Positions 1-64,000 of a DNA stretch of 64,000 bases are shown here, piece after piece. The notes beneath the pieces are model-generated. The model was not told the origin of the DNA and ran no database searches. It saw only the letters and a list, made by a program, of their open reading frames with translations. Every line of letters starts with the position of its first letter. Positions within the stretch are counted from its first letter, which is position 1. The position numbers were made by a program, and so were the translations under genes. The stretch spans positions 132,990,001 through 133,054,000 of the forward strand of contig OX597815.1 of NCBI GenBank assembly GCA_951406725.2. Reading direction: 5' to 3'. Source of the stretch: Octopus vulgaris. Lineage: Eukaryota.

Positions 1-131
1 GCTTCTTTCAGTTTCCGTCTACCAAATCCTCTCGAGGCTATAGTAGAAAACACTTGCCCAAGGTGCCACACAGTGGGACTGAACCCAGAACCATGTGGTT
101 CGTAAGCAAGCTACTTACCACACAGCCACTC
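1..131 (-). mobile_element. tRNA-derived CORE-type SINE head (partial)
   Basis: Minus strand has A-box-like TGGCTGTGTGG, B-box-like GGTTCAGTCCC and the CORE-like ACCTTGGGCAAGT; homologous to 16025-16180. Confidence 0.8.
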
Positions 132-984
132 CTAAATATAGAAAAAACTGCTGTAATTAAGACAGAAGTATACAGTATAAAAGAGCGTTGGGCGATGTCT
201 GACAGATGACATTTAAAAGATGAAACTTCAAAACATTATTGATTTCTGAACTGTAGACGCCTAATTAATATAGCTTGTTAGTATGAAACTTGTGGTTGTC
301 TCCTCGAGGATTTGGATAGAAAGTATAACCTCTGAACTGTGTTGTAGCTCTCCAGTCATTTTAGCAGTTATAACTTTCCGATGTGCTGGTTTTGTCAGAA
401 TTGATGTATTTAAAGCATTAGAAGTATGACTTGTAAATTTATTCTAAATTTGTTCGAGCAGATTCGAACGTGAATATAGTAATCGCCGTTGTGTTTCGTC
501 ATAGGAGAATAGCTTCTCCTTTCAGATGAATGTGTGTTTATAACACACTAGATTTTATTGGGTTACCAGATAAATTCGTTAATTTCTGCACCCCTTGCTT
601 TATTTCTGTATATTTTAATTCTCTCCAATGTTGTTTCAGTTAACAAGAAAAATAGTTCTAATGTAGTGTTTACTGGGGAGCGGTGGAGCTCTATTCTTCT
701 TCTACAACTTTTGTTCCTAGTTTCTATAATTTGGATAAATTGTACCTTTTTTCCAACATATGACGATGGAATGCCAAGTAGGAAAAACACGAATGAATTT
801 ATGACAAACCAATATATAAGCTATAAAGCATTTCTCAGCGTCTTCAGTTATTTACTAGGAGATACTAGGGCATATCATGTTAGAACCGTAAGTCCATATT
901 TGGCATATATTATTTCTCTTTGAATTGTTTCAATGAATGCCTCGCATAGTCAACCTTCTTTTTGTAATAAAGATCTAAAAATAT

Positions 985-1080
985 TGGTTTCAAATTGAGA
1001 CTCGAGGCCAACAAGTTGCGGCAGTGGCTAAGTCGATTACATCGACCCCATTACTCAGCTGGTACTTATTTTATCGACGA
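985..1080 (-). mobile_element. SINE fragment, second family (Meta/MESC-like central domain)
   Basis: Reverse complement contains GTCGATAAAATAAGTACCAG..GGGGTCGATGTAATCGAC, shared with many copies in the window. Confidence 0.6.
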
Positions 1081-1159
1081 CAAACACAAACGCAAAGATA
1101 CACGTCCATGCATGTATGCATGTACACTCACACGCACACACATATATATATATACATAC

Positions 1160-1312
1160 GACGGTCTTCCGTTGGTTTCCGTCTAAAAGATCCACTCAAC
1201 GGTTTGGCAGGTCGAGGGCTCTATTAAAAGACAATTGTTCAACGTTCCACGTAGCGAGACTGAACAGGGAACCTTATAGTTAGGAAGCGAACCTCTTACC
1301 TCACAGCCACCC
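1160..1312 (-). mobile_element. Diverged CORE-type SINE head
   Basis: Aligns by eye to 1-131 and 16025-16180. Confidence 0.7.
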
Positions 1313-1569
1313 CTCAGTCTGGTCATTCTAAGTGAAGAATATTGAGGTTATCGTAGTTCATTCAGAATTTCCAGACGATGAATTTTTGAAGAAGTTGTAA
1401 AGGAATATATTCTCACTAAATATATGATTATGCTCATATAAAACGGAAGTGTGCGAAAACGCTATAGCTTGGTGTGCATGCGCAATAGAGTTTCATATGT
1501 GTACATAAGCTTCATTACCATAGCAACAGTCCCGATAGTTTTCAATCAGACCTCGTATATTAATAATAT

Positions 1570-1620
<51 letters not shown>

Positions 1621-1624
<4 letters not shown>

Positions 1625-1770
1625 CGTTCTGAGTTCAAATTCCGCCGAGTTTAAATTTGACTTTCATCCCTTTCGGGATAATTTAAGCAACAGTTGCGTA
1701 CTGTTGTCGATCTAATCGACTGGCGCCCTCCCCTAAAATTTCGGGCCTTGTGTCTAGAGTAGAAAAGGAT
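1621..1770 (+). mobile_element. SINE, Meta/MESC-like family (5'-truncated)
   Basis: B-box GAGTTCAAATTCC followed by CTTTCATCCCTTTCGGG. Confidence 0.7.
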
Positions 1771-1772
1771 AG

Positions 1773-1822
<50 letters not shown>

Positions 1823-3849
1823 ATTCATTTATTCATGCGCTCACTATCATTGCGTGAATAAGTGGGTGAAGGAATGAGAAAATAAAGAGGTAAATATAAT
1901 AGTGTATAACTGTTGTGTATGAGTTTATTCATGAATGTATGTGTCTGCATTTAAATGTATGGGTACGCATGTGTGTGTGTGTGTCTTTGTAAGTACGAGT
2001 ACATTTGAATGTGCAGGTGTTTTACTTATTGTATGAGAGAAGTAGTGTGTGTGATGAGCGGGTGATGAGCGTGTGGGTAGCGGGGCTGACTAAGAATAAT
2101 TAATGGAATGGAGGGTGGAAATGAATGGAAAATGTAAGGTTGCTTTATAAAATGTTAAATATATAATGAAAGGTGAAAAAAAATGAACCTGCAGAAAAAA
2201 AATTCCTCTAAAGAAAACTTGAATATGGTAAAAGGTCATGAAAATGGTATTACATATAAAAAAAGAAAAATTAGCGGAGAAGAACAAATTAGATGCTCTA
2301 AAATGATGAACAGAAAAAAAAAATATCAGGGTGTAAAAAAATATCAGTGGAAAATATATAGAGTTCGAAAATAATAGAAACCTTACAAAAGATTCCTTCA
2401 GGGTTCGATATAATCATCATATAAAGAATGATTCTGTAATTTATTCAGTGTAAACCTACTCTGGAAACATAATGATGTCTAAATGAAAGAAGACAATATC
2501 AGCATCATCACCATCATCATCATCACCTCTATGAGCAACCGCAGATACAATATTCGTTCTATGGTTATAATTTGATATCTTCTGAACTGAATACTTAATG
2601 ACGTTTGATGTAGTTATTATTTTAACTGTTTTTATTGTTTCAGTGGCTGTTTTAAGGGGAGGGATGTCTTTCCAAACTCTAAACAAAATAAAAAGCATAT
2701 GATGAACGATCGTAGAAGTCTCTCTACTTGAATGAGATGATAAAAGCGAAAGTTATATGAGAAACAGGAAACTCACATTAGAATGAAATATAATCTAATT
2801 TACCAGCGTAAATAATTAAATCCCATTTTAAGAATAATATATTTGCCACGATTTAATTACTAAGAATATTTATTTTAACAATTTTCTTTTGTTAAAATTT
2901 AACACTTTTTTTGTTGAATGATTACAATGAACCTTTAAAGAGAAGAATCAATAATAAAATTTAAAAAAAAAACAATGAAATACTTTAAGTGCAGATATAG
3001 AGTAAACCTCTTCACAACCTTTGATTTTGTCATAATGTACCGAATTAAAAATTATTGATGAGATTAATTAGATGCTTTTAGCAATAATTCGTTCACGACA
3101 TAATAACAAAAGCTTATCTGGGAAGCATCAATGGGATCAGTTTAAAATTGTTAATTCATTTCCTTGCGAAACACTGTTCTTGCGTAATTCCGTCACCTCT
3201 TTCAATGGCGTTTCTGTTCTAGATGTGATTGTGTTCATTGAAATGTCTGCTAGCGGTCGGGTGGGGTAGTGATGGTGGCCTGGTCGATTATAGAGTTGTT
3301 GCTAAGGGGTGATGCATGCTGTTCCATAGAATTATAAATCTATATACATTATTGTTTATTTACGATGAGTAGAAATTGTCCGTCATTGCGCGTGCGAGGA
3401 GAGTTCAAAACCTTGTGGTTGTTGTGTCTTTCCTATTGGTGTTTACTATATTCTTCTCCCGACGGGAGGCCTTCAGCAGATTCTTTATCTCTTATCATTT
3501 ACTTGTTTCAGTCATGAGACGCAGCTACTGTGTCCCGTTCTGCCGGTTACAGCCTAGTATTCTCCGTTGCAGCTGTGCGTGTCACGCCTGACAGCCTTTA
3601 CGGTGTTTACCGAACACTAAGCAGCAGTCATGATTTCAGCATTTTGATACTCGGTACGAATCATCGTGATACAACTCTTTTCCAATATCCAGGTGGTTTC
3701 TAGACCTCCATGTCAGCTAACGTTTTCTCAAGTACCAGTTTAATCTTTATACTCTCCAACACCATTGACTATTAATACGTCACACTCTTTCTCCGAAGAA
3801 ACATAAAATATCGTCAAATTTAGCCCGAACATCGTATATATATATATAT

Positions 3850-3944
<95 letters not shown>

Positions 3945-3947
<3 letters not shown>

Positions 3948-4153
3948 CTTTATTGCCCACAAGGAGCTAAACATAGAGGGGACAAACAAGGACAGACTAA
4001 GGAATTAAGTCGATTATATCGACCCCAGTGCGTAACTGGTACTTAATTTATCGACCCCGAAAGGATGAAAGGTAAAGTCGACATCGGCGGAATTTGAACC
4101 AGAATGTAACGGCAGACGAAATACCGCTAAGCATTTCGCCCGGCGCGCTAACG
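3945..4153 (-). mobile_element. SINE, Meta/MESC-like family
   Basis: Reverse complement: GGTTCAAATTCCGCCGA..CCTTTCATCCTTTCGGGGTCGATAAATTAAGTACCAG, ending in a GGGCAATAAGAAA tail at (TA)n. Confidence 0.8.
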
Positions 4154-4154
4154 A

Positions 4155-4262
4155 GGGGCTTCTTTTAGTTTCCGTTTACGAATCACAAGCCTTAGGTCGG
4201 TCCGAGGCTATATCAGAAGACGTTGCTGAAGGTGACATGCAATGGGAAGCAAACGCCTTACC
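4155..4262 (-). mobile_element. Diverged CORE-type SINE fragment
   Basis: Matches 1-131 (gcttcttttagtttccgt..gaggctata..gaagac). Confidence 0.6.
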
Positions 4263-5075
4263 ATAGAGATACAGAGTAAAGCTACTCTGAGGCTATTACT
4301 GCTATACAGTTTCCATTTATTGAGAATGAAATGTCAAGTCGATTCAAAAACAGATTCAAAATTAAGCGTAGATAGTCGAACATAAATACTATAAAGTTTT
4401 TAGTCCCAACACTATCATTTCTGCTTTATTTCCATGAGAAGTGTTAACTTCTGAGTTGTTTAAAAGAAACTATATTTTAAGAGAGATGAAATCGGAAGCT
4501 TTTACTTTCTTTCCAGTCGCACGAAAATTAGAAATGTCAGTGAAGAGGACAAGCCTCAACGCCTCAACACACTACATTGCAGTTTCTGCTCAGGAAGTTT
4601 ATTTCTGGCTCTGCGTCGATCATCAATATCTACTGTGGAATATTTAAGTATCAAAAGTTCTGGAACTATGAAGATGAAAAACGAATAGTTCAAGTCTTTC
4701 TATATCTATATCCGACCTCTCAAAGAATGTCATGACAGATCTGCCTTATCTATATGAAAAGCTTCGTTTTTTTTTCTTTTTACAATTATATCCCAAACAC
4801 AGACCATTCGTCCTTCGTTGATATCTTTAAATGACACAAACGTGCAGTCAGCGACATCTCAGGTGTGACAAGTTTTGTTTCATTCCTGTTGAGAGTTTAT
4901 CAATAACCTTTAGAAAGTCTTCCTCAATTACCTTCAGTCTATCAAATCATATAAGACATCTACCTGTCCTTTTTATTGTTGTGTATACACATACACACAT
5001 ATATACACATTTTATTATATTATATACATATAGAATATATATATTAAATGTTGTATATATATATATATATATTAT

Positions 5076-6448
5076 GTCAGGTCGCTCTAGAGTGCTACTG
5101 GTAACATGTAATCCAGTACAACCTGTTGCATATTGGGGTCGTCGGCGACTAAACTGACAACTCCACCAGGTTCGCTGTGGGATGAAAAATAAGATAAACT
5201 CCTGAACAGTCAACGGCCATCCATCAAAATGCCAGCCTGCCCGCCCAGCCAGTGGGATGGCGTCATCGTATGGCTAAAACAGCACGAAGAACGAAGAGAA
5301 AAGGAAAAGGGCCTCAGTACCCTGCACGTCAATCGGGCCACTCTATGACGGCGGAGTGCAACCCGAGCGACGAGAGGCTGCTAAGAATCACAGGTTCCCG
5401 TGGGCCGTCATGGAACAGGACTAACCTTGCCATATGCACCTACAACTGCAGGTCCTTGGCAGGGTGGCGAGAACTGAACCACCTAATGGAGGAGAGGAAG
5501 AAGATCAGGTGCGACGTGTTAGGGCTGTGCGAGACACGCTGGAAGAAGGAAGCGAGTATACGATGGCAAGATGGATGCACTGTGAGATTAGGGAGAGCAG
5601 AAGGTACTAGATCGGTCGGAGGTATCAGCTTCATCGTAAGTAAGGAATGGGCTTCGAGGGTCGCTTCTTGCCAGTTCATATCATCACGGATTGGTGTATT
5701 GAATGTGAACCTCTCGGGGAAGACCACCCTCAAGATTGTCCAGACCTATGCTCCCACAAGTTCCAGCGACGATGACGAGGTGGAAGAATTCTATCGACAA
5801 CTAGACAAAGGGTTGGCTATGAAGTACACTTACACTGTCGTGATTGGAGACTTCAACGCAAAGGTAGGACATGGACGACAAAGGGAGGAGTACGTCGGGA
5901 GATTTGGCATAGGAGAGAGAAACGAGAGAGGAGAATGTTTGGTTACCATTGCAGAGGCGAGGCGGCTCTACATCGGAAACAGCCTATTCAGGAAGAGGGA
6001 GAGGAAGAGATGGACCTGGATATCGCCGAACTCTAAGCACCGAAGCGAGATCGACTACATCCTGGTTGATAAGCGACGCATATTACATGACGTCTCCGTC
6101 GTGACGCCATTCAACACCGACAGCGATCATCGTCTGGTGAGGGCGAGGGTCGTCATCGACGGGAAGAGGGATGTCATCGCAGAATACACCCGTAGCATGT
6201 ATAGATGAGCTGGACACGTAACCCGGCTCACCGATAATCGGTGGTCCCGCGCAGTTGTTGAGTGGTACCCACGCGAGCGGAAACGACCACTCGGAAGGCC
6301 TCCACGACGGTGGAGATACGATTTCAGGAGGACGATTGGGATCATGTGGATGAGAAAGGCGCGATCCAGAGAGGAGAGGACAGCGTGCTGTGACCAGCAG
6401 TGTCAAATGGACGCCCGACGGACTGGTCGGTCAAGGTGTTCAAGGTGA
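5076..6448 (+). mobile_element. RTE-clade LINE with the RT deleted, in (TA)n
   Basis: 5' UTR, APE endonuclease ORF, RTE C-terminal motif AGHV..DNRW..EWYPR..GRP..RW, and 3' end TCAAGGTGTTCAAGGTGA running into (TA)n. Confidence 0.9.
5252..6208 (+). CDS. Apurinic-like (APE) endonuclease of the RTE element
   Basis: Motifs YNCRSL, GLCETR, YAPT, GDFNAKVG, IDYIL and SDHRLV are present. Confidence 0.9.
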   Translation: MGWRHRMAKTARRTKRKGKGPQYPARQSGHSMTAECNPSDERLLRITGSRGPSWNRTNLAICTYNCRSLAGWRELNHLMEERKKIRCDVLGLCETRWKKEASIRWQDGCTVRLGRAEGTRSVGGISFIVSKEWASRVASCQFISSRIGVLNVNLSGKTTLKIVQTYAPTSSSDDDEVEEFYRQLDKGLAMKYTYTVVIGDFNAKVGHGRQREEYVGRFGIGERNERGECLVTIAEARRLYIGNSLFRKRERKRWTWISPNSKHRSEIDYILVDKRRILHDVSVVTPFNTDSDHRLVRARVVIDGKRDVIAEYTRSMYR

Positions 6449-6503
6449 TATATATATATAAAGTATATCATATAACTATATAATATGTATATATATATTA
6501 TAA

Positions 6504-7015
6504 TCTATATATATATAAAACTGTAGTTGTGTGTCTGTCCCCTTCGATTTAGATTCCTAACTACTCCCACATTTTGCGGTGCAGTTTAACCAAATTCGGG
6601 TATCTTATAGTCGTGATTCATATCGAGCCCGTCTGGCTATTAGCGCGCGTCTACGATGAGTCTACGATTTTTAAAATAATTTAACATCATTTTTTTATTC
6701 CATTTTAATGCATAATTTTTCGTGTGTCGATGGCGGCGGAGTTGGCGTCCATGGTCACACCTGCACCTGTTTGCTTCTCCCCCTTCTTCTCTCCCTCGTG
6801 AAGCTGTAGGGAAGGGAGTGTAAGGAAATCAACGTCGTAAAGCGTTGTCAAGGAGACCAGCGTTCTTTTAGAACAACGACTTCATGGCTTGAAGACACCA
6901 AAACAGAAATGGCTAAGAAAGCCCGAATTGGTATCTATAAGGGATGTAACTCTCTAAAAATGCTTATATAGTTATTTCCCTTACAAACCCGAGCAACGCC
7001 GGGCGATACTGCTAG
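6504..7015 (+). mobile_element. Non-autonomous Helitron (~510 bp)
   Basis: 5' A|TCTATATATATAAAA; 3' hairpin CCCGAGCAACGCCGGG followed by CTAG|T. Confidence 0.85.
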
Positions 7016-7140
7016 TATATATATAAATATATTACATATATTATATTGTATATATACATTATATTGTGTATATATAAACTTATATATATATAATATGCTT
7101 TATATGTATTTATATATATAATATGATTTATATATAAATA

Positions 7141-7212
<72 letters not shown>

Positions 7213-7325
7213 GTAAAAAATGAAAAAACTACAGAAGGCTTGTTTTAAAAGGTTAAAAAATATATATTTGAGTCAATATGTCTGAAGAATGTTATACATT
7301 TTTTTCATACAATGACATAGTATAG

Positions 7326-7365
7326 AAGAAATGACCGGTTTCGCGTTCAGCTTTTCAAATTTCTT
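7326..7365 (-). ncRNA. Minimal type I hammerhead-like ribozyme (U3-A8 variant)
   Basis: Minus strand: AAGAAAT-TTGAAAA-GC TGAAC GC-GAAA-CCGG-TC-ATTTCTT; 7-bp stem I, palindromic ACCGGT stem III. Confidence 0.7.
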
Positions 7366-7443
7366 AAAACGTTATGTTTACGTTGAGCGGTGATCTAGAT
7401 AATAAGTGATTTCTTCCGGTGTAAGGGAGATAATCGCTTAAAA

Positions 7444-8608
7444 TTATTTGCCTTTCTTTTGGATTGAGTTTCTCTGTATAAGTATGTTGGAATGGTTAAG
7501 TTTGGGCTTGTATTTTTCAATGAAGAATGTTTCCTTGTTTAGTCTAATTTGTGTTGGTGTTCCGATAGCACATTGGTAGAATGGAAAGATTAGAAATTGT
7601 GGTAGTAGTTGCTTTGCGCATTTTTCAATGTGCTCACTAAAGGGTATCATTCTGTATTCTGGGAATGCAATCTGTTGTTGATGCAGTGTGCATCTACGTC
7701 TGAGTGATAGTCCCGTGGATCCCACGTAGTCTTGGTGGCAGCCCGAGCATTTAATGACATAAATTATGTTTTCAGAGGCACAAGTAAAATTAGATTTGAT
7801 CTTGAATTTCTGTCCCTCTTTGAAGAGGAATTCTGATCCTTCTAGCAGGTTTGGACATGTTGCACAGTTCGGTCTACCACATTTTTTTACTTTTGCATCC
7901 GTAATTTCAGAAAACAATTTTGCCTCTGTGGGAATCTTTTTAAGTGATTTACGTTGTTTGTAGCTTTTAATGATTTGGTGTATGTTTAGAATTTCCTTTA
8001 ATTTGGGGGTCCTTATGAAGTATTGGTAAATTCTGGGTGATGATGGTGAAGGCTTCTTTGTTTCTGGGGTTGTATGTGGATATGTAAGGTAGTATTTTCG
8101 GGGAAGGTGTGTTGTTGTGTTGAACTTTTCTTAAAGTTTCTATGTTGATTTCTGTTGCACGTCTGATCCCATCCTCTATGAGTTGAGCTGGGTAATGTCT
8201 GTCAATTAGGGTGTTTTTGAGTCCTTGCAGTCTAAAGTTCCTGGTATTTTGTTCTGACACTATTGTGCATATCCTTCTTGCAAGGTTGAAGGGGATGTTT
8301 GTTTTAGTGTGTCTTGGGTGGCATGAATCAAAAAGAAGGTATTGTTTGGCGTCTGCGGCTTTGTAAAATATGTTTGTTTCTATTTCAAGGTTAATTTTTT
8401 TAATTAGTATATCCAAGAATGGGAGCTCCTTTTTGTTGTATTCCATTCTGAACTGTATATTTGGGTTTATGCTGTTCAATAGGTTTTTAAATTTTAGGAG
8501 TTTATCTGTGTTTTCATTCCAGAGTATAAAACAATCGTCCAGGAATCGTTTCCAATTCTCTTTTATATAATTAAATTTAGAAAGCATAGCAGTATTATGA
8601 ACAACCAC
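7444..8608 (-). pseudogene. PLE RT + GIY-YIG ORF, frameshifted near 7970
   Basis: WKRFLDDCF, LPFLDILI, SCHPRHTK; then CGRPNCATC and NIIYVIKCSGCHQDYVGSTG. Confidence 0.9.
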
Positions 8609-8710
8609 TTGAGGAATTTAAAGCACTTTATATATATAATATGATTTATATATATATATATATATATATACCACGCGTCCCCGCAGCGTCACAACAATCA
8701 GGATTGCCTT

Positions 8711-10702
8711 TTGGAGCTGGGGCGTCGTCCATCCATCTGGACGCCGCCCCCAGGCCTTTTCAGTAGCCTAGATTCGTTTGTACATGACTGCAACGCTTTG
8801 GTCCACCATTTCAACTTTGAACCAAGACCCCGCCGAGCCAACCTCACTCGGGCCGAATCCATCGCCCTTCGCCACCTCCGCCGTCGTGATGACATTGTCA
8901 TCAAACCGGCGGACAAAGGCGGGGCGGTGGTAGTGTGGCGCGCGGACCTATACAGGGAGGAAGCGCTCAACCAGCTTCAAAATCCCCTCTTCTATCGCCT
9001 CCTCCCCTCCGATCCCACCTCCTCCTACCAACAGCGAGTGTCCTCCACCATCCACGACCTCATCTCCTCCTCCGCTCTCCCCCTCACCGCCACCAACCTC
9101 ATCGTCCGCACACCCCGCACCTCCACCATCTACTTCCTTCCCAAGATCCATAAACCCTCTAACCCTGGCCGTCCCATAGTCTCTGCCTGTAATTGCCCCA
9201 CTGAACTCATCTCCCTATACCTCGACCGCATCCTGTCCCCCTTAGTCGCAGCCCTCCCATCCCACATACACGACACCAACCACGCCCTCCGTCTCTTCAA
9301 TTCCTTTTCCTTCCCTTCCAGCCCCTCACACCTCCTCTTCACCTTAGATGTAAAATCCCTGTACACAGTGATTCCCCACAATGACGGTCTCCTAGCCCTC
9401 CAACACTTCCTCGACCGTCGTCCCGACCCCACCCCCAGCACCCCCACCCTTCTCCGTTTGGCTGAGCTCGTCCTCACCCTCAATTGCTTCACGTTCGCCG
9501 GGGACACATACCAACAGGTGTCCGGGGTCGCGATGGGAACTAGGATGGGCCCCAATTTCGCCAATCTCTTTCTTGGCTACATTGAGGACCAAGTGTTCTC
9601 CCAGTTCTCTGGGCCGACCCCCGAACTATACGGTCGCTATATCGACGACTGCGTAGGTGCCACCTCCCTTTCCCGTGAACTTCTCGGCCAATTCATCTCT
9701 TTCCTTTCCAACTTTCACCCCTCTCTTCAATTCACCTCCACCATCTCCAACACCTCTGTCAACTTCCTTGACATCTCTCTCCGCATCGATCACCCCTCCA
9801 GCTCTCTCACCACCACCGCCTTCTTTAAACCTACGGATTCCCACCTCTATCTCAACTTCTCTTCCTCCCACCCCTTCCACACCAAACGAGCCATCCCCTA
9901 CTCCCAGTTCCTCCGCCTCCGACGTTTGTGCAGCCGCGACCAGGATTTCGAGACCCAATCTCAATACCTGGCCCGCATGTTCAGACTCCGAGGGTACCCA
10001 CCCACACTCCTCTCTGATGCCCTCACCCGCGCCCGTCGCATCGACCGCACTACCGCCTTGTCTCCTTCCCCCCGCCCACCCCCCAACCGCACCCCCTTCC
10101 CCCTCCTTTTCCACCCCTCTACCCTACCCCTTCGTCGCAAGATACTACGTGCCTTCCGTCGCCTCCAGCTTGATCCCACCACCCGCCCCATTTTCCCTAA
10201 CCCACCCCTGTCCTCTTTCAAACGAGCCCGCAATCTGCGTGACCTCCTGGTCCACAGCACCCTCTCTCCTTCCCCCTCAGCCCCACACGGATCATTCCCT
10301 TGCTCTAGATCCCGCTGCAACACTTGCCCCTTCATCACCAACACCACCGCTGTCACCGGCTCCAACCTGCATACTGTACGCATTAGGCACTCTTTTACGT
10401 GCACCTCGTCTGGCCTTATTTACTGCATTAAATGCAACCTATGCGGGATGCTGTATGTAGGTCAGACGGGACGCCGGTTGTCCGACCGTTTCACTGAACA
10501 CTTGAGGGACGTTCGCCTACACTCTTTTTCTCCCGTCGCACGCCACTTCCGCTCGGCCGGCCATTCCCGAGATGACATCTCAGTGTTTGGTCTCGCCCCC
10601 CACAATGGTCGCCCACTTTCCAGGCTCCACTTGGAGCAACGCTACATCTTCACCCTACAAACTACCACCCCACACGGACTTAACACAGCCCCCTCCTCTT
10701 GA
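8711..10702 (+). CDS. PLE reverse transcriptase + C-terminal GIY-YIG endonuclease (probably N-terminally truncated)
   Basis: IKPADKGGAVV, YFLPKIHK, GRPIVS, LDVKSLYT, GVAMGT, RYIDD, FLD; Cys linker CSRSRCNTC (Neptune-type); LIYCIKC..LYVGQTGR..RFTEH. Confidence 0.95.
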   Translation: MELGRRPSIWTPPPGLFSSLDSFVHDCNALVHHFNFEPRPRRANLTRAESIALRHLRRRDDIVIKPADKGGAVVVWRADLYREEALNQLQNPLFYRLLPSDPTSSYQQRVSSTIHDLISSSALPLTATNLIVRTPRTSTIYFLPKIHKPSNPGRPIVSACNCPTELISLYLDRILSPLVAALPSHIHDTNHALRLFNSFSFPSSPSHLLFTLDVKSLYTVIPHNDGLLALQHFLDRRPDPTPSTPTLLRLAELVLTLNCFTFAGDTYQQVSGVAMGTRMGPNFANLFLGYIEDQVFSQFSGPTPELYGRYIDDCVGATSLSRELLGQFISFLSNFHPSLQFTSTISNTSVNFLDISLRIDHPSSSLTTTAFFKPTDSHLYLNFSSSHPFHTKRAIPYSQFLRLRRLCSRDQDFETQSQYLARMFRLRGYPPTLLSDALTRARRIDRTTALSPSPRPPPNRTPFPLLFHPSTLPLRRKILRAFRRLQLDPTTRPIFPNPPLSSFKRARNLRDLLVHSTLSPSPSAPHGSFPCSRSRCNTCPFITNTTAVTGSNLHTVRIRHSFTCTSSGLIYCIKCNLCGMLYVGQTGRRLSDRFTEHLRDVRLHSFSPVARHFRSAGHSRDDISVFGLAPHNGRPLSRLHLEQRYIFTLQTTTPHGLNTAPSS

Positions 10703-10729
10703 GACCGTTTTTTTTTTTTTTTTTCGGAC

Positions 10730-13395
10730 ACACCACCCACACACACCCACCCACCTACCTCCCACCCACCTACCTCCCACCCACCTACCTCCCACACGCC
10801 TGTTCACACACACACATACGTAGACCCATCTGCGTACATACATTCACACATTTAATCACACACACTTACACACACACATACATACATACACACACGCATA
10901 CATACTTACACACACACACACACACACACAGACATACATACACACATACACACACACATACCTACGCACATACATACACACACACTCACACACACACACC
11001 GCACGTACATACTTCACACACACACATGCACACATACATGTAGGCACATACATACATACATACCCACACATGCACACCCGTAAACTGAATGCACACACAC
11101 ATACACCTTTTTGCATCCAGGCAGCCCCCCCCTCTTTTCTGCTTTCCGGTTTTGGCTGATGGATCCTCGGTTCCCGCGTAGCGGGGCGTTCGAGGGCCTT
11201 TGCGCTCGCGCGCCTTGGCGCGCGCTGGGGGCTCGGTCGGCCCCTTTGGGCTTGCGTTGCACTGCTTGTGCGCTGTGTGCGTGAGCGCGCTTCGTGTGTG
11301 TGGGCTTGCTTCGGATGTGCGCATGCGCATGTTTGCATACATACCCACACACTCGCATGCATCCCTACCCACATACATACACGCACACCTACTCACACAC
11401 ACACATACACACACACACATACCCGCACACACACACACATACATACATACACACACATACCCACTTCAGACATACACACACACAGACATACACCCATACA
11501 CCGACACTCACACGCATACACACACACACATACACACGCACACGTACACATACACACACACACACACCTACATACATACATTACACTTGTATACACACAC
11601 ACTTACATTCATACACACACACACCTACACAGCCATACCCTCACTCAGACACACACATCTACCTACACTCACACACAAACACACACTGACACACACCCAT
11701 ACATACATACATCTACACACTCACGCCTACACACATACATACACACATACATAAACACACACACATACACATACACACACATACGCACACACGCATATAC
11801 TTATACACATGCACACACACACACATATATACATACACCCATATACATACACACACACATACCTACATACTCCTATACGCACATACATACACACAGACAT
11901 ACACACATACACACTCACACAAACATACACACACACATACTTACACACACACTCACCTGCACGCACACACACATGCATGACAAACACCCATACACTCACA
12001 CTCACATACGCACACACCAACATAAACACGCACACGCACACACACACGCACATACATACACACACGCACGCATACACACGCATACACACATACATTACAC
12101 ACGTACACACACACCTACATACACATGCATACACACACACACACACAAACATGCACGGACACACCCAGACATACATACATACACCTATATACACACGCCC
12201 ACACACCTACATACACACACATATACACACGCCCACACAGCTACATACACACACATACATACACACATACACGGACACACCCATACATACTTACATACAT
12301 ACACCTATACACACACGCCTACACACCTACACACACACATGCATACACACACACATGTACGCACATACACACACATATACGCACACACATATATACCCAC
12401 ACACATGCACACACACACACATACGCACATACATGCACGCATGCACACGCGCACACCTACACGCATACACACACACACACGCACGTACACATACATACAT
12501 ACACACACGCATACATACACCCATACACATACATGCATCCTACACACACATACATACACACTCACACATACATACACACACACGCACTCACTCACACACC
12601 TGTATGTTCGCGCACACACATGCACATACACACACTTCCCCACACCCACACGTACATACATACACACTCATACACATACACACACACACACACACACGGA
12701 CATACATCTATGCACACACATATATACACACATACTCACATACATTCATCGGACACACTGCCACCCAGACATACACACAGACACACTCACACATCCACAC
12801 ACACACATACGTACGCGCACACTCGCAGGCGCGCGCACACACGCGCTTGCGCCGGTTCGCGCACGCATGCGCGCCGCATGCACCTCGCCCTTGGACCCGA
12901 CGAGACCTCCCGCCCGTTCCTGGGATGTCGCTTGTCGTTGGGTTTTCCCACGCCCGTCTCCGCGGGACCACTCTTCCATCTTCCCCTCCGCTGGAGTCTT
13001 TTTCCTAACCCCCCCCCCTTTTTTCGTTACACACACGCGCACACATATACACACATTGCTTAAACATATACATTACTCTTACACACATTCAATCTACTCG
13101 CCACTAATACTACCACGACACTGGACACACACACACACTACCACTCAACACACGCTGGCACGCTACATACGCCCCCACCCCTTCCCCTCCCTCCCTTCCT
13201 CCTTCCTCCCTTTTCTCACTACTGACCTTTGTCTGCTATGCTGCTGCTATGCTGACCACCGTCTCGCCCTACCTCACACGCCTACACACAGACGCACACA
13301 CTAACACATACATATATTTTTTGTTTTTTTTACCTCGCCTCACACACACACATACACACACGCACACGCACACACTCACACATACACACACATCT
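10730..13395 (+). repeat. Degenerate (CA)/(CATA) low-complexity tract with GC-rich islands
   Basis: Directly visible; it is the source of the His/Thr-rich and Val/Cys-rich spurious ORFs. Confidence 0.95.
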
Positions 13396-13561
13396 GTTGC
13401 GTTACCAACCTTGTCTCCACTCTTTTGCCTTTAAAAACCCACTTTGCTCTTGTTATCGTAAACATCCGCCTTTCAGCATGTGCTACTCCTAACACCAGTC
13501 GTTTTTTCTCTATCTCCGTTGCCCGCTCCGGGATCTTTCTTTCCTCTCTCTTCCTTCTTTA

Positions 13562-13598
13562 TGTTTCCGACGAAGAGCTCCGCTCGAAACGTCATACC
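13562..13598 (+). ncRNA. Minimal hammerhead-like motif (U4C) at the PLE 3' end
   Basis: GTTT-CCGACGA-A-GAGC TCC GCTC-GAAA-CG-TC-ATAC; ACGT palindrome; stem I has one mismatch. Confidence 0.65.
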
Positions 13599-13681
13599 TC
13601 CCTGCTTCCATTTCCTGAGCGCCTATTAATAATAATACTGTAATTGTTCCATTGTTGTTGTTTTTTTGTTTCCCGTTTGGA

Positions 13682-13714
<33 letters not shown>

Positions 13715-14549
13715 CATATATATACATATATATATATATATATCATATGGTTTATATATATGTGTGTGTGTGTGTTTTTCTCAAAATTTGTGTATTCACA
13801 GGAACATTCAGATTCAAATTTTTGCTGACAACACTGATAGACGTTTTCTGTATCAACGCATGTTCATTCTCTGGTCTCGCTAATTTTCAAATCATGTATC
13901 GGAATAACTTAACATCAACAGGTGTAACATAATAAGAAGATATCCAATGTACGTCGTATCCTATTTACAATAAATCCACAGGAAACATGGTGATAATAGT
14001 AGAATGTCCTCGAACTTGTTATGAGAAACAAAAAGCTATTACAGTTATACATATAGTTTTGAAAATCCAAAGTCATGTGTCAAATAGTGAAAAAGTTATT
14101 AGCAAAAAATCTTTAAAACAAATTTACTGAAAGTTATAAAATTTAAGACTAGCTTAAGGTGACCCGCTCTACGCGCAGGTGAGGTTGTTATTTTCTTTTG
14201 CTTCCTTTCTGTTTCTTATCGCCATATTCTACCTCTTTGTTTCTCTCTCCTTTCTCTCTCCCTTTCCCACTCTCTTACTCTTCCTTTCTCTTGGACTCTC
14301 CCTCGCTTTCTCTTGCTCTTTATCTTTCTCTGTCTATCTCTCTCCCATTTATAAAGAACAAAAGATCTTAAGTAAGTTGAGGAAGAAAATATTTTGAAAA
14401 CTTAATCATAAATATCAGGCAGTGACAACGGAAAGGTCTGCTTCAAGGCGGACAGCAAAACACTAACATTTAAAAGGGAAAGATGAATTTGCGAGCTGAA
14501 TAAAAATTTTAAAATATTGGAAACCAAAGTTTGAAGGGATAGAATCTCA

Positions 14550-14806
14550 GGATAGTAGACTCACCTTAGCTGGAATTTCTTAACGACGGACAGCAACGTA
14601 CTGGCAGTTTAACGGCTGGCGCAAAATTTTGAACTTAATGTAAAAGAAAATTCCTAAACACCAAGTTTTGAAGTGATACTTTCTCACGAAAGTAGACTCA
14701 CCATGGCAGGCATTCAAAACTTCTTCATGATGGACGGCAACACATTGACGATTTAAAGGCTGCCGCAAATTGTTTAGCTTGATGTAACAGAGAATTCCTA
14801 AACACC
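14550..14806. repeat. Tandem duplication, ~140-bp unit x2
   Basis: AGTAGACTCACC..GACGG..GCAAC..GGCTG.CGCAAA..AATTCCTAAACACC occurs twice. Confidence 0.75.
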
Positions 14807-15063
14807 CGCTCCAGTAAATTTTAATCCCCTTTCAGCTCCATTTAGACCTCTTTTCACATTTTGGTTAATATAACCCGATTTCATTCGGGTCTACTCGGGC
14901 CACATTTTAAAATATGAGGTATTTTGTCCTAGAGATCACGCCTTTCATTTGAGGAAAAAAATAGTTGCCATGCAAATTCGCCAGCACTTTTAACATAGGT
15001 GTGCATATTTTCAGCTCAACCGACCACATAATACACACATTATATATATATATATATTTAATG

Positions 15064-15107
<44 letters not shown>

Positions 15108-15246
15108 ATGTACATATATACGCATTATATATATGTGTGTGTGTGTACGCATTATATATACAAATGTATACAAATTATATATATATATATAGATATAAAT
15201 ACAGATATATGCACTTTGTATATATACATTATATATACATATTTAT

Positions 15247-15286
<40 letters not shown>

Positions 15287-15319
15287 AATTAACCCAATAA
15301 ATATCTGATTCATAATATT

Positions 15320-15780
15320 TGTTCTCATGATTGCGTGGTGGTTGTGGTGATAATAATTATCTCTATGAATGCCGACAAACCTTTAGAAAGAGAGACAGAG
15401 ACAGAGAGGTAGGGGAAAGAATGACAGAACTGGCGAAGGTGGCGGGGTAAAGATAGTAGAAGCTGCCAAACGTCGTTATAGATCGAATGTGGAGGGAAGG
15501 GAAGGAAGACAGGCAGATATGCGAAACAGAGAAACGACAATTTCTAATGATTGTTCTCATGATTGCGTGGTGGTTGTGGCGATAATAACTCTCTCTATGA
15601 ATGCAGACAGACGTAGAGAAAGAGGATGAGGGAGAAAAAATGACAGAACTGGTGAAGGTGGCGGGGTAAAGATAGTAGAAGTTGTCAAACGTCGTTATAG
15701 AGAGAAAGTGAAGGGAAGGGAGGAAAGAGAGAGAGACGGAGGAAGACAGGCAGATAAGAGAAAGGGAGAAACGACATACA
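15320..15780. repeat. Tandem duplication, ~230-bp unit x2
   Basis: TGTTCTCATGATTGCGTGGTGGTTGTGG..ATGACAGAACTGG.GAAGGTGGCGGGGTAAAGATAGTAGAAG occurs twice. Confidence 0.9.
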
Positions 15781-16024
15781 CTTGTCAAAGTGATGGTTTT
15801 TTTGCCCTAGTAACCACAGCTTTTGAGATAGGGATTTGTAACCTAGCCCACTCACATCCTAGCCTCTTTTTACATGTCACTGTAAATTTTGGTGCAAATC
15901 CGACGGGATCTACTGCCCTTTAACCCGTTCCAATGCCAAAACCAGACAAACAAACAAACTTTTCGCATTTCAGATTTATAGATATTGATGAGAAATCAAA
16001 GACGAGTTTAGAATATAGCGTATG

Positions 16025-16207
16025 AGTGGGTGTGTGGTAAGTAGCTTGCTTACGAATCACATGGTTCCGGGTTCAGTCCCACTGCATGGCACCCTGGGCA
16101 AGTGTCTTCTACTATAGTCTCGGGCTGACCAAAGCTTTGTGAGTGGATCTGGTAGACGGAAACTAAAAGAAGTCCGTCGTATATATATATGTGTATACAT
16201 ATATATA

Positions 16208-16238
<31 letters not shown>

Positions 16239-16463
16239 ATGTATGTATGTATGTGTGTATATGTTTGTGTGTCTGTGTTTGTCCTCCCAACATCGCTTGA
16301 CAACCAGTGCTGGTGTGGTTACGTCCTCGTAACTTAGCGGTTCGGCGAAAGAGACCGATAGAATAAGTAGTAGGCTTACAAAGAATAAGTCCTGGGGTCG
16401 ATTTGCTCGACTAAAGGTGGTGCAACAGTCAAATGACTGAAGCAAGTAAAAGAGTAAAAGAGT
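16025..16463 (+). mobile_element. Near full-length CORE-type SINE with internal microsatellite
   Basis: tRNA-like head, ACCCTGGGCAAGT, internal TA/TG tract, body, and (AAAAGAGT)n tail. Confidence 0.85.
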
Positions 16464-18641
16464 AATACATATTTTGTTTCCGATTCAGGAAGGCAAAGGG
16501 CACGATGATGTAAGCTAAATTAGATTGTTTTGAAGAAATATTGAAACACCTACAGATTTTCTTCGCGTCAGTCCTTTTCCAAAGATTCATTTGGAAATAC
16601 GAAACATATGTAATAAATTTCCATGTTTTACTTTTCTAGATAATCCTTAGTGATTAGTAACGGAAATAATGCACGAGTCCACATGTGCATTAATTGGAAA
16701 GCTTCGGATTAATATTTTTCCGATGGAAAATGATTTATATACTTTCGGATATCGAAATTGAATACTTTGAATAAACACACACACACACACAGATATACGC
16801 ACACATACACATATTCTCACACGCACAGACACACACAGACACAGACACACAGACACAAAGACACACAGACATGCGCGCGCGCACAAACACGAACGAACAT
16901 ACGTACGAATGTACACACACACGAGCGCAACAAGTGCATAGTTCATTATATATAACAATTATATAAGAATATGTAAAAAAAAATGGGAGAGAGAGACATG
17001 GGCAGAAACCCTATGTACAAAAACACAGTTAATCCGACGAATTGATATTACCGGTTTGTAACCTCGAATGTTTCCAAAGATAGTTAAAGGGTTTAGAAAA
17101 CAGACATTATCCTCCCTTCCATAGCAACAGAAGATAGCCTAATGCAAAACAGTCCATTGTTGTATATGACATTGTCAGTTTATATCTGACATGTTACTTC
17201 CATTCGCGGCATTGAAATCAAGCACTCTCTTGGGAGAAAACGTACAGGAAGAAAGAGAATATGTATATAAAGTGTAAATCCATGGCTAGTAATGTATGTC
17301 TCCAGAAACATTTCTCGATGTAGCAAATATTATTATACGCCTATTGAATATTATAAAACCACATCCTATTTCGTTTTCGTTTTTTCTATGTCCTCACATC
17401 TCCCGTGCTTATAAAATAACTATAAACAAATACATCATGTTGAATAGCTCCTTCAAACGTCTAAAATCTAATAGGTTTAGATCAGGAATATGACAGTATG
17501 ATCAATATCGCTTTGATTTGCGAAACTACACAAAATGGTAAACTTGTCATCTTGATGACAGCTAAACATTTCAGATTAAAAGTGCGAATACATAACAAGA
17601 TTTTTTAACATCCCACTTAAACTTCTCCTTCTCAGTCCTATTCACCTTTTATTGATTTCTTGCTTCCACAATAACAGACAACATTTTTGACTGAATAAAA
17701 TGGGATTATGAAAGCAGATAATTATTCTCGAAAATATTTAATGTGTGAATTAATCGGCTTTAATAAGGAATCGATCACTACTATCATACTAATTGCTACC
17801 TTTTTTTTGCATTTTGATAAAATATTTTTAATAAACATTAATTAGCTTCGTTTCTTAAGGATAACGTATCCCTCCCTCTATATGTATTGGGGGTCCTGTA
17901 AGGGTTCTATTCTAAAAATGAAAAGGAAACTACAGGAACTCATTCTGTAGCTTACGGTCGGGATATTTTTGCAGATGTAATGGATGGCAGGCGTTATGTA
18001 AGCTATGTGGCTTCAACAGACCTTCAATATACCAGAGCTTATCAGTGTATTTCTGTTTTGTCGTTGCAATGTTTCTTCCTCAACAAAGTGGCAACCACAT
18101 GTAATTGTTTTAAAACATCACAGGAGTTTTCTACCTAAATATTCTTTCCTCTCTAGAGGCTTAATAATATAATTCTGTCCTCTCTGAAAATCAGCAAAGA
18201 GTAGGTGTTTCTTTTTCGAAACACGAAGGTTTGTTTTCAAAAGTTATTTGCATCTCGTAAAATATGCCTACCAATTTGCAGACTAAATTCTGTATGATAT
18301 TTAGTTGTTGAATAGATTCTTTTTTAATGCAATATAATTTTCAGTTGGGTTTATGTAAAAGAAAAACTTTGAGGTGTTTCGATCTAAAACCTTGAAAAAA
18401 CCTGCTTTAAACAATACTATGATTGCCTACCCACTGAAGAGTCTTCCTGGATCTGTCATTTCCTAAAACTGAAGAAAGGCATTCTAGCAAATAAAGTAAT
18501 ATATTTTAATTAGTAAATGCCACTAATGTATTATCGAAATCTCGTTGTTGAAGTAGAACCGGTTTGAAATAAATGGATAAATAAATCTACAAGTGAAACC
18601 TGAAAGATACTACAAAACATACACACACACATACATATACT

Positions 18642-18702
<61 letters not shown>

Positions 18703-19335
18703 GTAGATACATACATACATACATACATACATACATACATACATACATACATACATACATACATACATACATAATTTTGAGATACATTTGGCAGATGGTT
18801 TGGAATATATCCTTAGTGTTGTTTCTGACGTCTCAGGCAATTACGGGGTTTCACCATTAGAACCCCTTGCCCATTTAAGCCACCCGGAGTTGATCGAGTT
18901 ACAACTTAAATCCCAGTAACACCAAAACCCTGGACTGTTCCCTTTATCCAAAGCCACCTAGTGACTTTCTCTGCAATTTCGCTGTTATTTAGGTCATAAA
19001 CGTGTTCTACTCTATATTTATTTGCCTGAATATTTCGATCTATTAAGCTTGTGTAATTGTTCTGCAAAGGACTTCTAACGCTGAAATATATGTCCACTGC
19101 TGTCCCATATTCTCCAGACAATTAGATTATCTTCTCCTTAATGGGATGTAAACTCTCAGAGAGTTCTTGTAACCTTCTCATTTGGTTCTAGGCTGGTACA
19201 ACTTACCTCTAAATAATAATTATTTCCTCTCTGGAAACGAAAATGATTCCAATAAATTGAGAATTCGTCATGACTGTTATTCAAAATAACCTTGCTTTCC
19301 TTTGTTGCGCGCACGCATGCGCATACACACACGCA

Positions 19336-19377
<42 letters not shown>

Positions 19378-20242
19378 CAAACAAATATGTATACGAGACA
19401 GAATCACAGTGAGTGAGATAGATATATTGCATGAACATATATGAAAAGGAAACAATGCTAAATAACGTCTGTTGAAACATGGAGTATTAAACATTTTAGG
19501 TCTCCTAAAATCTCCCTATACATTTCCGACGATACACAACAAAAGCCGTTATCGACGTTAACAAACAACAATAATAATATATGCAACCATTTTAGCAGCA
19601 GCACAGTATCATCAGCAAGTAGCATTTCTTTTGTGAACGTACTTGTTGTTCAAATGGATATAGTTTGACAGAAAAGAAAATAAACTCTACAGAATCAGTA
19701 GTCTATTGAAATTTTTCACAAGGCAAAAGATAAGAAAAATATTCTACAGACGAGTTTTATCATTTAACCTTTAGTTATCTTGACGGCAATATCATTAAGC
19801 TTTCTGAAGGTGAATACAAAACTTTTATGAAGCAGCTGTTTCTAAATTGTAACAGGAAAGTGTAAGTCAAAGATCACTGTATATCTTTTCCCCAGTCCCC
19901 ATCTACAGCATCCTATCACACCTAGTTTGTTGTAGTAAATTGATATTTTAATTTCATCTGTATCTGTTTCTAAATACTAACGCCAGACAGCAAATTTTCG
20001 TCTACGTTGAAATATCATCATGAACATATGTTATTTAGACTTTAAAGTTCATTAGATGTAAAAGGCAAAATAATTTCCGTTTAAGATAACTGAAAGTATT
20101 CGTAGGTGATGAGTAGCTCATCCTAAGAACGTAATGCATTGTTCGATCTTACCGAAGTCAAAATTATATTTCATCGATCCGGAGTTAATAAAATACGTAT
20201 ATATATGTATATATATATACATATATATATGTATATATATAT

Positions 20243-20304
20243 GCTGTGACCAGCGGTGTCAATTGGACGCCTGACGGACTGGTCGGTCAAAGTGATCAAA
20301 GTGA
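20243..20304 (+). mobile_element. Extreme 3' fragment of the RTE family at 5076-6448
   Basis: Near-identical to 6386-6448 and embedded in (TA)n. Confidence 0.85.
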
Positions 20305-20456
20305 TATATATGTATGCATATACGTATATATATGTATATACATGTATATATATATATGTATATATGTATATATGTATATATATGTATATATGTATATATA
20401 TATATATATACATATATATACATATATATATAAATATATACATATATATATATAAA

Positions 20457-20540
<84 letters not shown>

Positions 20541-20637
20541 TTTAAGCTCGTTTACGGGTAACGTTTTTAAGAACACGCATGAAATCTATGTTATTATGTG
20601 ACCTATGGCCCAGTGATTCCAACTGTGCCGATAACAA

Positions 20638-20714
20638 CAAGAAGAAGAAGAAGAAGAAGAAGAAGAAGAAGAAGAAGAAGAAGAAGAAGAAGAAGAAGAA
20701 GAAGAAGAAGAAGA
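20638..20714. repeat. (AAG)n microsatellite
   Basis: Directly visible. Confidence 0.95.
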
Positions 20715-20724
20715 ATGAAGGCAA

Positions 20725-21465
20725 TTCAACCTCAATCCAGCTATAGATACCCGGGAATTACTTAAGGCTGATAGAATTGAACACCACGACATAAAGGAAA
20801 TGACAAAAAGAGAGTACCTGCGGCGAATGAGAAAAATATTGACCTCAAAGCTGAATACCAGGAACGTAATTTCAGAAATAAACTCGCGTGCAGTCGCAGT
20901 AGTTAGGTATGGCGCTGGAGTCCTGAAGTGGACAGAGGGAGCTAGAGAGAGGTCAGACATTGTATGAGCACAGACCGCAAAGAGTAGCAGATTCGGAGAC
21001 TAGCAAAATCCTCTGGGATTTCCCAATCCAAACAGATCAGGTGCTAGAGCATAACAGACCGGACTAAGTGGTGGTGGACAAGATACACTACATGTGCTAT
21101 ATAGTTGATGTTGCATGCCCCTTTGACCCATAAATATTCAAGAAGTAAGGTGAAAAAATAGATAAATACAACACTCTTAAATACAAAATAGTCTGGCATT
21201 GGAAAATGAAGAATGTGAAGATGATGCCAATTATTGTTGTGTCCTTGGGGACAGTATCAGAAAGCATCAAGAGGAATATAAAGGAAATTGGAATAGAGTT
21301 CCAAGTACAACTGTTACAAAAGGTTTGCTTCCTTGGCATCGCCAAATTAATCAAGAGAGTATTAGCTGAAAAGAACGAATGGCATGGTATTGTAAGTTGT
21401 TGGTAGTAAGCTCACTACGCATGCAAGACTCCAGGAGCTCCAACAAAACCTGTGATAAAGAGAAA
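20725..21465 (+). mobile_element. RLE-type (R4/Dong-like) LINE fragment, internally deleted, ending at (TAA)n
   Basis: EYLRRMRKILTSKLN..RYGAGVLKW joined to ILWDFPIQTDQVLEHNRPD..IVDVACPFD..PIIVVSLG. Confidence 0.85.
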
Positions 21466-21489
21466 ATAATAATAATAATAATAATAATA

Positions 21490-21560
<71 letters not shown>

Positions 21561-21743
21561 GGTGGTGGTCATGATGATGATGATAATAATAATAATCCAG
21601 GTCTGGTATTCATAAATATTTTAATATATGAATAATTAATCTAATAATATTTTAAATATTTATGAATTGCATCCTTGGATTATTACAATCGAGAGAGAGA
21701 GTAATAATAATTATTATTATAATCTTTCCTTGGATTATTATTA

Positions 21744-21801
<58 letters not shown>

Positions 21802-21898
21802 GTGCATTTTTTCTTTCTTTCTTGAAATTTTCTTCCATTTCTCGCCGGGTGTTTTCCGTACACCTAGGGCAGAGATTACACACGCAAATTCACAGGTA

Positions 21899-21933
<35 letters not shown>

Positions 21934-21955
21934 TATTATTATTATTATTATTTTG
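21465..21955. repeat. (TAA)/(TGA)/(TGG)/(TTA) trinucleotide tracts
   Basis: Directly visible. Confidence 0.9.
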
Positions 21956-21989
21956 ATTATTATATGAAACCTCACAGCTTATTTTGCTC

Positions 21990-22533
21990 GGTATGATGGA
22001 AAGTGACAGCTGTCCACAGTCAAAGTGACACTTGTTAATTTGTCATGCTTCAAAAACCCTGCGAAGAATTCTTGCAGTTCCATACAATGCTGATTTTTTT
22101 AGGTGTTCTGCCTTCACACTTGCACCAGTCTTTTTCAGCCATGTTGGTAGCTGAATGCTGATACTTCCAAGTGCACCAATTACTATTGGTATCACGTCTA
22201 CTCTCTTCATTGACCATAACCTTCGTATTTCCTACTTTAAATCTTCGTAGTTGCATTTTTTTCTTCTTCTTTCACATTGATCCTGTTGTCACCGGAGCAT
22301 GCTACGTCGCGTATCATACATGTTCTTTCTTTTTTATTCACCACAACAATGTCCGGTTTCCTATGTCTGGTCGGGTGAACGCAATGGATGATTGCATCCT
22401 ACAAGATTTTTCAATTTTCATTTTCGCTAACTCCTTCTGAAGTTTGCCCATATCGCGTCTTTGTAGGCTGTGATTTCCACAGAGCTCCCAATGGATCATT
22501 GTTGTCACATTGTCATGGAGTCTTTTGTATTCA
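21990..22533 (-). mobile_element. RLE-type LINE 3' fragment
   Basis: Frameshifted translation: VVVNKKERTCMIRDVACSGD..LWSMKRVDVIPIVIGALG..GTARILRRVF. Confidence 0.8.
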
Positions 22534-22745
<212 letters not shown>

Positions 22746-23285
22746 CTATGTTTGACTTTTGCTTTATATTTGTACAAGTTGGCTCCAAGTCTCACCCAGA
22801 GACCTCAATAGACAACAGGTTGGAAGTTCATGTTGTTGTTATGCCCAGTGTGCCATATATTTGGTTTTGTATTTAGTGTTGTACTAGTGAATGTCTAAAA
22901 AAAAAAAACATACGAAAATTATGTTTGTTTTAAAACTTGAGATTACATAGAACGTATTTTGCGTAGGATATGAGCAGTTCCCATGAGCACTATCTTTTGA
23001 ATTTCTGCCATTTTAGGGTTTCCTGGTATCTGAGTTAGGTAGCAATCAGCCCCTTTTGCTATCATTCCCAGGGAACCTATGACAACAGGTATTGTTTTAG
23101 TCTTCAGGTTCCACATTTTGCTGATTTCTATTTCAAGATCTTTATATTTGCTCAGTTTTTGGTAGGTCTTGACTGATACGTTTATATCGATTGGGACAGT
23201 CATATCAATGAGGAGGCATTTTCTTTGTCTGAAGTCTTTCAATATGATGTCTGGCCTATTTGCATCTATCTTTCTATCAGTCTAT
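22746..23285 (-). mobile_element. RLE-type LINE 3' end (PD-(D/E)xK endonuclease + UTR) abutting (TAA)n
   Basis: ANRPDII..CLLIDMTVP..KLSKYKDL..PVVIGSLG..GTAHILRK (ORF 22943-23242). Confidence 0.9.
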
Positions 23286-23924
23286 CTGCTCGAGTCAAAT
23301 ACTACACACTAATCCAAACTGTTGTTAGAGTATCCGCATAAGTGAGGTCTAGACCGGATAGTTTGTACTGGCATCAAGTTGTAGAAGTTATAATAATGGA
23401 GTCAAACCAAATAGTGACATTTTGAAATTATTTAATACCTACATTTTAGGTTTGCGTGATATATCGTGATATATATAATAGGAAATGCATGCCTTACCTA
23501 AAACCTCCTCAGCTAAAGCATTTCAAACTATGAAGAAATTGATGGAAATATTTCATCATATATGTGGTTAGAGCAGTAAATCGGAAACACTTTATATACA
23601 AGTATATGCATATGCATACATGACGATATATAAGCATATAAGAAAGAGAGAGATGGTGAGAGACACAAACAGACAGACAGACACACTGACAGACACACAG
23701 ACATACAGGCAGACACACACACACACACACACAGAGGGGGAAAGAGAATCGAATTTAATGCAAAATTCTTTTCGACTGGGGACATTACTTTTCGCCTGAA
23801 TTCTCACTGAATAAACGATCAGATAAAGCTTAAATCCCAATGAAAACGAATTTCATTTTATCATATACACACATACAGTTATATGTGTGTGTGTGTTTTA
23901 TGTGAGCGAGTGTATGTATGTCAT

Positions 23925-24362
23925 TATTCAGTTTATTTCAAGATTTCTTGCCAATAGAGAACGAACCGGTTTCTAACCTAGATCCAAGGCTTCTTCATTG
24001 GTATTTCAACATCAACAACAGGGTACTTTTGTATGTATGTATGTATGTATGTATGTAGTTTTCTATCAATCTATCTATCTATCTTTGTGCAGATTTGTAT
24101 GTTTTATGTATGTATTCTCATGCATATAGTTGCTTATCCTGACATGCTCATATATATCTAAATGATAAACTTCTGGAAAGTTTGACAGATTTTTACAGTC
24201 CCAGTGATGGATTGGATCTGTAGTCTTCGAATTAGCTTTCTCCTTCCTCGTTTTGAGAAGTCTTATTTCTCAAGACTGGTATTTAAGCAGTGTGTTATAT
24301 ATCCCAGGGCCCCACTAATTTCAGTATAAAACAGAATTTGTAATCTGGATAGAGTAACTGCA
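23925..24362 (-). mobile_element. RLE-type LINE 3' fragment in (TATG)n
   Basis: YPDYKFCFI../ALGYITHCL..KLIRRLQIQSITGTVKICQTF; the distal part is repeated at 43635-43732. Confidence 0.6.
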
Positions 24363-24994
24363 ATGTATGTATGTATGTATGTATGTATGTATGTATGTAT
24401 GTATGTATGTATATCTTATGGGGAAAATACTATCTTTACTTAGCAGAATATAACATAAATGACTCAATGGTCAAGAGCTTTATGTGCATAAATTTATCAG
24501 ATAGTCACGTTAATAAAAGCTGTCACATTACTTTTACTAAATTTCTAAAAAATACTAAAAACCAACGGCATGCAATGTAAACGGTGTGCTCTAGCTGAGC
24601 TTAGTCGATAGAATCTCTACAGACTGTCATTGAAAGGGGATTGTTGAAAGGTGTAGAGGAAGCGAGTTCTGTATGTCACTTCCATCAATAACGACGTTAT
24701 GGTGGTAGTTGGAACAGTGAGATGTTTTGCTCTACTTCTAGATGGGCCAGATTGTCAAATCTAAATAGAGAACTCTACTTACAAACACACACACATGTAT
24801 AAATGGCGACAACTTACCCATCGCACGCTCTCTCGCTCTCTCGCTCTCTCTCACTCTGTATATATATATATTTAGGTATATATCTATATATATATACATA
24901 TATACGTATATACATGTGTGCGAGTATGTGTGGTGTGGTGGGCACACACCTTTATGCACACACACACACACATGTGTGTGTGCTTGTGTGTATA

Positions 24995-25572
24995 CAGGGT
25001 GCGGTGAACTCATTTTAACAGATATATTTACCAAATTTACATAAAAATATCTTCAAATACTAAAGAGTAAATTTATTCAATAAAATCGCCATTTGCTTCA
25101 GCCACAGCCTCTAAACGACTTCGGAATCTTCTGCAACTCTTCTGGACGGTCTCTTTGTTTAAGTCAGTCAATGCTGCCATAATCATTGCCTTTGGTGTTA
25201 CAAGGATTTTTGCTGGTCTCTCGCTCAACTGCGCCCCATATATAATAATCGAGTGGGTTGCAGTCTGAGGAGTTAGGTGACATGGCGTTAGAGGTGATAT
25301 GGTCGCAGAAATTGTCTGACAGGCATGATATGTTTTGGGGATTCGGATTGACCCACATCACTTTGAATTGTTCGTAGGGGAGATTCCGTTGCGAATGCTA
25401 TGCAGTACAACTTTCCGTTTCAAAATTTCTGGCAGAGCGAATTAAGTCATGCTGCTGTTTTTCTCACAGACTGTGCCCACTGAGACTACTATATCGTGTA
25501 GTCGACAAAATCAATATCAAATGCGCATAAATTTAAAATATAGAACGGCGACAATTTACCCATCGCACGCTG
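24995..25572 (-). mobile_element. Deleted mariner-like (DD37D/maT-like) transposon
   Basis: TA|CAGGGTGCG .. CGCACGCTG|TA termini; SPNSSDCNPLDYYIWG motif; homologous to 42600-43530. Confidence 0.8.
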
Positions 25573-25588
25573 TATGTATTTATGTATG

Positions 25589-25678
<90 letters not shown>

Positions 25679-25699
25679 ATATATATATACGTGTATATA

Positions 25700-26185
25700 C
25701 ACAATTAAGAGGAATGACCACAGAAATGGACTCCTAATATGCTAAATATAGACGTCAAATCGCCATTACTACGAAGAGTGTGGTTTCAAGAATAAATTTC
25801 AGCAAAACGCCAGAATGTAAAAATGAGCAAGACAAATGAAAATATACGAAATAAAAAAAAACGATTACCTACGTAACATGGTTTCGCTTGTTAATATTTA
25901 CAAATGTAAATATCTGCAACCTCATCAGCGTAGTCCGTCGCTTACAAAACACAATTTCCAGAACTAGACACAGAACGCTCACCCGAAAGTGAGCATGTAA
26001 AAAGTCCTGCAAATTATATTTAGGGGTATTTTTCAAATGTCTTCATTTTGGAGCGCTGAGGCCGGAACTAACTCTGCAGTTAATAAATTTCAGCAGCTAA
26101 TTTACCGGTTAGAGAACATTCTTATTTAAAAATTAAATAATGAGGGTATAAATTGATACTAGCCAATTAAAACCTGTGGCTTAGC
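25700..26185 (-). mobile_element. Putative solo PLE pseudo-LTR / non-coding hammerhead element
   Basis: Non-coding block between (TA)n tracts that carries a canonical hammerhead core. Confidence 0.5.
25869..25933 (-). ncRNA. Type I hammerhead ribozyme motif
   Basis: Minus strand: CTACG-CTGATGA-GGTTG..ATATTTACATTTGTAAATAT..CAAGC-GAAA-CCATGT-TA-CGTAG. Confidence 0.75.
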
Positions 26186-26479
26186 ATATATATATATGTG
26201 TGTATATATTCAGAAGCTAATATTTATATAGATGTTATTATTGTTATCATCTGTGATAAATATAAATAATAAATAATACCGTAGCACTGCTGCAGCACTA
26301 GAGGCCATCTGGAAGCCAAGTATATGATCAAATAAGGTTCAGGAGGTTAGGGCTCAAATGGCTAATTTCAATATTCTGGAATAATAGTAAAATCGATAGG
26401 TCAGTAGAGGTTTATTTAATCTTTTTAATCTAAAGCTCGATTTAATATAGGTGGTTGCAGCGCTAAATAGCGTTAGATA

Positions 26480-26850
26480 CGAGGCGCCTATCTGCTAGAA
26501 AGTGGAGTTAAAACCTCACCTAAACTACCAATGACACCTTACTAAGTTTACACTGAAGCTGTTCTGATTTTGGCGCAAAGTAATTCAGAACGCCAGCTAA
26601 TTTCAACGGGTCGAGTTGAATTTTTTCACTTGGTAAAACTTGCTGAAGAGTGCAAAGGCTTTTTCGCTAGAACACGAAATCATGATGCAAGTGTATCTAA
26701 ATGCCAAACCTATATAGCATTAAGCTGTTATAGTATGTTTAAATTCTTTACCAGTTCACCCGACAACTGTTGTTATCTGTTAATTATTTCAGTGTCATTG
26801 GTGATGTAACTGAGGATTTTAACTCCACTTTCAAGCAGGTAGGCGCTTCG
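26480..26850. mobile_element. Nested mariner-like MITE with ~60-bp TIRs
   Basis: CGAGGCGCCTATCTGCTAGAAAGTGGAGTTAAAA..CCAATGACAC is inverted at 26792-26850. Confidence 0.8.
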
Positions 26851-28091
26851 TGTGCATTTATACTAAACATATATATATACATATAGATAGATAGATAGAT
26901 ACAGAAATACGTACATATATATGCACACACACACACACTTATACGTGTGGGGAAGGGTGTATGTAATACACTGCACTCCAATTTGAGATAATAGATTTTA
27001 TTCATGTACCGTAGCCGATGTTTACCGCACCTATAGCCACAATGCATTTGCGAACAACAAGACAGATATAATTTTGAGGATTTGCAATGTATGTGCAAGA
27101 ATATGTACAGATGATTTCCATAACCCGTTATTTATGACGGTTTGTGACGTAGCACATTTTCCACGTGCCATAGACTGTATAGAATCACTGAAGCTTTGAC
27201 TAAATAACAGTCTTAAATTGTCTTAAATCCGATGGACAGTGGTTGTAATTTGATATCCTGAAAAGGGTGGGATGTTTAGTTTAAACAATGATTAAATGAT
27301 CCTAACAAGACAGACAGTGAGAAGAAAATGGCAACAAATTCAATGAATACTACAGTTTCTTTTATTTAACTTCCCACAAGGTATTAGCTTACTATTCTAC
27401 GAGCTAAAAGTTTAAAACTACATTCAGATTTTTCCCTTGTTTCGGGAAGAGTGTTCGGAATGCGTGTTATCACTTGCTTCACGTCAAAACAAACAAGTCT
27501 TGCTTGGTCATTCTAAATTACATTTCAACCAGCTATTCTCCATACATATGTAGACAGAGAGATTCAAAATGGTAGCTATTCATAGAACACAAAATAATAG
27601 ATATTTGCGTTAAAAGGAAGGCAAGAACATAGAATAAGAGGAAATGAAAAGGAATCATCAAATAATACTCACTAAAAGATGACAAAGATATATTTCTATG
27701 TTCGGCAGAAAGCTAGCAAGGAAATGAAACTAGACAATAACATCTCAGTTTTATACAAGAAGCAGAGAACGGAGCCATCACGGAACTTATACAAGTTTGA
27801 GCTTCTTAATTGTCCATGCATTAAAAATGCAAGCAACGCACTAACATAAAGTTTTTTTCTTCATTTTTCATTGGAATGCCTTTAAATTATTTTATTACTG
27901 AACAACTCTATTTCTCCTACTATTAAATATATAATTCTGTAAGATAAAGAAATAATATTTTTCTCGAACGCAGGATAATGCTAATAATATAGCATGTACA
28001 GGATAAACTACTCATATTTTGCAGAAAAATGTGTCGGCAACCGGCCTTGAGACTCGAACTCACATACCTGTGATTACGCGTCTCAGTGCTG

Positions 28092-28166
28092 GGTCAGTTT
28101 AGCTTAAAGGTAAAGCACTGCTACGCGTAATCACAGGGATGTGAGTTCGAGTCTCATGGCTGGCCG
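28092..28166 (+). tRNA. tRNA-like sequence (possibly Thr-CGT-derived pseudogene or SINE head) within a fold-back
   Basis: Acceptor GGTCAGT/GCTGGCC, D arm TAGCTTAAAGGTAAAGC, T arm GTGAG-TTCGAGT-CTCAT; anticodon stem imperfect. Confidence 0.5.
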
Positions 28167-28899
28167 ATGACACATTTATCTTTCAATACATCTTAATGCT
28201 TCTAAAGTAAACTTTGTTTACTTTCATCGTAATATAATTCTGTGTATTTACTTATGTATTCATTCAATTTAAAATATCAATTTGCGATTGGTGCAGTGCA
28301 ATACTTTACTAAGTAAGGCAGCAAAATACAAAATCACACTATAGCTGTTGTCTGAAGACGTCGGAAAAAAATATGAACATACTGAAAAAATTTTTTGTAC
28401 CCGATGCACATAAATTCGAGCTTTAGATTAAAAAGATTAAATATAACCTCTACTGACCTATCGATTTTACTATTATTCCAGAATATTGAAATTAGCCATT
28501 TGAGCCCTGACCTCCTGAACCTTATTAGACCATATACTTGGCATCCAGATGGACTCTACTGCTACAGCAGTGCTACGGTATAGAGAAAAATAAGCCATCC
28601 ACCGGTAAACCTGTGTTACGAGCTCAAAGGAGTAAGCCTGTTACACATGTGCACATACTCTCTCTCACACACACACACAGTCATACATACTCACTCGCAC
28701 ACACAAATAATGTTTGCATATGTATTTCTGTAAATGTAAACATACATGAATAAAAACATATATATATATAAATATATATGTGTGTGTATGTGTGTGTGTG
28801 TGTGAATATATATATATATATATTTAAATATAGATTTATATATACATATCTATATATATATATATATACATGTATTTTCGCTTCTTATATATATATATG

Positions 28900-29505
28900 A
28901 TGCGCACTCTTAACCTTTCTGTCCCTCCCTTTCTCAGCCTTCATTCTTTCTGGTTTCCTCACAACCATTCCCTTTTTTCTCTCCCTTTCTCTTGCTACTC
29001 CTCCTCCCTCCCGTCGTTGGCCCGCGACGAGAGCTCTGCTACTGCCTTTCTGGCCTGGGGTCCTTGAAGTGTAGACGGCATTTTCTGTTGCTCCTTCGCC
29101 GTTCTAAAAAATAGAGTTCGTAACACTTTATCTCATTCGGCTTAACAGCCCTTCTTGTCTTGTTATTCTCCTTGTTCTGTCTTTTACTGTTTATATTTTG
29201 TACTGTCGTTACTGTCTTGTTTTTGTTACAATTTTCACCCCTCCGCAAAAAGATCTCAAATCTTATTTAATTTGCTTTTCGCGGGAAGGAAAGTTTCTAT
29301 CGAAGATGCGTATCGTTTTCACCTTCGAAACGCAGAGTAGATGAAACCATGGCGACTGAAGAAGGGGAATTTTCCTTGTGTTATTTGTCCTGTACTCTAT
29401 CTGTTCGTTGTTTAAGAAAAATATCCAGTTCCTTGGTTTTGTGTTTATGTTTTCGTTTCTCATTGTGTTCGACGTTTTTTTTTTATGTCCTGTACCCATA
29501 TATGC
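28900..29505 (+). mobile_element. Pyrimidine-rich non-coding element, possibly a PLE 3' region
   Basis: Composition and architecture resemble 13400-13690; flanked by TA-type repeats. Confidence 0.35.
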
Positions 29506-29599
29506 ATGTATATATACATGTAGAGGTAGGTAGTACATATATGTATGTATATATGCATATGTTTTATTTATTAATTTATTATATATAGAGAGAGAGATA

Positions 29600-29705
29600 T
29601 ACATACATACATACATACATACATACATACATACTTACATACATACATACATATACATACATACATACATACATACATACATACATACATACATACATAC
29701 ATACA

Positions 29706-29736
<31 letters not shown>
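29600..29736. repeat. (CATA)n microsatellite
   Basis: Directly visible. Confidence 0.95.
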
Positions 29737-29738
<2 letters not shown>

Positions 29739-31678
29739 CCTTCTCTTCGGCATCCGTCCATCTTGAGAGACGATGGTGTAGCTCGGAAAAGGTGGTGGGT
29801 TTATCTGCACTTCCTGGTGTGGCTGTGCAGACCAATCATCGAGTGGCAGTCTCTACCACATCTGGTGCAAGTGAAAAGGGATGAGAGCTGTGGTTGCTGC
29901 TGCTGCTTCTTTTGCCTGGTTCTCTTTAGTTTGGCAGTAGTGGTCTTCAGGTTCTCTGCTGTCATGGCACCGTGCTTGACTCTGTGTCGCCAGGCGCTTC
30001 TGTCGGCAGCGGCGGATTCCCACGTTTGGGTGTTGATCTGGCATAGCTTTAGGTCCTTCTTGCAGATATCCTTGAAGCGCAGTTTAGGGCGTCCCATTGT
30101 TCTGGAGCCTTCCGCTAGCTGTCCGTACAGTAGGTCCTTTGGAATCCGTCCTGCATCCATTCGGCTGACATGACCTAGCCACCGAAGACGCCTCTCACAG
30201 AGTGATGTTTGCATGCTGTACATGTTGTCACGGTCCAAAACCTCTGTGTTAGTGATCCTGTCCTGCCATTTGATATGGAGAATGCTCCGCAGGCACCTTA
30301 GGTGGAAGCTATTGAGTTGTTTCTCGTGTCGGGCGTAGGTGGTCCATGTCTCGCTTCCGTACAACAGTATGCTCAGTACGCATGCTCGGTAAACTCTCAG
30401 TTTAGTATTCTGAGTGAGACTGGTGTTGTTCCATACCCGTTTGTTAAGCTTGGCCATTACCACTGTTGCCTTACCGATTCTGCTCGTAACCTCTGTGTTG
30501 ATGGACACAGAGTTGGATATAGTGGACCCGAGATAGGTGAAGCTGTCGACCACTGCTAGGTTGTAGCCATCTATGCAGATTGATGGGTTATGCTCTGCGC
30601 ACTGCACCATGGCGTCTGTCTTCTTCGGGCTGATATTTAGACCAAATTCTTTGCAGGCATGGGACATACAGCTCACAAGTTCTTGGAGTCCAGCTTCTGT
30701 GTGTGACGTCAGTGCTGCGTCATCTGCGAAGAGCATCTCTTGAATGAGTACCTTAGCGACTTTGGATTTGGCTCGTAGACGGGCGATGTTGAAAAGCTTG
30801 ACGTCGCACCTGGTGTGGATGTGGACTCCCTCCTTGCTGGTCTTAAAAGCAAACTATAGGAGCAGCGAGAAGAATATTCCGAAGAGTGTTGGTGCGAGAG
30901 AACAACCTTGTTTCACTCCGCTGCTGGCTGGGAAGGCTTCCGATGTTGCGACGTTGTAGCAGACAGTGCTGTGCATGTTGTCGTGGAATGAGGTTATCAC
31001 TTTGAGCAGGTGCGGTGGGCATCCTATCTTCTGTAGAAGTGTAAAGAGTCCATTCCGGTTGACGAGATCAAATGCCTTGGTGAGGTCAATGAAGGCTATA
31101 TAGAGAGGCATCTATTGTTCTAGGCACTTCTCTTGCAGTTGTCGTAGTGAGAATGTCATGTCCAGTGTGGATCGTTCTGCTCTGAAACCACACTGTGACT
31201 CCGAGTAAACACGGTGTGCCAAGGTTTGTAGACGCGCTAGTGTGACTCATGCGCAGGCTTTACCGACTATACTAAGTAGAGAGATACTCCTGTAGTTGTT
31301 GCAGTCGCTGCGATCACCTTTGTTTTTGTACAGGGTGACGATTTTAGCGTCTCTCATGTCTTGCGGTATATGACCATGTCTGTGTTTAGCCCCTTGTGGG
31401 TAATAAAAAAATAGGTATATGACTATGTTTCCAGCAGAGCCAGAGTAAATCATGCAGGGGGTGTAGCAGTGCAGGTTTCCCACATTTGAGGATTTCTGAT
31501 GGGATGCCATCTTTCCCGGGAGCCTTGCCACAGACTAGTGCGTCGATTGCCTTGCTGAGCTCTTCCAGTGTGGGTGGAGAGTCTAGTTCATTCATAACCG
31601 GTAGGACTGGGATAGCGTTGAGGGCCGAGTCTGTGACGACGTTCTGTGTAGCATACAGTTCGAGGTAGTGCTCAGTCC
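29737..31678 (-). mobile_element. RTE/BovB-like LINE, 5'-truncated, decayed RT
   Basis: KAPGKDGIP, NNYRSISLLS, FIDLTKAFD, GVKQGCSLAP, LFADD, FTYLGS, RLRWLGHV and a C-terminal CTRC..HSH zinc-finger-like end, with stops and frameshifts. Confidence 0.95.
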
Positions 31679-31679
31679 A

Positions 31680-32490
31680 GGGCAGCGTGCTTGCAAAAAA
31701 TTACAATGTCCATGTCAGCACCATTTATCACCTGCAAGAGCGACACAACAGCATCAACGGCACTGCAGACCGTGCCCACAAAAGGCGCCCCCGGATGGCC
31801 ACACCCAGGCAGGACCGCTTCATCCACCTGCAACACTTCCGTGATCGCTTCAGACCGGACAGTGTGACAGCTCGCGAAATCACTGGCACTGGACAGCGAC
31901 CCGTAAGTGACGACACGATATGATGTCGACTGGCTGCCAACAACCTGCGCTGTAGTCGTCCTGGTCGAGGGCTTATCCTCACCGTCCGTCACTATCAGGC
32001 ACGACTACAGTGGGCTACACAGAACCAACATTGGCGGTATGAAAAATGGTGGTCAATAGTCTTCTCTGACAAGAACCGCTACGGCGTTTCCAACTCGGAT
32101 GGCAGAGTGAGGATGTGGCGTAGGAGGGGTGAATGCTATAAAGACGCATGTGTCATGGAGAGATGCGTGGGGTGGCCAAAGCAACAGGCCTGAATCAGAG
32201 AATAGAGTGCCATGTGTTCCAAAATGTGGGTGCAGGCAGAGGGAATGGCTTCACAGTGCAGCTTACGTTGACCAGATCCTAAGACCTCCTAGCATGCCTT
32301 TTTTCGCGCCACGTGTTCGAGCGGGACAATGCTCCCTCCCACACGGCGAGGGTCACGAAGGACTTCCTACGTCAGCCCAACATCGGAACCATGTCATGGC
32401 CGGCTCTCAGCCTGGATTTGAAACCAACTGACCACCTGTTGGATGAAATCCAGAGACGGCTGAACCAGGTGATCCGAAGGCCGACAATAT
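31680..32490 (+). mobile_element. Tc1-like (DD34E) transposase relic
   Basis: HTH region, IVFSDK..DGRVRMWRR, DNAPSH, WPALSLDLKPTDHL; multiple disruptions. Confidence 0.85.
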
Positions 32491-32810
32491 GTACACGCGC
32501 ACACATAAACGCATGCATGCACCTACGTACCTATAGAGCCATTTATACATACCCTGTACTAGTCTTCATACCTAAATATAATATATAGATATAAGCCAAA
32601 CAATTTATATTAAGCGACAAGCGAAATTAAAATTAACAAGATATAATAAACAAGAACAATAGATAACAGACAAACGATAGACGTAGTGTTTTGAAAGCCA
32701 TACGCTGTACCATCGAATATTTCATTATTTATGAGATGAAAATTGCAATGAATTCTTAATTAGAAGGCGTATTATATAGAGTAACAAATTACTCAAACAA
32801 TACTTGCAGC

Positions 32811-33110
32811 TTAAATAATACGCACAACTTCGCGAGGAATGTCTATAAAGGTGGAGGAAGTAATTAAAGGTGGATTAAATGTGCCTCGTATATTTTGTAA
32901 ACATTTCAAATAAAATTCCTGCAGTTTATTGATAACTTTATGTAGACATTTATGTGTATATGATATTTTCTTCGACTCGCTATTTAGCAGGCGAATATTG
33001 CAGCTAACTTCAGAACTTGGAAGTTTTTCTGTCACTTCACCATCTTTGCAGTAAAGCAGAAAATCACAAATGTTGAGGGATAACATAATCGATTAGATCG
33101 CTCTGTTGAT
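32811..33110 (-). pseudogene. Possible YqaJ/lambda-exonuclease C-terminal relic
   Basis: I*SIMLSLNICDFLLY..KISY..INKLQEFY resembles QIQGQM..CDFVVY..KL..FY (by eye only). Confidence 0.35.
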
Positions 33111-33502
33111 ACTGCCACACATCGAAAGTTAAAATAATTGAGAAAATACCTTCCTAATGTCTGTGTACATAGTGAATTGGACTTAATTATTCTTTTCCCT
33201 ATGATCTATATTAGACTATGTGTGGGGAAACTTTTGACAGTAAAGTGAACAATATTCTGTAATTTATGAAATTTGATTCTTGGTTGACTAATCTAGGAAT
33301 GACTTTTCATCTAAATTGACCGAAAGAGTAATTTCATATTATGTCCAAATTGAATTATAGGGTGATATCTCAATAAAGAATTGCATAATTATTTTCTTTC
33401 CGTCCGGCCAAGAACAATGGAATATATCACGACCGAGCAATTACAAACTAACACAATAGTTATATTCATTTGTTTGTAATCTTCACACCTACTTTGTTTT
33501 TC

Positions 33503-33517
33503 CTTATTATAATAATA

Positions 33518-33585
<68 letters not shown>

Positions 33586-33649
33586 CGTTAATATTATCAT
33601 TATTATCATCATCATCATCATTATTAATTACTGTTATTATTATTATTAC

Positions 33650-33694
<45 letters not shown>

Positions 33695-33784
33695 CGTTAT
33701 TATTATTATCATTATTATCATCATCATTATTAATTACTGTTATTATTATTATTATTATTATTATTATCATTATTATTATTATTC

Positions 33785-33818
<34 letters not shown>

Positions 33819-33864
33819 CGTTAATATTATCATTATTATCATCATCATCATTATTAATTATTGA

Positions 33865-33930
<66 letters not shown>

Positions 33931-33936
33931 CACTGT

Positions 33937-33967
<31 letters not shown>

Positions 33968-33970
33968 ATC
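33503..33970. repeat. Compound (TTA)/(TCA) tract with a higher-order duplicated unit
   Basis: ATCGTTAATATTATCATTATTATCATCATC..ATTAATTA recurs. Confidence 0.9.
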
Positions 33971-34621
33971 TATCAAATAAGAATTGTTTATTTTCTGTTT
34001 ATGAAATAAATTTACTGACAAAAACAGTAATTGATGAACCCCTGACATCAGTGTGAAAGTGCTCTAGCAAGCAATATTGAGTAGTAACAGCGACTGAATT
34101 AAGTCATAATTAAGACGTACCTGATCTATGATTCGTAACCTGTCATTGGCACGCTATTTTGCGACCTAAACATTAAATTGAATGATTGTGTCCGATTTAC
34201 GAAGACATTTCCTTCGTGGACAGCTCGCCAATATAATTAGCACATACTCACTATTACTGACTAAAACTAAATTATTGCAGATGATTACCTGTAGTAACCA
34301 GCTGCAATAATTTTAACGGAACATTAACGGCATCTCTTTCACTTATCCTATCGGTGAAGCTGCAATAGTTATGGGTTCTGCTCTATCCCCCAAACACAGC
34401 AAGTAAAAAAGATGGAGAATAAAAGATTATCTCTTTTAGGCTACCGTCAAGTTGTAGCATTTAATTCCTTGTGCGGGATCAGTAGGACGCAAGTGCTCTG
34501 CTAGTTGGTAAATTATACGTCACTTTTTCGATGCAATAGCTATTTCAGCGGGTTATAGAGCCAAGCCATAGTGTCTAAGTGGAGCTTAGAGTAAATGGAT
34601 GATGGGATATCTCATATTCTT

Positions 34622-34792
34622 TTCTACTCTACGCACAAGGCCCGAAATTTTGGGGGAGGAAGGGGGCAGTCGATTAGATCGACCCCAGTACGCAACCGGT
34701 GTTTAATTTATCGACCCCGAAAGGATGAAAGGCAAAGTCGACCATGGCGGAGTTTGAACTCAGAACATAAAGACAAACGAAATAGCGGTAAG
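34622..34792 (-). mobile_element. SINE, Meta/MESC-like family
   Basis: TATCGACCCCGAAAGGATGAAAGGCAAAGTCGAC..TTTGAACTC. Confidence 0.8.
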
Positions 34793-34801
34793 CAGATATA
34801 T

Positions 34802-34930
<129 letters not shown>

Positions 34931-34989
34931 TGTATATGAATAGATGTGTGTGTTTTTCCCTTGTTATATATATATATATATATATATAG

Positions 34990-35201
34990 GAGGTGCTCTA
35001 GCACGGTCGCAGTCAAATGGCTGAAACAAGTAAAGCAATAAAAGACTATATATATGTGTGTTTGTGTGTGTGTGCGTGTGTATGTTTAAGTGAGTGAGTC
35101 TGTACTTGTACCACCGCCATCGCTTGACAACTAATTTAGTTGTTCGGCAAAAGATACCGATAGAATACATACTAGGCTTACAGAAAATAAGCCCTGGGGT
35201 C

Positions 35202-35275
<74 letters not shown>

Positions 35276-35490
35276 TCTTTTATTGTTTTACTTGTTTTAA
35301 ACATTTCACAGCGACCATGCTAGAGCAGCGCCTTAAAGCTTAAAGGGTTTTAGTCGAGCAACTCGACCCCAGGGCTTATTTTTTGTAAGCCTAGTATGTA
35401 TTCTATTGGTCTCTTTCGCCGAACAACTAAATTACGGGGACATAAACACACTAGCATTGGTTGTCAAGCGATGGTAGTGGTACAAATACA
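34990..35490. mobile_element. Fragments of the CORE-SINE 3' body in both orientations
   Basis: Match 16290-16463: 34990-35203 on the plus strand, 35275-35490 on the minus strand. Confidence 0.7.
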
Positions 35491-35507
35491 GACTCACCCA
35501 CATAAAT

Positions 35508-35584
<77 letters not shown>

Positions 35585-35606
35585 AATATATATATATATA
35601 TGTATG

Positions 35607-35675
<69 letters not shown>

Positions 35676-36540
35676 ATATGTATATATATATATATATATG
35701 TTTTATTTGTACGTATGAGTGCGCAGATATATATTTAAATATCTATATATGTGTGTGCGTAAGTTCCCTGACACAGTATAGGAAAGTGTATTAATATTTA
35801 TGCGTATATGCGGATGTGCGTGTGAGTGTGTGTGTTAGTGTTAAACACTGCTGTCTGTATTGATTTATCTATAAGTGTGATGACAGACATGCACTCTGTA
35901 ATTTATTGAATGTGTGGAGATGTGTCGAGGTGTATTCATGTGTGTGTGCATGTGTGTGTGAGTTTCTGTGTGGATGTGTGGGTTTAGGGTTAGATGTGGA
36001 TGTGTATGTTTTGCTTATGCGGTGTGGTGGGGGTCGGGCGGCTCTCAATTGACCAGCCGTGATGAAGATAATGATAATTTTAAATTCAAATCCAATAGTG
36101 TATTTATGTCATAAGGAAAATTACTAACTTGAACCCGGACATATATATACCGCTCTGGATCCTAATGTAAGCGTTATTAATAATATTATGAATAATAATA
36201 ATGGTAACATTAATGGTATTGACAACGATAATAATGCTAACTTTAAAGACACTTTAGAAATTATTATGAAGTAATATAATGTACGATTGACTATGTATAT
36301 TTGCATCTAGGTACTAATTTGTGTATGTTTATTATCACAATATTAAGTCGAAAAACTGAGACATTGAATGTGGAACACATATATATGTTTACTAATTTAT
36401 ATTATTTATTTATATAATTATGTATATGTATATTTTTATATGTATAGGAGTGTGAGTATATGCACTCATATGTATATATATATGTTGTATTATGGGTATG
36501 CACCCACACCCATGTGCGTATATATGTAGACTGATTTATA

Positions 36541-36678
36541 TTACATAATCTCCGAAGAGGCCTTATGATATTTTTGTAAATGTCTCATTTATATCTATAT
36601 ATTGACCAACCATAAAGGGCTAATATTGGTAAAATGAGACATACTTATCTACATGGCCGAAACAGCTGTAAGATGTAA
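36541..36678 (+). ncRNA. Hammerhead motif (U4C) with long, structured stem II insertion
   Basis: TTACATAATCT-CCGAAGA-GGCC-[TGTCTCATTT..ACCAA..TTGGT..AAATGAGACA]-GGCC-GAAA-CAGCTG-TA-AGATGTAA. Confidence 0.75.
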
Positions 36679-37091
36679 TCTATACTTATATTTATATTTA
36701 CTTATATTTATATTCTCTTTTATATATATTCTACTTATTATACAACATTACTCGTTTATGTACAATTTTTTATGTACATTCCTTTATGTACACTGATTTG
36801 TTCTGCTTTTTATATTTAACCCTACAGTCTCTTATGTGGTGGTTTAATAAAGTATGTGATTGAGTATTATCTGGTAACTGATATTTGATTTAGATGTATT
36901 TCTCCATTTTCTTATCTTGTATTAGTAATTTGTGGTAAATCATTTTACCTTTGCCCATATAATACAGTAAATGAATTAATTGCATCGCAATCATTAACAT
37001 TTATGTATTAATTTTGTTGGGTACTTCACTAGCAGTATATTGGATATATGTTATCCCATGGAGGGTTGCATTTACAACCCCTATCTCAATT

Positions 37092-37131
<40 letters not shown>

Positions 37132-37134
37132 CTA

Positions 37135-37282
37135 CGTGCTTCTTTGGCGTTTCCATCTACCAAATCCACTCACAAGTCTTTGTTCGGCCCGAGTCTATAG
37201 TGGAAGATATTTGCTCAAGGTGTCACACAGTGAAGCCGGGACCATATGGTTGGGAAGCAAGCTTCTTACCACACAGCCACGC
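37135..37282 (-). mobile_element. CORE-type SINE head
   Basis: Homologous to 1-131. Confidence 0.8.
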
Positions 37283-37287
37283 CTTCA

Positions 37288-37378
<91 letters not shown>

Positions 37379-37445
37379 TTATGTGAATGAGTCTGTATTT
37401 CTACCACTGCCATCGCTTGACAAACAATGCTAGCGTGTAGTACAT

Positions 37446-37446
<1 letters not shown>

Positions 37447-37497
<51 letters not shown>

Positions 37498-37522
37498 CAG
37501 ATAGACAGATAGACAGATAGAC

Positions 37523-37592
<70 letters not shown>
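37447..37592. repeat. (GATA)n microsatellite
   Basis: Directly visible; similar tracts near 39178, 42040, 55100, 60985 and 62025. Confidence 0.95.
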
Positions 37593-37593
<1 letters not shown>

Positions 37594-39176
37594 GCCAATA
37601 AGGCTCCACTGAGAAGAAAGCCATTAGACATGTCTCGCATATTAGCTGTCAAATATCAACGAGATATCAACCATTAACTATTTTCCTCCTAGATATATAC
37701 TTTTGTAATCCTGCTTTAAATTCTTAATATTTAATGCACGAAGGCATTAAATATTCAATTTTTCGTCTTTGAAATCAAATGTTCAACCGCGGTATTTGTC
37801 GAAATACGCTGATGATATGTAAATTTCCTACCAGTTAAAATACTGGTATTTTATATGTAACAGTCGGAGAGATATAATATCTATTCCTAGTAGCTGGTGG
37901 AATGAAATAATATTGAATTATATGGATTGTGTAAATATACAACGAAACAGGTGCAATGGATTGACCTCAAGTTAAAAGTTGAAATTAATATTATTCGTCT
38001 ATACCAAACAGAGATTGTTTTGTACGATACTTTGTTTAACAACACCACCAGGTCGTCTTGTATCATTATAAGGCTACTCTTGTAAGTAGTCCAGACCACC
38101 GATTTCTTTTGTATCCATATTTTCCATGTAGTCAATGGAGAACCTTCAGAAATAGGTGAAAGCTGCAAAGGTGAAAGGCGCTGCTCCTACATCTTTGCTT
38201 AAGTAAAAATAAGATGTTCGTTGCCTTTCAAATCACAATTATTGATTTCATTAAAAAGAAAGTTGAAGAATAATTTTACTAGGAGGTGCATTAGTGTAAA
38301 GGAATTTTTTTAGATAGGAATGGAAACTGCAGTAAGAAGTAAATTTTAAGAACTCACTTCATACTCTATTGAACTCTCTTCTTTTCAAATATTTGATATT
38401 GAATCCCTTTCATTGGACACAAAGGAGCTATGTTTGAGTTGAGGAGGGAAATTAGAAGCAAATTGCGTCTGCCTTTCGCAAAATACATTAAGAGTTTACG
38501 TAAAATTAAATGAATTCACCTTAGCATTGAAGCAGTTTCGTAGCCCTGCACCATTCACCAAATGCAACCAACATAAAAAGAAGTTCACATATTCTAAGTT
38601 TGATCACATAATGCCCTTCCATAATCTTTGTACCACAGTGTAACTGACATTTAGAAATGCTTTTGTACTATTAACGTGTTTGAAATCTCATAGATTTCTT
38701 CATATTTCTTTCTGTGAACCAACAGACCTTTAAATTTCATTAGTTATCAAAAGTTTCTTCATTGGAAAATATTTCTTTTCTGTTTTGGAAAATGCTACAC
38801 TCTTTTAACGTATTTTCACTTCTACTCTTCCAAATTTCCAATTATAACACGTCATTCTTTTTACTTTGTAAAACAAAATCAACGCAAAGAATATATATAA
38901 AAGAAAAAAACAAGTATTTTCTTTAACTAATGAACTTGTCTTAGTACTGTCAAGACAAAACTCATACTCCAATTCTTAGCTCTTGTTTTAGGAACTTGTT
39001 TGCAATTTTACGAAGGTCAATGCAGTGGGCGATGATTTCCGAAGGTTGTTTATTATTTTATTATTTTTATTGATGTTATTTAACAAAATATAAAGCATTC
39101 AATTTCTGGTATCCTTTTCTCGGCATTTGGTGTGAATGTTGAAAAGTTGACTGAAGTTATATGCTGCTTTAATAAA

Positions 39177-39269
<93 letters not shown>

Positions 39270-40540
39270 CAGACAGATAGATAGGGTGAGTGAGAAAGGA
39301 AGAAAGAGAGAAAACCAGGGAGACAGACAGACGTATATACAGAGAGAAGGGGAGAGCGATGTATTTGAATACTGATCGTAAAGGAACATAACTAAATGGT
39401 ACAAACATTTGTTTTACGGTTTTGCTAATCTACGTAGTTGCAACTCTGAACGACAACCATAACAGTTGGTTAGTTTAGTATTTCGAAACATTTAGTAGTT
39501 ATCAGATGCAGTGTTACAAGAACTCGACATTTATCCAATTAACTATAACACATTTTCTTTCAAAGTGAAAGATTTTAATTTCTATGAAATTGTAATGGCC
39601 TGTTGTGTGCTCTGTAGAATATTAAGTGGGTCCCTAAAACAACTGAAGCTGTCAGTTATAAATAAATGAGTCTTTCCTCAAGGAATTCTCCTCCTTCCTT
39701 TTTGTTTCATGAAATTATCTTTAAAAGCAGTGAGGGTATATTCAAGGCTATATTTTTTGGTACTTCCGATTGGGCAATGGTAGAAACGATGAGCATTTGG
39801 ATAACATATCTTATAATACTTAGTTACTGCTCTTTATATTCTAATTTCATATCTGCAGCTTTTCCCGACTGCATGATCTATGAAGCAAATATCTGTAATA
39901 TACTCAGAGCTGAATAAATTCATTCAGCTCGGTTTCTCCGTATTGCTGTCTAACTTCTAACTCTGAATCAATATAGGAAATCACTATTATATATTCTGTT
40001 GTATATCGGGAGGGTCGTTATGCCAAGTAGACCTGGAGTAGAAAAGGCATTACGGTGATGAAGTCGTGGATAGCTACTGAAGGATTTTTGACAAGCCTAG
40101 CTGATCGATTGATTGACCGAAATTCTAACCAAATAATGGATTAATTAATTGGTTAATCAATACAGTAATAATAATAAAAGAAGTGAAACCGAATCTGTGC
40201 ATGAATTTATTATTGGCACAATACCCTCCTGTGATACAACAGAATATATTTCCACACAAGACTTCAAATAAAGGATATTGCAAAACCAAATACAAAACCA
40301 CTATCATGAGTCTTTTCATGTGATTCCTTACGTTCTTGTTTGAACCAAAATGAATATCAGTCGTATTAGGAAAATCAGGAAAAATCTCTTTTTATTATAC
40401 TGTTAATGCATGTGTACGTTAGAAATATGTCATCAAGAAAATACAGCTGTTTCCAGTAATTCTGTGAAAGTTTTATTTCAGATATAGAACTTTAATAATC
40501 TTTTCATATTCAAAGTAATCTAGATTATGAGATCTAATGC

Positions 40541-40861
<321 letters not shown>

Positions 40862-41358
40862 CATCGGCACCTTTTAATACAAGATATATCCTGCGAGACG
40901 CTTTTTTAAATTCACGTTTCGTTCATTTTTATTTCATTTCATACCATTTTATTCGTTTCTGATTAATATGAGATTTTATAATAACAATAATAGCGACGGT
41001 AGTAAGCCTTTAGCTAATATCAGTTGAATTAGTCATTAAGATTGCATCAGTTGTTGTGTATCTGCTTAGAAAGCCACTTAGCATGTTACCTGACATCTTG
41101 TTAATTATTGTATTGTGTAAGATGCAAATGAACAACTTCGACGGAGAAAATTCTTCTAAATAGCTTTGGTAGTAAATTAAGTTAAGCAAAAATAAACAAA
41201 ATTCTACAAGTGCAAGAAATGATGGTAAGAACGTACATATAATAGCATACATAATGGATTACAGTGTAAATATGATGAGAATGCGATTTTTAAGAGGTCG
41301 TATCAAAAGTATAGATTTGCCGTCTTGAATGTAACAGCTTCGTTCAGATGAAGCATAA

Positions 41359-41417
<59 letters not shown>

Positions 41418-41420
<3 letters not shown>

Positions 41421-41515
41421 AATCCCAAAAAAAAAACGAAAAACAAGAACAAACAACAACACGAAGACATGGTACATATAAAGTATTATCAGACGCACAG
41501 GGAAGGAAAGAAAGG
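41418..41515 (-). mobile_element. 3' tail of the C-rich PLE family
   Basis: Reverse complement resembles 13600-13685 (CCTG.GCG.CT..TAATACT..TGTTGTTGTTT..GGATT). Confidence 0.55.
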
Positions 41516-41733
41516 TGTTATATTTAGGAATGGTCATTTTTGCCAGTTTAGCCAATAAGAAAGAAGAAAGCAAAGGACCACTGATGCGGTCACAGGAGTG
41601 TGACGAAAGAACTCTGGCCGAAATAAGATTAAGATTAATGTAAAAAATGAATAACGCTGAAGCAAAGTAACACCAAATATATAGTGTGTGTGTTTTTATT
41701 GGTTAAACTGGCAAAATGACCATTCCTAAATAT

Positions 41734-41737
<4 letters not shown>
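41516..41737 (+). mobile_element. TGT..ACA inverted-repeat mini-element with hammerhead-like core
   Basis: ~42-bp IR TGTTATATTTAGGAATGGTCATTTTTGCCAGTTTAGCCAATAA; related to 62763-63026. Confidence 0.8.
41575..41619 (+). ncRNA. Minimal hammerhead-like motif (A9 altered)
   Basis: GGACCA-CTGATGC-G-GTCACA GGAG TGTGAC-GAAA-GAAC-TC-TGGCC. Confidence 0.55.
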
Positions 41738-41785
<48 letters not shown>

Positions 41786-41804
41786 GTATGTATACATGCA
41801 TAGA

Positions 41805-42005
41805 TTGGTTTCAAAATTTGGCACAAGGCCAGCAATTTCGGAGGAGGGGAAAGTCCGTTACATCGACCACAGTACTCAACTGGTATTTATTTTAGGCTGA
41901 AAGACAAATTCAACCTCTGCGAAATTGGAACTCAGAACGTAAGGACGGACGAAAACCGCTAAGCATTTTGCCTAGCGTGCTAACGATTGTGCCTGCTCAC
42001 CACCG
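41805..42005 (-). mobile_element. SINE, Meta/MESC-like family
   Basis: Homologous to 3945-4153 and 43872-44083. Confidence 0.75.
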
Positions 42006-42042
42006 TTGCACATGCATATACTGAAATGTATCATTTATAGAC

Positions 42043-42127
<85 letters not shown>

Positions 42128-42523
42128 TTGCATATTTTACTTTTACTTGTCTCAGTCATTGAACTGCGGCCATACCCAGGCACCGTGTCGAATAGTTTTA
42201 GTTAAACAGATGGACCCCGGTAATTACTTATTTAATGAAAGATAATTATTGTATCGCACATTTTGTGAATCTACATACATACATACATACATACATACAT
42301 ACATACATACATAGTGGGGTAAAGGTACATGCGGTGCAGTCGAAGACAGCAAGCCAAGGGACTCCGCCATGGGACTGATCCCAAGACCACATGATTGCAA
42401 ATTGACCTTCGTAACCAGACAGCCATATATATATTTACCTATAAATACATATATGTGTATGTGCGCGTATATTTACCGACTTACAAACATATGTATATAC
42501 GAATATACAAGTGTGTGTGTGTC

Positions 42524-42573
<50 letters not shown>

Positions 42574-42599
42574 TGTTTGTGTGTGTGTGTGTGCTTGTA

Positions 42600-43530
42600 C
42601 AGGGTGCGGTGAATTACGCAAAAATGAAAATAATACGCACGTCTCACTTTAACGGATATATTTACCAAAATTATATAAAATATCTTAAAGAGCAAATTTA
42701 TTCAATAAAATCGCAATTGGCTTCAACCGCAACCTTCAGACGACTTCAGAATCTCCTTCACCTCTTGTAGGCGGTCTCCTTGTTTAAGTTGGTGAATACT
42801 GCCATAATCCTTGCCTATATCTTTGGTGTTACAAAGAGTAACCATAATCCGTGCCTTCATCTTTAGTGTTACAAGGAGTTTTGTTGGACTCCCGCTCAAC
42901 TGAGCCTCACGTATAGGTAGCCAGATGTTAGGGATGATGTGGCAGCAGAAATTGTCTGACAGCCATGACTGGGTTTCCCTGCTTGTGTGGCATGATGCAG
43001 AGTCCTGTTGCCAGACATAGGATCTCCCAGAAGCCACCCTTTTGAACGAGGGCAGCACTAACTGGTCCAGGCACTTGATGTAGGCCTCTGTGTTGAGTCT
43101 GAGACGGTGTGGGAAGATGAATGGAGGCATAACGTCACCATCAGTAGTGATCACTCCAAACACCATGATGTTGACTGGATGTTTGATTTTTATCACTCTC
43201 GGTACATGTTTTGCTGACACAGCAAGCCAACGTTTGATCTGTGTGCCCACCATCTGCTCCTGGCAGAAATATTTCTCGTCTGGGAAAAACTAAATCATGT
43301 TCGATTGGAGGGGATGCTTGAGTTTGTTCAAAAGCTTCGTAGCATGGTCTTCCCTCTTGTTCTTGATGACTTGGAATAGAAATTGGCCCGTTTTCTTCTT
43401 GTGTAAGGAATACTGAATGCCTACATGTACTACCTGTCTGATATGAAACTCAGACACTCCCATGTCCCTGGCAATAGATTGATTTGGAGGGATCGTTGTC
43501 AATCATGGCCTGGATTTCACGAACAAATTC
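42600..43530 (-). mobile_element. Mariner-like (DD37D/maT-like) transposase relic
   Basis: KHPVNIMVFGVI, WQQDSASCH; terminus TA|CAGGGTGCG. Confidence 0.85.
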
Positions 43531-43634
43531 ATACGTACATACATACACACATACATACATACATACATACATACATACATACATACATACATACATACAT
43601 ACATACATACATACATACATACATACATACATAC

Positions 43635-43732
43635 TCTGTTGGTGTTGTTGAAATTCCAAAGAAGGAGCATAGGATCTAGGTTAGAAACCGGCTCTCTGTC
43701 TATTGGCAAGAAATCTTGAAATAAACTGAATA
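43635..43732 (+). mobile_element. Second copy of the 23925-24025 segment, within (CATA)n
   Basis: GGATCTAGGTTAGAAACCGG..CTATTGGCAAGAAATCTTGAAATAAACTGAA is shared in inverse orientation. Confidence 0.8.
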
Positions 43733-43871
43733 GCATACATACACACATACTCATATTCATATGTAGGCATGCATGCACATGCATGCATACATCTAGAAAA
43801 AGTAAAAGAAACTTCTCGGATTATAGCCCCATATGGTCGGTTTCTCGGATATTATGTGGTATACATATTCT

Positions 43872-44083
43872 TATCTACTCTAGATACAAGGCCCGAAATT
43901 TGGGGGGAGGGAGGGGCAGTAGATTAGATCGACCCCAGTACAGAACTGATACTTAATTTATCGACCCTGAAACGATGAAAGGCAAAGTCGACCTCGGCGG
44001 AATTTCAACTCAGAATGTAAAGACAAGCAAAATACCGCTAAACATTTCGCTCGGCGTGCTAACGTTTCTGCCAGCAGCCGCCT
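43872..44083 (-). mobile_element. SINE, Meta/MESC-like family, near full length
   Basis: Head GGCGGCTGCTGGCAGAAACGTTAGCACG, B box and central domain. Confidence 0.85.
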
Positions 44084-44099
44084 TTGCGTCGTATAATTA

Positions 44100-44270
44100 C
44101 CTCAACCTTGATGGGACGCTGGTCCGCTCCAGGTTTTCTCATTTTTGTCAGTGGAGTGGACTCCAGCAACCTAAAATAATGAGCTTTGCCCAAGATCGCA
44201 ACGCATCACCTGCTCAAGGATTCGAAACCACAATTTTATGATCTTCAGTGAACATCCTAAGCGACCAACC
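44100..44270 (-). mobile_element. Older tRNA-derived CORE-like SINE
   Basis: Minus strand GGTTTCGAATCC..CTTGGGCAAAG. Confidence 0.5.
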
Positions 44271-44357
44271 TCCATATACATACGTACATTGATACACATG
44301 TATACACATACACACACTTGTGTGCGTGCGTACGTGTGTGTGTGTGTGTACGTGTGT

Positions 44358-44432
<75 letters not shown>

Positions 44433-44716
44433 CGCGCGCTTGTGTATTACGTATTTCCATTGAGTCTTATTTAAGTTCTTCTTGAGGGTGTTCAAGTCGG
44501 TCGCTAACAAAGTGACAAAACTTTTTCAATTAAAAGAATTCCTGTTGGGTTGTTAGTTGAACTTTCGATGCATACACACAAATGAGTGCATCTATTCGCA
44601 TAAGAATTTCACAAGGAGAATTTTGGGAATGTCTTACAAGTCTTCCCTGTGCTACTAATGGATTGGATTTCGAGAATCTAGGTCAGTTGCTTTTGCCCTT
44701 TCTCCGCGGAACCGAG

Positions 44717-44759
<43 letters not shown>

Positions 44760-44760
<1 letters not shown>

Positions 44761-45069
44761 TAGCAGAGATACCCGGCGTTGCTCAGGAGTGAAACGGCAT
44801 ATTTGTTTATTGTTATCTTTTACTTGTTTAAAATATTTGAGTGAGGCGTTAGTGGAGCTTTGCCTTTAGTCGAACGAATTGACCCCAAGTATTCATTCTA
44901 TCGGTCTCTTTTGTGAAGCTGCTAATTTATGGGGACATAAAGATACCAACATTAGTTGGCAAGCAATATATATATATATATATATTGATACACACACACA
45001 TACATACATACATATACATATATATATATATATTGATACACACACACATACATACATATACGTATATAC

Positions 45070-45136
<67 letters not shown>

Positions 45137-48100
45137 TGTATGTATGTATGTATGTATGTATGTATGTATCTATGTATGTATCTATGTATGTATGTATGTA
45201 TATCAATATAAATACATGAAAGTACATCAAATTTGGTCAAAAAGGTGATCATGTACATACCTCTTGGCTGCTGTGATTATAACACTTCGTTGTAAACAAT
45301 GTTCCTTGTTTTTCCTTGTGGAGCATATGCAAAGGGGTTTCTTTTGCTTCCCATTCTTGAGCAGCCAACATACAGTTGTCCATGCGAGAAGCAGGGCTCT
45401 TCCAAGAGAAGACCAGCTACAGAGAGGGTTTGACCCTGAGATTTGTTAAGGGGCATGGCAAAGCTGATACGAGGGGGGAATTGCAGTCTTCTGAATGTAA
45501 ATGGAATTTCTGCTCCTGATGGAGTTAGAGGAATTCTTGGAATAAAGACGTCATCGCCTTTCCCACATCCAGAAAGAATGATCGCCTCGATAACGTGTGA
45601 CATCATTTTCTTTATCATCAGTCGTGTTCCATTGCAAAGTCGTGGTGGTTCCAGATTGCGAAGTAGCATTACAAGAGTTCCAAATTTAAGTGCTAATATG
45701 TGGGGAGATAGTCGAGGAGGCTCCAACGAATTGAGAAATTCAAGAGGATAGTTCACCACTTCATTTTTATCTGGAATTGTATCAACAGACTTGTAAGTGT
45801 GAATAGTGCCGGGAAGAGAATGCATTAGCCGTTCATTAATTTTTTTAACAGCGACGTTTTTTGGAGCTAATATTGCTTTTTCGCACAGCCAATTGTGATT
45901 TTGGTAGTTTTCTGTGAAGTTGGGAAAAAACTTTGTGTTTGAGCTCGGCCACATTTCCATTTGTCCTGCAGCGTCGAGAGGCACCTTGCCATCACCAAGT
46001 GTCAAAATGACTTGTGCAAACTTTGTGGACATTTGGTCGCCTTGTAGCTGAGCTTTCATGTTAGTAGTAAGACTGAGGATCGTAACATGATGCCACAGGG
46101 TAGAGGACTTTAGATATGCTTGGACCTCATCTGCTCTAGTGCCTTTCGGAATGACAGGAAGAGTTTGCTTAAAATCCCCTGACAACTGAAGCGTTACACC
46201 TCCCATTGGAGATAACAGTCTCGGATGTCTTTCAGGGCTCTATCTAATGCTTCCAAAGCTCCCTTGTGAACCATGGTGCACTCATCCCAGACAATTAGAT
46301 GACACCTTTTAAGTACGTGCCCCTGATCTGAGCTTTTGTTGATGTTGCATGAAGGCATCTCGGATGCTGCTAAATTGAGAGAGAGTTTAAAAGTCGAGTG
46401 TGCTGTCCTGCCACCGTGTAACAAAGTAGCTGCAATGCCAGAGGAGGCTACAGTTACTGCAATGCCCTGATGCTGCCTAATTTCTGCAAGGAGAAGCTTT
46501 GTAATAAATGTTTTTCCTGTCCCTCCAGGAGCATCGAGAAAGAAGATTCGTCCCTCGCGTTGGCGTACACTGTTAAGAATAGTTCTGTAGGCCTGCAGCT
46601 GGTCCGGAAGTAATTTAGGCTCATTTTCAACAATGTACTTTGAAACCGCTTGAGTGTCGTAGGATGTTTCACGAATGACAGCAGTGGGAAGGCTATTTGA
46701 CCCTGACCTTAATGTTTGTGGCAGGTCATACGTGGACAATTCATTTCCACCCAGTGTAGCTCTTCAGTCTTCAGTGTCAATGATAGTTTTGTTGTAGACT
46801 TCATTGCTAATACCCTCCATGTCAGGATAGAGCAGTTGAGCTTGCCGCTGAAAGTCTTCAGCCAGGTTTGTCTCTGTATTTGAGCCATAGAGTGGCAGGA
46901 TCACACAGTTCGCATGTCTGTAGTAAAACTGCAAATAGTGCCCTGAGACTTTTAGGTGATTCTGATAAAGCAGCCTCTCCCAAAGTTGCATCCCATTGTA
47001 CACCATCTTCTAACAGATCTTGTCGATAGCAGGTTTCTCTGTATGTTGTGCAGACATGTCCATGAACGGTTTTTAATGCCTGAAAACACGTTGTCCCTCT
47101 GACCTCATGCTGTAGTGGACGGAGGTAGAAGCACTCTTGTTGAGTGGGATACACTGTGTATACTCGCCCAAAGCAAGTGTAAAACTTAATGCCAGAGTAT
47201 CCATGAACATTGTCACCTGCTTTCCATGGGGCCCATTTTTTTCCATTTGAAGTGTAGTACAATGGAATCTGAAGATACAGTAAGGTTTGAGTGAATGGAT
47301 TCACTTGACAAAACTTGAAGAATGCAGTGAGTGTGCTATCCCTTGGTTCCTCTGCCAATAGAGAAGCATTAGCATCGGTGAAGTACACACTTTGACCGTT
47401 TTCCAGGTGCACTGCAAGCTGCTGAATGGCGGGGTGTCGTTGGTGAAGTGGAAAGCCAAAGATGCGCCAGAAAGCCTAGTTGCTACTTATGTACCGTCCC
47501 ATCCGATAGTGATGTTCAGTCTCTGCAGCTCGTGCAGCAGCAGTTGAAGCAGCATCTGCAGTTCGTCGAAGTGTACGCTGGTGATCTGTTTGGAGTGCTC
47601 TTGAAGTGACTGTACGTTTAGCATTTTGTGATCGTCTAATGTCAGTTTCGACCGACGATTCATTGGCTCTCCTTACTGATGATCTTGCAGATCTAAATTA
47701 AGCATGATGAAATGCAGTGAGATACACTGTTAAGTATGGAATATTAATTGAAGGGTTAGTATGTAACTGTAGATAAGTTGCAAACTTGCAACTGCTGCGG
47801 TAATATAACGGTAAATGTGTAAAATTAGATGATATTAGTGTTATGACATGAAAATGAAAATGGAAACAGATGTGAAAGGCAAGGCAAGAGAAATGGTAAG
47901 AGCAAATGAGAAAGTGGTTATGAATTGCGTTGCGAATGTTGTCGTTTGTGTGGACATGAATTTTGGGTGTTGTTTGTCAATGTATGGCTGCTTTGTCGTA
48001 TAGATCGGATAGGGAAAGTTTAATGAAAGAGCAATTGGATGAATTGCTTAGCTTTATTTAGTGGTGCTCGTGGGGCAGAAGCTGCCGTTGATGCTGCATG

Positions 48101-48600
48101 TGAGTGTAGGAATGGTTAAAGGTAAGTTGGTAGGTCTGCAGGTCCACATTAAGGAAGAAGCTAAAACAGCCTCGTGAAATTTTAATGTGTGCAATGGCAC
48201 GCATTTCAGTAAGGAAAACTGAAAGAAGTGGGAGTGTTTTCGCTCGGTATCAAGTACCCTGTTCCCCTATTCTTAATGTAAGAAATTGAAAAGAATTGAA
48301 AATGTAAGAAATTGCCTGAAGAAATGTAAAATATTGCTCGGCGCCTGCATTAGGGAAGGAGTATGGAATTATTTTGAAAGAAGTGAAAATGTAAAAATTA
48401 GGAGTAGGGACAGGGAATTGAAAATGAAAGATATTATTTTTGCATAATTGGAATGTCCGTGATGGAAAACATATGAATCCGCTGGAAAAGAAGGAAAAGT
48501 GTTTAGAGTTGATTTACTTCGAATTACATCAAATATAAAACATCAGCAAAATCTTAATATTATTCAAAACAAAACAATTCTTTCTTTTGTTGCAACCCAT
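44760..48600 (-). mobile_element. Helitron, decayed and internally deleted (5' boundary uncertain)
   Basis: 3' hairpin CCTGAGCAACGCCGGG followed by CTAG|T at 44760; Pif1-type helicase pieces. Confidence 0.85.
45277..47700 (-). pseudogene. Helitron RepHel: Pif1 helicase, frameshifted
   Basis: DAPGGTGKT, ASSGIAATLL, GRTAHS, IVWDE, GDFKQTLPV, LCNGTRL, NKSQGQT, HGQLYVGCSR. Confidence 0.95.
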
Positions 48601-49067
48601 TTGTTGGATTCATATTTTTATTCGTAATATGAATGTAATAATCCATGCTTCTGGCAGGATTATTTTGTACATTTTAAGTCTCTTTAATCATTCACTAAAA
48701 AGTCTTTCTTTTTTCATCTTTATTTTCTCTCTATATTAAACTCTCAAAAGTTTTCTGAACAGCTTCCAGTAATAAATTTCTATTAATTTTTTATTAATCT
48801 CAAAAATGTTGAGTCGGCTATAATATCTGGCATAAATTTTCAACGTGGTTTTGTTCCATTTGTTCTAGATACCCTCCAAAACAAAACTACATCTCAATTT
48901 CCTTACTTTGAAGAAAATATATAATTAAGTTGAAGGCGGAGTTGTTTTGATATGTTGGCGTATTTCCAGTTTAAGACGAGTAAGCATTTGATGAAGAGAG
49001 ATTGTTTCTATAAGATTTCTTTCTACATTTCTATGAAGTCCAATGACAGTTATACTCCCTATAATAT

Positions 49068-49280
49068 CGATTTCAAATTTAGGCTCAAGGCCTGCAGTTT
49101 TAGGGGAGGTGTTAAGTCGATTACAGCAACCCTAGTACTGATCTCATGGACTTTCAAGGGCTGAAAGGAAAAGGCAAAGTCAAAGTCGACCTCGGTGAAA
49201 TCTGAACTCGAAACGTAAGTCTGGACGAAATGCTGCTAAGCATTTTATCCGGCATGTTAACGGTCCTGCCAGCTCGCCGT
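49068..49280 (-). mobile_element. SINE, Meta/MESC-like family, diverged
   Basis: AAAGTCGACCTCGG..TGAACTC..CTAAGCATTT..TGCCAGCTCGCC. Confidence 0.7.
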
Positions 49281-50029
49281 CCTTATTCCCGACAATATTT
49301 TAAGCTTGAAGTGATACTTTTGATACACTGTTCGAACGCCACTAATGATAGTATCACACAGCCATTCCAAAACCTTATGGCTTATATCATGCTGCCATAA
49401 TAACGAGGACATTATGACAAGAGTTATACATTCCCACACGTTCATTCACCTTGCTATAAACAGGTATATTACCATAAAGAAGCTCGTGTTTAAGCAATGT
49501 TTAAGCATTTTGTAAACGGTTATTCCTTAGTTCATGTTCTTTAGAAAAATTGTTATATATTAGTCAGCCTACCTTTTCCTAGAAATCCAGTAAATACTTT
49601 GCCAAGATCACCAGAAGTTATCTACGACCTATTGATATTTGTAGATGCACAACGAGTGGTAGATACATTAGCAATATTTTGGTTATTGTGATTATTCTAA
49701 TATTACTTTGTTTGCATGGCAATAGGTGAAAATTCCCTATTCAAATATGAGGAAGATACTTCAACTAGGTCTAGCGACTGCGGAGTGTCTCTTTCCCTGT
49801 TGTCAGAAGTGGCTGAAATGAAAATGCACAACTGAATTATTTTCGTAATTAAGTAATCTACTCTAAACACAAGCAACAATAAACCGTTGAAACACAAATA
49901 AATAAATATCGAATCAATAGATTTTCAAATGGGACAAATATAAGACACACAAAAAGTGTCAAATAATCAAATGGCTAAAATCGAAGTATTGCTGTGCCAA
50001 ACCAATAAGTAAATCAAAAGCTCGTAATT

Positions 50030-50900
50030 GTCACACTAATGCTATACACGCCTATGTTATTTATGTCTCCCATAATGACTTTCCTTTTACATGGATCTTG
50101 CAACACCGCTCTTAAATTGTTTAACTGAACATGATTTTGTTCGTTTTACGGTGAGTTCTACCAGCAATCCATCGATGTGATCATGGGTACAATGATGGAT
50201 CCCAGTTATGCTAATCTCTTTGAGGGCTACTTTAAAACCTATTTTTCTCTCAATTTAATAAATCCACCCCAGTATTGCAATGTTGCAACATTATTATATC
50301 GGCGACTCTATAGAGACAAATTCACTTTCTTCTTTCCTTAAGTGAAAACCTCCCAACCTGCTTTGGAATGTCTACTATTTACAACACTTCATTATCGTCG
50401 CTATCGACTTTTTTCGTTTCTGTCGATGACATTTTTCCTATTGTACATTATAAGCCCACTGGTATGCACTTCTATCTTGGTGCTTTCTTCATACACTACT
50501 CATACAAAAACTGCGATGACCTTCTTTCAATCTCTTCAACTCTGTCACGTGTACGGAAATTGATTTGTATTCCTTTCGTGAATCAAAAGAAATGCACAAA
50601 TCCTCCAGCATAAGGGTTATCTTAAATGAGCAATGAAATGAAATTTGTACACTAAGCCATTCTATCCAGAGCGCCTAGGTGCTAGTATCCTATGCGTACG
50701 CACCCACGAATAGAGAGACCCAGTGTAGCACACTTCACTCGTTAGTTTGGCCGCTTCAGCAGACTAAAACAACAAACTTCACTTTTTTTTCCTGGCCCTC
50801 AAATTATTTCTATTTTCCCGAACCCAACTCTCCTTGCTTTTAAAAGAAATATAAAGACTTTTGTAACATTTTGTACAAATGCTTTTCTTTTCCCTTTCAT
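50030..50900 (+). pseudogene. Heavily decayed Neptune-like PLE RT
   Basis: MGTMMDPSYANLFEGY, HYKPTGMHFYL and FPNPTLLAFKR match segments of the 8711-10702 protein. Confidence 0.75.
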
Positions 50901-52219
50901 CATACATCTCAGTGCCTTCAATTACTGCAACTGTTTACTCCCATACAGCTTCGGTGTGTGAAAGTAAACAGTTAGAGAATTTGTTTGGGGAATAAATTAC
51001 ATTATTTATCAGGACTGAAACCTCATTGATCTTAGATGTGCTTAATTAGAATTGACCTGGAACTAAACAATAACAAAAGCAAAGCCGTGCTTTTGTTGCC
51101 TATTTGTAAAAGCATTAAGCAAATTCGAAGTAAATCTCCTTCTTCAGGGGATGCCAATAATTCGTTGCAAATTTCCAAATATTGCGAGTCAACATATAAC
51201 CTATCAGTTTTACAGAACTGCTAATCACTCCTTGATGTATAATTAAACTTAATTTAACTTTTAACTGCTTTCCCCAACTCTCACATTCTCTATACTGATG
51301 CTACTTGATAATATGCTGAAGATGCTGTGGTTATTGCTCAGCACTAGGCCAGTTCTAATGGAGTACACCTTAAAAAGTTTCTAATGGTGAACATCCCGTC
51401 TTTTTTTTTTTTTAGGCAGTGTACATTCAGAACCACATTGTCCTATGCATTTTTCTCCATTTTAATGTGGTGGCAAATAATATGAGGAAGATTTTACAGC
51501 TATTTCAAGAAGGTCGAGCGTCCACACACATACATCCTCACTTTTAACGAAAGTTATTATTCTTGATGTCATTTATATATTATACATGCTCGAAGTAGTG
51601 TACTAAATGAATAACAAGATGATATTATTATACAACCAAAATTATATATAATCTAGACGAATTTTACAACAGCCATCACTAAAGTAATAACCCAGTTGGC
51701 TTTTGTATATTATCTGCAGTCAAATAATGTCCATAACATTGTTTGATTTCATTCTAGAAGCAGAGGTATTCGGGTCAGGTATCAGAGGGATAGTATTTAC
51801 ATAAGAGTATTCAGATATTTTCTCCAATACTATAATATTTCTAACGGCATGTCTTAAATCTAATAACAAATGGATTTTATTGAATAAGTTGAATGTAATT
51901 TAATATCGCTCACAGAAACACAGTACAAGTAAAATCTGATTTTGTAATGAGTGAAGAGAGACAGTATGACTAATATACTTACTGCATGCTGCAGTGTCAT
52001 ATGTTGAGTGAGCGAATTAGAATATCAAAAGGTAATGGACAATCAGTTGAGAGTTGCAGTCCAAGCACTTCATGCTATCCATGGTCCATATACGTAACAC
52101 GTAAGGGTCTTATAGACTTAGCTACAGTAGCGCATCCGACTGGGAACCGAATCCAGTAAGGATGTTTCTATACGACCTACCCCACTCCTCTCAAAAATAT
52201 ATTATGGGATCTTATGTAG

Positions 52220-52970
52220 GAACAAGGCCAGCATTTTGAGAGAAAGAAGCCAGTGATTTGCATTAACCTTCGGTGCACAACTAGTTTATTTCATTGAATC
52301 CAGAGAGATGAAAGGCAACGTTGACTTCGGCTTCATTTGAAATAAAAATGTGATTCTACCAATCTATCGCCCTTGAAAAACATAAAATCTTTAACATACG
52401 TACAAGATCACAACATTGGGGGGGGGGGGCAGAACCAGGTGTATGAGTGTTACTTAATTGTGCCACTTCGGAGAGGGAGATGGTAACATTTAAAACAATG
52501 GAATTTAATAAAGTTGAACTAAACAAAACAAGTTATTTCGGTTGCCGCTCTGCCGCTTCCACCATCTAAATTTCAAGGAAATAAGAATAGTGGAAGAAAT
52601 AATTGTTTCTTAAAGAAATAAATATTCTGCTAAGAATTTGTAATTCTTACTAAGTTCTTTCTAACCATGAATTTGTGGTCTTGTCCCTAAAATCTATGAC
52701 TGGAGGTTAATCGATTAAATGAACCTCACTACTTGTCTGGTAGTTTATTTTAACGATTTCTGAAGGAGGATAGGCAAAGTTAATTGCGACGGAGATCTGA
52801 ACGCACGAAGAAAATAACTGGAACAAATGTTGCAAGGCACTTCATTCGACGTTCGAATGATACTACCAATACAGTCTATTTCATTGATTACAGTACAAAA
52901 CTGTTACTTTATTTATTGGTCAGGAATTATGACAGGTGAATTGACCACGTCGGATTTGAACATACAGATC
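52220..52970 (-). mobile_element. Cluster of old, diverged SINE relics
   Basis: GATGAAAGGCAACGTTGAC and related partial matches to the Meta-like family. Confidence 0.45.
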
Positions 52971-54084
52971 CGATAAAAGTATTGATTCATAGCGAAATGA
53001 CCAACAAGAAACGCAGCAAAATAGAGAATTAGCTTTCTGGAGATTTGAGTCTGCGACGCCTAACTTCAGCTTGCGATAGATGCTCCATGTTTCTAGAAAG
53101 TGTACTTTAATGAACGTTTATCCGATTGGAAATTCATCTATGGAAATTCATCAATAGAGCAGATCGATCACATATAGATACATATATATTGCTAAATCGG
53201 CTCTATCTTTGAAAAGTGTAGGATAAAATATATCTTTCCTTAAAATATGTTTCCGTATAAAATAAAGAAAAAATTATTTACTGTAACATGATATTACATT
53301 TGGATTTTGATTCTTAGTTGATGCCATTTCATTTTGGTCACAACAATGATTGATATCTATTTATTTATATAAATATAATCGTTTGGACTGCAAAGCAGGC
53401 AATATATTCAGATGAGCCAAATTCATTATAAGGTTAGCATGCATAGCTTAAAGCTTTTTTTTTTCAATTCCTCTAGTCATGAAAATCATGAGAGTTACAA
53501 CATCCCTTTATCTCCCAATCCTTAAATAAAGGGTGTTTGTCAATATAAATATTAATAAACATTTGTCTAGAGATTCCAATATCTATCATAAAACCGAATT
53601 CTTTGAGATTAGCATTCACGGCTTAAGCCTTTTCAATTCCCCTACTCATGAAAATTACGAACGTCATAATACCCGCTTCATAACCAATCCTAAAATAAAG
53701 GATATTTGTCAAAATATAAATTAATATATATTTGCCAAAAGATTCCACTATCTGGCATACGAGAGTATATTGTTTCCTTTCTTGTATTTCTTTTGTGCCA
53801 GTTCTTTTCAATCAAAGCCAAAATGTAATCGAAATCTTATAACATTATCGTGTCAAAGAATAGTTCATGGTAAATCCCAAGATAAGATATTTGGGAAATC
53901 ATTCTTCATATGATGAAACTCACGTAAGAGACACAAAGGAATAAAGAATGAATTGTATCATATCAATAACATATTTTTCAACAAACGAAGCCAACATTCG
54001 AGCTAATATAATAAATAAATTAAATTAATGTCAAATTTGGGCTCGATATCAAAATATCATTGATATACGATATTCGTATATTAA

Positions 54085-54225
54085 TTAACCGCCAGGCGAT
54101 CGCTAGCAGACTCGCTAGGTCGTTGGCTGTACTTCATCCGGTTGCTCGTGTTGCAAGTTCAAATTTCGCCGAAGTTAAATTTTCCCTTCACTATGAAAGC
54201 CAAATTAGACTGGTATCTGTTTTGG
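54085..54225 (+). mobile_element. Diverged SINE head
   Basis: GGCGATCGCTAGCAGA..AGTTCAAATTTCGCCGA. Confidence 0.5.
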
Positions 54226-54493
54226 AGCAACATTTTGGTCATAAGGGACTGCAATGTCTATCAGTAGGTAGATGTTTGTTTGTTTTTTCAATCCTTAATT
54301 ATTATGTCTGGGTGATTAACTTTTATTTATTTCTCTTTTTGAACAGGTATATCCCAGAGGCATGTGAGTTGGTCGTAGTTCTGGTACATGTTTATACTAT
54401 TTCTTGTTAGTTTTTATGTTGTAGTGTTAGCATATTTTCCAGTGGTTATAATTACTTACTCGGTCGTGTCTATATATATATATATATATTTCA

Positions 54494-54912
54494 TTGAAAA
54501 ATACAAAACACGTCTTAATATGCACGCATAACCAACTTTTATCTTTTTACATATTTCAATTCACGATTACATCACTGTGCATAAATCCCCTACTAAACAA
54601 GGTTTTTGAAACTTGTCTCTGTCTATACACATATGTAATCCCCACCCATTACCGAAATCTGAACAGTTATCTCCCTTACCCACAACAATAACAACAATAA
54701 CGACAACCAATTACCTCCCTTTATTTATCTACTTGTGAAGTCATCCACTCGTGAATTTCATCACACACAACATGAACCAAATTTCTTCTTAAGAAAAAAT
54801 ATATATTCAAATAAGTAAAACATAATATCATCAATAGCGATAGCGAAACCGGTCGATATATTAAAAATTATATCAAAACTATGTAAGTGTGCGTATTTTC
54901 CTTTTTTAATTT

Positions 54913-54915
<3 letters not shown>
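54494..54915 (+). mobile_element. Decayed 3' end of an AT-rich PLE
   Basis: HVLICTHNQLLSFYIFQF resembles HIEKCAKQLLPQFLIFPF of the 7444 ORF; hammerhead-like relic at 54825-54859. Confidence 0.5.
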
Positions 54916-54944
<29 letters not shown>

Positions 54945-54947
<3 letters not shown>

Positions 54948-55055
54948 CCTGCTCGCTTAGCCAGCGGGGTGGCGTCATTCAAAGGCTAAAACAATGCGAA
55001 CGCATTGTGACCAGCGATGTGCAACAACATCTGATGGTCTGGACGGTCACGTGAT

Positions 55056-55062
<7 letters not shown>
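54945..55062 (+). mobile_element. Bipartite RTE-derived mini-element in (TA)n
   Basis: First ~55 nt match 5235-5290; the remainder matches the RTE 3' end (TGTGACCAGC..GGTCACGTGATCACGTGA). Confidence 0.75.
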
Positions 55063-55099
<37 letters not shown>

Positions 55100-55104
55100 G
55101 ATAC

Positions 55105-55500
<396 letters not shown>

Positions 55501-55609
55501 TCATTAACTATTCCTTCTATGTTGTCTTCTGACATCATTGTAACAGTATAGTTTGTTTCTGTTTTGTATTTTGTCGCCTCCTCTACATAATATAGTGAAA
55601 AGCGTTTTC

Positions 55610-55676
<67 letters not shown>

Positions 55677-56136
55677 TGTGTCTGTGTCTGTGTGTGTCTG
55701 TGTCTGTGTGTGCCTGTGTGCCTGTGCGTATCTCTGTGCGCTGCGTTATTACACGTAGCAATCTTCTACTTTTCGTTTCAAACTACATAGCGCAGTTCTC
55801 TATCTGTGTCAGGCCGCGACCTCCTTCTACGCGGGGTAATAATATTCTGTCTGTGACAGCTTCGGGGTGGTGACTTCGATATATCATTTCATAATGTTTT
55901 GTTTTTTTGTGTGTGGTTTTTCTATCTCCTTCAATGAATCTTCAATTCACTGATCTTTCAATTTATTGTGTTGAAGTTGTAATTTATGGCTGGAATGGCT
56001 AGCGTGTTTATCCCTATTATCTTATTTCTAATATTAGTCTAAATCATTTGAAATATTCTCTGCTAATTTCATTTCTGTGTGCCATATTTTAGTTGCTTCG
56101 TCTTTCCTAGATAATTGAATGAGTGGTTATTATCTT

Positions 56137-56183
<47 letters not shown>

Positions 56184-56319
56184 GTATTGTTATTGTTATT
56201 TGATGAAAACTTTCAGCTTATTTTATTGAGTATGATAGAAAGTGTCAGCTGTCCACAGCCAACAGATCAAGATGACGCTTATTATTATTATTATCATCAT
56301 CATCATTATTATTATTATT

Positions 56320-56352
<33 letters not shown>

Positions 56353-56384
56353 ATTATTATTATTATAATTTTCTATTAATCACA

Positions 56385-57175
56385 GATTTTGGTGCAGCTC
56401 CTCAAGTCTTGCATGCGTAACGGGCTTACTACCTGCAGCCTACGGTACCATGTTATTCGTTCTTTTCAACTATCTAATACTTACCTGATTATTCTGGCCG
56501 TGCCAAGGAATTAAACCTTTTGTAGCAGTTGTACCTGGTACTCTATTCCAATTTATTTTATAATCCTCTTGATTCCTTCTGATACTGTCCCCAAAGATCC
56601 AAAAATATTTGGCATTATCTTCAGCTTCTTCATTTTCCATAGCCCGGCTATTTCGTACTTAAGAGGGTTGTATCTATCTTTTCGCCTTCCTTTTTGACTA
56701 TTTGTTGTTCAAAGGGGCGCGCAACATCAACTATATAGCATATTTTGTGCACCTTGTCCACCACTAGGTCCGGTCTGTTATGCTCAAGTACCTGATCTGT
56801 TTGGATTGGGAAATCCCAGCCAATTTTGCTAGTCTCCGACTCCGTCACTCTCTGCGATTTGTGCTCATAACACGTCTTGCCTTTCTCCAGCTCCCACTTT
56901 TCGCACAGTTTCCAATGTAGCACTTTCGCTATCTGATCGAGTAACCAAAAATTGTAGTGGTTTGTGGAAAGTCTAAGGCATTCGGTCTTGATATGGACAA
57001 AGGTTACGTCCACTCTATTGCAGATGCGGCACAGCGGAGACACTTGCTCACTCCTCAGATTGACCCTCCAGTTCCTGGCCATAGCTTGGTCCTGCACTAC
57101 CAGTATAGTGCTCTCGGTCTCTTTTGTCTTGGTTTCTTTTATCAGCCAATCCTACCTACTTTTTTCCAGCAACTT
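56385..57175 (-). mobile_element. RLE-type (R4/Dong-like) LINE 3' part abutting a (TAA)-type tract
   Basis: CRIC..H..C zinc knuckle, WDFPIQTDQVLEHNRPD..DVA; same family as 20725-21465. Confidence 0.9.
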
Positions 57176-57208
57176 CTGTTGTGACTGCATGGAATTGATT
57201 GTATAGTC

Positions 57209-59320
57209 CAGTGTTTCCAAAACTTTTCGCGCCAAATTGCAATATCGCCCACCTATCAGCCAAAAAATGCTCCATCCTTCGTAAAAAAAAAACGTGACCC
57301 CCCCCCCCCCAACACAAACTCCCTTAGGAACCCCTGGATCATTTGCCACACACACTATATCGTAGATTCGTTGCCCTGTTTGTGCCGTTAGGACTAAATA
57401 TGTGGTTGTTTACAAATCCTTTATAGGGGTTTATTTTTGCCATTAGTGGAAATAAAATTCTAGCGTTAACTCTATACACTGAGTTTCATTTTCCCCCAAA
57501 TGAACCATTGATCAGAAGTACCGATGCAAAAATAATTAATAATTGTATTATAAAGGAAAAGAATAAAACTTTTTAATGAGAACCATGTGTCTGGTGCGAT
57601 GCAGCTAGTGCAGATACATTCGGTTTCAAACTTGTCAACTTTAGCTGCAAGTCTCTTCGTTGTGCCACATCCAGTCCAATTCTTTTATGGGAAAATAAAG
57701 TTCCAACACAGTTAAAACCAGATTCAACCAGGTATGAGGTAGGAAACGAAAGCAAAAGTAATTTCAGATGTTTCCACTGATTGGGGTAGGAATTCAGTAT
57801 ACTCTGATGCTACCACAAACCTTCTTTGCTATTACGGTGATATCGCATTGTGGCGTCATTGTCATTTTGTAATTCTATCAATTCCTCCTGAACTCCTCGC
57901 AATTGGCTCCAACAAGCTCTATACTAATTTGGAATATTTAGCGCATAACATCTTGAAATCGCACCACCATGTTACCGAGCAATGATTATAAATAGGTGTG
58001 ATAAGTAGTTAAATCCTCATCAATCAATTCATCTTTCAAAGAATCAGGTTGAGGAAATTGATGGAATTGACGTTTTAAAATGTTAGTCAACACCAATTTC
58101 GAAATGAAGGTAGTGATAAATGATTTACAATCGACGAGAGTTTTCTGTTTCCTTACAATAGCTTATTCAAATAATTTAATTTTGTGAATATATCACAAAG
58201 AGAAAAGATATCGCACCTTGCAGCCATCAATGAAGCGGATAGTGGAGTATTTTTAAAGAAAAACATGATATAAACAGTTCAACAAAGCGTAAAACAAAGT
58301 TTCCTTTTGACAGCCACCGCACTTCGGTATGGTATAAGAGTTTAGTATAGTCCTCATCATTTCTCAGACAGAGTTGACGGAAAATTCGATCAAACAAAGG
58401 ACTGGACTTCAATTTGTTCACAGTCTTGATAATTAACTGTAGCGCATCATTCTATCTACTGTTCATATTTTTTGCCTCTAAGTGCTGCCGGTGTACCAAG
58501 CAGTAAACAGTTAGTATCTGGTGGGGAACTTCCCGCTTTAGGAGAGATGAAAAACATCTGTATCTTCCTATCATCGAAGGGGCTCCATCAGACGCACAGG
58601 CAAGAATACTACTGAGTGGGATATTATGTTCAAAAAGCAAAGACTTGAGAATGTGAAAAATAGTTGCACCTCTTGAATCAACCGGCAATTTCACTGTGAA
58701 CAGTATTTCCTCACAAGGTTGAAGGTCTTCGCTGAAATACTGAACATCTTCCATCATCAAACATTGAATGTCGACAACAGATGACTCATCGACTTGTACA
58801 GAAAATTCAAAATGCTAGAGAATATTAGTAAGCTGGTGTTCGACATCGTTGGCCATTTCATCGATGCGTCAAGAAATTGTGTCGTTATTAAGTGGGATTT
58901 TCTTCATAATGTTATCGCGTTTTTCGTGCATAACGGTTGACAAAACCTATTCGAGAACTGGGCGAAGTAGTGTTTCTCCAATTGTGTGAGACTTTCCAGA
59001 TTTAGTAACAAGCAATACAATGCTGTACGATACAATCAACCTGTCATTCTCCTGTTTACTAGTTCCTTGGAGTAGCGTGTTGAATGTTTGCATTTGCTTT
59101 TTGAAAGAGGAGCTCAGTTACAAAATGTATAACGGCTTGTCCTTCTTGTCAGAATGCTTTGCATCAAAGTGATACTTCAAGCGTGAAGGTTTCATTGCTT
59201 CGTTGGTCAATGTTTGGTAACTGACAGTTCTGATGAGAGGGAATAAATCCAAACGATAAATAATCACTACTGTACTGTCGACAAATTTTCTTGACTGGAG
59301 GCATCAATAAAGTGAAAAAG
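57209..59320 (-). mobile_element. hAT (Buster/ZBED5-like) transposon relic
   Basis: Terminus CAGTGTTTCCAAAAC; YSSDYLSFGF, SDGAPSMIG, LLYHTEVRWLSKG, FPTSYLVESGF, HQTHGSH. Confidence 0.9.
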
Positions 59321-59503
59321 TGAAAACGAATTTCTATAGACGGCATCAGAAAGAAAACATTCGAAGATAGCATGGTGGAAATGCTGATCATTATGATAAC
59401 GTTTAGATAGACAATGGCAACGAGGACGATAGCAAGGAGGACGATGGTGGTGGGGGATGATCAAGATGAGGATAAGGAAGCTGATGAAAATGACAACGAC
59501 GGC

Positions 59504-59555
<52 letters not shown>

Positions 59556-59804
59556 TGACGGTAGCAGTGGTGCTGCTGGCACCGGTGCTGGTGCTGGTGG
59601 TAGTGGTGATGGTGGTGGCGATGGCGACGGCGGTGGTGGTGGAATTTCTGTTGTTTAATGATCGGCATTCAATCGTTTGATCGAATTAATTGCTCCTGGA
59701 TTTAAGGTATAATTTCCCTGGCATTCTCAGACGAATGTACTCTGAACGTAATTCACAGACCGAATCAGTGTAACACACACTGTGTACAAGTACAATCCAC
59801 AATC

Positions 59805-59925
59805 TTCCCAATTTCACTTACAAGAATAAATCGACTCGAGGCTATAGAAAATAGCATCCACTTCAAATTCCACGTAGGAGAATCGAACACAGATCTCGTA
59901 GTTGCGAAGTGAACTTGTTAAATAG
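59805..59925 (-). mobile_element. Old CORE-type SINE relic
   Basis: CGAGGCTATAG..CCACGTAGGAGAATCGAAC resembles 1-131. Confidence 0.45.
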
Positions 59926-60840
59926 TCGACTATACTGCGCTTTTATCTGAGTAATACAAGAAAAGGAATCAAACTCACATTTGTCCTATTATATACCTTA
60001 TAGTTATAATGAGTAAATAGTGTCTTCCATTAAATTTATTTCAATACTAATGAGCTGCCTTTTCGTGTAGCTATCAACACTATATGTTGTTACAGGTAAG
60101 ATTATAGTAACCATGGCTCCACCAAGTACACAGTAATATTTTAAATTGTTTAAACCAACTATTAAATTGGACAGAGTCACAGTCAACCGTTCAAAATATT
60201 TCATACTGCACTCAATTTTTTATGGTGTTTTGTCATTTATTATGTAACCCAAGAATATCGCCTTTCATTTCTTAAATGCAAGCAGAAGTAGATACATTTC
60301 TGACTGGAATTTTCTTCTGGTAAAGGAGCAAACAATAAGTTAGCTTTGTATAGGTAACAATATCTTTTGTTATATACCAGGTACCTAATTACCGTTGCTT
60401 TACAATGATTTTATTGAAGCTCTTTGCCAGTATAAGGAACATTCCCACAAAAAAAAAAACTACGCAGTTAGATTCGCAATGTTGTGTTCTTGAAATACAT
60501 TGTAGCCTTGAAATGTAAACCAACATTTACTTAACTTGAAATGCAGGCTAACATCCACTCGTCGAACGAGGATAGCAAAATAACTTCAAGTAGTATTAAT
60601 TACTGCACATTTATATTACAGAATAGTTCTGCACTGTAGCTCATTGAATAGAATCAAAACACGTCAATTATCAAAGGTTTATATTATATATATGTATACA
60701 AAATATGGGGGGTTCAGTCCACAGGTGATCTAAGCGACTACGTACGCTGGGTAAGTGCTGTAACGGATTACCAGGGCCCCAAGCTCATTGCCGAGACGGG
60801 AATTATGGAGCCATTGTAGATTCCCAATATAGCGGATATA

Positions 60841-60983
60841 TATTTGTTAAATAGGACTACAAACGCTAAGGCAAGACAAGCATCTCAAGTCATAAACGTT
60901 ATTATTACGTATATTCTAATAGTATTAATGTATATGACTTGAGATTCTTGTCTTGCCTTAGCGTTTGTTGTCTGGTTTAACAA

Positions 60984-60986
<3 letters not shown>
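60841..60986. repeat. ~146-bp near-perfect palindrome (TGT..ACA inner ends)
   Basis: CAAACGCTAAGGCAAGACAAG.ATCTCAAGTCATA is mirrored by TATGACTTGAGAT.CTTGTCTTGCCTTAGCGTTTG. Confidence 0.9.
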
Positions 60987-61080
<94 letters not shown>

Positions 61081-62022
61081 CATGCGCCATATACTATAGG
61101 TTATCTGTCATATTTACTGCCAACTGCAGTAAATGCAAGAAATATTACAAGACAATTATTAGCTATGTAGTGGAAATCCTACATAGACGACGTTCCTTTT
61201 AATTTTGTTGGGAGGAGTTAAAATAAATCATTCTTCATGTACTAGGGTAGAATTAACCAACTCTTTCCATACACGCTTAAACAAATAAATGGATAGCAAC
61301 CAAAATTTAAAACATTAAGGCCTTGTGCCTGAATTAGAAATTTGTTTTTAATTTCTAAACGTCCTTAACCAACAAAGTGGTAGGTATAAGTTAACACTAG
61401 AATATGATTTCAATTTCCGGTTGAAGACAATTTAAGTTCTTGTACTTTGTCAATACACACATCTTATTCCCTTCTTGTACACTGAAATATATTTGTGCTT
61501 TAGGAAACTCTGCAGCAACAAGAAGTAAACAAGAATAATGCGCTTCTCTAGATAAACAATATTTGGTTTAGATTTATGAAAGTCCAGTTTTAAAACGTAA
61601 TTAATGCCATAAAAACGATTGAAAATCAAATCAAATAAATAATAGGCAATAGAACAAGAAAACAGTTATGAGTTTTAAAAGAATATTTTATTTATAAAAT
61701 TGAAAAAAATGTGAAGAAAAATAATGAAAAAAATTCAAAGAAGCTCAAGATACTCTCGAAAGCTGAAGAGTTAAAATGAATAAAACAAAACAAAATAAAA
61801 TAAGTAGGGAAAAATGAAATTGAATATCGTTAATAGAAAACGTAAAAACAGCATGTAAAAACAGAAGAACGAATATACTTCAATATATTAAAATTGTAAG
61901 AACAAATCTCATAACAATAACAGATTGAATCGCAAAATTTCAAAACGAATGGCTAAACAATACTTTCATTTTTCTGCTATACATCGCTTCCTCACTTGCA
62001 CATATACACACATGCAAATAAT

Positions 62023-62161
<139 letters not shown>

Positions 62162-62762
62162 CACGTGTGTATGTATATATATATATACATGCATATGTGT
62201 GTGTGTGCGTGTGTGTGTACGCAAATTTACATGTATATATGAGTATATATAAATCTATGGTTATGAGAAAAATAATTACGCCACACGTTTTATTGCGTAA
62301 TACTACAATTGCTTCTTCACCATTTTAGCAGCAGATCATTTCCGAAACATTGATATATAAAATATAACAAATATAAAATAAAGCATCGTGCCATTATTAT
62401 TATTCCTGTAATACAGCTAAGTTACGAATCTTCAGATCTAAGCACAAAAAGTGTTCGCTAACTCTAAGATCTATTTCACAGAATATATACCTCAAGAAGG
62501 TGCTGTTCTTTGCGTTTCACTTTCACAACCAAAAACAAAAATATAAATATAATAAAATAAATAAATAAAAATAAGTTGCTAGGTAGAATATAAAAGTTAT
62601 CATTTAACACATGTGCATACATATTTGTGTGTGTGCGTGTGTATGTGTTTGGGTGGGCGTGTATGCGTGTGTCTGTAAGAGATAGAGAGTATATAGAACG
62701 TATGCAAATATATAAATATATACACATATATATGTAGGTTTGTATGTATTATATATATATAT

Positions 62763-63026
62763 TGCTGTATTTCGGGACGGTCATTTTTTTTTTGCCAAAT
62801 AAACACACGCACTATATATTTGTTCTTCACTCGTTTATGGCTGTTCTTATTTAAACTCATGTCCATTGTCCGGAAATCTTTCGTGACACATCTGTTTCCT
62901 CTTAAGCAACACTCTTCGTTTTCGTGTGTGTTCTTGCCCCACTTACTCCGTTCTGCTCTTCAGAATGGATATAAACAAATATATAGTGCGTGTGTTTATT
63001 TTGAAAAAAAATCCCGAAATACAACA
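62763..63026 (-). mobile_element. TG..CA inverted-repeat mini-element, ATAT flanks
   Basis: IR TGCTGTATTTCGGGA..AAATAAACACACGCACTATATATTTGTT; interior homologous to 41575-41700. Confidence 0.8.
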
Positions 63027-63354
63027 ATATCTGTTTCAACACACGAGTTCACGTCAGGAATCTTGCAACGCAAATTGATAAACATATATACATATATATA
63101 GTAGAAATATGTTACGAAAAGAAAATATAAAATACACGTGGAAATGTAAGGGTAAAATATGAAAAATCAACGAAAATGCATATTGCAGTTAGAAAAAGGC
63201 TATTTATGACAGGTAGTTACAAATATATACATTTAGATTGACTGAGGTAGTAATACGAGTCATAAAGGTCATTATTATGAGATGATTATAAGATGATAAT
63301 AATAATAAAGTAAGAGAACAAAATGAACCAATTGGTTTACGCGAAGGTTAATTT

Positions 63355-63385
<31 letters not shown>

Positions 63386-64000
63386 GTTATGGTATATTCT
63401 GTTAAGAACGTAGTAGAGTACAGTATAAAACTCGTCCACCAGATTTCATCCTGTGCTATTTAGTAGTAGTATTATACGTACTTCCGTGTTTGCGTTTGGA
63501 CATCTGTCGTGTGTCAATTATATTTGAAAAAATAGCAACCACTTTAACAGAAGCAGAAACACCATCCCACTATATCTAAGCAAATCAGAATAGCACTTGC
63601 TTCTCAAATATGTCCACAACACTTAACTGGCCATGGCTGGGCATCCAATTAATCATGCGTTAGCTGAAGCAAAGCAATCGCTGAAGTCTTTGTCTTAATT
63701 TTTTCTAAAAATTATTCCAGAACTGTGCTTTGTCATAAATGCAGGAAGAAAAAGATTAAGACTAATGATGCAGAGTAGAGAGATCAACTGCTACTTGTGT
63801 TACTGTGAGGGCATTTAAGGGCTTTCTATTCGGAAGATACAGAAAAACAGACAGTAAGCAACAGATATAGAAATAACAGTAAAAACAAACAAGCCGCAAC
63901 ACTTTTTCTATTTGGGTACAAGCAGTGACGATTCCGAAAAACATATCATCTTAACCAAAAACCAAGAACTGACGAATGAAAAAGAAACCAAAATGCTTTC

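What the first reader, a model, noticed from the sequence alone, without database searches (positions are those of the whole stretch)
41516..41737. MITE-like TGT..ACA element that contains a hammerhead-like ribozyme
Seen: a 222-bp element with ~42-bp terminal inverted repeats and an internal CTGATGC-G-GTCACA/TGTGAC-GAAA-GAAC-TC motif with CCA/TGG stem I. A related element at 62763-63026 has a homologous motif at the equivalent position. Established: TGT..ACA TIRs typify Ginger-type DNA transposons and LTR ends, while hammerheads typify PLEs and retrozymes. Inference: a possibly undescribed class of IR-bounded ribozyme mini-elements, either PLE-mobilised with an inverted end copy or integrase-mobilised. 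This is my best candidate for a new system; both copies are degenerate.
Basis: partly seen in the sequence, partly recalled or inferred. Interest (0 to 1): 0.75.

Follow-up and report, generated by a model that had tools for sequence, protein, structure and literature searches.

The report
Penelope retroelement stub, altered hammerhead
The 222-base element is the cut-short, mirror-joined end of a very abundant Penelope-type jumping gene in an octopus genome, a known pattern, but its youngest protein-coding copies carry a change in the ribozyme core that would likely cripple it, hinting that these elements can spread without a working ribozyme.

Summary
The inverted repeat and hammerhead motif are real, but this is not a MITE or a new class. 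It is the 3' end (pLTR) of a Penelope-like element (PLE) preceded by a 46-bp inverted copy. The 'TIR' includes the first seven codons of a 1,309-aa RT plus GIY-YIG ORF, intact in L129. In 19 of 20 full-length matches the element runs about 55 bp past TGT or ACA (the PLE 'tail'). This copy alone lacks it, its left end abutting another PLE-like family. Arm lengths vary from 32 bp to over 4 kb; duplications of 9-25 bp lie outside the tail; this exact junction occurs 10 times against 3,387 exact motif matches. The second copy belongs to an older sister family with a canonical core. Two points go beyond the papers read: 38 of 39 two-armed insertions have exactly one tailed and one tail-less arm, and core change A9C is a lineage trait (2,950 versus 437 exact matches) carried by the youngest, ORF-intact copies. 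Cleavage was not tested. The scan noted this architecture before on other DNA, in this genome too.

The parts
41358..41417 (.). (TA)n tract at the outer end of the neighbouring repeat
   Evidence: sequence
41418..41517 (-). 98-100 bp end piece of a different high-copy repeat (family 3). In 3 of 5 relatives inspected a hammerhead motif follows just beyond the point where this copy breaks. It abuts the left arm and stands where the expected tail and target duplication are missing; its continuation is not in the window.
   Evidence: 1,080 candidates, 85-90% identity; motif in L230, L231, L234; no continuation in window
41516..41561 (-). Inverted, 5'-truncated copy of the PLE end (element positions 115-159 from the hammerhead start); tail missing
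41554..41558 (.). AATAA microhomology at the head-to-head junction of the two arms
   Evidence: alignment of 30 loci; exact junction pattern in 10 places genome-wide
41554..41741 (+). Direct arm: 3' pLTR end of a Neptune/Nematis-type PLE (family 1), ending at site A (ACA|ATAT)
   Evidence: 93% to the autonomous copy L129, 97-98% to many truncated copies
41575..41619 (+). Minimal type I hammerhead motif: stem I 41575-41580/41615-41619 with one bulge, core 41581-41587 with C at position 9 (41587), unpaired G 41588, stem II 41589-41594/41599-41604, GAAA 41605-41608, 2-bp stem III with AA loop, predicted cut after 41614
   Evidence: activity untested
41716..41736 (+). ATG and first seven codons (MTIPKYN) of the PLE ORF; this is the outer half of the supposed TIR
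   Evidence: same position starts the 1,309-aa ORF in L129
41738..41781 (.). (AT)n target tract
   Evidence: sequence; 51 of 64 two-armed insertions have a TA tract on at least one side
62759..62961 (-). Copy 2, main arm: pLTR end of older sister family 2, ending at site A
   Evidence: PLE ORF remnants (51-70% aa identity to L129) upstream in L081, L083
62868..62912 (-). Copy 2 hammerhead motif, individually decayed (CTTAAGA, broken stem II); the family majority is canonical CTGAAGA
62974..63086 (+).

Best explanation
The element is a 5'-truncated, head-to-head insertion of an autonomous Penelope-like retrotransposon, likely made when its reverse transcriptase primed on both strands of a cut TA-rich site and the two short cDNAs joined at a 5-nt microhomology. 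Shown: identity with the pLTR and ORF start of an intact RT + GIY-YIG element; two discrete 3' end points (site A, and site B about 55 nt further, bounding the tail); one end of each kind in two-armed insertions; variable arm lengths; TA-tract targets; long duplications where readable. Inferred: one strand is primed at site A and the other at site B; the window copy later lost its left tail in a deletion that joined it to an older neighbouring repeat, leaving a TGT..ACA look-alike. The hammerhead is the ordinary pLTR ribozyme. In this lineage it acquired A9C, which is predicted to weaken or abolish cleavage, yet the lineage kept amplifying, so cleavage is likely dispensable for mobility.
For: Intact 1,312-codon open frame (1,309 aa from ATG) with YVDD, CX4CxxC linker and YVGET endonuclease between two copies of the motif, plus an inverted partial copy, in L129. 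Pfam RVT_1 E 0.0014 and GIY-YIG E 0.00035, both below curated cut-offs; 99% to an Octopus vulgaris predicted RT protein. 38 of 39 two-armed insertions among 59 non-duplicate loci are A+B, the 39th has a tail with an internal deletion, none A/A or B/B. 22 of 22 opposite-strand pairs under 5 kb in the first 100 matches are head-to-head (hand count). In 19 of 34 directly joined pairs the tail-less arm is the longer, so neither arm contains the other (hand tally). Duplications of 9-25 bp in 8 of 13 readable sites versus 3 of 156 mismatched pairs. Divergence from group majority: A9/C17 4.4% (24 copies), C9/C17 2.1% (49), C9/U17 0.3% (30). Same layout in PMC3846280 and PMC8557442; two internal RT start sites, both-strand nicking and hammerhead-independent insertion in vitro in PMC11167929.
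Against: The window copy itself breaks the one-tail rule and has no target duplication; the deletion is inferred, no empty or ancestral allele was seen. 4 of 34 junctions are exact palindromes, which fits fold-back synthesis as well. Pfam scores are under the cut-offs and the whole ORF gave no hit. The AU test does not reject one clade for the 10 copies sharing this junction (p = 0.156). The effect of A9C is not measured and no paper naming it was found; PMC11167929 shows a PLE hammerhead that cuts only with protein. The excess of changes in the motif is not significant (3 of 34 versus 10 of 148, p = 0.71).
Confidence: 0.93

Rival explanations
1. The short two-armed unit with this junction is a small non-autonomous family re-copied as a unit by the PLE enzyme.
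For: The exact junction recurs in 10 places; 7 of them share subfamily letters; monophyly is not rejected (p-AU 0.156).
Against: 10 copies against 3,387 exact motif matches. They fall into three sequence types, both arms sharing the type's letters in each copy, and the tree needs 3 changes. The junction sits on a 5-nt microhomology. No two of 34 other junctions listed share coordinates, apart from one duplicated locus.
Confidence: 0.04
2. Same element, but the inverted arm arises by fold-back (self-priming) synthesis, as Arkhipova et al. 2013 proposed for antisense templates, not by priming on both target strands.
For: 4 of 34 junctions are exact palindromes (L103, L113, L121, L138); the model is argued in PMC3846280 (passages read).
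Against: In 19 of 34 pairs the tail-less arm is longer while the other carries the tail, so a copy of one cDNA cannot give both. This rival concerns mechanism only and lies within the PLE reading.
Confidence: 0.2
3. A Ginger-type or other integrase/transposase-mobilised MITE that captured a ribozyme.
For: TGT..ACA and about 45-bp arms in this copy; an apparent ATAT 4-bp duplication in 10 of 20 full-length matches, resembling the Ginger2 RTATAY target (PMC2836005).
Against: The element continues past TGT/ACA in 19 of 20; the left ATAT is the element's own tail; the window copy has AAGG versus ATAT; the arms are the ORF start of a retroelement; arm lengths range from 32 bp to kilobases. No transposase search was run, but none of the long copies inspected held an ORF other than the PLE one in the arms.
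Confidence: 0.01
4. A non-LTR retrozyme (tandem 150-450 bp units making circular RNA).
For: Type I hammerhead, small, non-coding in this copy.
Against: No short head-to-tail units: same-strand motif repeats in the sample are 4.6 kb apart (L129, a full monomer) or a segmental duplicate (L109); one motif per arm cannot release a monomer.
Confidence: 0.02

Closest known systems
EN+ Penelope-like insertions with inverted pLTR and tail (Adineta Pen2a_Av, PMC3846280; Fig. 2 legend of PMC8557442)
   Same: Inverted 5'-truncated copy, tail on one end, pLTR including the first codons of the ORF, 8-10 bp TSD class, microhomology junctions, asparagine-rich stretch in a long ORF.
   Different: Tail about 55-60 nt rather than 30-40; the papers say the tail is 'optionally' or 'often' on one end, here it is 38 of 39; this copy lost its tail.
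Neptune / Nematis clades of PLEs (PMC8557442)
   Same: RT followed by CX2-5CxxC linker and C-terminal GIY-YIG; microsatellite targeting.
   Different: Clade not separated by a tree here; no reference sequences were available.
Minimal PLE hammerheads (Cervera and de la Pena 2014, PMC4209133)
   Same: Type I, long stem II, unpaired base before G10.1-C11.1, short stem I, minimal stem III.
   Different: Family 1 has a non-palindromic AA loop III and a lineage-wide A9C; the paper's reported core variant is U3-A8.
Anolis PAc (Frangieh et al. 2024, PMC11167929)
   Same: Two end points inside the start of the ORF bounding the tail; AT-rich targets.
   Different: Poseidon clade; there the ORF starts inside the hammerhead, here 101 nt after the predicted cut site.
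Ginger1/Ginger2 DNA transposons (PMC2836005)
   Same: TGT start and 40-50 bp inverted arms in this one copy.
   Different: Ginger has fixed termini, 4-bp TSD and a DDE transposase; none holds here.

Membership tests
EN+ Penelope-like element | Single ORF with RT and C-terminal GIY-YIG endonuclease linked to the repeat | tested here: met
   L129 ORF, motifs YVDD and YVGET, Pfam hits below cut-off; the window copy itself holds only 7 codons
EN+ Penelope-like element | Partial tandem forming pLTRs, pLTR includes ORF start | tested here: met
   L129
EN+ Penelope-like element | Inverted 5'-truncated copy and tail on one end | tested here: met
   38 of 39 two-armed insertions; tail missing in the window copy
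EN+ Penelope-like element | Variable 5' truncation, variable long TSD, AT-rich targets | tested here: met
   8 of 13 readable sites
Neptune/Nematis clade | CX2-5CxxC linker before the endonuclease | tested here: met
   CTDNYCTVC at residue 1183
Neptune/Nematis clade | RT phylogeny with named references | not tested
   no named reference sequences were fetched
Hammerhead ribozyme (minimal type I) | Core C3 U4 G5 A6 N7 G8 A9 / G12 A13 A14 A15 / U16 H17 (PMC3088659) | tested here: not met
   Window copy and family majority have C9; met by the older A9 copies and family 2
Hammerhead ribozyme (minimal type I) | Stems I-III supported by covariation | tested here: inconclusive
   Between families 1 and 2: two double-sided and one one-sided change in stem I, one one-sided in stem III, stem II invariant; only two lineages
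Hammerhead ribozyme (minimal type I) | Palindromic stem/loop III for dimer cleavage | tested here: not met
   AGAACT in family 1 leaves two A-A mismatches; AGATTT in family 2 pairs with wobbles
Hammerhead ribozyme (minimal type I) | Self-cleavage | not testable with these tools
   only assembled contigs were available
MITE / Ginger DNA transposon | Fixed TGT..ACA termini shared by copies | tested here: not met
   19 of 20 continue past them
MITE / Ginger DNA transposon | 4-bp TSD directly outside the termini | tested here: not met
   AAGG versus ATAT in the window; the ATAT match in 10 of 20 is the element's own tail
MITE / Ginger DNA transposon | Autonomous DDE partner sharing the ends | not tested
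   no transposase search run; the partner found is RT + GIY-YIG
Non-LTR retrozyme | Short tandem units each with a hammerhead (PMC7229834) | tested here: not met

The most novel reading that the evidence does not exclude
The youngest, ORF-intact lineage of this octopus PLE family has amplified to thousands of copies with a disabled hammerhead (A9C, then C17U, with a non-palindromic loop III), a natural knock-out showing that the PLE ribozyme is a passenger; and its insertions obey a strict one-tailed, one-tail-less rule, meaning that each target strand is primed at its own start site.
Probability: 0.4. Interest if true: 0.5.

Novelty: new member of a known kind. Interest (0 to 1): 0.24.

Why it matters
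As a candidate new system it is ordinary: a stub of a known class that mimics a TGT..ACA MITE, a trap for repeat annotation. The side result bears on two questions that PMC8557442 and PMC11167929 call open: what the PLE hammerhead is for, and how the inverted repeats and tail form. A family with a dated series from canonical core to A9C, still carrying intact ORFs, makes the first testable with three short RNAs. The 38-of-39 rule gives a sharp prediction for the in vitro system.

Tried and rejected
Rfam scan at E up to 5: no hammerhead among the 150 rows shown, mostly microsatellite-driven miRNA hits. Folding z-scores of the motif are not beyond shuffles, and energies do not separate A9 from C9. 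Pfam on the whole ORF gave nothing. RNA: no RNA holder listed on record and only contigs; laying four guessed-RNA or unknown runs gave no read starts, so nothing on expression or cleavage. Contigs of two runs span the left junction with 96 and 30 letters, one short of the tool's bridging rule, and may be the source data. A relaxed pattern search for sister hammerheads with other stem II letters gave 160 matches against 28 in the control, those listed being mostly single mutants of families 1 and 2 plus other families; no further lineage for covariation. A tail-anchored search (3,082 matches) showed no new family with a readable motif among 30 loci, apart from family-2-like L208 and L226. The AU test on junction copies was inconclusive. 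Luense et al. (PMC5785218) is not held, so its variant list was not seen. Searches: 'hammerhead'+'A9C'+'cleavage' 0 papers; 'octopus'+'hammerhead ribozyme' 5 and 'octopus'+'Penelope'+'Neptune' 2, none describing this family in the listing. Repbase and Dfam could not be checked, nor supplements of the papers read; the family may be there.

Full report
Observation. The 222 bases at 41516-41737 start TGT and end ACA, and the arms align at 43 of 46 columns. The motif is at 41578-41617. It folds into stems I and II, but not better than shuffles, and Rfam lists no hammerhead in the 150 of 153 rows shown. The stretch at 62763 aligns on the minus strand.

Copies. A DNA search of the own genome (2.8 Gb) gave 1,540 candidates, 40 scored. 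About half of the best places match only positions 39-222. In the 30 loci fetched, the sequence continues past TGT or ACA with a shared stretch of about 55 bases. Of the 20 full-length matches 19 continue (18 by exact test, L015 by eye); only the window copy does not. Exact 32-nt patterns count 2,950 motifs with C at core position 9 and 437 with A, controls 0. The window's exact junction occurs 10 times.

The parent. Upstream of the motif in L024 lies an endonuclease remnant (Pfam GIY-YIG E 0.012). Of 20 loci found with it, the motif-bearing end follows about 700 bases downstream in most, and RT remnants lie upstream in several. L129 holds an uninterrupted frame of 1,312 codons (1,309 aa from ATG) between two copies of the motif 4,598 bases apart, preceded by a partial tandem and an inverted partial copy, all 98-99% alike. 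The protein has YVDD, a CX4CxxC linker and a YVGET endonuclease. Pfam RVT_1 and GIY-YIG hits are below the curated cut-offs, the whole ORF gave none, and the best database hit is a 99% identical Octopus vulgaris predicted RT protein. The ORF starts at the ATG found at window 41716: the outer half of the 'TIR' is its first seven codons.

Architecture. I fetched 60 loci from the position-ordered list: L089-L128 are the first 40 insertions in order, while L129-L148 include nine chosen as pairs, so the share of two-armed insertions is inflated, but end class was not used in choosing. One duplicate (L098) was dropped. Ends cluster at site A (position 155-166 from the motif start) and site B (205-225). 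Of 59 loci, 39 are two-armed: 38 have one A and one B end, and L104 has a tail with an internal deletion; none is A/A or B/B; 20 are single-armed. Three of the two-armed cases (L091, L125, L144) are interrupted by other sequence, so their pairing is inferred. In the 20 A9 loci, 5 are A+B, 3 more have a B end with the other just outside the A bin, 1 is unclear and 11 are single. Arms run from 32 bases to over 4 kb, and junction positions differ from locus to locus. By hand tally of 34 directly joined pairs, the tail-less arm is longer in 19, the tailed arm in 11 and equal in 4. In the 19, neither arm contains the other, which simple fold-back copying cannot give. Of 64 A+B insertions from all sets, 51 touch a TA tract. 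In the 13 readable ones, 8 show a duplication of 9-25 bases (two in trinucleotide repeats), against 3 of 156 mismatched flank pairs.

Why this copy looks like a MITE. It is the only A/A case among the 29 top-hit loci. Its left neighbour, 41418-41517, is the end of another repeat with 1,080 candidates, cut a few bases before a hammerhead motif seen in 3 of 5 relatives; the rest of that repeat is not in the window. A deletion that joined the two repeats at a TG and removed the tail is the simplest account; it is inferred. An ATAT on both sides in 10 of 20 copies mimics a Ginger2 site (PMC2836005, passages), but the left ATAT is the element's own tail, and the window has AAGG there. The 10 copies with this junction fall into three sequence types matched in both arms and need 3 changes on the tree, but one clade is not rejected, so minor re-copying stays possible.

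Copy 2. It belongs to a sister family (3,222 candidates) whose majority motif is canonical and which has PLE ORF remnants upstream in L081 and L083. This copy is individually decayed and has its tail at 63027-63086.

The hammerhead. On 144 indel-free copies of 146, the A9 group and family 2 agree at 30 of 34 majority positions, including all core bases, while the spacer behind is about 53% identical between copies (motif 80% between the same copies). Stem I shows two double-sided and one one-sided change, stem III one one-sided change, and stem II is invariant. So the motif was conserved as a structure for a long time. Within family 1 the groups form a ladder: A9/C17 4.4% from their majority, C9/C17 2.1%, C9/U17 0.3% with 20 identical rows (that tree kept the trait columns, the percentages do not depend on it). 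Seven C9/U17 loci have 3 stops in about 6,700 aligned residues, against 45 in about 4,800 for eight older loci found with L024, a set biased to old copies and not all confirmed as A9. In summed contig depth of three differently labelled organisms, A9 is 15-20% at this site (no copy number). From the A9 majority to the youngest, 3 of 34 motif positions and 10 of 148 others changed, which fits relaxed constraint but is a small count. PMC3088659 (passages) treats A9 as core and says most core mutations sharply cut activity, while listing active natural variants; PMC9901934 (passages) reports low activity for changes around the CUGA turn; neither passage gives A9C, and a search for it found no paper. 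That A9 pairs with G12 is recalled, not from a call. The loss of activity is therefore a prediction.

Mechanism. Shown: sequence identity, ends, arms, targets. Inferred: the endonuclease nicks both strands about a dozen bases apart, RT starts at site A on one strand and site B on the other, and the two truncated cDNAs join at a microhomology. PMC11167929 (parts 1-2 of 4 read) shows both-strand nicking and extension, two internal start sites bounding the tail, and insertion without hammerhead cleavage in vitro, but found no strand difference in start site, which does not by itself predict the one-of-each rule. PMC3846280 (passages) prefers self-priming on an antisense template.

Comparison. PMC3846280 and PMC8557442 (passages; introduction of the latter) describe inverted pLTR, one-sided tail, ORF start inside the pLTR, TSD of 8-10 bp and microsatellite bias; PMC4209133 (parts 1-2 of 4) describes the minimal hammerheads. 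Also seen: PMC7229834, PMC6765202, PMC8969392 (passages) and bioRxiv 10.64898/2026.07.22.740005 (part 1 of 5). The family is a member of the EN+ PLEs, Neptune/Nematis type by its linker; the window motif fails the strict hammerhead core test though it descends from one. Earlier notes of this scan reached the same reading on other DNA, looked up after my reading was set.

Verdict. Real feature, known kind, not a new system. Interest 0.24, carried by the A9C lineage and the one-tail rule.

Noticed in passing
window 41418-41517 and 13562-13671: End pieces of two further hammerhead-bearing repeat families; a motif with core CCGACGA lies at 13567 on the + strand.
   Followed up: partly
window 60852-60975: A near-perfect hairpin of about 120 bases (Rfam mir-2513 model below its gathering score); may be another fold-back insertion.
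   Followed up: no
window 28093-28165: tRNA-like match above the Rfam gathering score (35.8 bits), possibly a SINE head.
   Followed up: no
window 3836-3952: 117-base match (82%) to the end of the family-1 ORF on the minus strand.
   Followed up: no
L129 3500-4250: Long asparagine/serine-rich low-complexity stretch in the N-terminal part of the intact ORF, recalling the N-rich inserts of Adineta PLEs (PMC3846280), though at another position.
   Followed up: no
L097/L098, L156/L157, L109: Segmental duplicates carrying the same insertion twice.
   Followed up: partly
listing, e.g. L176, L184, L187, L197: Other minimal hammerhead families with palindromic stem III (GAAAGCGCTH) in this genome.
   Followed up: no
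window 41614: The U17 variant is 33% of summed contig depth in run X15 but 9% and 7% in X16 and X17, hinting at a recent burst in one lineage; depth is no copy number.
   Followed up: no
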